DNA of 52,074 bases from Promethearchaeota archaeon. Its GTDB lineage: Archaea; Asgardarchaeota; Lokiarchaeia; Sigyniarchaeales; SOKP01. Within the stretch, counting starts at the first letter, position 1. Every line of letters begins with the position of its first letter. The stretch lies in assembly GCA_048941015.1 (NCBI GenBank), contig JBHLNZ010000016.1, forward strand, positions 1 to 52,074, written 5' to 3'. Both the position numbers and the translations under genes were made by a program. This document shows, one piece after another, positions 1 through 52,074 of this stretch. The notes under the pieces were generated by a model. That model was given only the letters and a program-made list of their open reading frames with translations. It ran no database searches and was not told where the DNA came from.

Positions 1-693
1 TCTTACTTAGACTATTTTGACATTGTTTGGAATGAAACAAGCACTCCAGCAACATTTAATATTACAATAAAATCGAATAAATGGTTAGAGGCATCAAATT
101 GGTTCAGTAGAAATATAAATATATTTGTAATTCTTAGGGCGGAAATTGTTTTTAATGTTACTGCAAGCTCTAATGAAGGAAATATTAAAACTGAGATTCC
201 ATTTGGCGTTTCAATTGAGAATCTGATAACTAAAAGTATGAGCGGGAATATTAAACTTGATTTCGATCGTTGTATTTTGGCGGGTAATATTACTGGAACT
301 ACTAATACAGGAAATATAACATTAAATTCTTACAATGTAGAATATATCAGAAATTCCAGTTGGATTATTGATAATGATAGAGGAAACACATTATTTGATA
401 TTACCCAATACGACGAAATGGGTGCGAATATAACTGTGAAAGGAATAACTAATACAGGATTTATCAATGTTACCTATGAAGACTATACTCCAAATGTAGG
501 AGCATTTGTTAAATTGTATAATTATACCAGCATACCTCCCTATTCATGCATTTGGGAGGGATTTAATTATAACACTCCCTTATCTGGACATGAATTCATA
601 TCTTATGATTTCCCTGCTATTAATTTCTATAATATAACTCTATATCAAATAGATGGAAATTATGTTTGGAATCTTTACAGTGAACCTACCTAA
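1..693 (+). CDS. DUF4097-like beta-strand-repeat (putative surface) protein, 5'-truncated by window edge
   Basis: Frame is open from base 1 (SYLDYFDIVWNETSTPATF...) into the 238..693 ORF; repeated T(N)TGNI motifs; aligns by eye with 22304..23395. Confidence 0.65.
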   Translation, partial: SYLDYFDIVWNETSTPATFNITIKSNKWLEASNWFSRNINIFVILRAEIVFNVTASSNEGNIKTEIPFGVSIENLITKSMSGNIKLDFDRCILAGNITGTTNTGNITLNSYNVEYIRNSSWIIDNDRGNTLFDITQYDEMGANITVKGITNTGFINVTYEDYTPNVGAFVKLYNYTSIPPYSCIWEGFNYNTPLSGHEFISYDFPAINFYNITLYQIDGNYVWNLYSEPT

Positions 694-712
694 AAAATAA
701 TAAAGAATTTGT

Positions 713-2443
713 CTATTTTTCGATATAGACATGTTTAAGTATAAATTTAAAATAAGGCAACTCGTGGGGTATACCTTTTATATTTGAAGCCCAAATATCA
801 TAATCGTATGAGCAATCTAACCATATAACAGGATAAAGCTCTTCAATGAGTCGTTTTTGAATATTAAAGTAAATTACTTCTCTTTTTGTTTCATTAAATT
901 CTTCTATACCATCATCAATCCACTGTTGTATTTGCGGATCACTAAAATTAAGATGATTAAATATACCATCTGATTTATTTGAATAGACAGGATTGATATT
1001 ATCGATCGGATCATTGAAAGCAGGAGCCCAACCTGAATAAAAAAATTCCATTCCACCTGTCATAAGTTTAATATACCAGTCCCATCTTGACATATAAAGT
1101 GGTTCAATTTTTACACCTATATGTTTAAAATCATTGGAAATTGTATTATATATAAACATATGAGCTCCGTTTGGTATGCCATCTTCTACTGATATAGAAA
1201 AGTTGTATATCGCAAGGGGGTTCCCATCTGTTACTAATTGCTCCCACTCGTTACCTGCACTTACATTATTATTTGCAGTTAGACCTGTAGTATTTGGCCA
1301 GCTTGCATCAATCAGAGTTTGTCGTGCTATAGTAATGTCATAATCAGGTAGATTAAAATCTTCCCAATTAGAATAAAGCAACCCTTTTGAAAGGGGTGAC
1401 TTTACCCTCACTGCAAGTCCAGCGGTAAATACATTAAAGAAGTATGAATAATTAAGAGCATATGAGAATGCTTTTCTCATTTCTACAGGAAAAACATCAT
1501 TATTCATAGTCATGAATTTGAGTGCTTTAGATGTTTTCGTTATTAAAGTATACCCTGGAAGATTCCTATACCACTCAATTAACTCGGGATCATGAGAACC
1601 ATAGGAATATGAAAGCTCACCTGATGCCAATCCTTCCGACCTTTCCTCCCTACTTAATTGTATGAGAGTTACCTTACTTATTTGTGGTTCTCCGCCCCAA
1701 TAATCTGGATTAGCTGTGAAGGTTACCTTATCAATATATTTTTCTTCAGTTAATGTAATTGAACCCATTATAAAAGGACCGGTCCCAATTAACTTATCTG
1801 TTTCACTATCTAAGAAGTCATTTTCAGGAGTAGAAGTAGGTGATAAAATATATGTATTCCAAGCGCTTAATAATTCCCTGATAGGAACGAAAGGCTTATT
1901 TAATACAAACCTTACAGTATATTCATCAATAATTTGTGTCTTATTTATAATTGTATCTCCTTCATTATTAATGAACGCATATGGCCATGACAGATTATCT
2001 AGTAGCCTATGAATTCTATCGAAATTCCATTTAACCGCTGTAGCGTTAAATTCGGTTCCATCATGAAATTTAACTCCCTTTCTTAGTGAGCATGTGAAAT
2101 TCAAATAGTCCGGACTCCAACTGTCATTTACTGCCAAATTATAAATAGTTGGACAATTTTTAGTAAATTGATCACTAATATATAATCCTTCAATAACTTG
2201 GTCATATATAATTGTATCTGGTGACATTGATTGTATTAAAGGATCAATTGATTCACCATAATAGGCTATCGCACAAATAAGATGATCACCCTCTTCTTCG
2301 GTTAATTGTAAAACAAAAATAGTACCTCCAAAAATAATACCGAATGCAACTATACTTGTTATACCAATAGAAGCTATTTGTTTTTTATTTAGACCAAATA
2401 ATCCTTCTTTTTTTTTGATTTTATCTCCCTTTTTATGTTCCAT
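713..2443 (-). CDS. ABC transporter substrate-binding protein, family 5 (DppA/OppA-like), N-terminally membrane anchored
   Basis: LRKGVKFHDGTEFNATAVKWNFDR and IGTGPF signatures; N-terminal TM helix. Confidence 0.9.
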   Translation of the reverse strand: MEHKKGDKIKKKEGLFGLNKKQIASIGITSIVAFGIIFGGTIFVLQLTEEEGDHLICAIAYYGESIDPLIQSMSPDTIIYDQVIEGLYISDQFTKNCPTIYNLAVNDSWSPDYLNFTCSLRKGVKFHDGTEFNATAVKWNFDRIHRLLDNLSWPYAFINNEGDTIINKTQIIDEYTVRFVLNKPFVPIRELLSAWNTYILSPTSTPENDFLDSETDKLIGTGPFIMGSITLTEEKYIDKVTFTANPDYWGGEPQISKVTLIQLSREERSEGLASGELSYSYGSHDPELIEWYRNLPGYTLITKTSKALKFMTMNNDVFPVEMRKAFSYALNYSYFFNVFTAGLAVRVKSPLSKGLLYSNWEDFNLPDYDITIARQTLIDASWPNTTGLTANNNVSAGNEWEQLVTDGNPLAIYNFSISVEDGIPNGAHMFIYNTISNDFKHIGVKIEPLYMSRWDWYIKLMTGGMEFFYSGWAPAFNDPIDNINPVYSNKSDGIFNHLNFSDPQIQQWIDDGIEEFNETKREVIYFNIQKRLIEELYPVIWLDCSYDYDIWASNIKGIPHELPYFKFILKHVYIEK

Positions 2444-2651
2444 ATATTACCATCTTTCCTTAAATGATTAACTCTATACCTAATTTTTGAGTAAAAATGT
2501 ATGGGTCTCTAAAATAATTTATAATAATGATATAAGAAGTAGATATGATAATGAATTATATAATATTTTTTCTTTTTTTATCAAAAAACGAAATGTAATC
2601 TTCTAAAAATGATCGAATTTTATAAACCTTTATTTGTTTCAATTGAATGCT

Positions 2652-3359
2652 TTATTTAAGAATAAAGTAAATTCTTCGGTTATCTTTTCCTTTATTTACA
2701 GTCTTTATTACTTCAATCTCACCAATTTCTTTCAAGTTTTTTACATGTGTTCCGCCATCTACTTGTTCATCAATATCTCCAATTTTAACAATGCGAAACT
2801 CTTTAATTTCATTTGGTAACCCTATCGCCAGCCTTGCTAATTCTGGTTTTTTCAGGACACTTTCACGATCCATATAGTCGATAGATACCGCTAATTCTTT
2901 TTTAATAATTTTATTCGCCTCATCAACAAACTCTTTTAGTTTATCAGGTGAATAATTTTGCATAGAAAAATCCATTCGTGTCTTATCCAATTCTATTTGA
3001 TTTCCAGTGATCTTTGCATCTGCTCTTCTGAAAAGAATGTTTGAAATGAGATGTGAAGCAGTATGATAACGCATATAAGTATATCGTCTATCCCAATCAA
3101 GTTCGCAGGAAACTTGGTCGCCGACTTTAAGTCCTGGTTTATCAACCTCATGGCTAATTTCCCCTGAAAATTTTCCAACATAGATTACTTTATATTTTTC
3201 TTCATTTTTTATTATATAGCCTTCATCCCAAGGTTGACCACCTCCTTTAGGATAAAAAGCAGTTTTATCAAGAACAATATATTTACCGTCTTTTATACTA
3301 ACAACTTTTGCGTCCCATGTTTTCAGATATGAATTATCCATGTATAGTGCTTCTGTCAT
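2652..3359 (-). CDS. alaXM: Stand-alone alanyl-tRNA editing protein (AlaX-M type)
   Basis: LDKTAFYPKGGGQPWD, MRYHTASH (HxxxH) and DGGTH motifs; 235 aa. Confidence 0.9.
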   Translation of the reverse strand: MTEALYMDNSYLKTWDAKVVSIKDGKYIVLDKTAFYPKGGGQPWDEGYIIKNEEKYKVIYVGKFSGEISHEVDKPGLKVGDQVSCELDWDRRYTYMRYHTASHLISNILFRRADAKITGNQIELDKTRMDFSMQNYSPDKLKEFVDEANKIIKKELAVSIDYMDRESVLKKPELARLAIGLPNEIKEFRIVKIGDIDEQVDGGTHVKNLKEIGEIEVIKTVNKGKDNRRIYFILK

Positions 3360-3467
3360 ATGACTAAAGAACGATTTGTCTTTTAAAATATTAATGCTTG
3401 TTTATAAGGAAATAAAACATAGGAATTTATTTTTATATTTTTTTGCTTCTCCGTTCCTATTAGTCAA

Positions 3468-3629
3468 TTAGGCTTCATTATGCTCATAAAGCTCATTATC
3501 TGGTTTAGCTCCGCAAAAAGCTTGAACTTGAAAAAACTTCATTTCCTTTGCACAGTTTTCACAATAATAATTACCAGGCTCTTTATTTTCTATTGAAAGA
3601 CCACATTCTTTACACATTACTACTTTCAT
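3468..3629 (-). CDS. Small CxxC-x13-CxxC zinc-finger protein (53 aa)
   Basis: Manual translation MKVVMCKECGLSIENKEPGNYYCENCAKEMKFFQVQAFCGAKPDNELYEHNEA*; below ORF-track cutoff. Confidence 0.7.
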   Translation of the reverse strand: MKVVMCKECGLSIENKEPGNYYCENCAKEMKFFQVQAFCGAKPDNELYEHNEA

Positions 3630-3749
3630 ATTATTCAAATGCTCATTATGGTTTTAAAAAGTTCATTTTATAATTTAAATAGATAATGTCAATTACATAA
3701 AATAGGGATAAGTTATCTTCTACTATTTGTAATAATTTAAAATTTCTTA

Positions 3750-3820
3750 TAGGATTTGAAAAATCTAAACCCTTACAAGGGTAGTCAACTTGTATCTAAT
3801 ATTTCTATACAAGCATCATT
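3750..3820. other. Cluster of adjacent hairpins, candidate structured RNA
   Basis: Inverted repeats gattt/aaatc (3753-3765), accct/agggt (3769-3782), cttgtat/atacaag (3789-3813). Confidence 0.35.
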
Positions 3821-3860
3821 CTTTTAGTTTTTATTTAATTTTCGGGGTATTCTGAGTTTA

Positions 3861-3971
3861 TCATTTAAATCTTAATGTCATGAAATATGTCATTTTTTTG
3901 CATATATGGCAATAATAATATCCTTCTTCATTGCCACGTACAAGACTTTTACAATTTAAACAGAATATCAT
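3861..3971 (-). CDS. Small CxxC-x13-CxxC zinc-finger protein (36 aa)
   Basis: Manual translation MIFCLNCKSLVRGNEEGYYYCHICKKMTYFMTLRFK*; same Cys spacing and GxYYC motif as 3468..3629. Confidence 0.6.
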   Translation of the reverse strand: MIFCLNCKSLVRGNEEGYYYCHICKKMTYFMTLRFK

Positions 3972-4129
3972 ATTAATGTAAAATTAGTAAAAAAAAATTA
4001 TAAATTTTTTAATTATAAAATAAATGAACATTTGGACTTTGCATTATCTTTATTACTTAATAATTCGATTGATTATATATTCATATAATCTAAATCAAAA
4101 GTTAAACAATATCGGTAAAGGAATGCTAA

Positions 4130-5104
4130 ATGCTGTATTTTATATTTATTTATAATTCTGAAACTGGAGATCTTTTATATGACAAAGATTTAAACGTTTC
4201 AAATGAAAGACAAATGGATCTATTCGGTTCTTTTTATACAGCTTTAAAGACATTCCTTGGTGGAGTTATGGGAACAGCTATGGAAAGTATAAGAACAGTT
4301 GGATTAGGACAATTTAATGCATATGTTATTAATCACTCAGAATTATCTATAGATTTAGTACTAGTCGCTGAAAAGGAAGATTTTAAAGATATTGATAGAA
4401 TTAGTGAAAAAATGTCCGAATTAATATTGAAATATAAATCATTATTTATAGAAGGGACTGTTCAAGCAGATAATTTTAAAGAATTCGATGAAGCTGTTAA
4501 TAATTTAATACTTTCAGAAAAAAAAGTAGTAGACCCATTACTATTAATCGAAAAAAAGGGAGATATTTTAAAATCAATTTGGAATCAAAGAGGAAAATTT
4601 TCTGAACAATTAAGGGAAGAAAGAGAAAAACAAAGAGAAATGTCCTCAAAAGAGATTGGAATTTTATCTGAATTATATTCAAATGAAAGCAATTTTCTTA
4701 AAAAATTTAATATATGCCAAAGAGTTATCGATATTGCAGAATCTATAGAAGATGAGAGGACAATGGTTGAATATCAAAAAATTGCTAAAACCATAATTGA
4801 TGAAATTGAAGATAGAAAAATAAGATTGGAACACTATTTATTACGAACTAAACAATCTTTAAAAGATGCAATTGATAGTTTATATGGCGCTTCTATGACA
4901 CAGGGACAATATCGAGATGTATATTCAAGCCTTTATTCATTCAGTTCAAAATTAAAAAACCTTGCTTCAATTGAAACTCGACAGAAATATATAAAGATGG
5001 CAAATAAATTATTGGAGCCTCTCAAAATACCTAAAGAAGAACTTTTTAAGACCATTCATGAAATTGAGAATATGAATAATGATATTGAATCATATTTTGT
5101 CTAA
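4130..5104 (+). CDS. Longin-like N-terminal domain plus helical/coiled-coil C-terminal region
   Basis: beta-beta-alpha-beta-beta-beta-alpha pattern (YFIFIYNSETGDLLY...LFGSFYTALKTF...LVLVAE) typical of longin folds. Confidence 0.6.
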   Translation: MLYFIFIYNSETGDLLYDKDLNVSNERQMDLFGSFYTALKTFLGGVMGTAMESIRTVGLGQFNAYVINHSELSIDLVLVAEKEDFKDIDRISEKMSELILKYKSLFIEGTVQADNFKEFDEAVNNLILSEKKVVDPLLLIEKKGDILKSIWNQRGKFSEQLREEREKQREMSSKEIGILSELYSNESNFLKKFNICQRVIDIAESIEDERTMVEYQKIAKTIIDEIEDRKIRLEHYLLRTKQSLKDAIDSLYGASMTQGQYRDVYSSLYSFSSKLKNLASIETRQKYIKMANKLLEPLKIPKEELFKTIHEIENMNNDIESYFV

Positions 5105-5216
5105 CTTATTTATTGTTTATATCTGATTACTAATCAAGAATTTAAAGTAAAATTATAAATTTCATAGAAATTAATATATTTCTGATAGTTTTCATATTTA
5201 GTATTAAAATTTTTTT

Positions 5217-6269
5217 TTGGTTAGTGGAAATTCTATGAATTACGTCATCTATAAGGGCGAAAAATTTGAAGTTAAAAATGATTTTCTTGATTTAGGACTT
5301 CTGGAAATTACGAATATTCAAGAGGTTGAAGGTTTAGAAAAAATATCAGTTAAGCATTTAGAATTAAGCTCAAATGAAATACAAGAAATAAAAGGAATAG
5401 AAACAATAAAGAAATTAGAAATTTTAAATCTTGGGAGTAATAATATCGAAAATATATCTGGACTAAATAAGTTAAAAGATTTGAAAATCTTACATTTAGC
5501 TTCAAATCAAATTGAAGATATAAAGGGTTTAGATAATCTTTCAAGTTTAAATGAATTATATTTAAGGGGAAATCAGATAAGTGAGCTTAAGGGATTAGAT
5601 AGCCTTAGTTCTCTTGAAAAGTTAGATCTGTCTTGGAATATGATTTCAAAGATTAAAGGTTTAGATTCTCTTCATAAGTTGAAAGTGTTATGGCTTGCCG
5701 GAAATCAGATTGAGAAAATTGACGGTTTTGATAATTTAAAACAATTAGAAGTGCTTAATCTTGCAGGCAATAAGATAAAAGAAATTGAAGGTTTAAATAA
5801 TCTAAGCAACCTAAAAGAATTATATCTTAATGAAAATTCTATAGAAGAATTGAAAGGCTTCGATACCCTTGAGAATTTAGAAACTCTGTGGATTACTTCA
5901 AATCAGATTGAAAGCATTAAAGGATTAGAGAAATTATCAAATTTAAAAGTTTTAAACTTAAAACAAAATAAAATAGACGAAATTAAGGGATTATATCCAT
6001 TAGTCAATTTAAGCAAGCTATTTTTATCTAATAATGAAATTTCTGTCATAAAAGGCCTCGAGACCATTCAAAAACTCGAAACTCTTGATTTAGGTGAAAA
6101 TCAAATTACTGAAATAAGTGGATTAGAATCATTAATGAACTTAAAAGATCTATGGCTAAATGGAAATATGATTGATGAAAAGTTGATTAATGAATTAGGC
6201 GGATTAGATTCAAGTGGTTGCGCATATGATGCTTTAAAGTTCGTACAATATTGCCTTGTGAATTTATAG
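5217..6269 (+). CDS. Leucine-rich repeat protein (SDS22/internalin-like, about 13 x 22-aa repeats)
   Basis: LxxLxLxxNxIxxIxGLxxL repeats; start may be the ATG at 5235. Confidence 0.92.
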   Translation: MVSGNSMNYVIYKGEKFEVKNDFLDLGLLEITNIQEVEGLEKISVKHLELSSNEIQEIKGIETIKKLEILNLGSNNIENISGLNKLKDLKILHLASNQIEDIKGLDNLSSLNELYLRGNQISELKGLDSLSSLEKLDLSWNMISKIKGLDSLHKLKVLWLAGNQIEKIDGFDNLKQLEVLNLAGNKIKEIEGLNNLSNLKELYLNENSIEELKGFDTLENLETLWITSNQIESIKGLEKLSNLKVLNLKQNKIDEIKGLYPLVNLSKLFLSNNEISVIKGLETIQKLETLDLGENQITEISGLESLMNLKDLWLNGNMIDEKLINELGGLDSSGCAYDALKFVQYCLVNL

Positions 6270-6335
6270 GTTATCATATAAAACTATTAATATTTTTAAA
6301 TTCCTATGTTTATTTAGATTAGAGGTAAATTATTA

Positions 6336-7592
6336 ATGATTCCAAGACCAAATCCTTATGAAACTCGGAAAAAGCAATTAGAAATTGCTGCTAAACTTCT
6401 CAATCTTCATCCAAATACAATTGAGTATTTAAAACGTGTTGAGAGATCATTAATTGTATCTATTCCGATTATTATGGATGATGGTTCCTTGAGAATTTTT
6501 GAAGGTTATAGAGTTCATCATTCCACACTCCGTGGACCAGCGAAAGGAGGTGTACGATATGCTTCAGATTTAACCCTTGACGATGTTAAAGCCCTTGCTT
6601 TTTTAATGACTTATAGATGTGCGCTCCTTGATCTACCTCTCGGTGGTTCTAAAGGAGGAGTACGTGTTGATGTAAAAAAATTGTCTAAGAGCGAATTAGA
6701 AAAACTTACCAGAAGATATACAGCAGAAATTATTAACATTATTGGTCCAGATATAGATATTCTTACACCTGATTTAAATACTGATGAGCAGACAATGGCT
6801 TGGATTATGGATGTTTATTCTATGCAAAAAGGCAGATCTGTTCCCGGTGTTGTTACCGGTAAACCTCTTGAAATCGGAGGAACTGTTGGACGAGCGGATG
6901 CTGATGGTATTGGATTGTTTTATATCCTTGAAACTCTGTGTAATAAGCTAAATTGGGATTTACAGTCATTAAATATTGTAATTCAAGGTTTTGGAAAAGT
7001 AGGACTGGTAATTGCAAAAAAATTGTTCGAATCTGGTTGTAAAATTATCGCAATATCCGAAACTGCTGGAGGAATTTATTCCGAAAAAGGATTAAACATC
7101 GATAAATTAATAGAATGGAAAGAAAAAGGAGAATTATTAAAAGATTTTAATGATAAAAATCTAAAAAATATTACGAATATAGAATTATTTAGTATAAAGT
7201 GTGATATTTTAATACCTGCTGCCATAGAAAATCAGATTACAAGCAAAAATGTTGAAAAGGTGGATTGTAAAATTATTCTTGAAGGCGCAGATGGTCCTGT
7301 CACTAGCAAAGCAGATAGAATCTTGAATAAAAAAGGAATAATGGTTGTTCCAGATATTTTAGCAAGTTCGGGAGATGTGATAGTCTCTTATTTTGAATAT
7401 ATCCAAGGTATTCATGCTTATTATTGGGATTTAGAAAGGGTCTATCGAGAGATGAAAGAGATACTTTTAAAGACTTTTGAAAGTGTATGGAAATTAGCAA
7501 AAGAAAAAAAAATTTCTTTAAGAAATGCAGCTTATATGATTGCAATTAAAAAAGTAGCAAGAACACATGAATTAAGAGGCTTATTCCCTTAA
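6336..7592 (+). CDS. Glu/Leu/Phe/Val dehydrogenase family protein (GDH-like, divergent active site)
   Basis: GPAKGGVRY, GGSKGG, VVTGKP, QGFGKVG motifs. Confidence 0.88.
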   Translation: MIPRPNPYETRKKQLEIAAKLLNLHPNTIEYLKRVERSLIVSIPIIMDDGSLRIFEGYRVHHSTLRGPAKGGVRYASDLTLDDVKALAFLMTYRCALLDLPLGGSKGGVRVDVKKLSKSELEKLTRRYTAEIINIIGPDIDILTPDLNTDEQTMAWIMDVYSMQKGRSVPGVVTGKPLEIGGTVGRADADGIGLFYILETLCNKLNWDLQSLNIVIQGFGKVGLVIAKKLFESGCKIIAISETAGGIYSEKGLNIDKLIEWKEKGELLKDFNDKNLKNITNIELFSIKCDILIPAAIENQITSKNVEKVDCKIILEGADGPVTSKADRILNKKGIMVVPDILASSGDVIVSYFEYIQGIHAYYWDLERVYREMKEILLKTFESVWKLAKEKKISLRNAAYMIAIKKVARTHELRGLFP

Positions 7593-8348
7593 AATAAACT
7601 TAATTACATTTTCAATTTCTTTATAACTTGAAGTATCTAATGGTAAATCAATTAATGCTTTACCTTCCAAGTCAAATTCTCTAATTAAATGATCATCAGA
7701 AATTTGTCCGAAAAGTGGTAATTGAAGGCTATTTAATTTATCTATAATTTTAGAATAATCTCCTCTGGCCTTATTAAGAATAATTCCTAACTTTTGATAG
7801 TTCGTAAATTTATCAGCACTTTTTTTAATAGATAAAGCTGTTTCGATACTTCTTAGGGACATGTCTACAACGATTAATAAGATATCTATTGTTTCGATTA
7901 CCATTCGGTTAATCTGTTCCAAACCTGCTTCACAATCTATTAAAACAATTTCAAAATCTTTTGAAATCGATTCAATTACTCTTTTTAATAAAGTGTTAGA
8001 AGGGCAAAAACAACCAGGACCTTCAGGTTGACCAATTGAAAATAAACTAAAATCTTTGCATTCATTTATAGCATTATAAACTTCAAAATCGATATTCTCA
8101 GCTAAATCCTTAATAGATTTCTCTTTATTTAATGTTCTTTCGATAGCATCTGCCCTTACTTGTTCAAGAGTTTTCTGAGGAGTAATTTTAACCATTTTAC
8201 TTAAATGAGGGTGAGTAGGATCGGCATCAATTAATAGTAATTTATAGTTAAATTTTTGAATAAGTGCTTTAGCTATTAATGTGGTAATCACTGTCTTCCC
8301 AACTCCCCCTTTTCCTGCTATAGCAATTATTAGTGGATTATTAGATAT
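7581..8348 (-). CDS. CooC/AcsF-like nickel-insertion ATPase (MinD/ParA superfamily)
   Basis: Walker A AGKGGVGKT lies upstream of the tracked start; IDADP, GPGCFCP, IDCEAGLE motifs; probable ATA start at 8348 after GGTGA. Confidence 0.85.
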   Translation of the reverse strand: MSNNPLIIAIAGKGGVGKTVITTLIAKALIQKFNYKLLLIDADPTHPHLSKMVKITPQKTLEQVRADAIERTLNKEKSIKDLAENIDFEVYNAINECKDFSLFSIGQPEGPGCFCPSNTLLKRVIESISKDFEIVLIDCEAGLEQINRMVIETIDILLIVVDMSLRSIETALSIKKSADKFTNYQKLGIILNKARGDYSKIIDKLNSLQLPLFGQISDDHLIREFDLEGKALIDLPLDTSSYKEIENVIKFILRE

Positions 8349-8372
8349 TTTTTCTCACCTTCGCATCTGACT

Positions 8373-9134
8373 TTAAATCTTGTCCCTATTGTTCAATAAT
8401 TGTTTTATATCACTACATTCGTCTTGATATGGACATATTTCACAAGCCCAATCATAGTCACAATCGACTCTTTTTTTCCATTGTTCGACTTTATTCTTCC
8501 AGTTCTCCCTGGATCTTTTAATTATTTCTGAAGATAACTCAATGAATTCTTGGATTGAAGATGGATAAGAATTAATAAAAAAAATCTCGATGGATTTAAT
8601 CAGCTTTCCAAATTTTTGCCTATATAAATAGATAATAGCATTTCCTAAAAATTCAAAAGAAAAATTTTTATCAATGACTATAGAATTAATTCTACACCAG
8701 AACCTTCGAGGAATCGTTCTTATCATAAATCCTTCAATACCATTTGATATAAAATTAAGATGCTTTAATGCCTCGATTTCTTTACTATGATTATCATTTA
8801 TAGCGATTAAAATAAAGATACCAAAATCTATTTTAGATTCTTCAATTTCTCCAATTTCATGACCTAATAATGTTATATTTCCATCCTTAATTAAATTTGA
8901 ATCATCCACGATGTGTATTATCGAAAAGGAATTCTTATTAATCCCTCCCAACTCAAGTTTAGTTTCTTCTTGTAATATGATTTCCTTATTATTATTCAAC
9001 TCCACATTAATTTTAAATTTCTGAAAATAATTTGAAAAATTAGATTGGGATTGATAAATTCTTACCTTTTTCCTAGTATTTCTCTCCTTAATGAAAAAAT
9101 TACTTATATCTTTAAGAAAAATTTTATCTTGCAT
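8373..9134 (-). CDS. Protein resembling part of CO dehydrogenase/acetyl-CoA synthase beta subunit, with C-terminal Cys cluster
   Basis: LELGG, IEGFMIR...WCRI, C-terminal C-x5-CxxC-x5-C; adjacent to cooC-like gene; start reassigned to ATG 9134 to avoid overlap. Confidence 0.55.
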   Translation of the reverse strand: MQDKIFLKDISNFFIKERNTRKKVRIYQSQSNFSNYFQKFKINVELNNNKEIILQEETKLELGGINKNSFSIIHIVDDSNLIKDGNITLLGHEIGEIEESKIDFGIFILIAINDNHSKEIEALKHLNFISNGIEGFMIRTIPRRFWCRINSIVIDKNFSFEFLGNAIIYLYRQKFGKLIKSIEIFFINSYPSSIQEFIELSSEIIKRSRENWKNKVEQWKKRVDCDYDWACEICPYQDECSDIKQLLNNRDKI

Positions 9135-9222
9135 ACAATTTGAAAGAAATTTTGCTAAGTAATATATAGTTGGTATTAAATTCAATCTATAAGAATAATA
9201 AAAAAGTAGAGAATTAATATTT

Positions 9223-10473
9223 TTATAAAGCTTTTTTAACCAATTCAACAATATCAAAAACTTGAAGTGAATCTTTGATATTAGATTTAAATTGATTTGC
9301 ACAGAAAGGACAAGCGGATACAATCGCTTCTGCTTGAGTTTCTTCTGCCTCTTTAATTCTTTCAGTTGCTGCAAACTCAGATAAATCTTTAAATGCCGAA
9401 CGGACTCCTCCACCAGATCCACAACACCAAGCATTATATCTATTTCGAACCATTTCAATTAACTCAATCCCGGGAATTTTCTTTAGTAATTCTCTTGGGG
9501 GCTCATAAATTCCCATATGTCGTCCTAGGTGACAAGGATCATGATATGTTACTTTCATATTTAGCTTTTTATTAAATTTTAATTCGTTGTTATTTGCTTT
9601 ATCTAATAAATATTCAGGTAAATGAATTACTTCAAACTCATGTTTAAGTCCAAATTTATTGGGATATGTTTCTTTTAACATTCGAAAGCAACCAGCACAA
9701 GAGGTAATTATTTTTTGAATACCTGCATCTTTAAAAGTATTTATATTTTTCTCAGCAATTTTTAATGCCTTTTCTGTCTGACCTGTCATGTATACTGGAG
9801 ATCCACAGCAAACTTCTTCTTTAAAAATTCTAAATTCAATTCCTAATGTGTTTAAAATTTCTGCTGTTGCTATAGCTATATTCTGCTCTCGATAACTAGA
9901 GGTACAACCAACAAAATAAGCTATTTTTGCATCTGATGAATTTTTAATGTGTGAAGGGACCCATCTTAGACGATCCTCATGTTTTTCCATATAAGGGTTA
10001 TAATTATTTATGACGTGTTCAGTATATTTTTTATGTTCCACCATTGGACCTAGATCTCTTTTAACCGCTTCTTCTCTCATCGCCATCAACCATTCCCCAG
10101 CATAATGATGAATTTCGGGGATTTGACATTGTTGAGTACATGCTAAACAAAGAGAACATTGATAAAATATTTTTATAAGATTTTTAGTCCATTTGAGCTT
10201 GCTTGTATTAACTGCCCATGAGAGTAAATTTTTTCCTCCCAAATAATAGGCTTCAAATTTACCAAATTCTCCAGAAGGACAAACTTTTGACATAAATTTC
10301 TCTTGATAAGCAGTTCTACACGTTCCACATTTACCACATTGGTAAAAAATGTCTCGATAATATTTAAAATCTTTATATCTTTCAAGTATCTTCTTATTTG
10401 CGGCTGTTGTAATTTCAGTAATTCCTTTCCCTTCTAACAATTTCATTTTTTCTTGCATGTTATTTACCTCCAA
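9223..10473 (-). CDS. (Fe-S)-binding protein, GlcF/HdrD-like with CCG domains
   Basis: CxxCxxC clusters, CCGSP, TSCAGC, YHDPCHLGR, CCGSGGG, ACPFC. Confidence 0.9.
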   Translation of the reverse strand: MEVNNMQEKMKLLEGKGITEITTAANKKILERYKDFKYYRDIFYQCGKCGTCRTAYQEKFMSKVCPSGEFGKFEAYYLGGKNLLSWAVNTSKLKWTKNLIKIFYQCSLCLACTQQCQIPEIHHYAGEWLMAMREEAVKRDLGPMVEHKKYTEHVINNYNPYMEKHEDRLRWVPSHIKNSSDAKIAYFVGCTSSYREQNIAIATAEILNTLGIEFRIFKEEVCCGSPVYMTGQTEKALKIAEKNINTFKDAGIQKIITSCAGCFRMLKETYPNKFGLKHEFEVIHLPEYLLDKANNNELKFNKKLNMKVTYHDPCHLGRHMGIYEPPRELLKKIPGIELIEMVRNRYNAWCCGSGGGVRSAFKDLSEFAATERIKEAEETQAEAIVSACPFCANQFKSNIKDSLQVFDIVELVKKAL

Positions 10474-11935
10474 CTCCTTGACCTGGATTCATAATGCTAT
10501 TAGGATCCAATAAATTTTTTATTTTTTGAATTAATTCATTCGTTGCAGGCAAGGTTTTCTTTCTATAATAGTCAACAGCCCAAAGAGGAGGTTTGTACAT
10601 TACAACTCCATCTAATTTTTGGACAACATCATGAATTTCATATAAACATTTTCTTGCTTTTTTAATATCTTCAGGATCATCTTTATTAAAATTTACGTTT
10701 GTACGAGCTACACAATAATGTCCCCCAAATAAAATTCTACTATAAAATTGCGGAGGTCTATCATATTTCAAGCAGATTTTTCTTGATAAATTATAATATT
10801 CAATTATGTCTCTAGTTGAACAATATGAGCCAATCCATTGTCCTCCCCCACCTCTCATGAAATCCCATATACCCCAGAATTGAACAGGTGTTCCTCCACC
10901 CGTTGAGGGTGTTAGATGCTTTAGTATTCCTATCATATTTTCAGGAAAGTTGTTTATTTGTTCTTCTGTAGTTAGAGGATCTATTTCAAATTCTTTACAA
11001 ATTGTTCTTATTGCTTCACATTGTGCTTCATGTTGCTTTTCTGTATAAGCTTGAGTTGTTACAAGTCCTAAAAAGTCAGGTAAACCCAGTTCTAAAGGAT
11101 CTTTTGCTACGTTCTTCTGTTCGAATCCCATAAGAGATTGTGTCCAGCCTAAGTTTAAGGAACATATATCTACAATTCCTAATCCTGCTTTTGAAAGCTT
11201 AAGCATCATAGACACTCCTTTATCGACTGTTTGAGCAATATTAGCAAAATCTGTTCTATATGGTAATTTCGGCCATAATTTGAGTGATGCTTTTGTAACG
11301 ATTCCCGTAGTTCCCTCCCATCCAATGAATAGTCCAGCTAAATCTGGTAAAGGTTGTCGACCATACCAATAATTAGATAAACTACACGAACCTGCCCGTA
11401 TTAGTTCACCTGTTCCTAAAACAACTTCCAAACCATTTATGAATTCTGCGCCTGTCCCTCCTAACATACCCAAATCGAACATTCCGTAGCATAAACATGA
11501 AGCAACAGCCCCAGTACCGGGGGGTGACCAAGCTATTCCAGCTCGAAAATTAGGATGATTTTTATCAAGATACCCTCTTAAATCTGCCCATGTTATTCCT
11601 CCTTCTACAACTGCATACATATCATCTTCATTTACTTCTAAAACTCGGTTCATTCTCCTTAGATCCATTACGATCCCTCCTTTTCTTGGGGTAGCAATAG
11701 ATCCAAAATTTAAACCTGAAACCCAAGGAACGACTGGGATTTTATATTTATTAGCAATCTTAACTATTTGTTGAACTTCTTCTGCTGAGTTCGGCATTAT
11801 CGCAATATCGCATTTACCTTCAGGTTCAGCAGTAATAAAATCATAATGGTATAAATATGTTATCTCTGGTGTATCAGAAACGTATTTATCGCCAACAATG
11901 TGTTCCAATTCATTTAAAATCTTTCCATTAATCAT
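10460..11935 (-). CDS. FAD-binding oxidoreductase (VAO/PCMH-GlcD superfamily)
   Basis: FAD_binding_4 domain, GWEGTTGIVTK, C-terminal LDPNSIMNPG. Confidence 0.88.
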   Translation of the reverse strand: MINGKILNELEHIVGDKYVSDTPEITYLYHYDFITAEPEGKCDIAIMPNSAEEVQQIVKIANKYKIPVVPWVSGLNFGSIATPRKGGIVMDLRRMNRVLEVNEDDMYAVVEGGITWADLRGYLDKNHPNFRAGIAWSPPGTGAVASCLCYGMFDLGMLGGTGAEFINGLEVVLGTGELIRAGSCSLSNYWYGRQPLPDLAGLFIGWEGTTGIVTKASLKLWPKLPYRTDFANIAQTVDKGVSMMLKLSKAGLGIVDICSLNLGWTQSLMGFEQKNVAKDPLELGLPDFLGLVTTQAYTEKQHEAQCEAIRTICKEFEIDPLTTEEQINNFPENMIGILKHLTPSTGGGTPVQFWGIWDFMRGGGGQWIGSYCSTRDIIEYYNLSRKICLKYDRPPQFYSRILFGGHYCVARTNVNFNKDDPEDIKKARKCLYEIHDVVQKLDGVVMYKPPLWAVDYYRKKTLPATNELIQKIKNLLDPNSIMNPGQGVGGK

Positions 11936-12123
11936 TGTTTATTCACCTTTTAGGAATAATTATGTTAAAAGATATTATAAATTTAATTACATAGTTGTTC
12001 TTAAAATAACTTTTTGTATCACGCATAGAAGTACTATAACGTTTTTTTTTAATCATTAAACATTTATAATTTAATAACAGAACTTCATTTACCTATATAA
12101 TTAAATTAATTTTACAGATTAAG

Positions 12124-12546
12124 ATGTTAAATATAGAATTTCCAGATGATTTGATTTCTTTATCTTTACATAACGTTTTTTCTTATAGAAAAGATGATAA
12201 GAAATTTATTAAAACTGTAAAAAATTGGAATAAAAAAATCGTTTTACATATCGACCCATTTTATCCTGTCACTGTAATCTTTGAAGGAAGCGATATCAGA
12301 TTCGAAAGAAAAGAAGCAGATGATTTTGATTTAAAACTTAATATACACATTAATACAATGCTTGATATTGCTTATGGACGATTAACTCCAATACAAGCAA
12401 TGGATCAAAAGAAGATGGAATTAATTGGTTTAGAAAAAGATCCTAAAATCATGCCAAAATTTTTTAATGTCTTTGTAACCTCAATGGGAATGGTTGCTGC
12501 TGAACCTAATTTAAAATATTATGAATTAAATAAGCAAACAAGGTGA
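12124..12546 (+). CDS. SCP2 (sterol carrier protein 2)-like lipid-binding domain protein
   Basis: DLKLNI...DIAYGRLTPIQAM...MELIG pattern typical of SCP2 fold. Confidence 0.6.
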   Translation: MLNIEFPDDLISLSLHNVFSYRKDDKKFIKTVKNWNKKIVLHIDPFYPVTVIFEGSDIRFERKEADDFDLKLNIHINTMLDIAYGRLTPIQAMDQKKMELIGLEKDPKIMPKFFNVFVTSMGMVAAEPNLKYYELNKQTR

Positions 12547-14027
12547 TAAAAATAACTACAACTAAAGAAAGGAACATTTTTGAAAAAATTTCGAAAGATG
12601 ATGTTTATAAACAGTTAGTAGAAATCTTTGGAACTACTCACGTTTCTAATAAGGAAGTGGATTTATATCCCTATTCCTTTGATATGACTGAAAATGAGCC
12701 TCATATGCCCGATTTCGTAGTGATTCCAGAAAATGTCGAAGAATTAGTTAGATTAGTAAAATTTTGCAATCAATATCTAATACCAATTGTTCCATATACT
12801 ACAGGAAATAATGTAGGGGGCTTAACTATTCCTGATTATGGAGGCATCATTGTAGATTTTGGAAAAAAAATGAATAAAATTCTATATATTGATGATAATA
12901 TGATGTATGCTTTGTTGGAACCAGGAGTAACTTTCGGACAATTGAAAAAATATTTAGATGAAAATTATCCAAACCTTAGATATAGTTATCCCAATGCCCC
13001 ACCTTATGCTGGTGTTGCTGGAAATGCTCTTTTGAGTGGAATGACAAATCTAGGTGCAAAAATAGGATCAATGGCAGATGGCATCAATGGATTAGAAGTT
13101 ATTACTGCTGATGGAGAGATTGCTAGAATCGGATCATGTTTTTATGGAAAAGATGATGCTGCACTAGATAGCTGGTGGTGTCGTTATCCGATGCCAGATT
13201 TAATGGGGCTTTTTGTTAATTGGCAGGGTATGACAGGATTAGTTACTAAGTGTTCAGTTCAACTATGGCCAAAAGAACGATTTGAGAAACCTCAACTAGC
13301 ACTTTTTTTTGGATTAACTGATATTGGTCCATTTTTAAGAGAGATAGGGAGAGCAGAAATTATTAATGATATTGCTGCTTTCTCGGTAGAGGTAGCTAAA
13401 ATGGAAGTAGGCATTCCTGAACCTGTTAGATATCCTGGAGAACCTCCCTATACTGCTGTAATACCCATATCTGGTAAAACAGAAAAGCAATTGGAAGCAA
13501 AATTAGAAATTCTGAAAAAGATTGTGGATGATTTGAATCAAAAAGGCACAAATATTCATTTGATTGATTATCAAGAATTTTCTAAACTATTCAATTTAAA
13601 AGCACGTAATATTTACGACTTACCTTCTCAAATACTTTCATTACATGAATACAGTGGTCTTACATGGTTCGGTGCTTATGCTCCATCGCATAAATTTGAA
13701 GAGTTAATTGAGAAAACTGATGAATTATACCAAAAGCATAAAGTACCACCCTTTAATTATATTAAGATAATGAAAGGAGGTCATTATGGGATATTCAGGC
13801 CAATATTTCGATTCAATAAATATACAGATCAAGAAAGAATGATGAAATTAGTGGAAGAAATTGCGGATGTTTGTATAGAATTAGGATGCATTCCATATAA
13901 GACCCCCTCTTGGATAACTGCTAAATTAAGGAAAAAAATTAATCCTGGTTGGCTCAAACTATTTGAAAAGATCAAAAATTGTATGGATCCAAACAATATT
14001 TTCAATCCAGGGAGGTGGAACACATAA
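12543..14027 (+). CDS. FAD-binding oxidoreductase (VAO/PCMH-GlcD superfamily)
   Basis: PDFVVIPE, EPGVT, GMTGLVTK, MDPNNIFNPG; GTGA overlap with upstream gene. Confidence 0.88.
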   Translation: MIKITTTKERNIFEKISKDDVYKQLVEIFGTTHVSNKEVDLYPYSFDMTENEPHMPDFVVIPENVEELVRLVKFCNQYLIPIVPYTTGNNVGGLTIPDYGGIIVDFGKKMNKILYIDDNMMYALLEPGVTFGQLKKYLDENYPNLRYSYPNAPPYAGVAGNALLSGMTNLGAKIGSMADGINGLEVITADGEIARIGSCFYGKDDAALDSWWCRYPMPDLMGLFVNWQGMTGLVTKCSVQLWPKERFEKPQLALFFGLTDIGPFLREIGRAEIINDIAAFSVEVAKMEVGIPEPVRYPGEPPYTAVIPISGKTEKQLEAKLEILKKIVDDLNQKGTNIHLIDYQEFSKLFNLKARNIYDLPSQILSLHEYSGLTWFGAYAPSHKFEELIEKTDELYQKHKVPPFNYIKIMKGGHYGIFRPIFRFNKYTDQERMMKLVEEIADVCIELGCIPYKTPSWITAKLRKKINPGWLKLFEKIKNCMDPNNIFNPGRWNT

Positions 14028-15209
14028 ATGGTTGAAGTAGATAAGTCATTATTTGGAAAAGAATTTCTTGAGATGGCATTCGAAAGATGCATAAAATGTA
14101 GTACTTGTAAATATTCCTATAAGGAGTTTGAGCCAATGTGCCCTTCAGGAGAAAAATTCTTATTTGAATCATACTGGGCATCGGGGAGAATTAGAATTAT
14201 TAGAGGCCTATTAAATGGGGAGTTAGAATGGAATGAAGACTTAAAAAATCCAATTTTTGCTTGTACAACTTGTGGAGCTTGTATTGATTCTTGCAATGCC
14301 CCTCATGCTGATTATATCGTCGATATGATCGAAGCTTTAAGAGAGCTTGCGGTTAAACATATTGGCCCCGCAGAAAATCAAGAATTTTTAGTATCTAGAT
14401 GCGAGGAAAATTGTAATCCCTATGATGAACCAAATTCAGATAATTCAGAATTAAAAAAGAAATATGACTTACCAGATAAAGCAGAATGGGTATATTATAT
14501 AGGATGTACTTCTAACTATCGCCAACAAAACTTACGAGATTCTACAATTAGATTTTTAAAAAAAGCGAATATTGATTTTACTTTAATCGATGAACATTGT
14601 TGTACAAGTCCAATGATAAGAACAGGACAAATAGGCATTGTTAATGCTTATATGAACTATAATATTGCTCAGATTAAAAATACGGGAGCAAAAAAAGTTG
14701 TTACGTCTTGTGCAGGATGCTATAAAACTATTAAAAGAGATTTCGAACGATTTGGTGGAGAATTAGATTTTGAAGTTTATCATACAGTAGAACTGGTAAA
14801 ACAACTATTAGACGAGGGAAAAATTAAATTCAAATCCGAATATAATAAAACAGTTACATATCATGATCCTTGTCATTTAGGACGTCACATGGGAATTTAT
14901 GAAATTCCACGAGAGGTTTACAAGCATATACCAGGGCTTAAATTAGTTGAAATGAAAAGAAATAGAAATTTTGCATGGTGTTGTGGTGCTGGTGGTGGAG
15001 TAAAAATAGGATATCCAGATTGGGCAATAGAAGTTTCGGGTGAGAGATTAAAAGAGGCTAAAGACACAGGTGCAACCGTAGTATCATCAACTTGTCCTTT
15101 TTGTAGAACTAATTTAAGTGACGCAAATGATAACTATCATTTTGACTTTGAAGTATTAGATTTAATGGAAATCATTGATCAAATCGATATTGAAGTTACA
15201 AAAGAGTAA
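14028..15209 (+). CDS. (Fe-S)-binding protein, GlcF/HdrD-like with CCG domains
   Basis: CIKCSTC, CTTCGAC, YHDPCHLGR, CCGAGGG, TCPFC. Confidence 0.9.
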   Translation: MVEVDKSLFGKEFLEMAFERCIKCSTCKYSYKEFEPMCPSGEKFLFESYWASGRIRIIRGLLNGELEWNEDLKNPIFACTTCGACIDSCNAPHADYIVDMIEALRELAVKHIGPAENQEFLVSRCEENCNPYDEPNSDNSELKKKYDLPDKAEWVYYIGCTSNYRQQNLRDSTIRFLKKANIDFTLIDEHCCTSPMIRTGQIGIVNAYMNYNIAQIKNTGAKKVVTSCAGCYKTIKRDFERFGGELDFEVYHTVELVKQLLDEGKIKFKSEYNKTVTYHDPCHLGRHMGIYEIPREVYKHIPGLKLVEMKRNRNFAWCCGAGGGVKIGYPDWAIEVSGERLKEAKDTGATVVSSTCPFCRTNLSDANDNYHFDFEVLDLMEIIDQIDIEVTKE

Positions 15210-15273
15210 GAATCCTAAAAAATTATTTTTTATTTTATATCTTTTTATAGAGCTATAGCTAATTATTAATTAT

Positions 15274-17409
15274 ATGTTTAAAAATCTTGAAATAAGGAAT
15301 TGGTCTCCTTGGTGGCGAATTCCACGGTTATTTCTTTACTTATTTGGAGTTTTTACTTACTTTTGGTATTTTTGGTCTTGGATTGGATTAATAATTGGTA
15401 TAATTTATTTTACCATTTTTAAAGATCGCGCATGGAAGCGAAATGGCTTAATACTAGCATTTGCTGTTAGTTTTATAACTCTCTTTGTTTACTTTTATAA
15501 AGATTTTTCTCCACTTCAGTTAGCTATTAGAACTGGATTAATTATTTTTTTATCATACTTCTTGATATTAGTATGCATTGAAATTCTAAAAACCAAAATT
15601 TCATTTATAGGGAAAATTAAAGAAATTTATTTTCAAAAAATTCAAAGCTATCCATCTAGGGTAAGATTGGGAACTAAAATGATTATAATACTTTTACCTT
15701 TAGTGCTATGGAGTTCAGTAAGTTTAGATTTTGGTGTGATGTTTGATAATAAAACTCGACTTCTATGGATTCATGCCCCTTCTAAAGTTAATCAAGGTGA
15801 TCTTTTCGATATTACAGTTCAAGCATGGGATCAGTTTGAACGATTGAGCGCGACTTATAAAGGTACAGTAGAATTTTCAGTTGAATCTTATAACCTTTCA
15901 AATTATAATACTATTAATAATCCAAACGCATCTTTACCAGAGCCATATACATTTACTGGACAATTTTTTGGTTCAGATATGGCATATAGCATAAAAGATG
16001 GAGAAGATAATGGATTACATGCTTTTCAGATGAGCATTAATACTCTAGGTATTCATTATATCTTAGTAAATGACAGTTTTACTCAAAATACTTACTATAG
16101 TAATCCAATTTTAGTCGTTAACTATTCTATTGATGAGAAATTGATTGTTTGGGGTGATATTCATACTCACTCTCAACTTTCTGATGGAACAGGTACTGCA
16201 GATCATTCTTACTATTTTGCCAGATATATAGCTTGTCTTGATTATAATGCTTTGACTGATCATGGTGAGATTATGTTATTCGCTCCAGGTTCACTTGATC
16301 GATTAGAATCTTCTACGAATGAAGCCTATGAACCGGGAAAGTTTGTGACATTTCATGGAATAGAATGGACGAATGTTCGAACAGGTCATTATATATGTAT
16401 ATTTAGTGGAAATCAATTACTGAAAAAGCCAATTCTTTCATATATGACAGTGCCCACTACAGATGCGTTATGGGAAGCACTAGATAAATTTACTTCTGAA
16501 ACTGGTGATCGGGCACTTGCACTTCCACATCATACTACTAAAAAATCTTATATGGAAGATTGGACTTATATAAATCCTAAATATGTTAAACTTGCCGAAG
16601 TATGTTCTGTGCATGGTGACTTTTTATTCGAACAGAGACATGAATTGAATTATCGGGGAGCTATTCATCCACCTCCTGAATATACAAACGGTTCCTCAAT
16701 TGTAGATGCTTTAACAATGGGTAAAAGATTAACTCTATATGCTGCTAGTGATGAACATGATGGTCATCCAGGGCATAGTTTAAGCCATACTAGAGCTTAT
16801 ATTGGACACCAACGTCCTTTCAGTTTATGGCATACAAGAAATGAACACCCATATCCTGGGGGTTTAACAGCTATATTTGTCGATAATCTTACGAGAGAAG
16901 GAGTATTTAGTGGTTTTGAAAATCAGAGAATATTTGCCAGTTCAGACCATGGTCGCCCTATTCTAACTTTTACAATCAATAATACCAGTGTTGGAGATGG
17001 TTCGACTCTGATTGTTAATAATCAAAACTCTCATAGAGAAATTAATATATTTTTAGCCCAAGATGGGGCACCAGTAGCTTTAAAATCTGAAGCTGCTTCA
17101 GTACCACCTAATTGGATACCTAATTGGAACGCTTCAATAGAGATTATAAAAAATGGTATTTTATGGCAAACAGTTAGAATCTCTACACCAATTTATAATG
17201 CTTCAGTCGTAGATACAGATCCAATCACAGGAACTTCATATGAGTCTTATTGCATAGAAAAAGATGGAAAATGGTATATTAATAGTTATAGTGATAATCC
17301 AATTGATCCTAGTAGCCTAAATACAGGTGGATTTGATTATTATCTTGTACGTGTTGTAGGAGATAATGGTAGGCATGCATACGCAGGACCAATTTGGGTT
17401 GAATATTAG
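15274..17409 (+). CDS. Membrane-anchored PHP-fold metallohydrolase (DUF3604/CehA-McbA-like)
   Basis: N-terminal TM helices; WGDIHTHS, TDH, GIEW, PHH, SDEH metal ligands. Confidence 0.75.
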   Translation: MFKNLEIRNWSPWWRIPRLFLYLFGVFTYFWYFWSWIGLIIGIIYFTIFKDRAWKRNGLILAFAVSFITLFVYFYKDFSPLQLAIRTGLIIFLSYFLILVCIEILKTKISFIGKIKEIYFQKIQSYPSRVRLGTKMIIILLPLVLWSSVSLDFGVMFDNKTRLLWIHAPSKVNQGDLFDITVQAWDQFERLSATYKGTVEFSVESYNLSNYNTINNPNASLPEPYTFTGQFFGSDMAYSIKDGEDNGLHAFQMSINTLGIHYILVNDSFTQNTYYSNPILVVNYSIDEKLIVWGDIHTHSQLSDGTGTADHSYYFARYIACLDYNALTDHGEIMLFAPGSLDRLESSTNEAYEPGKFVTFHGIEWTNVRTGHYICIFSGNQLLKKPILSYMTVPTTDALWEALDKFTSETGDRALALPHHTTKKSYMEDWTYINPKYVKLAEVCSVHGDFLFEQRHELNYRGAIHPPPEYTNGSSIVDALTMGKRLTLYAASDEHDGHPGHSLSHTRAYIGHQRPFSLWHTRNEHPYPGGLTAIFVDNLTREGVFSGFENQRIFASSDHGRPILTFTINNTSVGDGSTLIVNNQNSHREINIFLAQDGAPVALKSEAASVPPNWIPNWNASIEIIKNGILWQTVRISTPIYNASVVDTDPITGTSYESYCIEKDGKWYINSYSDNPIDPSSLNTGGFDYYLVRVVGDNGRHAYAGPIWVEY

Positions 17410-17452
17410 AGATGATACTTAAATTTTTTTCTTAATCTTTTTATTGTTTTAA

Positions 17453-17737
17453 ATGTTTGAAAATGTAATGAAAGCTAAAATAATTGCTATAGTATCAATA
17501 ATTTTAGGGATTATAATTAGCTTAATTACAGGTTTAATACCCTATCCAACTACCTCAATAATAGGTATACAAAAATGGGGTTATCCATTTTATTGGCTAA
17601 GCAAACCAATATCCCCTGATGCTGTTGTAAATATTACATGGGCTTTTCTAATATTTGATATTTTATTTTGGATATTAATTTCATTGATTCTAATTGAAGT
17701 CTTTTCCCTACTTCTTAAAAAAATTAAAAAAAGTTAA
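17453..17737 (+). CDS. Small two-TM membrane protein
   Basis: Two hydrophobic helices flanking WGYPFYW. Confidence 0.7.
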   Translation: MFENVMKAKIIAIVSIILGIIISLITGLIPYPTTSIIGIQKWGYPFYWLSKPISPDAVVNITWAFLIFDILFWILISLILIEVFSLLLKKIKKS

Positions 17738-17756
17738 AAAAAATTTTAAGATTATT

Positions 17757-19040
17757 TTACCGTTCTAATTCTTTCGCTCGTAATAGGGGTATAATTGAAA
17801 TTAAGATTATTAGAGCAGATACAATAAAAAGCAGCGGTGGTGGTATAAAACCTGGTAATAATCCTAACTTTGTTACAGTTTCGAAATAGAATCCAAATCT
17901 TTCAGAGATGAAGCCGCCTAACAAAGATCCAACAACCATCCCTATTAAAATATTAAAAACTAGATAATAGCCATGAAATTGTCCTCGTTTTTCTTCTGGA
18001 TAGAGATCCTTAAGCCATGTTCTTGTTGCTATATTAAATGCTAGATATGCAAATACCCAACAGGAAACGGTTATAATGATAAAAATCGTGTCTCTCGAGA
18101 AAGCAAAAAGTAGTAATGAAATAGTTTCAAATACTATTGCGACAATACCTACTTTTTTACGTCCAATTTTGTCAACTAATTTTCCTGTAGGAAAAGCTAA
18201 TATAATAGAAATTACAAAAGCAATAAAAACGATTAATGATGCTATATCAATTGTAATAAGTAAATATCGTTCTACATAAATTAATATGAATGGAAAGAAT
18301 GAAAAGAAACCGATGCCCCATACACCACAGCTCAATAATACTAAAAATAGATCCTTATTTTCTTTTAAAGTCTTAGGATTGAACGTATCCTTTATTGTAC
18401 TCCAATATCCTTGTTGGTTTGGTTTTAAATTTTCTGGTTCTGGAGCTATAATAGCACCAGGGATACCAAAGATTCCTGCTATAATTGCAATAATGATAAA
18501 ATAGAGATAATAACCTAGACTTTCAATAAGAATCCCAGATAAACCATAAATTATTAAAAGTGCAACGAAAAACATGATTTCTTTTATTGAACCAATTTTA
18601 CCTCTATTTTCAGGAGTTGTGACATCAGTAACATAAGCATTTAAAGTAGCATCACTAGCAGTTGCTCCAAAAAATGACATAATACTGTCAAATAAGATTG
18701 CCATAAATACCGCAATTGCTACTGAACCAAAAAATTTGCCAAAAGAAGCTGAGAATGGGAATATTGCTGTGGTAAGGGTAAAAAAGGTCATTCCTACAAT
18801 AAAGAAAATATGTCTCTTTCCTTTTTTGTCGCTAAGAGCCCCCATGAATATTGTAGTTAAGGTTGAGACAACAGCAGTAATAGAAACTAATAATGAAACA
18901 TAAAACGGCACTGGGGCGATTTCATTATAAATAAATAGATTAAAATATTGGTTCTCAACTGCCCAGGCTAGTTCTCCTGAAAAAGTTAGAAGGATAATTG
19001 CCGAAATTATTCTTCTTGGGATTTTTTCTGATTTTGACAT
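17757..19040 (-). CDS. MFS transporter
   Basis: About 12 TM helices, GALSDKKGKR and GKLVDKIGRK motif A. Confidence 0.92.
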   Translation of the reverse strand: MSKSEKIPRRIISAIILLTFSGELAWAVENQYFNLFIYNEIAPVPFYVSLLVSITAVVSTLTTIFMGALSDKKGKRHIFFIVGMTFFTLTTAIFPFSASFGKFFGSVAIAVFMAILFDSIMSFFGATASDATLNAYVTDVTTPENRGKIGSIKEIMFFVALLIIYGLSGILIESLGYYLYFIIIAIIAGIFGIPGAIIAPEPENLKPNQQGYWSTIKDTFNPKTLKENKDLFLVLLSCGVWGIGFFSFFPFILIYVERYLLITIDIASLIVFIAFVISIILAFPTGKLVDKIGRKKVGIVAIVFETISLLLFAFSRDTIFIIITVSCWVFAYLAFNIATRTWLKDLYPEEKRGQFHGYYLVFNILIGMVVGSLLGGFISERFGFYFETVTKLGLLPGFIPPPLLFIVSALIILISIIPLLRAKELER

Positions 19041-19319
19041 GCAATTCCCTAATTTAGTTTGATTTATAATAAGTTTAAAAAGAATTTAAATTAGAAAAAG
19101 TAATAGTTTGTTTTTAATTTTCTTAAAAAATGCAGCTGAGCTCATAGTAGAATAAAATCTTCATATAAAATTTAAATTTGGTGACCTTTCCCGTATTCCC
19201 CGTTTCAGTAGAATAGGTAACCAAGATTTTCGTTTTTAGATTATTAAGATAACATTTATTTATGAAAATATGTTTATTAGTCACTAACCGATCAATTTTT
19301 AAATTAATGGCTGGAAATC

Positions 19320-19820
19320 ATGAAATATAAAAGAAACCAATATTCTCAAGGAATTAGTATCTGTGCTCTAATCATTGCGGGAATTTTAATTTATTGGGGT
19401 CTAAATGATGTTTTAATTCGACCTCTTCAAGGATACGATTTTAATTGGTTTGGTATAGTGTGGCTTGGAATCGCTGCTGCAATTATAATAGGACAAAGTG
19501 CTGCTTGGGTTAACAGAGATAAATTAAGAAATGCTGTTTTATATGAATATGAAGCAACTCCTAATGCTACAATTGAAGAAATTAGTACCAAAACAGGGAT
19601 TACGATAAAAGATGTACAAGCGATTGTATTAGACCTAAAAGCCAGCGGTCTTTTACGGGGCAAATTCTCATCTAGTACTGGTGAAATGACTCACACTGAA
19701 GTCGTTTCTGGAGAACAACCAAAAAGTACAGAAGAACAAGTAAAGTATTGTCCAAATTGTGGAACTGCTAAAGCAAAAGATTCAGCACAGTATTGTTCTT
19801 ATTGCGGTACAAAATTTTAA
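19320..19820 (+). CDS. Membrane protein with winged-helix-like domain and C-terminal zinc ribbon
   Basis: 2 TM helices; TIEEISTKTGI...LKASGLLRGKF; CPNCG...CSYCG. Confidence 0.75.
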   Translation: MKYKRNQYSQGISICALIIAGILIYWGLNDVLIRPLQGYDFNWFGIVWLGIAAAIIIGQSAAWVNRDKLRNAVLYEYEATPNATIEEISTKTGITIKDVQAIVLDLKASGLLRGKFSSSTGEMTHTEVVSGEQPKSTEEQVKYCPNCGTAKAKDSAQYCSYCGTKF

Positions 19821-19857
19821 ATTTTATTCATTTATTTTTTATTTTTTTTTTATATAA

Positions 19858-21246
19858 TTAAGAAGTTAATGTAAATTTCATTTTTTCAACAGGGTTCCAT
19901 AGTTCTTTGGCTTTTTCTACCCATTCATTAAATTTAGCTGGATTTTCTGGGAATTGTTCATAATGTTTTAGAATTTTTCCCGATATTTTCATATATTTAA
20001 GCATTGTAGATAGTGCTTTTCGGGAAAATTGCCGTGATATTAATCCCCATACGAATAATGCTACGATTTTCAACATTCTGCTAAAACTAATTTCTAACTC
20101 TAACTTTTCCCACATTGATGTAAAATCTCGAGCACTAAAAATGAAGTCTTTTTTGAAAAGATAGCATACATCCTTTTTGGTAGTATTAGCAGCTCCAGGA
20201 ATTTGTGCTAATAAAGCAGCTAGTTTTGAACCTTGATTACGAAAATATTGAATATTTATGCCCCATAAGTTTTCTCGATTTAATTCTAAATTTTGTCGTA
20301 ATGTTTCATCAATAACTTTTATGGCGATTAAACCAGCACGCCAAGAGGATTCTATTGCTTCTCCACTAAATGATTTAGACATACAGGCACTATCACCTAT
20401 ACAGAAAAATCCATTACCCACTAAAGAAAAAGGTGAACGGCGATAAGCAGTGGTAGCTCGATGTTCTTCAATAACATTATAAGGAGGGAAGGGGACTTCA
20501 TTTAGAAAAATTTCTGCAGCTTTTTCCGTATTCTCGAAACCTCCTGGTTGACCACCCCCGAAAATATTTCCATTCTCTATGAAATGAGGTGCAACCCAAG
20601 TTTTATAATAAAGCCATGAAATTGATTCTTCATACTCTCCTGTCCCAGGGTGAGGTTCATCTGGATTTATCCATTGAATCACTCTTTGAATAACATACAT
20701 TTTCTCGTCTTCTTCAATCTTAAAAGTTTCTATTCCAAAATCTTCAGGTAATGATCTTCTCACCACTGCTGCAGTACCTGTTGAATCTACAACTAATTTT
20801 CCAAAAAATTTAATTCTATTTCCATCTTGCTCTGATTCGATTCCTATTAGGTTATCTTCTTTAATTATTGGATTTTTATAATTAGTTGAAAATTGGAACT
20901 TAACACCATCAGCTTCAGCTAATTTGATTAATCTTTGTACAAAGAATTGAAATCTCATAGCAGTTATTGGATATTTCATGACTTTTTGATACTTTCCATA
21001 TGGTCCATAATAAGAAGTCCATTGAAATTTCGTAATGAATTCTTCAGTTCCTTCAACAGGAGGCGGTATTCCATATTCTTTGAATACCATCGTTTCCAAA
21101 TGAAACTGGTCCATTTTTGAACCTGTTTTTTCTTTGGAATCTTTTTCGATGATGAGAACTGAATACTTTTTCTTTGCTAACTGCCAACCTAAATAAATAC
21201 CTACTGGTCCGGCTCCTACAATAATTATGTCTAATGGGGTTTCCAT
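19858..21246 (-). CDS. FAD-dependent oxidoreductase (geranylgeranyl reductase/FixC-like)
   Basis: DIIIVGAGPVG, VVDSTG, IGDSA motifs. Confidence 0.8.
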   Translation of the reverse strand: METPLDIIIVGAGPVGIYLGWQLAKKKYSVLIIEKDSKEKTGSKMDQFHLETMVFKEYGIPPPVEGTEEFITKFQWTSYYGPYGKYQKVMKYPITAMRFQFFVQRLIKLAEADGVKFQFSTNYKNPIIKEDNLIGIESEQDGNRIKFFGKLVVDSTGTAAVVRRSLPEDFGIETFKIEEDEKMYVIQRVIQWINPDEPHPGTGEYEESISWLYYKTWVAPHFIENGNIFGGGQPGGFENTEKAAEIFLNEVPFPPYNVIEEHRATTAYRRSPFSLVGNGFFCIGDSACMSKSFSGEAIESSWRAGLIAIKVIDETLRQNLELNRENLWGINIQYFRNQGSKLAALLAQIPGAANTTKKDVCYLFKKDFIFSARDFTSMWEKLELEISFSRMLKIVALFVWGLISRQFSRKALSTMLKYMKISGKILKHYEQFPENPAKFNEWVEKAKELWNPVEKMKFTLTS

Positions 21247-21411
21247 TTTTCACATTCATATTTTCTAATTTAGAATATTAATTTAGGAAAATATTCAATT
21301 AATTTTAGAATTTTATATTTGAAAAATGTTTGAAAAAAGGAACAGTAGGAAACAAATAAAGGTATTTTAATTAAAAAAGATATTAATTTACAAAGAAGGA
21401 TGTGATTTTAA

Positions 21412-22239
21412 ATGGATAATGTTAAAGTTTCTGTGGTTCAATATTCTTATAAACCTATAAGAACATTTGATGATTTTGAAAATGATGTTAAAAAACTTAT
21501 CAATAAAGCATCAAGTTCAGATTTTATTATATTTCCAGAGACATTTACTTTAGAACTCCAATATATCATACCAGATAATGATATAAGTAGAGTGACTCAA
21601 TATACGGAAAAATATTTAACCTTATTTCAAAATTTGTCTCAGAAAAAGGGGCAATATATTGTAGCAGGTTCGCACTTAGTGATTCAAAATGAAAAAGAAT
21701 ACAATACAGGATATATATTTTGTCCAGACGGTGAAATTTTCACTCACCAAAAAACTCATCTCTTTCCATTAGAAGCAGCAATAGGTGTAATACCTGGTAA
21801 TACTTTAGAAGTATTTGAAACTGAGAAAGCAATAGTAGCATTAGCCATTTGTTATGAGATGGAATTTCCAGAGGTCTGTAGAACCTATGCTTTGAAAGGA
21901 GCAGAAATTATTTTTTGCCCTTCAAATACTGTGGATGAACATGGCTTTTGGAGGGTAAGGCATTGCTCTCAAGCAAGTGCAATTCAAAATCAAGTATATA
22001 TCGCACATTCTTGTTTAGTAGGAAACCCTCCTCTTAAAGGAATGGAAGGTTGGGGAAAATCAGCGATTTTAAGTCCATGTGAGCCTCCTTGGAATCCTAA
22101 TGGGATTATTATTGAAGCTAATGAGAATGAGGAAGCGGTTATCACAGCAGATTTAGATTTAAAACTTTTACATAGGAAAAGAAAAAGAGCTTCTGCTCCT
22201 ACATTAAAAGATAGAAGACCTGAAATTTACGAATTATAA
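21412..22239 (+). CDS. Carbon-nitrogen hydrolase (nitrilase superfamily)
   Basis: Catalytic triad motifs FPE, HQKTHL, ICYEMEFPE. Confidence 0.9.
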   Translation: MDNVKVSVVQYSYKPIRTFDDFENDVKKLINKASSSDFIIFPETFTLELQYIIPDNDISRVTQYTEKYLTLFQNLSQKKGQYIVAGSHLVIQNEKEYNTGYIFCPDGEIFTHQKTHLFPLEAAIGVIPGNTLEVFETEKAIVALAICYEMEFPEVCRTYALKGAEIIFCPSNTVDEHGFWRVRHCSQASAIQNQVYIAHSCLVGNPPLKGMEGWGKSAILSPCEPPWNPNGIIIEANENEEAVITADLDLKLLHRKRKRASAPTLKDRRPEIYEL

Positions 22240-22303
22240 ATTATTTTTCAACTTTTTCTATAGAAATATATCATTTTAATTAAAAAGAAAAAAAAATAGA
22301 ATT

Positions 22304-23395
22304 TTATAAACTAGAGCCATCTACATTTATATTTCCAGTTCCAGTTTCCAAACTAAAATCATAATTATAACTACTTGTAAAAAAATCAATAGAGTCAAAG
22401 GGGTTATATGATGGATCTACAAATCCTCCAGAATTTATACGATTAAAATTACCTGTACCCGTATCACCAAAAAAGCTAGCTCCAACAAGAGAACTCGTAT
22501 CTTCATAAGTAATAATGATATTACCTGTCCCCGTTTTTAATAATCCGGTAACATTAGCTCCCATACTTGCATCTTGATTTATCAGTAAAGTGATCTTACC
22601 AGTTCCAGTTTCTAATGATAAATCACAATTTATAGAATACTCCATGTTATTACTATTTAATGTAATTCCTCCAGTTCCAGTGGATGCAAAAATGTCATAG
22701 CCCATAATGCAATCGTTGAAATTTAATTCAATACTACCTGTACCAGCATCAGCTATAATACCATGAGTGAAGTTAGTTTCTACACTATTCAAAACAATAT
22801 TTCCGGTTCCAGTTTCTAAATATAAGTCACTTAGAAGTTTTGTGCCATTCGAGAAATCTAGATTAATGCTACCAGTACCAGATAAAGATGATACTCCATT
22901 TAGAGTTACATTATCAGGTGTGTTCAATTCAATAGATCCGGTACCTGTAGCAGCATCGAGATTATATATTAAGTCTGATCTAAGTATAACTACAACTTCT
23001 ACGTTATAGGAACTAAACCAATGAGAGGGATCAAACCAAGCACCTGGTTTTGCCTTCATGTCGAAAGTATTAGGAGTTGTTGTATTTACCCACCATTCAG
23101 TAGAGGGGGCAAAGAAATTTGTATATTTTCTTCCCGCTGCAAATAAACCAGAAATCTTCAAATCTACGTTTATTTCTACGACATATGGTGTTGCAGAAGT
23201 GTTATATTGAATATCAAGGTTAGCGATATCAGCGCTTAAATCGAGATCTTCTATCGGGGAAGGTAGTCCTTCATAATAAAAAGAGAATGAGTTTTCTATG
23301 GTACCGTAAGTCGCAAATCCAGTTATTACAAAACCTAAACCTCCACCAACTATTATCGAAGCTACAAAAATAAGAATTATATTTCGTGTACGCAT
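22304..23395 (-). CDS. DUF4097-like beta-strand-repeat protein with N-terminal anchor
   Basis: Repeated xTGTGxIx units; N-terminal TM/signal. Confidence 0.75.
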   Translation of the reverse strand: MRTRNIILIFVASIIVGGGLGFVITGFATYGTIENSFSFYYEGLPSPIEDLDLSADIANLDIQYNTSATPYVVEINVDLKISGLFAAGRKYTNFFAPSTEWWVNTTTPNTFDMKAKPGAWFDPSHWFSSYNVEVVVILRSDLIYNLDAATGTGSIELNTPDNVTLNGVSSLSGTGSINLDFSNGTKLLSDLYLETGTGNIVLNSVETNFTHGIIADAGTGSIELNFNDCIMGYDIFASTGTGGITLNSNNMEYSINCDLSLETGTGKITLLINQDASMGANVTGLLKTGTGNIIITYEDTSSLVGASFFGDTGTGNFNRINSGGFVDPSYNPFDSIDFFTSSYNYDFSLETGTGNINVDGSSL

Positions 23396-23521
23396 TTACT
23401 TTCACTTTTATAGTTAAATATTTTTTATGTGATTATGAATTAATATTAAAGTCAGATATTTAAATTAAAGTTAGGCTAATTTTTTATAAATTAAATTTAT
23501 AGTTAACTTCTGAAAAAAAAG

Positions 23522-24034
23522 TTATTTTATAAGAGATTGGCCAAATTCTTTTGCTTCTTTTAAATCTTCTGCATTTGGTCTACCCTTAATTTTTTGCATA
23601 TTTTCTCTCGCTTTCTGTCTTTGATCTTCAGGTAACTGATTTATCATCTCTAGTCTCTTTTCCATCGGAATTCCAATATTTTCCCCAATACAGTCAAATT
23701 CTCCAATCAATGAACAATTTTTTTCATTAAGAATTTTCGTAACTTTATCAAATGGTGTTTGATAAAAATCGAGACTAGCATGTGTACAAAAGTATGCAAA
23801 GCTTTGCGGTAATTTTGGAGCTTTTTTAATAAGTTGTAAAATAGATTTATCAATACGACTTGCGTATATACCTGATCCTAATATAACCAGATCATAAGAG
23901 TGTATATTTAAGGGGTCAACTTCTGCTACTGGCTTAATAACAACATTTTCTCCTGATAAACCCTCTTCTATACTATATGCCACTTTTTCGGTATTTCCTG
24001 TTTTTGAATAATAGGTTATTAAAATATTCATCAT
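23522..24034 (-). CDS. Flavodoxin-family protein
   Basis: YYSKTGNTEKVA FMN-phosphate loop; LGSGIY. Confidence 0.88.
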   Translation of the reverse strand: MMNILITYYSKTGNTEKVAYSIEEGLSGENVVIKPVAEVDPLNIHSYDLVILGSGIYASRIDKSILQLIKKAPKLPQSFAYFCTHASLDFYQTPFDKVTKILNEKNCSLIGEFDCIGENIGIPMEKRLEMINQLPEDQRQKARENMQKIKGRPNAEDLKEAKEFGQSLIK

Positions 24035-24114
24035 TAATTTAATGATTTCTACCTAAAGAAGTATACTTAATTGATTCTTTTATATTTATAAACTTTCTAA
24101 TTAATTATTTCATT

Positions 24115-24510
24115 ATGACTTTAACAATTCAAAAAACTCATAAACTAATAAATAATCAATTATGCGGCACTCCAATTGAATTAAATGAAGATTCAGCTAC
24201 AATTAAACTAATAACTAACTCTAAAATGATAACTGATGAAACTGGCCTAATCCATGGAGGATTTTTATTCAGTTTAGCCGATTATGCCGCAATGCTTGCT
24301 GTCAATCATCCTAATGTAGTGCTAGGAGGAGCAAATGTAAGGTTCACAAAACCTATAGTTGAAGGAGAGAGCTTAATAGCAAAAGCAAAAGTCGATAAAA
24401 GGGAGGGTAAAAAAATAATTGTCAAGGTTGAGATTTTTAGGGAAAATGAGCAGATTTTTATTGGTGAGTTTTTCTGTTTCACTCCAGAAAAACATGTTTT
24501 AAAGAAATAA
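24115..24510 (+). CDS. PaaI-type hotdog-fold thioesterase
   Basis: GLIHGGFLFSLAD, RFTKP. Confidence 0.88.
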   Translation: MTLTIQKTHKLINNQLCGTPIELNEDSATIKLITNSKMITDETGLIHGGFLFSLADYAAMLAVNHPNVVLGGANVRFTKPIVEGESLIAKAKVDKREGKKIIVKVEIFRENEQIFIGEFFCFTPEKHVLKK

Positions 24511-24525
24511 AATGAATGGCAAGAT

Positions 24526-25431
24526 TCAATCAAATCTAAGGTTAAAAAAATCTTTAGCATTTTCAACTGTTTGTTCACTTACAACCTTTTGCGGGATATT
24601 ATGCGAAAAAGATATTGCAGTAATAGAAAATCTTGCATTTGAAGGAACATTAATAGGGCTTCTAAGGTAAGGATGCTGATAATAACTGTCCGTCTCTGTT
24701 AATAGTGAACTTAAAGGTGCATTTTTCGTTGCATCACGCCATCTTTTAATCCCATAAGCAGAACTTGGTACTGAAAGATAAAATCCTTGTTTAGATAAAG
24801 TTAATCCATAGGGATCTGGTCCTGAAAAACAATGCCACATAACTTTGGTAGGTTTAATTTTATAATCATTGATTAAATTAAGTATTTCTCTTGTAGCTCC
24901 ATCTTGCTTATTAAATCTATGCTTTGGATTGTTTTTATCATATTCATTTTCTCCTGCATTCCTCACATGAAGTACATAAGGTTTATCGAAATCAATAGTT
25001 AATTCAAAAATTTTTTTCAATTCCTCAATTTGTTTATTTCTTTTCTCCAAAGTTTGAGCATGATGAAAATCTAAGCCAATTTCTCCGATAGCTAAATAAT
25101 TCTCTATATTATTTGTAATATAATCCACCCATTTTTTCCATTCTTCATTATATTTTTGTTTAGAAGTGTAAGTAACTGTCTGAGGCGCCCAACCGCAAGT
25201 AAATCCAATATTTTTCTTATCTTCAATAAAATTTAAAATTAATTTAAGAGTTATATTGTCAATTGAACTTGTTATTAGATATAAACCCCCTATATTAAAA
25301 TAATCTAGATATTGTTGCTCATCTGATGGAAGGTTATCAGTTTTACTAGAGCGTGGAAAAGGTAAGTGGCAATGGGCATCAATAAATTTAAGACCATCTT
25401 CAGGCTCGGGTATTTTTATCTTCTTTGTCAT
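24526..25431 (-). CDS. TatD-family metal-dependent nuclease/hydrolase
   Basis: DAHCH, IGEIGLD, LHVR, HCF, TETD. Confidence 0.88.
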   Translation of the reverse strand: MTKKIKIPEPEDGLKFIDAHCHLPFPRSSKTDNLPSDEQQYLDYFNIGGLYLITSSIDNITLKLILNFIEDKKNIGFTCGWAPQTVTYTSKQKYNEEWKKWVDYITNNIENYLAIGEIGLDFHHAQTLEKRNKQIEELKKIFELTIDFDKPYVLHVRNAGENEYDKNNPKHRFNKQDGATREILNLINDYKIKPTKVMWHCFSGPDPYGLTLSKQGFYLSVPSSAYGIKRWRDATKNAPLSSLLTETDSYYQHPYLRSPINVPSNARFSITAISFSHNIPQKVVSEQTVENAKDFFNLRFD

Positions 25432-25658
25432 TATTCAGATAATATTTTTTTTATAGAGTAATTTATGAACTAATTTATTTCTTTTTAATATAGTGTAAGA
25501 GTATTTGATCAAATTTTTATGATGATTTTTATGATATTCCCTCTTTTGATGAATTAAAATTTGATAATACAGAGTAATATCGAGATATTAGAATCATAAA
25601 TATGTGATTTAGAGTCTAATGAGATCAGTACTAAATTAAATACTTTAGACTTTAAAAG

Positions 25659-25802
25659 ATGGAATTATTTGAAGAAGAAATTGAGATTTATAATGCGAAG
25701 ATGAGACTATTAAATTGGTTATACGATGAATTAAAACTTCAATCCAGTATGTCAAAAGATCTATTAAATGAAAAAGGGCAAAAATTACCTCTCAATCTTT
25801 AA
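25659..25802 (+). CDS. Possible 47-aa helical protein or remnant of a decayed gene
   Basis: MELFEEEIEIYNAKMRLLNWLYDELK...; upstream sequence looks coding but is interrupted by stops. Confidence 0.3.
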   Translation: MELFEEEIEIYNAKMRLLNWLYDELKLQSSMSKDLLNEKGQKLPLNL

Positions 25803-25815
25803 AAGTAATATTTTT

Positions 25816-26367
25816 TCAAATTTTTTGAATTAATTTAATAGTAATTTTTTCTATAATTTCAATACAATTATTCAAATTCTCTTTTTTTGGAATATGTAAA
25901 AAGGTAACTGGATATTTATCTTGAGATAATATTAGAGCCCAGTAATAGATGAAATTACACAAATAGAAGTTGGGTGTACTAGAAATTGAAATTTGTGTCT
26001 TTTTTTCAAAAGAATAAATTAGTTGATCAATATCGATATTAGATTTGACCCTTAAAGGTTTTCCAAATTTTATAAACCCAAACTTATACTTATGATTTTC
26101 ATCTTTACCCAACCTAAAGTTCCAAGCATACAGTTCTAAATAAAATTTTTTTCCCGAATGAATTCCAGTTAAAAGAACAAGATCAAGTTCTTTATTTAGA
26201 AAATTCAATACAGTTATATATTTTTTAAGGCTAGCATCCCAATCAACAGGCAAAATTAATTTCTTAAACTCTATATTATTTAATATTTGTGGAAAAACTT
26301 TGACCGTTTCTTGACTTATATTATTCGAATACTTCCCAAATTTTTCAAAACCTGTTAATAATATCAT
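25816..26367 (-). CDS. pcp: Pyroglutamyl-peptidase I family (C15)
   Basis: MILLTGFEKFG, YLCN, FLHIP; start reassigned to ATG 26367. Confidence 0.8.
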   Translation of the reverse strand: MILLTGFEKFGKYSNNISQETVKVFPQILNNIEFKKLILPVDWDASLKKYITVLNFLNKELDLVLLTGIHSGKKFYLELYAWNFRLGKDENHKYKFGFIKFGKPLRVKSNIDIDQLIYSFEKKTQISISSTPNFYLCNFIYYWALILSQDKYPVTFLHIPKKENLNNCIEIIEKITIKLIQKI

Positions 26368-26439
26368 GATAAATGTTAATTTTTCATAAAAGCAGTTATA
26401 ATTAAAAATAAAAAAAGAAGATTTAACTCTATTATACAA

Positions 26440-26859
26440 TTATTCAGTAATCTTTTGTTTTAATTTCTCATCTTCTAACTTTTCTAATTTTTTTTCCAAA
26501 TTTTTAATTTCTTTTTCTTTTTCCTTTATTTTAGTTTTCTTTTCCTTTTCAATATTAGTCAATTTCTTCTTTAATGCATCATCCTTACCCTTAAGCAGAT
26601 TTTCATGTTGCTTTTTTAATGATTTTGTCTCAACAATGAGTCTATCCCTTTTTTTTACCCACTTATCAGATTCTTCTTTAGCTTCTTTAAGATCAACCTC
26701 TGCTGTGTCGAGTTTAGATTTTGTATCATTAATTTTGTTATCCCAATCCATCTCTATCTCTTTTTCTGCATTAGCATCTTTTTTTGAGGCATCTTCTTCA
26801 ATTCGAGTAATATCATCTTTTAGATCGCTAATTTTTGTTCTTATTTCTTCTTCAGACAT
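26440..26859 (-). CDS. Lys/Glu-rich coiled-coil protein
   Basis: Heptad-like charged sequence. Confidence 0.7.
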   Translation of the reverse strand: MSEEEIRTKISDLKDDITRIEEDASKKDANAEKEIEMDWDNKINDTKSKLDTAEVDLKEAKEESDKWVKKRDRLIVETKSLKKQHENLLKGKDDALKKKLTNIEKEKKTKIKEKEKEIKNLEKKLEKLEDEKLKQKITE

Positions 26860-26978
26860 TATACACTTACCAAATTTAATTTTTTCGTTTATCTATTAGG
26901 TTTTTTTATGTTTATTAAGTTAAAAATCTTTTTCATTCCACCAATTTTAGAGTTCTTATTTTGATTTAAGACAAGTAA

Positions 26979-28010
26979 TTAATAATCTAATTTTTCTCCA
27001 AGTGCCATTCTACATAAATCGCTGAGTAGGTAATTTTTTATTCCATTTCTTTGAACTAAAGATCCTAGACTATCTAAACACGCGGGGCAAATATATACAC
27101 ATATTTCCGCTTCATGTTCTACCATATCATTTACATTTTCTTTTTGAGCTTTTCGTGTGAGAGATTTTTTTCCTATAGTCGCAAAAATACCAGCACAGCA
27201 CATTGCATTTTCTTTATCATATTTTCTTTTTACTCTTTCAACTCCAATTAAATCACAGATTTTATCTACATAATTGTCTATTTCTGGACTGAATCTATTA
27301 GAACATGATCTCTGATATGCGATCTTCTTATTCAATTTAGTTATTTCAGATTCATGTTCTTTTAGAAAATTATAAAGATATTCATAGATATGAATCGCTT
27401 TAAAACCTTCTGGAAGTTCAATAGCGTTTCGAGGGCAATAAGAAGCGTAAAATCCATAACATTCATCATGGTAGCAAATCATCTCCTTGATATTTTGTTT
27501 TCTAATGTTCTCAATTATTATTGGGGCTCTCTCTTTTATAATTGAATCTCGGGCATAATGATGATACATTAAATTACAAAAAAAAGATAGTCCGCTGACA
27601 TATTGTAAATTATCGAAAAGCTTTCCCTGCATTCTATTCTCATTTACTCTTCCAAATCCACATTTATTTAATACAGGTTTATTAGGATCAATTTGTTTAA
27701 GTCTTAATTCAGGGTGAGGAGCAAACCTTTTAATTGTATTTTCTAGTATTTGAGGAGTAATAGCTAGGGAATTGTATTTCTCCTGTAGTTCAGTAATTAA
27801 ATCAAAAGGGTGTGAGTTATAAGGGCAATATTCATCGCAGGCAAAACAAGTTACACATTCAGATAAAACCCTTGAATTTTCTCCATTTATCAATTTATCT
27901 TTCTCTTTCCTTGCTTCTTCCAAATCTGAGAAATTTATCCATTGGCATCTAGTTAAACAATCGATGTTTTCACAGATATTACAATTAGACTTATCAAACA
28001 TAGTAATCAC
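26979..28010 (-). CDS. (Fe-S)-binding protein with CCG-like domains
   Basis: CNIC..CLTRC, CVTCFACDEYCP, CCAG, CPAC. Confidence 0.82.
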   Translation of the reverse strand: MITMFDKSNCNICENIDCLTRCQWINFSDLEEARKEKDKLINGENSRVLSECVTCFACDEYCPYNSHPFDLITELQEKYNSLAITPQILENTIKRFAPHPELRLKQIDPNKPVLNKCGFGRVNENRMQGKLFDNLQYVSGLSFFCNLMYHHYARDSIIKERAPIIIENIRKQNIKEMICYHDECYGFYASYCPRNAIELPEGFKAIHIYEYLYNFLKEHESEITKLNKKIAYQRSCSNRFSPEIDNYVDKICDLIGVERVKRKYDKENAMCCAGIFATIGKKSLTRKAQKENVNDMVEHEAEICVYICPACLDSLGSLVQRNGIKNYLLSDLCRMALGEKLDY

Positions 28011-28349
28011 AACTTGAATTTTTTAAATTAATTAATAAAATGACTCCATTATAATAAAACTAATTTTTGAGAACCATTGCTTTGAATGAAATAAGTATTT
28101 TTACTCAAACTTCCTGTAATTTTGTTTTAGATATAAATTTTATTCATTAAATCTCCTGATTATGGATAAGGTTTAATATAGGATGTAAATAAATGCCATT
28201 TAGTTAGATCTAATTAAAAATGAATCATTTAATTGTGTTGTTCGAATAATTGAACGATAAATCTTACCAAAATTAATAAAAGTAGATTTTTCCTTAATTT
28301 TTTTAATAAAAAAATAATTTTGGTAAAAAGATAATCAGGTTAGTTATTT

Positions 28350-29366
28350 ATGAATTTATTAAAATATATTTTTAAGAGATTACTTGCCTTAGTTCCGGTT
28401 TTATTTGGTGTCCTTACTTTAACATTTATTCTATCAAGATTAATGCCAGGAGACCCTGTTATAAATCACCTTCCAAAAATATTTACTGAAGAGATGTATC
28501 TTGCAAAATTAAAGGAACTTGGATTGGACAAACCAATTATAGAACAATACTTTGTCTATTTAAGGGATTTATTTACAGGTGATTGGGGTACCTCAGTCGT
28601 TATTTCTAAGGGAGCACCAGTCTGGGATTTAGTGATGGGTAGATTTACGAGAACTTTTGATATTACTATTATTGCTATCTTAATTGCATCAATTGTTGGA
28701 ATAAAAACAGGGGTTATTTCTTCCACGCATAGAAATAAAGCAAAAGATACTATTTATCGTGGTTTTGCACTTGTAGGTGTTTCTATTCCCGTATTCTGGC
28801 TAGGAATGTTGCTTCAATACCTTTTAGGATACAGACTAGATCTTTTCCCTGCTGTAGGATTTAAAACAGCAGGTATCGGTGACCCTAAAGTAATTACTAA
28901 TTTTCGAATAATTGATTGCTTAATAACAGGAAGATTTGATCTACTTTTTGATTACTTATATCATTTATTTTTACCGATTATGTGTTTATCTTTTATTACG
29001 CTAGCATCCATTACCAGACAGACACGTTCGAGTATGCTTGAGGTATTAGAACAAGATTATGTTAGAACTGCTCGAGCAAAGGGTTGTAAAGAAAAAGACG
29101 TTATAAATGCACATGCTCGTAGAAATGCTTTAATTCCTACTATCACAATAATAGGTTTAAATTTCGGAGGATTATTAGCAGGAGCTGTACTCACTGAAAC
29201 CACCTTTAACTTACATGCTGTAGGTGAACTACTAGTTTCTGCTATTCAAAATACAGATTACTGGGTTCTCAATGCTATTGTATTCGTAACAACTATCACT
29301 TTCATAATTATTAATTTAATAACCGATCTAATTTATGGTCTTATAGATCCAAGAATAAGATATTAA
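28350..29366 (+). CDS. Peptide/nickel ABC transporter permease (DppB-like)
   Basis: PGDP, GDWGTS, RSSMLEVLEQDYVRTARAKG, IDPRIRY. Confidence 0.93.
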   Translation: MNLLKYIFKRLLALVPVLFGVLTLTFILSRLMPGDPVINHLPKIFTEEMYLAKLKELGLDKPIIEQYFVYLRDLFTGDWGTSVVISKGAPVWDLVMGRFTRTFDITIIAILIASIVGIKTGVISSTHRNKAKDTIYRGFALVGVSIPVFWLGMLLQYLLGYRLDLFPAVGFKTAGIGDPKVITNFRIIDCLITGRFDLLFDYLYHLFLPIMCLSFITLASITRQTRSSMLEVLEQDYVRTARAKGCKEKDVINAHARRNALIPTITIIGLNFGGLLAGAVLTETTFNLHAVGELLVSAIQNTDYWVLNAIVFVTTITFIIINLITDLIYGLIDPRIRY

Positions 29367-29372
29367 ATCAGA

Positions 29373-29917
29373 TTAATCTTCTATAATAAACTCCCAAGAA
29401 CAATAATAATTCTTAGGGTGAATATCTGGTGGACAACAATTACATATAGTTTTTATTCTATGGTCAATAGTTTTAGCAAAATCACCATATTCCACAAGTC
29501 CAACGGATTTACATGGGAAATCAGGAAGATTTCTTTGATTTCTAGCATGCTGAACTCTACAATTATTCATTCGAAATACACAACGATTTTCAGAGATCTC
29601 TACAATTTCTTGTACATTAATATTAGCGTATACTCGAAATTGTAACGCTTTAATTAAAGCGGGTATTCCTCCATTTTCAGGAATTTTAAACCTTTTCATT
29701 ATGCGTTTAGCTTCAATTACAGTAAACCTTTTCCATTGTTCAACATCTAACTCAATCGCTTTATCAATACCATATTCTTTTTCAACGGCTTGAAACCAGG
29801 TTATAGTTTTAAAGGACTTCTTTTAAAAATTCCATCTATAGCAAGCCAATTTTTAGAAAGATCTTCAATATAATCAATCAATTCTTCTCTTGAGAGTTTT
29901 TCTAAAGCTTTATTCAT
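29373..29917 (-). CDS. DUF6125-like protein, two exons (29917..29830 and 29800..29373), 171 aa after splicing
   Basis: Joined translation MNKALEKLSREELIDYIEDLSKNWLAIDGTWFQAVEKEYGIDKAIELDVEQWKRFTVIEAKRIMKRF...CRVQHAR...FPCK...CCPPD...CSWEF; 88+428=516 nt. Confidence 0.8.
29801..29829 (-). other. Putative 29-nt BHB-type mRNA intron
   Basis: UUUUUAAAAGAAGUCCUUUAAAACUAUAA; central 4-bp helix AUGG/CUAU, 3-nt bulges AAU and AAC, flanking stems; removal restores frame. Confidence 0.78.
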
Positions 29918-29988
29918 TTTTCTTCAATCAATCCAATTTAGTTATAATGATTACGGGAATACAATAAAATAAAAAAATTATTTGAAAT

Positions 29989-31275
29989 TCACAAAAGAGT
30001 TTGAGCAAAAAGCTTTATTTTTTCTCTTATGATTTTTTCTGAAGCAAAACGAGCATCTCCTACATCTACATCAACAAGTAGCATAGGAATACCAACTTCA
30101 TCCCTTAGCGCCTCTCTTAGTAGTTGGGGAACACTACCAAATTGCTTGCACCCGATATGTGATGTAAAAATAAAACAATCAGCTGAATATTCTTTCGCCA
30201 ATCTCACACAATCTTCTAAAAAGGGATAATAAAATTCAGCACTCTGTTTAGTCATTGGAGCTTCCATAGTTTTCTTAGCCATACCATAAAGCATTGTTTC
30301 TAAGCTAGAAGTAGTATTAATTGGGTCAGCAAAATTATAGTTAAAGATATCAAATAATATTGACATACCAAGATGACGATCCAACCATTCACATAACCCT
30401 AAATCAAAAAAAATAATCATGTATGGCCATATACTTCTAATCTTCTCTTCTCCAGCATGATGCTCCTTTTTTTTATATCTTTTTTTAGCGATATCCAACA
30501 TATCTCTATAAAATTCAAGTTTTTCTTGCCTTCCTGACATATAGATCGTTGCCGCTGCTGCCATTGCATTAAACATATTTTCTATAGGACATGGCTTTGC
30601 CTTCTTTAACTCAAATATTTCTAATTGATAACTTGTTGCTTGATTTTCTAAATTTATTGCTTCTCTCAATTTTTTATAATCAGGTTCTTGTCCAATAATT
30701 TTACCTAGCTGTTCTAAACCAATTCTAATTTGCTCTCCATGATAATAGTAGCTTTTTTCTGCTTTCAAAAATGGCAGATCGGGTACAATTAGAGGTATCT
30801 TTTTATGGTATTTGAAAAAAGGATAACTGCTATAGGTGTTATCGCATGGAGCACTTGGAGTAATTATTGCATCAAATTGGAATAAATCATCAAGGGTCAT
30901 ACCCATTGTACCTTTTTGTGAAGTGCAAGTATGAAACGGATGACCCCAGTTAGTGATAATATCATAATATGGTTCAGTTCCATTTGGTAATAAAGTTGCT
31001 AGCAAATAAGATGTTGCCTCAATACATACTGGGACGCAATCAAAACAATATAAAAATTCTGTGGGAAATGAAAAATGATGACCAATGATTGGCAAACCTT
31101 CTCCAGCTTTTTTAATCAAATCATCCATGACAGATTTTATATATTTTAACCCTAATCTTAAAGAGGGGATTCCATGATCTGGAAGAATCCCATCAACTAA
31201 ACCATGAGTACATGTAATTGCTTGATTTAATACTTTGTATGGAATAATTCTATTTTCTGCATCAACTCTATTTAT
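29989..31275 (-). CDS. 2-hydroxyacyl-CoA dehydratase subunit (HgdA/B, FldB/C, BcrB/C family)
   Basis: HTCTSQKG, PCD, GCKQ cluster ligands; frame extends 49 codons upstream of the tracked ATG to ATA 31275 and matches the paralog N-terminus. Confidence 0.85.
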   Translation of the reverse strand: MNRVDAENRIIPYKVLNQAITCTHGLVDGILPDHGIPSLRLGLKYIKSVMDDLIKKAGEGLPIIGHHFSFPTEFLYCFDCVPVCIEATSYLLATLLPNGTEPYYDIITNWGHPFHTCTSQKGTMGMTLDDLFQFDAIITPSAPCDNTYSSYPFFKYHKKIPLIVPDLPFLKAEKSYYYHGEQIRIGLEQLGKIIGQEPDYKKLREAINLENQATSYQLEIFELKKAKPCPIENMFNAMAAAATIYMSGRQEKLEFYRDMLDIAKKRYKKKEHHAGEEKIRSIWPYMIIFFDLGLCEWLDRHLGMSILFDIFNYNFADPINTTSSLETMLYGMAKKTMEAPMTKQSAEFYYPFLEDCVRLAKEYSADCFIFTSHIGCKQFGSVPQLLREALRDEVGIPMLLVDVDVGDARFASEKIIREKIKLFAQTLL

Positions 31276-31317
31276 ATCATTTCACCCTTTATTTTCATAA
31301 TTTAGAATGATAATGTG

Positions 31318-32607
31318 TTATATTAAGGTTTTCACAAAAAAACTAATTTTTTCTTTAAAAGCTTTTAAGGAAGTCATTCTTGCATCTCCAGCATCAAATT
31401 CTATAAGGAGCATTGGAATTCCTACTTCATCTTTTAATGCTTCACGAAGAAGTTGTGGAACAGCACCAAATTGTTTACAAGCAATGCTTTGGGTATATAT
31501 AAAGCAATCCGCAGAAAAATTTTTAGCAAATTTTACGCAATAATCGAGAAAGGGATCAAAAAATTCTGTTGACTGTCTTACCATCGGAAAAGTCATGGCC
31601 TTTTTGCTCATACCTAAAAACATTGTGTCTAATCCTGCTTTTGTATTGATTGGATCTGAAAAATTATAATTAAAAATATCGAATAATACACTTAATCCTA
31701 ATTCTCTATCTAACCATTCCAAGAGGTCAATAGAGAAAAAAGTTATCATGTATGGCCATATAGATCTAAATATTTCTTCTCCCGCATGATGTTCTCTATT
31801 TTTATACCTTTTTTTAATTATTTCTAACATTTCTCTATAAAATTCCAGGTTTTCTTGAGTTCCAGGTATAATAATTGAAGCTCCTGCAGAAACTGCATTA
31901 AAAATGTTCTCAATCGGACTTGGTTTGGCTTTAATTAATTCGAATATTTCTAGTTTATATTCATTAACTTGATTTTCAATCTGAATTGCTTCCTTTAACT
32001 TATTATAATCTGGTTCTTGACCAATAATTTTTCCAAGATCAAATAAGCCCTGTTCTATTTGCTCCGCATAATACTGATAACTTTTTTCTTTATGTAAAAA
32101 AGGTACATCAATTAATACTAATGGAAATTTTTTTTCATATTTAAAGAAGGGATATGAAGCAATTGTACAATCACAAGGAGCAGTTGGACAAATTAAAGCA
32201 TCAAACTTGAAAAGATCGTCTAATGTCATTCCCATCGTTCCTTTTTGTGAAGTACAGGTATGAAACGGGTGACCCCAACTATTCATCAAATCATAATAAT
32301 ACTCAACTCCACCTTCTAAAAAAGTAGCCAATATATATGAAGTACCCTCAATACATACAGGAACACAATCAAAACACTTGAGGTATTCCGATGGAAATGA
32401 AAAATGATAGCCAACTACAGGTAAACCATCATATACTTTATCAATATAACGGTTTAAAACAGATTCAATTTTATTTAAACCAATATTTAAAGAAGGGATG
32501 CCAGTTTCAGGGAGGATTCTTTCAACTAATTCTCTCGTTGTTGATACAGCTTTTAATAACATTTTATAAGGTGTTATTTGTTCCCCTTGTTTTATTATAC
32601 TAACCAT
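31318..32607 (-). CDS. 2-hydroxyacyl-CoA dehydratase subunit (paralog of downstream gene)
   Basis: HTCTSQKG, PCD, ACKQ, IEFDAGD. Confidence 0.88.
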   Translation of the reverse strand: MVSIIKQGEQITPYKMLLKAVSTTRELVERILPETGIPSLNIGLNKIESVLNRYIDKVYDGLPVVGYHFSFPSEYLKCFDCVPVCIEGTSYILATFLEGGVEYYYDLMNSWGHPFHTCTSQKGTMGMTLDDLFKFDALICPTAPCDCTIASYPFFKYEKKFPLVLIDVPFLHKEKSYQYYAEQIEQGLFDLGKIIGQEPDYNKLKEAIQIENQVNEYKLEIFELIKAKPSPIENIFNAVSAGASIIIPGTQENLEFYREMLEIIKKRYKNREHHAGEEIFRSIWPYMITFFSIDLLEWLDRELGLSVLFDIFNYNFSDPINTKAGLDTMFLGMSKKAMTFPMVRQSTEFFDPFLDYCVKFAKNFSADCFIYTQSIACKQFGAVPQLLREALKDEVGIPMLLIEFDAGDARMTSLKAFKEKISFFVKTLI

Positions 32608-32627
32608 TAACTAACACTTATATCAAT

Positions 32628-33779
32628 TTAAATCATTTCTAAAAACGCTTCTATACGAGTTTGAAGGCGACTTGTATCTGCTTGATAAAATTCTCTGTCC
32701 ATATTTAAAACAGGTATCTCTAAATCTTTTAATTCGTGGTTGAAGAGCATATTATCACATCCATGTAAATCACAATTATTAATTCTCTGTAATATTACTC
32801 CTTCGATATTTGCTTCTTTAATTTGTTCCTTTAAAAAATTCAAGCGTCTTTTGTGGTCATCCATCATTCTAGGGCAAGAAATTCTATAATATAATCGACG
32901 TGTAATTTCAGTAATTGGATCCATATTTGGTTTAATTTCTATATCATCCATAAAGTTCCTTGTTCCAAAACATAAAAAGTCTGATGCTATAAAAGCTCCT
33001 GAATTTTCTATTAATTGAGTGAACTCAATATTATCAACAACGCTCCCTACTAGAAGGATCCTTTTTTTACCATCAACATTAAGACTATCTCTTTCCTCTA
33101 GTAAATTAGTTATTCTCTTTAACTGTTGATTTGCAAATTCTTTTGAAACTGAAGCATTTGCCATATTAATTTGTAGGGCTTCAGTTCCAGTGAGTTTTGG
33201 ATTTTCTTGGATTCTTAATTGGTGTAAATCACGAAGTAATTCTCTATTTTCATTATAGATTTCGATAGAATGTAATAATTTTTCATCACTAATTTCATTT
33301 AAATTATAAGCTATTTCGATTTCTCTCTTAAACTCTTCAATTTCTTTCTTATACCAATCAAATCCTTCATTAGTTATAACATGAGGTAATGCTAAATAAA
33401 AACGAGGAACTGTTTTATTAAAACCTTCTCTTTTAAAAACCTTTAGATCAAATAACTCGAACATCCGCCTGCTATGATCACAGCTATTACACACTAAAAA
33501 ACCATCTAGGAAATCATAACCACCTTTCAATGCTAAATCTAATGTAGCCCTTACAAATGAACATGTGAATCTAACCATATAAATATCTGCTAGTTCAGTG
33601 TCTTTATTACCTGTAGCGCGGATTCTAAAAGGTAAAATATCTGCAGCAAACAACAATTCTTCAGGGATATAAGTACAATAAAAACCAATAACCTTTTTAC
33701 CGGATTTTTGCCAATCTTTAATATATTGATTTTCAATATCATTAGCTATTTTTATAAAAGAATCATGTTCAAGGTTCAA
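32628..33779 (-). CDS. 2-hydroxyacyl-CoA dehydratase subunit (HgdB/BcrC-like)
   Basis: GFYCTYIPEE, TCSF, SCD, NCD, TRIEAFLE. Confidence 0.9.
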   Translation of the reverse strand: MNLEHDSFIKIANDIENQYIKDWQKSGKKVIGFYCTYIPEELLFAADILPFRIRATGNKDTELADIYMVRFTCSFVRATLDLALKGGYDFLDGFLVCNSCDHSRRMFELFDLKVFKREGFNKTVPRFYLALPHVITNEGFDWYKKEIEEFKREIEIAYNLNEISDEKLLHSIEIYNENRELLRDLHQLRIQENPKLTGTEALQINMANASVSKEFANQQLKRITNLLEERDSLNVDGKKRILLVGSVVDNIEFTQLIENSGAFIASDFLCFGTRNFMDDIEIKPNMDPITEITRRLYYRISCPRMMDDHKRRLNFLKEQIKEANIEGVILQRINNCDLHGCDNMLFNHELKDLEIPVLNMDREFYQADTSRLQTRIEAFLEMI

Positions 33780-33791
33780 TTTTTTTAGACC

Positions 33792-34280
33792 TCATTTTTT
33801 TTTCTTATATACATCATTTTTTCCGATCATAAGACATCTTACTAATTTAATTGCGGCAATATAAGATCCTTTAATTTTTGCTTTTCTTGGAATTATATAC
33901 TTCAATAACTTCAATAGACCAAATACATTGCTTTTAGATTTTATAATATCGCTTATAACTTTTAGAATTTTTTCTTCTTTTACATCTATTACTATTGTTG
34001 CTACTGGATTCTTCGCCTTTTCAGCTAGAGTATCAAATTTGTTCCTGTCTGAAGTTAAAATGAAAGTTATATACCCATCTAATTCTTTTAAGTATAATTC
34101 TATTTCCTGACCTTCTCTTTTCCCCACTTTTTTGAATGGCTCATCCAAACCAAATAAATCTACTAACATCTTAGCTAATCTTGCTATATTAAGGACTTTT
34201 GTTTCTCTTACTAAATTCTCTGCTTTAATATTTCTAGAAGTATCCTTTTCTCCTTGTAATTGAGTAATATCTGTCACCAT
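33792..34280 (-). CDS. Hypothetical protein, weakly SCP2-like
   Basis: PVATIVID...KAKIKGS pattern; co-oriented upstream of dehydratases. Confidence 0.45.
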   Translation of the reverse strand: MVTDITQLQGEKDTSRNIKAENLVRETKVLNIARLAKMLVDLFGLDEPFKKVGKREGQEIELYLKELDGYITFILTSDRNKFDTLAEKAKNPVATIVIDVKEEKILKVISDIIKSKSNVFGLLKLLKYIIPRKAKIKGSYIAAIKLVRCLMIGKNDVYKKKK

Positions 34281-34514
34281 TTAGCTGAAATTCTTTATGT
34301 TTATGTTGTAAATAATATTAGTTAGCGATGTTAATAAATTTAAATATTTAATCTGAAATGACAAATTTGATTAATTTTATACTTGAAATTAAGGGGATAA
34401 AAGTGGGTATAGCTCTTAAATTCTAAAAGATAAGGTTAATAAAATTTTGACTTTTATTATATTTTGAACTTTAATATCCAGAATCGCTAAACAATTCAAA
34501 AATGGTTTTAGATA

Positions 34515-36443
34515 ATGGGAAAAACGTTAACTGAAAAAATTTTAGAACAACATTTAGTAGAAGGGACTCTTGAAAAAGGATCAGATATCGCTATTAAAAT
34601 TGATCAAACTTTAACTCAGGATGCGACTGGCACTATGGCTTACCTGCAATTTGAAGCTATGGGCGTCGATCGAGTACAAACAGAACTATCAGTAAGCTAT
34701 GTTGATCATAATACCCTACAAACAGATTTCAAGAATCCAGACGATCATAGATATTTACAAAGTATTGCTGCAAGATATGGGTTATATTTCTCTCGTCCTG
34801 GTAATGGTATATGTCATCAACTTCATTTAGAGCGCTTTGCAAGACCTGGAAAGACGTTATTAGGAAGTGACAGTCATACACCAACAGGTGGAGGAGTAGG
34901 GTCGATTGCTATCGGAGCTGGTGGGCTTGATGTAGCTGCTGCTATGGCAGGTGAACCATTTCGCTTAAAAATGCCTAAGATGGTAAATGTATATCTTATA
35001 GGTGAACTTCCTGATTTTGTTTCTGCTAAAGATGTAATATTAGAAGTTTTAAGAAGAATAGGAGTAAAGGGTGCTGTTAATAAAGTTTTGGAATATACAG
35101 GTCCAGGTATTAAAACTTTGACAGTACCTGAACGGGGAACTATAACTAATATGGGTACTGAGACTGGAGCTACTACATCCATATTTCCATCAGATGAGAT
35201 TACTAAAGATTTTTTAGAAGCTCAAGAAAGAGGAGAACAATGGGTTAGCTTAGAACCAGACAAAGATGCTCAATATGATGAAATCATTGAAATAAACTTA
35301 AGTGAATTAGAGCCTCTTGTAGCTGAACCTCACAGTCCAGGAAATGTAAAAACAGTAAAAGAAATTGAAGGATTAAATGTGGACCAAGTATGTATTGGAA
35401 GTTGTACTAATTCTTCACTAAGAGATTTAAAGGTTGTGGCAAATATGCTAAAAGATAATACTATTGCTTTAAATACTGTTTTAACTGTATCTCCTGGTTC
35501 TCGTCAAGTAGTTGATCACTTAATTCATTCAGGTGAATTAGCATACATAGTCGAAGCTGGTGGTCGAATTCTTGAAAATGCATGTGGTCCGTGTATCGGA
35601 ATGGGGCTTGCTCCTAAAAGCGATGCTATTACTGTAAGAACGTTCAATCGAAACTTTTTAGGACGTTCTGGAACAAAAAGTGCTCAAGCATATTTGGTAA
35701 GTCCAGAAACCGCGGCTGCTACTGCTATTACAGGAAAAATGACTGACCCTCGTACATTTGGAAAAATGCCGAAGATAGAAATGCCAACAAAATTCATGGT
35801 TAATGATAATTTAATTATTCCACCAATACCACTAGAAGAAGCCAAAAAAGTTAATATAATTCGAGGACCTAATATTAAACCATTACCTGAATTTAATCCT
35901 TTACCTGAAAAGCTAGAAGGAGAAGTATTGCTCAAGGTTGAAGATGATATTACTACTGATCATATAATGCCCGCTGGTGCGAAAATATTACCTCTCCGAT
36001 CAAACATACCTGAAATTAGCAAGTTCGTTTTCAATGTTGTAGACGAAAAGTTCCATGATAGATCCTTAGAAAAAGGAGGAGGCTTCATTATTGGAGGAGA
36101 TAATTATGGACAAGGTTCAAGTAGAGAGCACGCTGCTATTGCTCCAAAATATCTTGGTATAAAAGCGGTAATAGTAAAAAGTTTTGCACGCATTCATTTA
36201 GCTAATCTTGTAAATTTTGGAATTGTTCCTTTAACTTTTGTTAATAAAGATGATTATTCTAAAATTGAATCAGGAGATAAGATAGAAATTGATTTGTCCA
36301 CCATTAAGTCAGGTAGGGTAATTTTAAAGAATATCTCAAAAGGATTAGATTTCGAATTAACTCATTCACTAAGTGAACAGGATTTAGAAGAACTAATGGC
36401 TGGTGGAAAACTTACATTAATAAAACAAAAACATTCTAAGTAA
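34515..36443 (+). CDS. Aconitate hydratase (short, about 640-aa type)
   Basis: QDATG, DSHT, GSCTN, CGPCIG, TTDHI, YGQGSSREHA. Confidence 0.92.
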   Translation: MGKTLTEKILEQHLVEGTLEKGSDIAIKIDQTLTQDATGTMAYLQFEAMGVDRVQTELSVSYVDHNTLQTDFKNPDDHRYLQSIAARYGLYFSRPGNGICHQLHLERFARPGKTLLGSDSHTPTGGGVGSIAIGAGGLDVAAAMAGEPFRLKMPKMVNVYLIGELPDFVSAKDVILEVLRRIGVKGAVNKVLEYTGPGIKTLTVPERGTITNMGTETGATTSIFPSDEITKDFLEAQERGEQWVSLEPDKDAQYDEIIEINLSELEPLVAEPHSPGNVKTVKEIEGLNVDQVCIGSCTNSSLRDLKVVANMLKDNTIALNTVLTVSPGSRQVVDHLIHSGELAYIVEAGGRILENACGPCIGMGLAPKSDAITVRTFNRNFLGRSGTKSAQAYLVSPETAAATAITGKMTDPRTFGKMPKIEMPTKFMVNDNLIIPPIPLEEAKKVNIIRGPNIKPLPEFNPLPEKLEGEVLLKVEDDITTDHIMPAGAKILPLRSNIPEISKFVFNVVDEKFHDRSLEKGGGFIIGGDNYGQGSSREHAAIAPKYLGIKAVIVKSFARIHLANLVNFGIVPLTFVNKDDYSKIESGDKIEIDLSTIKSGRVILKNISKGLDFELTHSLSEQDLEELMAGGKLTLIKQKHSK

Positions 36444-36495
36444 TTTATTTCAATAAAAATTTTTTTTACTTATCTTATTTTTTCTTAGTTGAGGT

Positions 36496-37260
36496 TTGAT
36501 GTATAATAAAAAATTTGTTCTAAACCCAAAAACTCGATTTTCTTCAAGAGTTGAAAATTATATAAAATATCGTCCTGGTTATCCCTTAGAAATAATAAGT
36601 TTCCTGACTGAAAAAGGAATTTTAAAAAAAAAATCTGTAATTGCTGATATTGGATCTGGAACTGGAATATTAAGTGAAATTTTTTTAAAAAATGGAAATT
36701 TGGTTTATGGGATTGAACCTAATGCGGATATGCGAAAAGCTGGAGAAAAACTGTTAAGTAAATACTCAACCTTCAAAAGTATAGATGGTTCTGCTGAGGA
36801 AACAAAACTGAATGACAATAGTATTGATTTAATAACTGCTGGTCAAGCATTTCATTGGTTTGATATAGAAAAAACTAAAAGTGAATTTAAGAGAATACTG
36901 AAACCTAATGGATATATTATTTTAATTTGGAATACTCGTAAAAAGGCAAACAGCGAATTTTCAGAAGAATATGAAAAGTTTATATTAGAATACGCAAAGG
37001 ATTACAAGGAAACACGAAAAAGAGAGAATAATATAGACAAATTTATTAAATATGAGAAAGAGAAATTTTATAATTATCAAGAATTTGATTTTGAAGGTTT
37101 AAAAGGTAGATTACTTTCTGCTTCTTATATTCCCTTAGAAAATGATCCAATTTTTGATAAGATGATAAAACATTTGAAGGAAATTTTTATAAAATACCAA
37201 AAAAATGGATTAATAAGATTAGAATATGATACTGAAATATATTATGGTAAATTAAACTAA
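36496..37260 (+). CDS. Class I SAM-dependent methyltransferase
   Basis: YRPGYP, ADIGSGTG, AGQAFHWF. Confidence 0.9.
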   Translation: MMYNKKFVLNPKTRFSSRVENYIKYRPGYPLEIISFLTEKGILKKKSVIADIGSGTGILSEIFLKNGNLVYGIEPNADMRKAGEKLLSKYSTFKSIDGSAEETKLNDNSIDLITAGQAFHWFDIEKTKSEFKRILKPNGYIILIWNTRKKANSEFSEEYEKFILEYAKDYKETRKRENNIDKFIKYEKEKFYNYQEFDFEGLKGRLLSASYIPLENDPIFDKMIKHLKEIFIKYQKNGLIRLEYDTEIYYGKLN

Positions 37261-39248
37261 GCTTCTTTTAAGATTTCTTTACTTACTAAAAATTTCATAA
37301 GCTTATTCAATTCACTGGGATAAAATAAATGTTGATATTCCAATGAAAGCATTGCTGATATCATTTTAAGGTCATATGATAAACCAACTAAATTTTGAAT
37401 CTCATGTAGGTCTCCAAACCAGAGTTCAGGAGGCTCTGGAGCTTTAATATCTTGATATTGACTTGACATTGCAATAGATAAGAGATCCATAAAATTAGGA
37501 ACTCCAAGAAAAGCTCGACTCCATTTGTTGGCGAATTCTTCTGGTTCATTATGAGACTTTATATTAATACCAACTTCCTTACAGAGTTCAATCCATAGAA
37601 TATTTTGATTTTCAGTCCAGCGATTTATTTCTTTTTGTTTTAGAGAAAGAATTTCTTGTTTATCATCATTATATGGTCCAAATCTTCTAAATGATTCCAA
37701 TATTTCTTTCTCATAATGATCTGAAGCCTTTATTAAAGCTAGACCAAAATATGCTTTCTCTTCCTTCTGAACTTCATCTTTTTCATTATTTAAGTGATTA
37801 TAAATTTTCATTAATAACCCTTTTGTTTTACCTAACCGGTCATAAAATCCTCTCTCAAGAATTGGAATAAGATAATAAAACATTTCATTATTTACTGTAG
37901 CAAAAAAGTAAGCTATACAGAAGGCGATCCCAATAACACGTTTTAATTCAGTTGGATCACAGTTATCTATGGTATCTAATGAAGTATGCCATAAAGGATC
38001 GGAATGATTAAGCATTATTCCTGGAATACCTAACGCTGTATCCACAAAAACCTGATGATCACTCCCACCTGCAAAAGGTATTATTCTATATTTCATGCAT
38101 ACTTTAGTTCCATTAATTTCTATACCTTTTGGGTGATCTGCTATGATTTCTGTATAATATCGAATTATATCATTTAGTATTGAAGGTGTTGAATAAGGTG
38201 CATGACAAATTTCGAAAGGTTCTCCTATTTTCATAGGATCTTCTCCTATCATATCTAAATTCAAATTAACTATGGAGTTCTTTACTCTAATCTCATTTTC
38301 CTTAGCCCAAGGAAATGTTCCATCAAATTCAGGAACCCAAAGGAATCTTATAGTTCTTATTGGTCTAGTTAATATTCCTTTCTTAATTAGAGAAGTTAAT
38401 GCTCGGACTAATTCAATTAAACCTGCAGAACCACTTGCATTATCATTAGCACCTGGTGCGGGATGGCACAAATGAGCAGTTAAAATAATTTCTTCTTCTA
38501 ATTTTTCACTCCCATAAATCGCAGCAGATATGACTTCTAGATTTTCATCAAATACATCCACATTAATATTAGCTTCGATGAAAACAGGCCCTTTTTTTAG
38601 AAGATCTTTTAAATACAATGCTTTTTCCTGAGTTATACTAAATCCAAAAGTATTTTTTTCCAAAATATCCGCTTTAATCGGAAATCTGTTATAAACAGTC
38701 ATATCACGATAACCAGCTGCTTTCTCAGGAGTAGGATATACTATAACTCCTAAAGCACCTTTTTCTACATATTGAGCTGTAACTAATAACTTAGGAGCAG
38801 ACATTAATACGATTTTTCCTTTAACATCCTTTCCCTCATAATCTTCTTCTCGGATTCCCGTTCCTACATCTATTAATTCAGCAGACACATTGCAACTTTT
38901 AGAATAACCTAATACACACATAGGAATATCTTGAAATCTACATATTAATTCTTCCTTTGGTTTAGTTAATCGAAGTTCTGCCGATTTTACATCCCAACTT
39001 GGTGCACCTATATATTCCCACGTTTTAGTTTTGCCATCTGCAGGATATTTATGAATCTGTAACTCATCAAGTTCATATTTCTCTAATTCATTCATTATTT
39101 GTTTGACAATTTCATGAAAATCTTTTGAACCTATTCTTCGATTAAACTGACTAATCCGAGCAATCCAATCCCAGGCATATTTTCCACTTACTTCATTCAA
39201 ACCTATCTCAATAATATCAGAAAGATCTTTCATACCGTTAAATCTCAT
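37257..39248 (-). CDS. M28-family metallopeptidase with PA domain (DUF4910-like)
   Basis: AHLCH, GANDNASG, PE, NLDMIG, GSDH, WHTSLD. Confidence 0.85.
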   Translation of the reverse strand: MRFNGMKDLSDIIEIGLNEVSGKYAWDWIARISQFNRRIGSKDFHEIVKQIMNELEKYELDELQIHKYPADGKTKTWEYIGAPSWDVKSAELRLTKPKEELICRFQDIPMCVLGYSKSCNVSAELIDVGTGIREEDYEGKDVKGKIVLMSAPKLLVTAQYVEKGALGVIVYPTPEKAAGYRDMTVYNRFPIKADILEKNTFGFSITQEKALYLKDLLKKGPVFIEANINVDVFDENLEVISAAIYGSEKLEEEIILTAHLCHPAPGANDNASGSAGLIELVRALTSLIKKGILTRPIRTIRFLWVPEFDGTFPWAKENEIRVKNSIVNLNLDMIGEDPMKIGEPFEICHAPYSTPSILNDIIRYYTEIIADHPKGIEINGTKVCMKYRIIPFAGGSDHQVFVDTALGIPGIMLNHSDPLWHTSLDTIDNCDPTELKRVIGIAFCIAYFFATVNNEMFYYLIPILERGFYDRLGKTKGLLMKIYNHLNNEKDEVQKEEKAYFGLALIKASDHYEKEILESFRRFGPYNDDKQEILSLKQKEINRWTENQNILWIELCKEVGINIKSHNEPEEFANKWSRAFLGVPNFMDLLSIAMSSQYQDIKAPEPPELWFGDLHEIQNLVGLSYDLKMISAMLSLEYQHLFYPSELNKLMKFLVSKEILKEA

Positions 39249-39411
39249 TAACTTTTAATAAATAAATTAAAAATTTCAAAATATAAAAAAGCTTTTTCAT
39301 ATTATAAAAAAATCATTTGAACATTTCTAATAGTGTCAACTTAAAGCAAAAGACTCATAAAACGTAAATTAGTAAGACCAAAATAGTTTAATAGAAATGA
39401 ATAAGTAATTA

Positions 39412-39744
39412 ATGTATACTAAAAAAATTTTTTCGTTAATCATGGAAGAGAGCCCCGAAGATAGAAAAGTCGTCAGAATGGATCAAATATATGCTGTAGG
39501 CGGTACATTTAATGAACCTTCAGATTTTGCAAAGGCAGTTAACAGAAATCTTCAAATCTTACAAACTAGCGATAAATACTGTAATATAAAAGATATTAAG
39601 TTTAGTATTTTTAATGACCATCGTTATACTAATGCTGCTCCTATTTATCTTGCCTTTATTGTTGCTGAAATTGATGTAGATATAACTCCTGAACCAGAAA
39701 CAAAAGGTAAGAGAAGGAAGAAGAAAAAGAAAAAAAAGAAGTAA
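39412..39744 (+). CDS. Hypothetical protein with polybasic C-terminal tail
   Basis: ORF ends KGKRRKKKKKKK; start may be ATG 39442. Confidence 0.7.
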   Translation: MYTKKIFSLIMEESPEDRKVVRMDQIYAVGGTFNEPSDFAKAVNRNLQILQTSDKYCNIKDIKFSIFNDHRYTNAAPIYLAFIVAEIDVDITPEPETKGKRRKKKKKKKK

Positions 39745-39785
39745 CTCTTTTTTAAGATTCAATCTTGTAATTACAAAACGTAAAT

Positions 39786-40847
39786 TCAATATTTTTTTAT
39801 CAAAATCTCTTGAGAGATTTCACTTAAAGATTTACAATTAGTCATTTTCATTGCTTTCGCTAATGTCTTTTGCAAATATTGCATCTGAATCTTTACACCT
39901 CCAATACCTCCTCCAATAGCAGCACGAACGATATCTCTTCCTATTAAGACTGATTCTGCACCTAAAGCAAGCATTTTTAAAACATCATAACCCGTGCGTA
40001 TGCCACCATCAACTAAAATTTTTATTTTTCCCTTTAGTTCTTTCACAATCATAGAAAGGATATCCGCAGTTCCAGGAGTATGGTCTAATACTCTTCCTCC
40101 ATGATTTGAGACTACTATAGCTGATACCCCAGCTTCTAAAGCGCTCTTGGCATCTTTAACATTCATAATTCCTTTAATTATAACTGGTAATCTGGTGGAT
40201 GATACCAATTCTTTAATGTCATTAATAGATTTTCGAAAAACTGGTTTATTATGAGTTTGCATAGCATACGAACCACAGCCATCTACATCAATACCAACAG
40301 CTATACAGCCAGCTTCTTCAGCCTTTTTAAAAATTTTTTTAATCATTTCTTGATCTCTTGGTTTAGCAATCTTTATCCCCCATCCACCTGCTTCAGCAAT
40401 AGCATCAATTCCATAAGAGTTTTCTATTGAATAGGTATAAGTATCGCCACGCCAACCTAATGTTCCAGCTTCTTTACAACCAAAAACTACTGCACGACAA
40501 AAATCTTCTTCTTTAATGACATCCTCACCTCCAAAACTATTCACTCCTGCGACACTTGCTCCCATAATAGGCATAGTTAATTTATTTCCAAATAAATCAT
40601 AAGTAGTATCTGGTTCGAAATGTTCTCCAATTAAACTCAATTTAAGGTTATACTTTTTTAATGCTAATATATTATTATGAAAACTAGCACCACTTCCTAT
40701 CCCTCCGAATTTAAGAGATTTGCCATAACTTTGACCTTGACAAATCCTCATGGGATCTCCATCACATTCTTTATATACACCGCAAATTCCCATCATCTTT
40801 TTTCTTGCTATATCGCGTATTTCCTCCAATGACATTTTTTCTGACAT
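39786..40847 (-). CDS. FMN-dependent alpha-hydroxy-acid oxidase/dehydrogenase
   Basis: IKGI, VSNHGGRVLD, DGGIRTG motifs. Confidence 0.92.
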   Translation of the reverse strand: MSEKMSLEEIRDIARKKMMGICGVYKECDGDPMRICQGQSYGKSLKFGGIGSGASFHNNILALKKYNLKLSLIGEHFEPDTTYDLFGNKLTMPIMGASVAGVNSFGGEDVIKEEDFCRAVVFGCKEAGTLGWRGDTYTYSIENSYGIDAIAEAGGWGIKIAKPRDQEMIKKIFKKAEEAGCIAVGIDVDGCGSYAMQTHNKPVFRKSINDIKELVSSTRLPVIIKGIMNVKDAKSALEAGVSAIVVSNHGGRVLDHTPGTADILSMIVKELKGKIKILVDGGIRTGYDVLKMLALGAESVLIGRDIVRAAIGGGIGGVKIQMQYLQKTLAKAMKMTNCKSLSEISQEILIKKY

Positions 40848-40869
40848 ATTCTATTCGCCTTAATTGAGA

Positions 40870-42249
40870 TTAGACCATTTTTTTTGGATCCAATAGATCG
40901 TCTAAATTATCAATTTTTAGTCCCATATCTTTAATAACTTGTTTGATTGTTTTTCTTTCTTTATAAGCTTTCTGAGCAATTTCAGAGCATTTATCATACC
41001 CAATTATTGGCGTTAAATTAGTAACAACCATTAACAATCCTTCTAGATATTCATTTATTTGCTCTTCATTTGCTTTCAAACCAATTAAACAGTGATCCAC
41101 AAAAGAGTTGATTCCCCCATTTAATACTTCGACTGAATCAAGCAAATTAACAATCATAATAGGTTTACATACATTTAAATCTAGAATATTGCCATATGCT
41201 TCAGCAAAAGACACAATTGTATCATTTCCTATAACCTGTAGACATGCTTGTATTAGAGCTTCTGATTGCGTGGGATTGACCTTTCCTGGCATTATTGAAG
41301 AGCCAGGTTCGTTTTGAGGCAAAATTAATTCAGCAAGACCTGCTTTAGGCCCACTACCCATCCATCTTATATCGTTAGCCATTTTCATAAGTGATAAAGC
41401 TAAAAATCTAAGATTGCCACTTACATTTACAATTGTGTTGTGTGAAGATATCCCTTCTGCTTTAATAGGATTAACTTTAAAGGGTAAATTTGTTATTTTT
41501 GATAGATGAGAAACAGTAAGTTTAGCAAAATCTTTATGAGCGTTTAGTCCTGTTCCTAATGCAGTACCACCAATTGGAAGAAAATGTAATTCTTCACACG
41601 AATATTTCAACCTTTGTATATTAATTTCAATTTGTCTTAAATATACTTGAAATTCCAATGCTAATGGTATTGGTACAGCATCCTGAAGATGTGTTCTACC
41701 TACTTTTACGATACCTTTAAATTCTTCAATCTTATTTTCTAAATACTCTTTTAACCTACTTAATGTTGGAAAAAGTTTTTGTAACATATGTAGCGCTGAA
41801 ATATGCATAGTGCTGGGAATTACATCATTAGAAGATTGCGATTTATTTACATGATCGTTAGGATGAATAGGATGTTTTTTGCCCATAGGAAAGCCTAATA
41901 TCTGATTAGCTCGATTAGCAATAACTTCGTTCATGTTCATATTAGTTTGAGTTCCACTACCAGTTTGATAAATATCAATTGGAAATTGATCTAAATATTT
42001 TTCTTCTACAATAATCTCGTCTAAGGCTTTTAATATAGCATTTGCTTTTTCATGATCGATTAAATCCAGTTCAATATTAGCTAATGTACATGACTTTTTC
42101 AATTCGGCTAATGCTTTAAGAAAAACAGGAGGAAATTTCTTTCCACTAATCTTAAAATTTTGAATTGCACGTTGAGTATTAATTCCCCAATAAACATTTA
42201 CAGGGACTTTTAATTCCCCTAACACATCCTTCTCTATTCGAAAACTCAA
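40870..42249 (-). CDS. fumC: Fumarate hydratase class II
   Basis: GSGTQTNMN, GRTHLQDA, GSSIMPGKVNP. Confidence 0.9.
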   Translation of the reverse strand: MSFRIEKDVLGELKVPVNVYWGINTQRAIQNFKISGKKFPPVFLKALAELKKSCTLANIELDLIDHEKANAILKALDEIIVEEKYLDQFPIDIYQTGSGTQTNMNMNEVIANRANQILGFPMGKKHPIHPNDHVNKSQSSNDVIPSTMHISALHMLQKLFPTLSRLKEYLENKIEEFKGIVKVGRTHLQDAVPIPLALEFQVYLRQIEINIQRLKYSCEELHFLPIGGTALGTGLNAHKDFAKLTVSHLSKITNLPFKVNPIKAEGISSHNTIVNVSGNLRFLALSLMKMANDIRWMGSGPKAGLAELILPQNEPGSSIMPGKVNPTQSEALIQACLQVIGNDTIVSFAEAYGNILDLNVCKPIMIVNLLDSVEVLNGGINSFVDHCLIGLKANEEQINEYLEGLLMVVTNLTPIIGYDKCSEIAQKAYKERKTIKQVIKDMGLKIDNLDDLLDPKKMV

Positions 42250-42350
42250 TTTAACCTACTCAATTTAAATAATTTCTGTTAATGTAATTAGGAAAAAAAC
42301 AATAAAAAAAGTTTATATTAATATACTATAAATAAAATTAAAACAGAAGA

Positions 42351-43154
42351 TCATTTTCTTGGAATTCTACTTCTTTTAATCCAATTTTGTCTTGTTCTTT
42401 TTCCTAATTTTGGATCAATATATAATTCTATAAACTTTTGATTTGCTTTCCCAGGAATAAACACTACCTTTTTATCTTGGAATGCATTTAAAGACAACTC
42501 TACTACCTCTTCAGCAGACAGCCAGGTTTCTTGGGGAATTTTACTTATATCATAGTCTTTAAAATACCCTACATGATGGAATTCTGTTCTAGTAAAACCT
42601 GGACATAAAGCTTGAATTCTTATATTTGTGTCATGCATCTCATATTGTAATGTTTCTGAAAATATTTTTAAAAATTCTTTTGTTGAGCAGTACATTACAT
42701 GTCGGGGTCTTGGAGTAAAAGCTGCCATAGATGAGACATTGATTACTACTCCACGATTTCGTTTAATCATATTCGGTAGAACTGCTCTACAAAATAATAC
42801 TGGGGCTAAATTATGCACAAATATCATGTCTTTATGTACAGCTGCAGGGATCCTTTCAAAGTATTCTCTTGTTCCAAATCCCGCATTATTAATCAATACA
42901 TCAATGTTAGATATTGATTGAATCCTTTCTGAAACTTTAATTATATCTTCTAATTTGGATAAATCTGCAACTAAGATTTCAGATTCATTTGATGTATTCT
43001 CTTTTATTTGGAGAGCTAGCTTTTCTAGCTTTTCTGTTCTTCGTGCGATTAAGATTGTTTTAAAACCTTGGGAAGATAAAGCTCGAGCAAAAGCTGCTCC
43101 AATTCCACTAGATGCGCCAGTTATTAAAGCAATTCCAAGATTCTCCCAATTCAT
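42351..43154 (-). CDS. Short-chain dehydrogenase/reductase
   Basis: TGASSGIG, NNAG, YCSTK, CPG. Confidence 0.92.
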   Translation of the reverse strand: MNWENLGIALITGASSGIGAAFARALSSQGFKTILIARRTEKLEKLALQIKENTSNESEILVADLSKLEDIIKVSERIQSISNIDVLINNAGFGTREYFERIPAAVHKDMIFVHNLAPVLFCRAVLPNMIKRNRGVVINVSSMAAFTPRPRHVMYCSTKEFLKIFSETLQYEMHDTNIRIQALCPGFTRTEFHHVGYFKDYDISKIPQETWLSAEEVVELSLNAFQDKKVVFIPGKANQKFIELYIDPKLGKRTRQNWIKRSRIPRK

Positions 43155-43251
43155 AAAATTATTATGATTAATTATTCTAACCCTCTCTTTAAAAATTAAT
43201 TATTTATAAGATTATTAGAAAAAGAAGATAAAAAAAACTTTATCCTAATAC

Positions 43252-43974
43252 CTATGATATTGGTTTTATTTTCCAAACTTTAATAGATTGGAATATAAGA
43301 AGAACAGTTCCAAACATTAAAAAAAATAATAACAACAGACTCATAGGATCTGCTAAAAATTCATCATGACTGATGACCGCAAGTATTAAATATAAAATGA
43401 AACCTAAAACATAGATGATCAAATATAATGAAATCCTTGGAATTACTAAGTTTCCAATACGAATGTAAAATTTTAGTATCCCTCTTCTAACTTCTTCTTT
43501 TATGTAATACTTTCCTTCTACTTCATCTTTTGATAAAATTCCAGCATCTTGTAATTTAGATATCTGATATGAAACAGTTCCAGAAGAAGAAATATTTAAA
43601 GCTTTTTGAATTTCTCTAATACCAGCTTTAGTATGAGTAAAAATATACCAATAAATTTGCAATGTTTTGCCCTCTAATAATATTTCTTGAGTAGGTTTAT
43701 GAGACAAAATTTCAATATCAGGTCGGTATAGAAAACTTAAGCCAAAAATTATGAATCCATATACAATAAAGACAGAGATAGAAAAAAAGATGTAAAAATC
43801 GATTATTATTCCCGTCCCAAGGTATACAAGAACGAAGATAATTGTCATTATTCCATGTAAGATAATGATATAATGAAAAATTCTTTTCAGATAATAGATA
43901 ATAAAATTTCTAGAATTAATTTTGCGGGCTTCTGTTTTTATTTCATTTCCATTATTGTTATTATTTACTTTCAA
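43252..43974 (-). CDS. Membrane-embedded winged-helix protein (putative regulator)
   Basis: TM pair, then wHTH (GIREIQKALNISSSGTVSYQISKL), then TM pair. Confidence 0.75.
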   Translation of the reverse strand: MKVNNNNNGNEIKTEARKINSRNFIIYYLKRIFHYIIILHGIMTIIFVLVYLGTGIIIDFYIFFSISVFIVYGFIIFGLSFLYRPDIEILSHKPTQEILLEGKTLQIYWYIFTHTKAGIREIQKALNISSSGTVSYQISKLQDAGILSKDEVEGKYYIKEEVRRGILKFYIRIGNLVIPRISLYLIIYVLGFILYLILAVISHDEFLADPMSLLLLFFLMFGTVLLIFQSIKVWKIKPIS

Positions 43975-43984
43975 TATTATTATT

Positions 43985-45112
43985 TTAACCTACAACATTT
44001 TTAAATACTTTCAGAAAATTCAAACCTGCTAATTTAATTACTTCTTTATCACTATATCCCCGATCAATAAGTCCCTTAATTAAGTTGGGAAACTTTACAT
44101 AACGTTCGAATCCTTCAACTTTATCTAAAAAACTAGCTCTATGTTCTGGTCTAAAACCTAAAACTTCCATGAATTCCCCTATTTTGATTGCTAAACTATC
44201 TGGAACAGAAAACCCATAATAATCAGTACCTATACCAACATGATCTATACCAATAAGATTTACGATATAATCAACATGGTCAAGCCAATCATTAATAGTT
44301 GTTTTCGAATTAGCTGTTAGGAACCCTGGTACTGCTAAAACCCCTATATAGCCCCCTTTTTCAGCAACGATTTTTAAAAGATCATCAGTTTTTCCTCTAT
44401 CATGATCATAAAGGCTCTTTGAAAAAGTATGAGAAGCAATAATCGGATCTTTTGAATTAATTGCCGCATCCATAGATGTTTGCATTCCACAATGAGACAC
44501 GTCGACAATAATTCCTAGTTCATTCATTTTATTCACAACATCCAAACCAAATTCGGTAAGACCTCTATCCCTCCTAGCAGTACAACCAGTACCGACTGCA
44601 TTTTTAGAATTATAAGTTAATTGCATGACTCGAATACCTTGCATATAATAAAGTTCTACAAGATTAATATCGGTGCCAATATGTTGCATACTTTGGAAAT
44701 TTAAAATAATGCCTCTTTTGTCTTCTTTTTTAGCTATTTCAAAATCTTCGGCTTTTAATATTTTTAGAAAAAAATCTTTTCGGTTATCAAGCATATAAGT
44801 CATGAATGAATAATTATGAAATACCCCTTCAAATGAATAAGGTTTTGAATGCATTGGACCAACAGTCCAGCTCACGCAATTAACTCCACAATCCCTCCAA
44901 CTTTTTACATAATTATCAAAATATTTCGGCTCATTTACAACTTTATAGGCGATTTTTATGACTAATTCTGGAATAACATCCCACGGGTTCATATCGCGAG
45001 CTAACATTTCATCGCATGCAGCAACTAAATCATCAGACCATGGTAATGGTCCATGACTAAGGGTATCAATAATAATATTCGAGCTTAAAATTTCTTTTAC
45101 ATGGTCATCCAT
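43985..45112 (-). CDS. Membrane dipeptidase family (M19) protein
   Basis: QLTYN, DVSH, ASHT, HVGIGTD. Confidence 0.9.
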   Translation of the reverse strand: MDDHVKEILSSNIIIDTLSHGPLPWSDDLVAACDEMLARDMNPWDVIPELVIKIAYKVVNEPKYFDNYVKSWRDCGVNCVSWTVGPMHSKPYSFEGVFHNYSFMTYMLDNRKDFFLKILKAEDFEIAKKEDKRGIILNFQSMQHIGTDINLVELYYMQGIRVMQLTYNSKNAVGTGCTARRDRGLTEFGLDVVNKMNELGIIVDVSHCGMQTSMDAAINSKDPIIASHTFSKSLYDHDRGKTDDLLKIVAEKGGYIGVLAVPGFLTANSKTTINDWLDHVDYIVNLIGIDHVGIGTDYYGFSVPDSLAIKIGEFMEVLGFRPEHRASFLDKVEGFERYVKFPNLIKGLIDRGYSDKEVIKLAGLNFLKVFKNVVG

Positions 45113-45211
45113 TTATATCATTCTAATTTGATTTAATATTTGATTAATATTCTATTAAAGAAAGAATAAAAAGATCTAACATTTAGTTCGGATGTGGAAA
45201 AGATTAACAAT

Positions 45212-47884
45212 TTATTTTAATTCAATATATAACTGATGATCTTCTTTTAAAACTATAGATTGTTTTAGAAATAATTCTGCTTTTCTGTTTTTAATTGCGA
45301 TTTTCGCTTCTAAAAGTATTTCTTCTCCATTAAAAATTTCTTTAATAAGCACAGAACCGTTATTTAATTTAAAGGGTTCTAAATGATTAAGAATTAATGA
45401 GTTAATTTCGAGTTCTCCATAAGAAACAGATACTGAGCATACTATTTTATTATCAACTCGGAGAATTATTTGACCCCAAGCAGTATTAGTGATATAAAAG
45501 CATTTTGTATTCTCAGCATTAATTCTGGGTCTAATTTGAAACTGTTTCACCTTATTTATATAAACCACACCTGTTGCAGCATTCAATAAGGTCCAGGATG
45601 ACATCGCTCTTACATAGTGATCTCCACATTCCACCTCATTCCAAGGATTCCTTCTTGTTCCGTCATATCGTTTGCGGATTGCTTTCAAAATATGTGAAGC
45701 TTCTGTATATTTTCCCGTGTATATACATAGTGCGGCAATCTCATATTCGATGCCTGTAAAGACTTCATTACTATAAAGTATTGGGATTGATGGTTTACCA
45801 CCATGAGGCCATGTGCAATTTAAGATACCAGAATCTGTTTCTGAAGCAAAAATTCTAAATACTTCTATTATTTTTTTATTAATTTTGATGACTTGATCGA
45901 TATCTTTGAGAGGGTTCTTAAAATTATATTTTACAATCGAATCAATCGCTTTTTTAACATGTTCGGGAGGCAGAATATATCCTAATCCAAGGTGAAATGC
46001 CCACCATTGCCCGATAAGTTGATCGGAATGGCAACCAATCCCATATTGATGTTCTTTTATTTGATCTTTATCATATTTTTGAATATAATATTCACCATTC
46101 CAGCATTCTTGATCTAAAATTATTTTTCCTGAAGTAAAGATCTCTCGAAATTTCTTGGAATCTTCACTAAGATTTAAAAGCTTAGCAATTTTTTCGCAAC
46201 TTAGGAGAGTTGTTAAATAAAGTGAACCGATAAAGGTATTATTTCCATATAATGTACAATCATACGTATTTGGTTGTTCTGAATAAATAACTCCAATTTT
46301 GTCTTTATCATAATTTTCAAAAATATAGTTTATTAGCTTGTCAATATTTGGCCATGATTTTTTTAGGAAGTCAAGATCAGCCGTTATTAGAAAATCGCGA
46401 TAAATTTTAAGAATAGTACCAAACATTCCATCTATTGCGGGACCAATCATGTCCCAATCTCCGTTTTTACGCAATTGAGGTAAATACATAGGAATAACTG
46501 ATCGATGGGGTATATATCCGGAATCGTGCTGCGTCTTAAATTCAGTTTCACGCATAGTTCTTTCAAGTGATGGAAATAAATATGCTAAACTAAATTCATA
46601 ATTCCAGACATGAGTACAATCTAATGGACAACATCCTCCCGAATATTTCTCATACGTAGGAGAAGCGCCTTTACATCCTTCAAAACCATGAAAAGAACCG
46701 TCTCTCATCCAAAAACATGTAGGTGTTCTTATAGTCGACACAGACGCTATTATGCTCATCAAAACTTCAGGGGGAAGTTCCATTGTATAAAACACCTCAT
46801 GCAGGATCTCTGTTTTTTTCATTAAGTAGTTAAAATTTTGTTGAAAATAGTTCATCACGCTAATTGAATTCTTAAACCATTCATTATAACGATTACCAAT
46901 CCAAAATTCAGTATTCTCGTCTGGAATTTGAGATTTATCAATTACCCAATCTTTAACTCGATTTGGAAAATTCCATGTATAATAAAATTCAATTTCAACT
47001 TTTTCACCTGGATTTATAATTTTTCTCGAACCAAGGCTTCCTACCCAAGTATGGCCAATGGGACTTATTTCTTCCGAAACCGAACTAGGGAACTTTCCCT
47101 CTAGTGAAAAATAATTCCAAAAAGTTTTTAGATCATCCCATTGATTTAATACCATAGCATCTGGTTGATTAATAGCAAATGTTAAATCTCCAAACCTTTT
47201 GTCTTTTCTCAAAAGCGATTTTGACTTCATTTCAATAGCATGCCAATCTCCTATTTCTTTATGTTTGTTCTCATTTCCCCCAAATAGCATACTTTCAGTT
47301 CCTTTAAATACTTTCAAGCCATCCCATCCTAGTAAATTAAGAAAATTTCCAATGAGAGAAACTTCACAGGGATCATTAGATGTATTATGCAATTGAAATT
47401 GAAAAACAATAAGTGGTAAACCTGAATTTTTGGGGTCCAATGGAATGAAAGGAGTGGTTGCCATAAGAGATATTTCGATAGGAAATGAATCATCTAAAAA
47501 GTCCAAAAATGCTATAGGGTATTCCCCATTAAATACGATTTCTTCAACTCCTGGAAGAATTTCAAACATTTCCTTAGCAGCAAGTGGTATCTTATGGTCA
47601 CTTACTGATTCAGCTGGTTTAAAACTAGGATCTTCATGAATTTTAGGACAAATTAGTGCCCTAGAAATGGCTTTATCATTTGGTTCTCCTTCTTTTTTCA
47701 CCCAAACTCCAAAGAAACTATTTGGAACAAAAGCATTATGCCTTACAGTATTTGTAATTTGCCATTGCTTAAGGAGGCCATCTCCTCCAATTGCAATACT
47801 GCCGGTACCAATACCTCCCAATGGCATTGCTGCACATCTTAAGTTTTTACCCGTTAATTGTGATAATCTCTTTGGTTCTATGAT
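45212..47884 (-). CDS. GH116 family glycoside hydrolase (beta-glucosidase/glucosylceramidase-like)
   Basis: AMPLGGIGTG, HGFEG, QPNTYD, NPWNEVECGDHYVRAMSSW; frame extends to ATC/ATA at 47884/47881 after GTGAGGT. Confidence 0.88.
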   Translation of the reverse strand: MIEPKRLSQLTGKNLRCAAMPLGGIGTGSIAIGGDGLLKQWQITNTVRHNAFVPNSFFGVWVKKEGEPNDKAISRALICPKIHEDPSFKPAESVSDHKIPLAAKEMFEILPGVEEIVFNGEYPIAFLDFLDDSFPIEISLMATTPFIPLDPKNSGLPLIVFQFQLHNTSNDPCEVSLIGNFLNLLGWDGLKVFKGTESMLFGGNENKHKEIGDWHAIEMKSKSLLRKDKRFGDLTFAINQPDAMVLNQWDDLKTFWNYFSLEGKFPSSVSEEISPIGHTWVGSLGSRKIINPGEKVEIEFYYTWNFPNRVKDWVIDKSQIPDENTEFWIGNRYNEWFKNSISVMNYFQQNFNYLMKKTEILHEVFYTMELPPEVLMSIIASVSTIRTPTCFWMRDGSFHGFEGCKGASPTYEKYSGGCCPLDCTHVWNYEFSLAYLFPSLERTMRETEFKTQHDSGYIPHRSVIPMYLPQLRKNGDWDMIGPAIDGMFGTILKIYRDFLITADLDFLKKSWPNIDKLINYIFENYDKDKIGVIYSEQPNTYDCTLYGNNTFIGSLYLTTLLSCEKIAKLLNLSEDSKKFREIFTSGKIILDQECWNGEYYIQKYDKDQIKEHQYGIGCHSDQLIGQWWAFHLGLGYILPPEHVKKAIDSIVKYNFKNPLKDIDQVIKINKKIIEVFRIFASETDSGILNCTWPHGGKPSIPILYSNEVFTGIEYEIAALCIYTGKYTEASHILKAIRKRYDGTRRNPWNEVECGDHYVRAMSSWTLLNAATGVVYINKVKQFQIRPRINAENTKCFYITNTAWGQIILRVDNKIVCSVSVSYGELEINSLILNHLEPFKLNNGSVLIKEIFNGEEILLEAKIAIKNRKAELFLKQSIVLKEDHQLYIELK

Positions 47885-48012
47885 TTAAGACCTCACTTTT
47901 AGAATTTAGAAATCTATTGAAGTAATTCAATAGAAGTTAAAAAACTTTTTTTATAGAGCAAAAATTTATGAAAAAAGAAAGATCGAATTTAATTAATTCG
48001 TAAAATATTCAA

Positions 48013-48480
48013 TTAATTGATATCAATTCCACACATAGGACAGATTTTTGTATATTCATCTATTTTTTTTCCACAATTAGGACAATGATGAATTTTATGA
48101 TCGAGCTTAGATTGAACTTGTTGCGTTAAAGGTGTTTCTATAGTATGGAGTAATGAAAATAAGTGAGAAAAAAGTCCTTCAAACCATGATTGTTTGAGTT
48201 TTTCTACTCTAAATATATTACGTGCTATTGGACTAGCTTCAATTCTGACTAAGGTTTTCACTCCTCCTAAATCATAGAGATTTATTCTTATTCTTTTTTT
48301 CCAATTTGGATCATGTCCTGTATTGGTCATCATCGTACCTTGTTTAGCCTTGATAAAGGTGGGTTGAGAGATTTTTTTGATTTTTGCTTTATGTTGGTGT
48401 TCTACCCACTGGAGAGTAACTTCAAATGCTTTATTTATGTTTAATTGAAGGGTATCTTCAAAATTTACAGTTATATTCAT
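48013..48480 (-). CDS. Hypothetical protein with C-terminal zinc ribbon
   Basis: CPNCG...CPMCG. Confidence 0.75.
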   Translation of the reverse strand: MNITVNFEDTLQLNINKAFEVTLQWVEHQHKAKIKKISQPTFIKAKQGTMMTNTGHDPNWKKRIRINLYDLGGVKTLVRIEASPIARNIFRVEKLKQSWFEGLFSHLFSLLHTIETPLTQQVQSKLDHKIHHCPNCGKKIDEYTKICPMCGIDIN

Positions 48481-48680
48481 AATTATTTTTTAGTCAACCC
48501 ACGAATTTGTTTAAAATATAATATAAGAATTTATTTTTATCTTTTTAGGTGAATCAAGTTGAAATATCTAATAATAGGCTTTTAAGAAATCTTAACTTAA
48601 GATTTATTTAATTGTAGATTATAGTTTTATTAATAAAATTAGAAAAATCATTATATAGAAGTTTTTCTTGCTTAAGATTA

Positions 48681-48687
48681 AGGAGGA
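48681..48687 (+). promoter_or_regulatory. Shine-Dalgarno site (AGGAGGA) upstream of CTG start of sucC
   Basis: aggagga ends 7 nt before CTG at 48695. Confidence 0.65.
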
Positions 48688-48694
48688 GTAAAAG

Positions 48695-49819
48695 CTGAGA
48701 CTGCTAGAATACGAGAGCAAAGAGTTATTTGCTAAATTTGATATACCTCTTGCTAAACACATTGTTATTTTAAAAAATGAAAATATAGAAGAAAAAATCA
48801 ATCTTTTTTCTTTTCCAGCTATTGTAAAATCTCAGATTGCAATTGGAAGTAGAAAAAAAGCGGGTTTAATTAAAATTGCTCAAACTAAAGAAGAAGCAAT
48901 AAAATTCTGTAAAGATTATTTCAATAGAATAGTTGCAGGTTATAGTGTAGAAGCAATATTAATTGAAGAGTTAGTTGATATAAAACATGAATTTTATTGC
49001 TCCATAGCATTGGATGCCTCAGGAAGACAATTTTTTATTATTGCAAGTGAAGAAGGAGGTATTGATATTGAAGAAGTCTCAAAAAGTAATCCTGAATTAA
49101 TAATTAGAGAAAATTTTACCTATAAAGATGGTTTAACAAATTATTTATCATTAAAAGTTACTAAGCAATTAGGTTTCTCAAATGTGCTTATAGATTCTGC
49201 AAAAGAGATTTTTTTGAAATTATGGAAAATTACTAAAGAATTAGAAGCTCAACTAGTTGAAATCAATCCATTAGTTCTAACTCCGTCTGGTTTAATTGCT
49301 GTTGATGGAAAAATGATCCTAGATGATAATTCTGCCTTCCGCCAACCAATTGTACGAAAATTACAAGAGAAAAAACTTTCTGAGTTAGAAACGACAGCTA
49401 AAAAAGCGGGATTTTCATTTGTTAAATTAGATGGTGATATTGGCATTTTGGCAAATGGTGCGGGTTTGACTATGGCACTCTTAGACTTACTTTCAAGTTT
49501 GGAATTAAGGCCAGCAAATTTTCTTGATGTGGGAGGTGGTGCAAGTAAGAAAAGAGTCTATAAAGCTTTGGAATTATTATTTAAATTGAATCCAAATTGC
49601 ATACTTATTAATATCTTCGGAGGAATCACAAGATGTGATGTGGTTGCTGAAGCAATAATTCAAGCTTTAAAGGATTTTAAAGAAATTCCGCCTCTAGTCA
49701 TAAGATTAACTGGAACAAATGATACTAAAGGAATTGAACTATTGAAAAAAGAAGGAATAAATGCTTATCAGAACGTTATGGATGCTGTGCAAAAGGTCAA
49801 GGAGGTGCTAGAAAAATAA
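48695..49819 (+). CDS. sucC: Succinyl-CoA synthetase (ADP-forming) beta subunit
   Basis: (M)RLLEYESKELF N-terminus from CTG 48695; EINPL, NGAGL, PANFLDVGGGA, NIFGGITRCD. Confidence 0.9.
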   Translation: MRLLEYESKELFAKFDIPLAKHIVILKNENIEEKINLFSFPAIVKSQIAIGSRKKAGLIKIAQTKEEAIKFCKDYFNRIVAGYSVEAILIEELVDIKHEFYCSIALDASGRQFFIIASEEGGIDIEEVSKSNPELIIRENFTYKDGLTNYLSLKVTKQLGFSNVLIDSAKEIFLKLWKITKELEAQLVEINPLVLTPSGLIAVDGKMILDDNSAFRQPIVRKLQEKKLSELETTAKKAGFSFVKLDGDIGILANGAGLTMALLDLLSSLELRPANFLDVGGGASKKRVYKALELLFKLNPNCILINIFGGITRCDVVAEAIIQALKDFKEIPPLVIRLTGTNDTKGIELLKKEGINAYQNVMDAVQKVKEVLEK

Positions 49820-50680
49820 ATGTATATAAACGAGAATTCTAAAGTTCTAGTCCAAGGTATTACTGGTAATCAGGGAAATTTCCATACCAAATTGATGCTT
49901 GATTATGGAACAAAAATAGTGGCAGGGGTTACTCCAGGGAAGGGAGGTCAAAAGGTATACGGAATTCCAGTTTATGACAATGTCGAAGAAGCTATAAAAG
50001 AGACTGGCTGCAATACTAGTATTGTGTTTGTCCCTGCACGATTTACATTTGAAGCAGTCAAAGAAAGCTTATCTGCTGGAATTAAACTCACGTGTATTAT
50101 TACTGAAAATGTGCCTGTTTTTGATATGATACGCCTTGTGGAGAGGGCTCAAGAAAGAGGATTGCATCTAATGGGTCCAAATTCTCCAGGAATCCTTATA
50201 CCCGATAAAATTAAATTAGGAATAATGCCTAGTGAAATGTGCCATTTTGGATCTGTAGCAATTATTTCAAAAAGTGGTACATTGTCATATGAAATAACTA
50301 CAGCAATAGGAAATGCTGGAATTGGCGTATCTGCATATCTCGGTATTGGGGGAGATCCGGTGAGAGGGAAAACAATGAAAGAAGCTGTTGAATATTATGC
50401 TTTTAATAATAAAACTTCTCTTATAGTTCTAATAGGTGAGATTGGGAGTGATGAAGAAGAAAAAACAGCAGAATTTGTTAAAGATAATGTTGATAAACCT
50501 ATTGTAGCATATATAGCAGGAAGAAGTGCTCCAGAAGGAAAAAGAATGGGACATGCTGGAGCTATAATCTCAGGAGACTTCGGTACTGCTCAAGGAAAAA
50601 TCAAAGCTCTAACTAAAGCTGGAGCTTATATTGCTAATACTCCTTGGGAAGTGCCTAAAATAATTAAAGAAATTTTATAA
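49820..50680 (+). CDS. sucD: Succinyl-CoA synthetase alpha subunit
   Basis: VQGITG, GPNSPG, GIGGDP, MGHAGA phospho-His motif. Confidence 0.93.
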   Translation: MYINENSKVLVQGITGNQGNFHTKLMLDYGTKIVAGVTPGKGGQKVYGIPVYDNVEEAIKETGCNTSIVFVPARFTFEAVKESLSAGIKLTCIITENVPVFDMIRLVERAQERGLHLMGPNSPGILIPDKIKLGIMPSEMCHFGSVAIISKSGTLSYEITTAIGNAGIGVSAYLGIGGDPVRGKTMKEAVEYYAFNNKTSLIVLIGEIGSDEEEKTAEFVKDNVDKPIVAYIAGRSAPEGKRMGHAGAIISGDFGTAQGKIKALTKAGAYIANTPWEVPKIIKEIL

Positions 50681-50724
50681 AGAGCTAATATAATTTTTAT
50701 TTATAATGAAAATTAAAGCTCCAT

Positions 50725-51894
50725 TTGTTTAGCTATAGTTATCTATTGGTTATGAAAAAGGATAAATTTAGTATGAGAGAGATTTCATATAAACAATATT
50801 ATAATAAAGTTCTTGGATCTTGGATAGGGCGTATAGCAGGAGATTTTGTTGGAGCTCCTGTAGAATTCATGCCCTATTATGATATAAAAAGAAAATATGG
50901 TAAAATAACTCATTTTCCTGAACCTATAAATTTAAGTTATGTGAATGATGACGAGATGTATGAGATTTGTGCATTAATTGCATTGGAAAAGAAAGGAATC
51001 AATCTTACATCAAAAGATATCGCCGAAGAATGGATAAATCTCTTATACAAAATGAATTACACTGCTGAGAAAGTGGCATTAGACAATTTGAGAGCAGGAA
51101 TCTGGCCACCAGAATCAGGAAAGTTTAATAATGAATATTTTGACGCTGTTGGCGCCCAAATGCGAGCAGAGATCTGGGGTCAAATTACTCCAGGATGCCC
51201 TATTATGGCAAAAAAATATGCAGAAACAGATGGATGTATCTCCCATTCTGGTATTGGAATTGAAGGTGAAATTTTTATTGCAGTGTTAATTTCTCAAGCT
51301 TTTTTTGAGAAAAATATTCAAAAAAATATTCAAATAGCTCTTGAATTTATTCCTAAAAAAGAAAATAGTTTATATACTCAATTTATTCTTAACGCTATGG
51401 ATATTTACTCCCAATTCCCGGAAGATTATATAAAAGGAAGAAGAGAATTAATTAGATTTTGGAATAAAGTTAGAAGGGATTTAGTAAAAAGTACGCCTAT
51501 TAATGATTTTAAAAGGTTAAGTTTTTTAACTGAAATAAAGCCTAATATTCATACCCCTGATGTTCATGTACTTCCCAACATAGGTATAATTATTTTGTCT
51601 TTGCTATATGGAGCACAGAATAGTGTAGATCCTCTTGGGAAATCTATTTGTACATCTGCAATGATGGGATTAGACACAGATTGTAACTGTGGAAACATTG
51701 GTGCAATAATAGGTGCACAGATTGGTGCTAAGAAAATCCCTCAAAAATGGAGTGAACCATTAAAAGATACCTTTTCAACCTTCGTGAAAGGATATGAGAA
51801 GTGGAAAATTACTGATTTAGCCAAAAAAGTTAGTGAAATAGGATTAAAAGTTATTAATGAGAAATGTAAAGATCAAATAAAAATTATTAAATAA
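50725..51894 (+). CDS. ADP-ribosylglycohydrolase family protein
   Basis: GDFVGAPVE, NDDE, GAQMRAE, GLDTDCNCGNIGAIIG; true start probably a downstream ATG. Confidence 0.85.
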   Translation: MFSYSYLLVMKKDKFSMREISYKQYYNKVLGSWIGRIAGDFVGAPVEFMPYYDIKRKYGKITHFPEPINLSYVNDDEMYEICALIALEKKGINLTSKDIAEEWINLLYKMNYTAEKVALDNLRAGIWPPESGKFNNEYFDAVGAQMRAEIWGQITPGCPIMAKKYAETDGCISHSGIGIEGEIFIAVLISQAFFEKNIQKNIQIALEFIPKKENSLYTQFILNAMDIYSQFPEDYIKGRRELIRFWNKVRRDLVKSTPINDFKRLSFLTEIKPNIHTPDVHVLPNIGIIILSLLYGAQNSVDPLGKSICTSAMMGLDTDCNCGNIGAIIGAQIGAKKIPQKWSEPLKDTFSTFVKGYEKWKITDLAKKVSEIGLKVINEKCKDQIKIIK

Positions 51895-52074
51895 AAAATT
51901 AAAAAAAATTAAAGTTTTTTATGGCAAAGCCACCAATCTAAACATTCATAATCTTTTCGCGCATTGAAAAAGGAGGGAAAAAGTTCCCATATAATAGCTG
52001 TGGGAAAAATTTTTATAAAAACCAACTCTTCACTTATTAGCAATATTATTACATAATAGTAAATAAAAAAGGAG

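What the first reader, a model, noticed from the sequence alone, without database searches (positions are those of the whole stretch)
29801..29917. Splicing as an on/off switch: unspliced transcript stops inside the intron (XBP1/HAC1-like logic)
Seen: without splicing, translation runs ...AIDG-IFKRSPLKL and ends at a UAA formed by the last 3 intron nucleotides (29803-29801). This gives a 38-aa peptide, so full-length protein depends on excision of a non-3n intron. The outer stem comes from the codons W-L-A and Q-A themselves, so the coding sequence pre-forms part of the splice substrate. Established: eukaryotic XBP1/HAC1 mRNAs are activated by non-spliceosomal removal of an intron followed by tRNA-ligase joining. 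Inference: this may be a regulated prokaryotic analogue that couples expression to EndA/RtcB activity, or a record of intron transposition from tRNA genes into mRNA.
Basis: inference. Interest (0 to 1): 0.75.

Follow-up and report, generated by a model that had tools for sequence, protein, structure and literature searches.

The report
tRNA-type mini-intron in Asgard gene
A 29-base insert shaped like a tRNA intron splits a small conserved gene of a Loki-type (Asgard) archaeon and very probably has to be cut out of the messenger RNA by the tRNA-splicing enzymes, but nothing indicates that this cutting is used as a regulated on/off switch.

Summary
On the minus strand a DUF6125 gene is split after codon 29 by 29 nt. 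Unspliced, it yields a 38-aa peptide ending at UAA 29803-29801. Removing the insert restores a 171-aa protein colinear with intronless orthologues and the Pfam profile.

The insert folds as a canonical bulge-helix-bulge (BHB) substrate: a 4-bp helix AUGG/CUAU, bulges AA|U and AA|C, and a 7-bp inner stem.

I found 17 further copies of the same-site insert (28-29 nt): five in other Promethearchaeota genomes and twelve on metagenome contigs. Spliced frames are intact wherever the contig is long enough, dN/dS is about 0.08, and the inner stem shows compensatory changes (AU/UA/GC). The genome encodes EndA and RtcB. I therefore read it as a real, spliced mRNA intron (about 0.85). No RNA data were available.

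The XBP1/HAC1-like regulated switch is not supported:
- Most orthologues in the genus, including the nearest sisters, lack the intron.
- The 38-aa product is unique to this genome; 15 other variants checked stop at 31 aa.
- PFK and DnaG in the same genome carry the same kind of intron.
- The W-L-A/Q-A outer stem is not conserved.
- The 29-mer has no relative elsewhere in the genome.

This scan has already reported such Asgard mRNA introns on other DNA.

The parts
29830..29917 (-). Exon 1: start codon at 29917, 29 codons (M...NWLAIDG), plus the first base of the Thr codon if the cut falls after the second bulge base.
   Evidence: dN/dS of exon 1 alone is 0.16 among intron-bearing copies.
29801..29829 (-). 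29-nt BHB intron. 29802-29830 is equally possible because both bulges begin with AA. Its last three bases, 29803-29801, form the in-frame UAA.
29373..29800 (-). Exon 2: the rest of DUF6125 (TWFQAVEK... to stop; 142 codons counting the split Thr codon).
   Evidence: Pfam E = 2.4e-67, profile positions 26-163. 72-84% identical to the genus orthologues and 55-73% to the more distant full-length ones.
29832..29835 (-). Central helix H, 5' strand AUGG (exon 1, codons Asp-Gly). It pairs with 29803-29806.
   Evidence: 94.2% of cells paired across 14 variants; G-U here becomes G-C in 6 variants.
29829..29831 (-). 5' bulge A A | U, carrying the 5' splice site.
   Evidence: Read from the sequence. The bulge is AAU or AAA in all variants.
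29807..29828 (-). Inner intron hairpin h': UUUUAAA (29828-29822) pairs with UUUAAAA (29813-29807) around an 8-nt loop.
   Evidence: BHB fold at -11.6 against an MFE of -12.1 kcal/mol. (96.2% paired; the pair next to the bulges is AU:5, UA:5, GC:3).
29803..29806 (-). Central helix H, 3' strand CUAU (the 3' end of the intron).
29800..29802 (-). 3' bulge A A | C, carrying the 3' splice site.
   Evidence: Invariant AAC in all 14 aligned variants.
29836..29838 (-). Proximal exon-exon helix h, 5' strand UAG. It pairs with CUG at 29797-29799.
   Evidence: 84.6% paired, no covariation (the bases are constrained by coding).
29797..29799 (-). Proximal exon-exon helix h, 3' strand CUG.
29842..29847 (-). 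Outer stem GGCUUG (codons W-L-A), pairing with CAAGCC at 29787-29792. Perfect only in this genome.
   Evidence: 67.9% paired, no covariation, not above controls.
29989..31128 (-). Upstream neighbour on the same strand, 71 nt away: the third of three HGD-D (2-hydroxyacyl-CoA dehydratase family) genes. It may form an operon with DUF6125.
   Evidence: The adjacency is seen in only 9 of 35 orthologous loci.

Best explanation
This is an archaeal bulge-helix-bulge (BHB) intron inside a protein-coding gene. The pre-mRNA of the DUF6125 gene folds around the insert into helix - 3-nt bulge - 4-bp helix - 3-nt bulge - helix. The tRNA-splicing endonuclease EndA cuts in both bulges, and RtcB joins the exons to GGA|ACC. 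The 29-nt intron, probably released as a small circle, carries away the frameshift and the UAA, and the 171-aa protein is made.

Shown here: the anatomy, the seamless junction, conservation with compensatory changes, purifying selection on both exons, and the presence of the enzymes.

Inferred: that cutting and joining actually occur, and that they are constitutive. On this reading the intron is a tolerated, slowly decaying insertion that arose within this genus of Promethearchaeota (Loki-type Asgard archaea). It is kept spliceable by selection and has been lost precisely several times. It is not a dedicated regulatory device.
For: - Junction: the Pfam profile coordinates abut exactly. The joined product is colinear with 27 of 30 orthologues, all of which read ...AIDG-TWFQ... 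or ...AHDG-LWFQ... without an insert.
- Structure: a canonical hBHBh' can be drawn. It is the unconstrained MFE in the closest intron-bearing species G062 and lies within 0.5 kcal/mol of the MFE here.
- Comparative: a same-site insert of 28-29 nt occurs in G015, G030 and G062, in two further Promethearchaeota MAGs and on 12 metagenome contigs. On 14 aligned variants 93.3% of BHB cells pair, against 21-59% when partners are slid. The pair abutting the bulges is AU/UA/GC, and the next pairs are UA/GC and UA/CG/GU.
- Function retained: every one of the 12 metagenome contigs long enough gives an intact 171-173-aa spliced ORF. Median dN/dS is 0.075, and 0.16 for exon 1 alone. No other close DUF6125 copy exists in the genome.
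- Machinery: a 205-aa EndA-family ORF, a second EndA-family C-terminus at a contig edge, and RtcB. Asgard EndA is reported as the broad-specificity (alpha-beta)2 type (PMC5829648).
- Same genome: PFK and DnaG are split inside universally conserved motifs by 31- and 38-nt inserts with the same architecture.
Against: - No RNA evidence. No RNA run was listed for this DNA. No full-length 171-aa protein close to the spliced product of this or any other intron-bearing copy was among the top 120 of 2302 database homologues (best match 95%).
- Thermodynamic support is weak. The 76-nt region folds no better than shuffles (z = -0.8), as expected for short A+U-rich helices.
- In the G015/G030 type the outermost pair of the 4-bp helix is A-A and the proximal exon helix is weakened. 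Those copies are relaxed (HBh'-like) substrates.
- By the alignment to M. jannaschii EndA, the one complete EndA-family ORF has Ala where the catalytic His sits. The catalytic subunit is therefore presumably the gene cut off at the contig edge, which I could not verify.
- 'Constitutive' is an inference from distribution, not a measurement.
Confidence: 0.8

Rival explanations
1. Regulated switch. Splicing of this intron is conditional, so DUF6125 output is coupled to EndA/RtcB activity or to a signal, as XBP1/HAC1 output is coupled to IRE1.
For: Full-length protein strictly needs excision, and the unspliced message terminates early. 15 of 16 variants keep a UAA as the third intron codon, which would give a clean 'off' state. 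A negative-regulator role was once proposed for the cbf5 intron (PMC2738675).
Against: - The intron is absent from most orthologues, and sister species differ in presence or absence. An AU test rejects one intron-bearing clade (p = 0.0005).
- The unspliced tail is not conserved.
- The conserved UAA lies in the conserved stem arm and may simply reflect common descent.
- The structure is a plain EndA substrate with no alternative fold or sensor.
- No KEN-domain nuclease scores above the cut-off.
- Housekeeping genes in the same genome carry the same kind of intron.
Confidence: 0.08
2. Programmed -1 ribosomal frameshifting. The ribosome slips on U_UUA_AAA (29811-29805, inside the insert) into the exon-2 frame, giving a protein with a 10-residue insertion.
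For: A formally perfect X_XXY_YYZ heptamer lies in the right frame here, and exon 2 is in the -1 frame. cbf5 introns were historically confused with frameshifts (PMC2738675).
Against: - The product would carry 10 extra residues inside the AIDG-TWFQ motif, which is contiguous in every intronless orthologue and in the Pfam profile.
- In 15 other variants checked the 0-frame UAA comes two codons into the insert, and the heptamer is not conserved.
- The 28-nt variants put exon 2 in the +1 frame, not the -1 frame.
Confidence: 0.02
3. Dead or split gene. The insert inactivated the gene, or the two parts are made as separate polypeptides (about 38 aa and about 108-142 aa).
For: Public gene calling gives only a 143-aa fragment for this locus (P0001).
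Against: - Both exons are under strong purifying selection across lineages that all keep the insert.
- There are no further lesions in any of the 12 metagenome copies checked.
- Exon 2 has no ATG/GTG/TTG between the upstream stop of its frame and 29699, 34 codons into the conserved domain.
- The insert itself evolves under a base-pairing constraint, which a dead gene would not impose.
Confidence: 0.03
4. Translational bypassing (as in T4 gene 60). The ribosome takes off at GGA and lands after the hairpin.
For: The take-off-like codon GGA is followed by a hairpin and, in most variants, a nearby stop.
Against: There is no matching GGA (or any Gly) landing codon before ACC at the 3' end. The conserved features are those of a BHB (two 3-nt bulges, a 4-bp helix), which bypassing does not need.
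Confidence: 0.01

Closest known systems
BHB intron in the cbf5 pre-mRNA of Crenarchaeota (Desulfurococcales, Sulfolobales; Watanabe 2002, Yoshinari 2006, Yokobori 2009 = PMC2738675)
   Same: A short ORF-less insert (16-44 bp there, 28-29 nt here) inside a coding sequence, folding as a BHB or relaxed BHB. The protein needs its removal. The host has a hetero-oligomeric EndA. The distribution is lineage-specific, with inferred secondary losses. Genome annotation mis-calls the gene.
   Different: A different phylum (Asgard/Promethearchaeota), a different gene (DUF6125, function unknown) and a mesophile-like A+U-rich genome (29.4% G+C). Splicing is experimentally shown for cbf5 but not here. Presence or absence turns over within a single genus here.
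Canonical and non-canonical BHB introns of archaeal tRNA and rRNA genes
   Same: The same hBHBh' geometry, the same presumed enzymes (EndA, RtcB), and a size similar to the tRNA introns predicted in this genome (20-47 nt for most). Asgard tRNA genes are reported to be heavily interrupted, with repeated gains (bioRxiv 10.64898/2026.10.13.758758).
   Different: The host RNA is an mRNA, so the exon helices must be built from codons, and the intron must be removed in competition with translation. There is no sequence similarity to any tRNA intron or other locus of this genome.
IRE1-dependent unconventional splicing of XBP1 / HAC1 / bZIP60 mRNA
   Same: Non-spliceosomal excision. A non-3n intron (26 nt in XBP1) whose removal changes the reading frame. 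RtcB-family ligation in metazoa.
   Different: IRE1 cuts in two 7-nt loops of twin hairpins and is activated by stress. Here the sites are in the 3-nt bulges of a BHB, the enzyme is the housekeeping tRNA endonuclease, no KEN-domain protein scores above the cut-off, and the unspliced product is not conserved. The likeness is of logic, not of family.

Membership tests
Archaeal BHB (EndA-type) intron | Two 3-nt bulges on opposite strands separated by a 4-bp helix. | tested here: met
   AUGG/CUAU with bulges AAU and AAC. The helix is 94.2% paired over 14 variants. In the G015/G030 type one pair is A-A (relaxed).
Archaeal BHB (EndA-type) intron | Flanking helices h (exon-exon) and h' (intron-intron) that abut the bulges. 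| tested here: met
   h' is 7 bp here, 96.2% paired, with compensatory AU/UA/GC changes. h is 3 bp (UAG/CUG), 84.6% paired.
Archaeal BHB (EndA-type) intron | Cuts at symmetric positions in the bulges give a functional mature RNA. | tested here: met
   Cutting after bulge base 1 or 2 gives GGA|ACC. The product is colinear with intronless orthologues and with the Pfam profile.
Archaeal BHB (EndA-type) intron | The host encodes the splicing endonuclease and an RtcB ligase. | tested here: met
   PF01974 and PF02778 ORF at C37. A second EndA-family C-terminus at C26:1-129. RtcB at E = 1e-168. Which subunit is catalytic was not resolved.
Archaeal BHB (EndA-type) intron | The intron is absent from the mature RNA. 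| not testable with these tools
   No RNA run was listed. No spliced-form protein was among the top database hits.
IRE1-type regulated unconventional mRNA splicing (XBP1/HAC1) | A kinase/KEN-domain endonuclease (IRE1) is present. | tested here: not met
   PF06479 gives only one sub-threshold hit (19 bits against a cut-off of 23.3) in an ORF that has no kinase look.
IRE1-type regulated unconventional mRNA splicing (XBP1/HAC1) | Cleavage sites in the 7-nt loops of twin stem-loops. | tested here: not met
   The sites lie in the 3-nt bulges of one BHB.
IRE1-type regulated unconventional mRNA splicing (XBP1/HAC1) | A frame-changing intron whose removal creates the active protein. | tested here: met
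   28 or 29 nt. Unspliced, the message gives 31-38 aa; spliced, 171 aa.
IRE1-type regulated unconventional mRNA splicing (XBP1/HAC1) | Condition-dependent splicing. | not testable with these tools
   No RNA data. The patchy distribution of the intron argues against need but does not measure regulation.
Programmed -1 frameshift site | A conserved slippery heptamer ahead of the 0-frame stop, giving a product that matches homologues. | tested here: not met
   The heptamer is present only in G000. The other variants stop two codons into the insert, and the 28-nt variants need +1. The product would carry an insertion that no homologue has.

The most novel reading that the evidence does not exclude
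The intron acts as a throttle. Because transcription and translation are coupled, the ribosome reaches the intron 87 nt after the start codon. The fraction of DUF6125 made would then depend on how fast EndA/RtcB act relative to translation. The UAA kept at the third intron codon in 15 of 16 variants would give a clean 'off' product. On this reading, expression of the last gene of a 2-hydroxyacyl-CoA-dehydratase-like cluster is tied to the cell's RNA-splicing or RNA-repair state. That would be a true prokaryotic counterpart of XBP1/HAC1 logic in the closest archaeal relatives of eukaryotes.
Probability: 0.08. Interest if true: 0.85.

Novelty: new member of a known kind. Interest (0 to 1): 0.55.

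Why it matters
In the literature I could search, endonuclease-dependent splicing inside an archaeal coding sequence is confirmed only for cbf5 of Crenarchaeota (PMC2738675).

Here the same kind of intron sits in a protein gene of an Asgard archaeon. At least 18 natural copies of it exist, their stems covary, and presence or absence turns over within one genus. This makes it a tractable natural series for three questions: how mRNA introns are gained, how they are kept spliceable, and how they are precisely lost in the prokaryotic lineage closest to eukaryotes.

It also matters practically. Gene callers truncate such genes (the public call is a 143-aa fragment), so Asgard proteomes are systematically mis-annotated wherever these introns occur.

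The specific claim of a regulated switch would be important if true, but at present it has no support.

Tried and rejected
1. RNA evidence. The look-up of sequencing runs (kind rna) on window 27500-32500 listed no RNA holder, so read laying could not be used.
2. Spliced-RNA-derived proteins. A database search with exon 2 gave 2302 homologues. In the top 120 the only 100% match is the truncated 143-aa call. No full-length protein there was at least 99% identical to the spliced product of any intron-bearing copy; the best was 95%. Clusters are collapsed at 90% identity, so this is weak.
3. Genome-wide census of BHB introns in protein genes. A motif scan with an ORF-fusion filter gave 49,597 raw motifs and 2,537 'fusing' candidates. 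These were dominated by gene-to-gene junctions and by chance open frames in the A+U-rich DNA. I abandoned it as a count and used it only for the chance rate of the motif. The present intron was recovered (C20, minus strand, L = 29).
4. Plain thermodynamic folding. The MFE of the 76-nt region is not the BHB and is no better than shuffles, so it is uninformative for short A+U helices.
5. Similarity of the 29-mer to tRNA introns or any other locus of the genome. Only AT-rich chance matches of up to 16 nt were found.
6. The outer W-L-A/Q-A stem as a conserved part of the substrate: rejected.
7. -1 frameshifting, bypassing, pseudogene and split gene: rejected (see rivals).
8. IRE1-like nuclease: only a sub-threshold KEN hit.
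9. Conserved operon context. HGD-D adjacency holds in only 9 of 35 loci.

Full report
**What is in the sequence.** On the minus strand an ATG at 29917 opens a 38-codon frame (M...NWLAIDG-IFKRSPLKL) that ends at TAA 29803-29801. One base later, in another frame, a 142-codon frame runs to 29373. It has no ATG, GTG or TTG before 29699.

Pfam places residues 7-31 of the short ORF on DUF6125 profile positions 2-26, and residues 2-139 of the long frame on positions 26-163 (E = 2.4e-67). The two pieces are therefore adjacent parts of one domain, separated by 29 nt. Because A follows both boundaries, the insert can be written 29830..29802 or 29829..29801. Either way the join is GGA|ACC, that is ...AIDG-TWFQ....

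**Whose genome.** The assembly has 3.59 Mb in 144 contigs at 29.4% G+C. It carries intron-containing tRNA genes, an EndA-family ORF and RtcB. Homologous proteins and the contigs with the same insert are labelled Promethearchaeota, Lokiarchaeota and other Asgard MAGs. It is a Loki-type Asgard archaeon.

**Orthologues define the junction.**
- Among 60 relatives, 29 loci outside the own genome gave full-length orthologues. In 27 of them the gene is uninterrupted and colinear with the joined product over residues 1-171. The motif AIDG-TWFQ (AHDG-LWFQ in other families) is contiguous in all of them.
- Two species (G015, G030) have a 29-nt insert at exactly the same place. A search of all 42 genomes of the genus added G062, with 28 nt.
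- A pattern scan of species genomes added two more Promethearchaeota MAGs. A scan of metagenome contigs added 12 copies.
- Every one of the 12 metagenome contigs long enough yields an intact 171-173-aa frame after excision.
- Among 12 complete intron-bearing genes the median dN/dS is 0.075, and 0.16 for exon 1 alone.
- The genome has no second close copy; the other DUF6125 hits are distant paralogues.

The gene is therefore alive in every lineage that carries the insert, and the protein spans both pieces.

**The insert is a BHB.** The RNA can form the following elements:
- a proximal exon helix UAG/CUG;
- a 4-bp helix AUGG/CUAU, whose 5' strand is codons Asp-Gly and whose 3' strand is the 3' end of the intron;
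- two 3-nt bulges, AA|U and AA|C;
- a 7-bp intron stem UUUUAAA/UUUAAAA around an 8-nt loop.

This arrangement matches the geometry of archaeal tRNA introns, with the bulges lying 3' of the central-helix strands. I derived that geometry from the 37/38 intron and my own knowledge; the motif definition is in PMC5829648.

Forced into this shape the 76-mer has -11.6 kcal/mol, against -12.1 for the MFE. In G062 the BHB is the MFE itself. Plain folding is not better than shuffles, which is unsurprising for short A+U helices.

The comparative signal is what counts. On 14 aligned variants (alignment A2), 93.3% of the cells of the 15 BHB pairs are standard pairs. With partners slid by 1-3 columns the figure is 21-59%, and none of 500 shuffles reached the observed value.
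- The pair abutting the bulges is A-U in five sequences, U-A in five and G-C in three.
- The next pairs are U-A/G-C and U-A/C-G/G-U.
- In the central helix, G-U alternates with G-C.
- The loop is free to vary.

A further genome variant (DZ3M.111) has G-C at the first pair combined with the CUAU strand.

The chance rate of even a minimal BHB at a given position and length is about 1e-4 in this genome. The structure-defined cuts coincide with the homology-defined boundary.

**Machinery.** A 205-aa ORF on C37 carries both EndA domains. Its best solved relative is the M. jannaschii enzyme. In that alignment it keeps the Tyr and Lys of the catalytic triad but has Ala at the His position. A second EndA-family C-terminus (...SVRKK...) lies at the very start of contig C26. 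Two subunits fit the (alpha-beta)2 enzyme with broad substrate range that PMC5829648 reports for Asgard archaea. I could not decide which one is catalytic.

**Rivals.**
- *-1 frameshifting.* A U_UUA_AAA heptamer lies in the insert in the right frame, so -1 frameshifting had to be considered. It would put 10 extra residues into a motif that is contiguous everywhere else. It is not conserved: 15 other variants checked have UAA two codons into the insert. The 28-nt variants would need +1 instead.
- *Bypassing.* It lacks a landing codon.
- *Pseudogene or split gene.* Both conflict with the selection data and with the pairing constraint on the insert.
- *Assembly artefact.* It is excluded by 18 independent assemblies.

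The evidence on regulation points the other way.
1. On the gene tree the intron-bearing genes occur only inside the genus clade but are scattered in it. Intronless sisters sit next to each of them: G032 next to G000, G033 inside the 28-nt group, G061 next to G015. Starred branches force at least 3 changes among genomes, and 7 changes once metagenome copies are added. An AU test rejects a single intron-bearing clade at p = 0.0005. Two caveats apply: this is a gene tree, and the group was named after the tree was seen. Because the inserts share site, length and a recognisable consensus, the simplest history is one gain followed by repeated precise loss (as proposed for cbf5, PMC2738675) or lateral spread. 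Either way the gene functions without the insert.
2. The 38-aa product is peculiar to this genome. 15 other variants checked stop after DG plus two residues, giving 31 aa, with tails KF, KS, KE, KN, KA, NY and IF.
3. The same genome has BHB inserts in phosphofructokinase (31 nt, splitting MTGGG|DCPGLN; helix GCGG/CCGU, bulges AG|U and AG|A, 9-bp stem) and in DnaG (38 nt, splitting GAIFGQ|TEGLL). I checked both myself after earlier notes of this scan pointed to them. Cells that need splicing for glycolysis and priming must splice constitutively.
4. The sites are BHB bulges, not IRE1-type loops, and no KEN domain passes the cut-off.
5. The outer stem built from the W-L-A and Q-A codons is perfect only here and shows no covariation.
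6. The 29-mer has no relative elsewhere in the genome, so recent transposition from a tRNA gene has no support.

None of this measures splicing efficiency. A modest throttling effect remains possible, and I give a dedicated regulatory role about 0.08.

**Comparison with what is known.** The closest case is the cbf5 intron of Crenarchaeota. It is of the same kind (short, ORF-less, BHB or relaxed BHB, needed for the protein, gained and lost by lineage, mis-annotated). That paper states that no archaeal pre-mRNA splicing other than cbf5 had been confirmed (PMC2738675). My literature searches found no report of BHB introns in Asgard protein genes. A 2026 preprint treats only Asgard tRNA introns.

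This scan has already reported the same kind of intron in other Asgard genomes and in other genes of this genome. Two of those reports cite RNA-derived contigs lacking the intron. I did not re-test those, and they are not evidence for this locus.

I therefore file this as a new member of a known kind. It works like the cbf5 intron. It resembles XBP1/HAC1 in logic only.

**Limits.**
- There is no RNA evidence.
- The exact cut position within the bulges cannot be told from the sequence, because both bulges begin with AA.
- The intron history rests on a gene tree.
- The function of DUF6125 and its link to the neighbouring HGD-D genes are unknown. The adjacency holds in only 9 of 35 loci.

Noticed in passing
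Own genome G000, contig C58 minus strand, about 125486-125590 in reverse-complement coordinates (outside the window): Phosphofructokinase is split between MTGGG and DCPGLN by a 31-nt insert with a textbook BHB: helix GCGG/CCGU, bulges AG|U and AG|A, and a perfect 9-bp stem. The insert carries in-frame UAG UAG.
   Followed up: partly
Own genome G000, contig C115 minus strand, about 9663-9760 in reverse-complement coordinates (outside the window): DnaG is split between GAIFGQ and TEGLL by a 38-nt insert: helix GGCC/GGCU and AAA bulges. The insert contains a near-direct repeat, UCGGCUUAA / UCGGCUAAA, just before the 3' site.
   Followed up: partly
Alignment A2 columns 32-34, equivalent to window 29822-29824: 15 of 16 variants of this intron keep an in-frame UAA as the third intron codon, inside the conserved stem arm UAAAG. 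Only the window's copy has lost it (AAA) and reads on to the UAA at the 3' splice site. Whether the early stop is selected or merely inherited is open.
   Followed up: partly
L001:1210-1827 (G000 C37) and L057:1-129 (G000 C26): The only complete EndA-family ORF (205 aa) aligns with Ala at the catalytic His of M. jannaschii EndA. A second EndA-family gene is cut off by a contig end, leaving 42 C-terminal residues with SVRKK. This suggests a two-subunit enzyme whose catalytic subunit is incompletely assembled.
   Followed up: partly
window 29373-29801 (public protein cluster P0001): The public gene call for this locus is a 143-aa fragment beginning MTWFQ..., which means the start was placed on the last intron codon. 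Exon 1 is unannotated.
   Followed up: yes
window 29989-34280, minus strand: Three consecutive HGD-D family genes (2-hydroxyacyl-CoA dehydratase / benzoyl-CoA reductase-like) and a 162-aa ORF without a Pfam hit lie upstream of DUF6125 on the same strand. The adjacency of HGD-D and DUF6125 recurs in only 9 of 35 orthologous loci.
   Followed up: partly
L064:1156-2640 (G000 C112): A 494-aa ORF gives a sub-threshold match to the IRE1/RNase L KEN domain (PF06479; 19 bits, E = 0.003). It has no kinase-like look and the match is probably spurious.
   Followed up: no
L040 (G062), L047, L053, L062: One sub-lineage has a 28-nt version of the intron, with one loop base fewer and a perfect AUGG/CCAU helix. 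The frame offset between the exons therefore differs between lineages (+1 against -1). This by itself argues against any frameshift-based decoding.
   Followed up: yes
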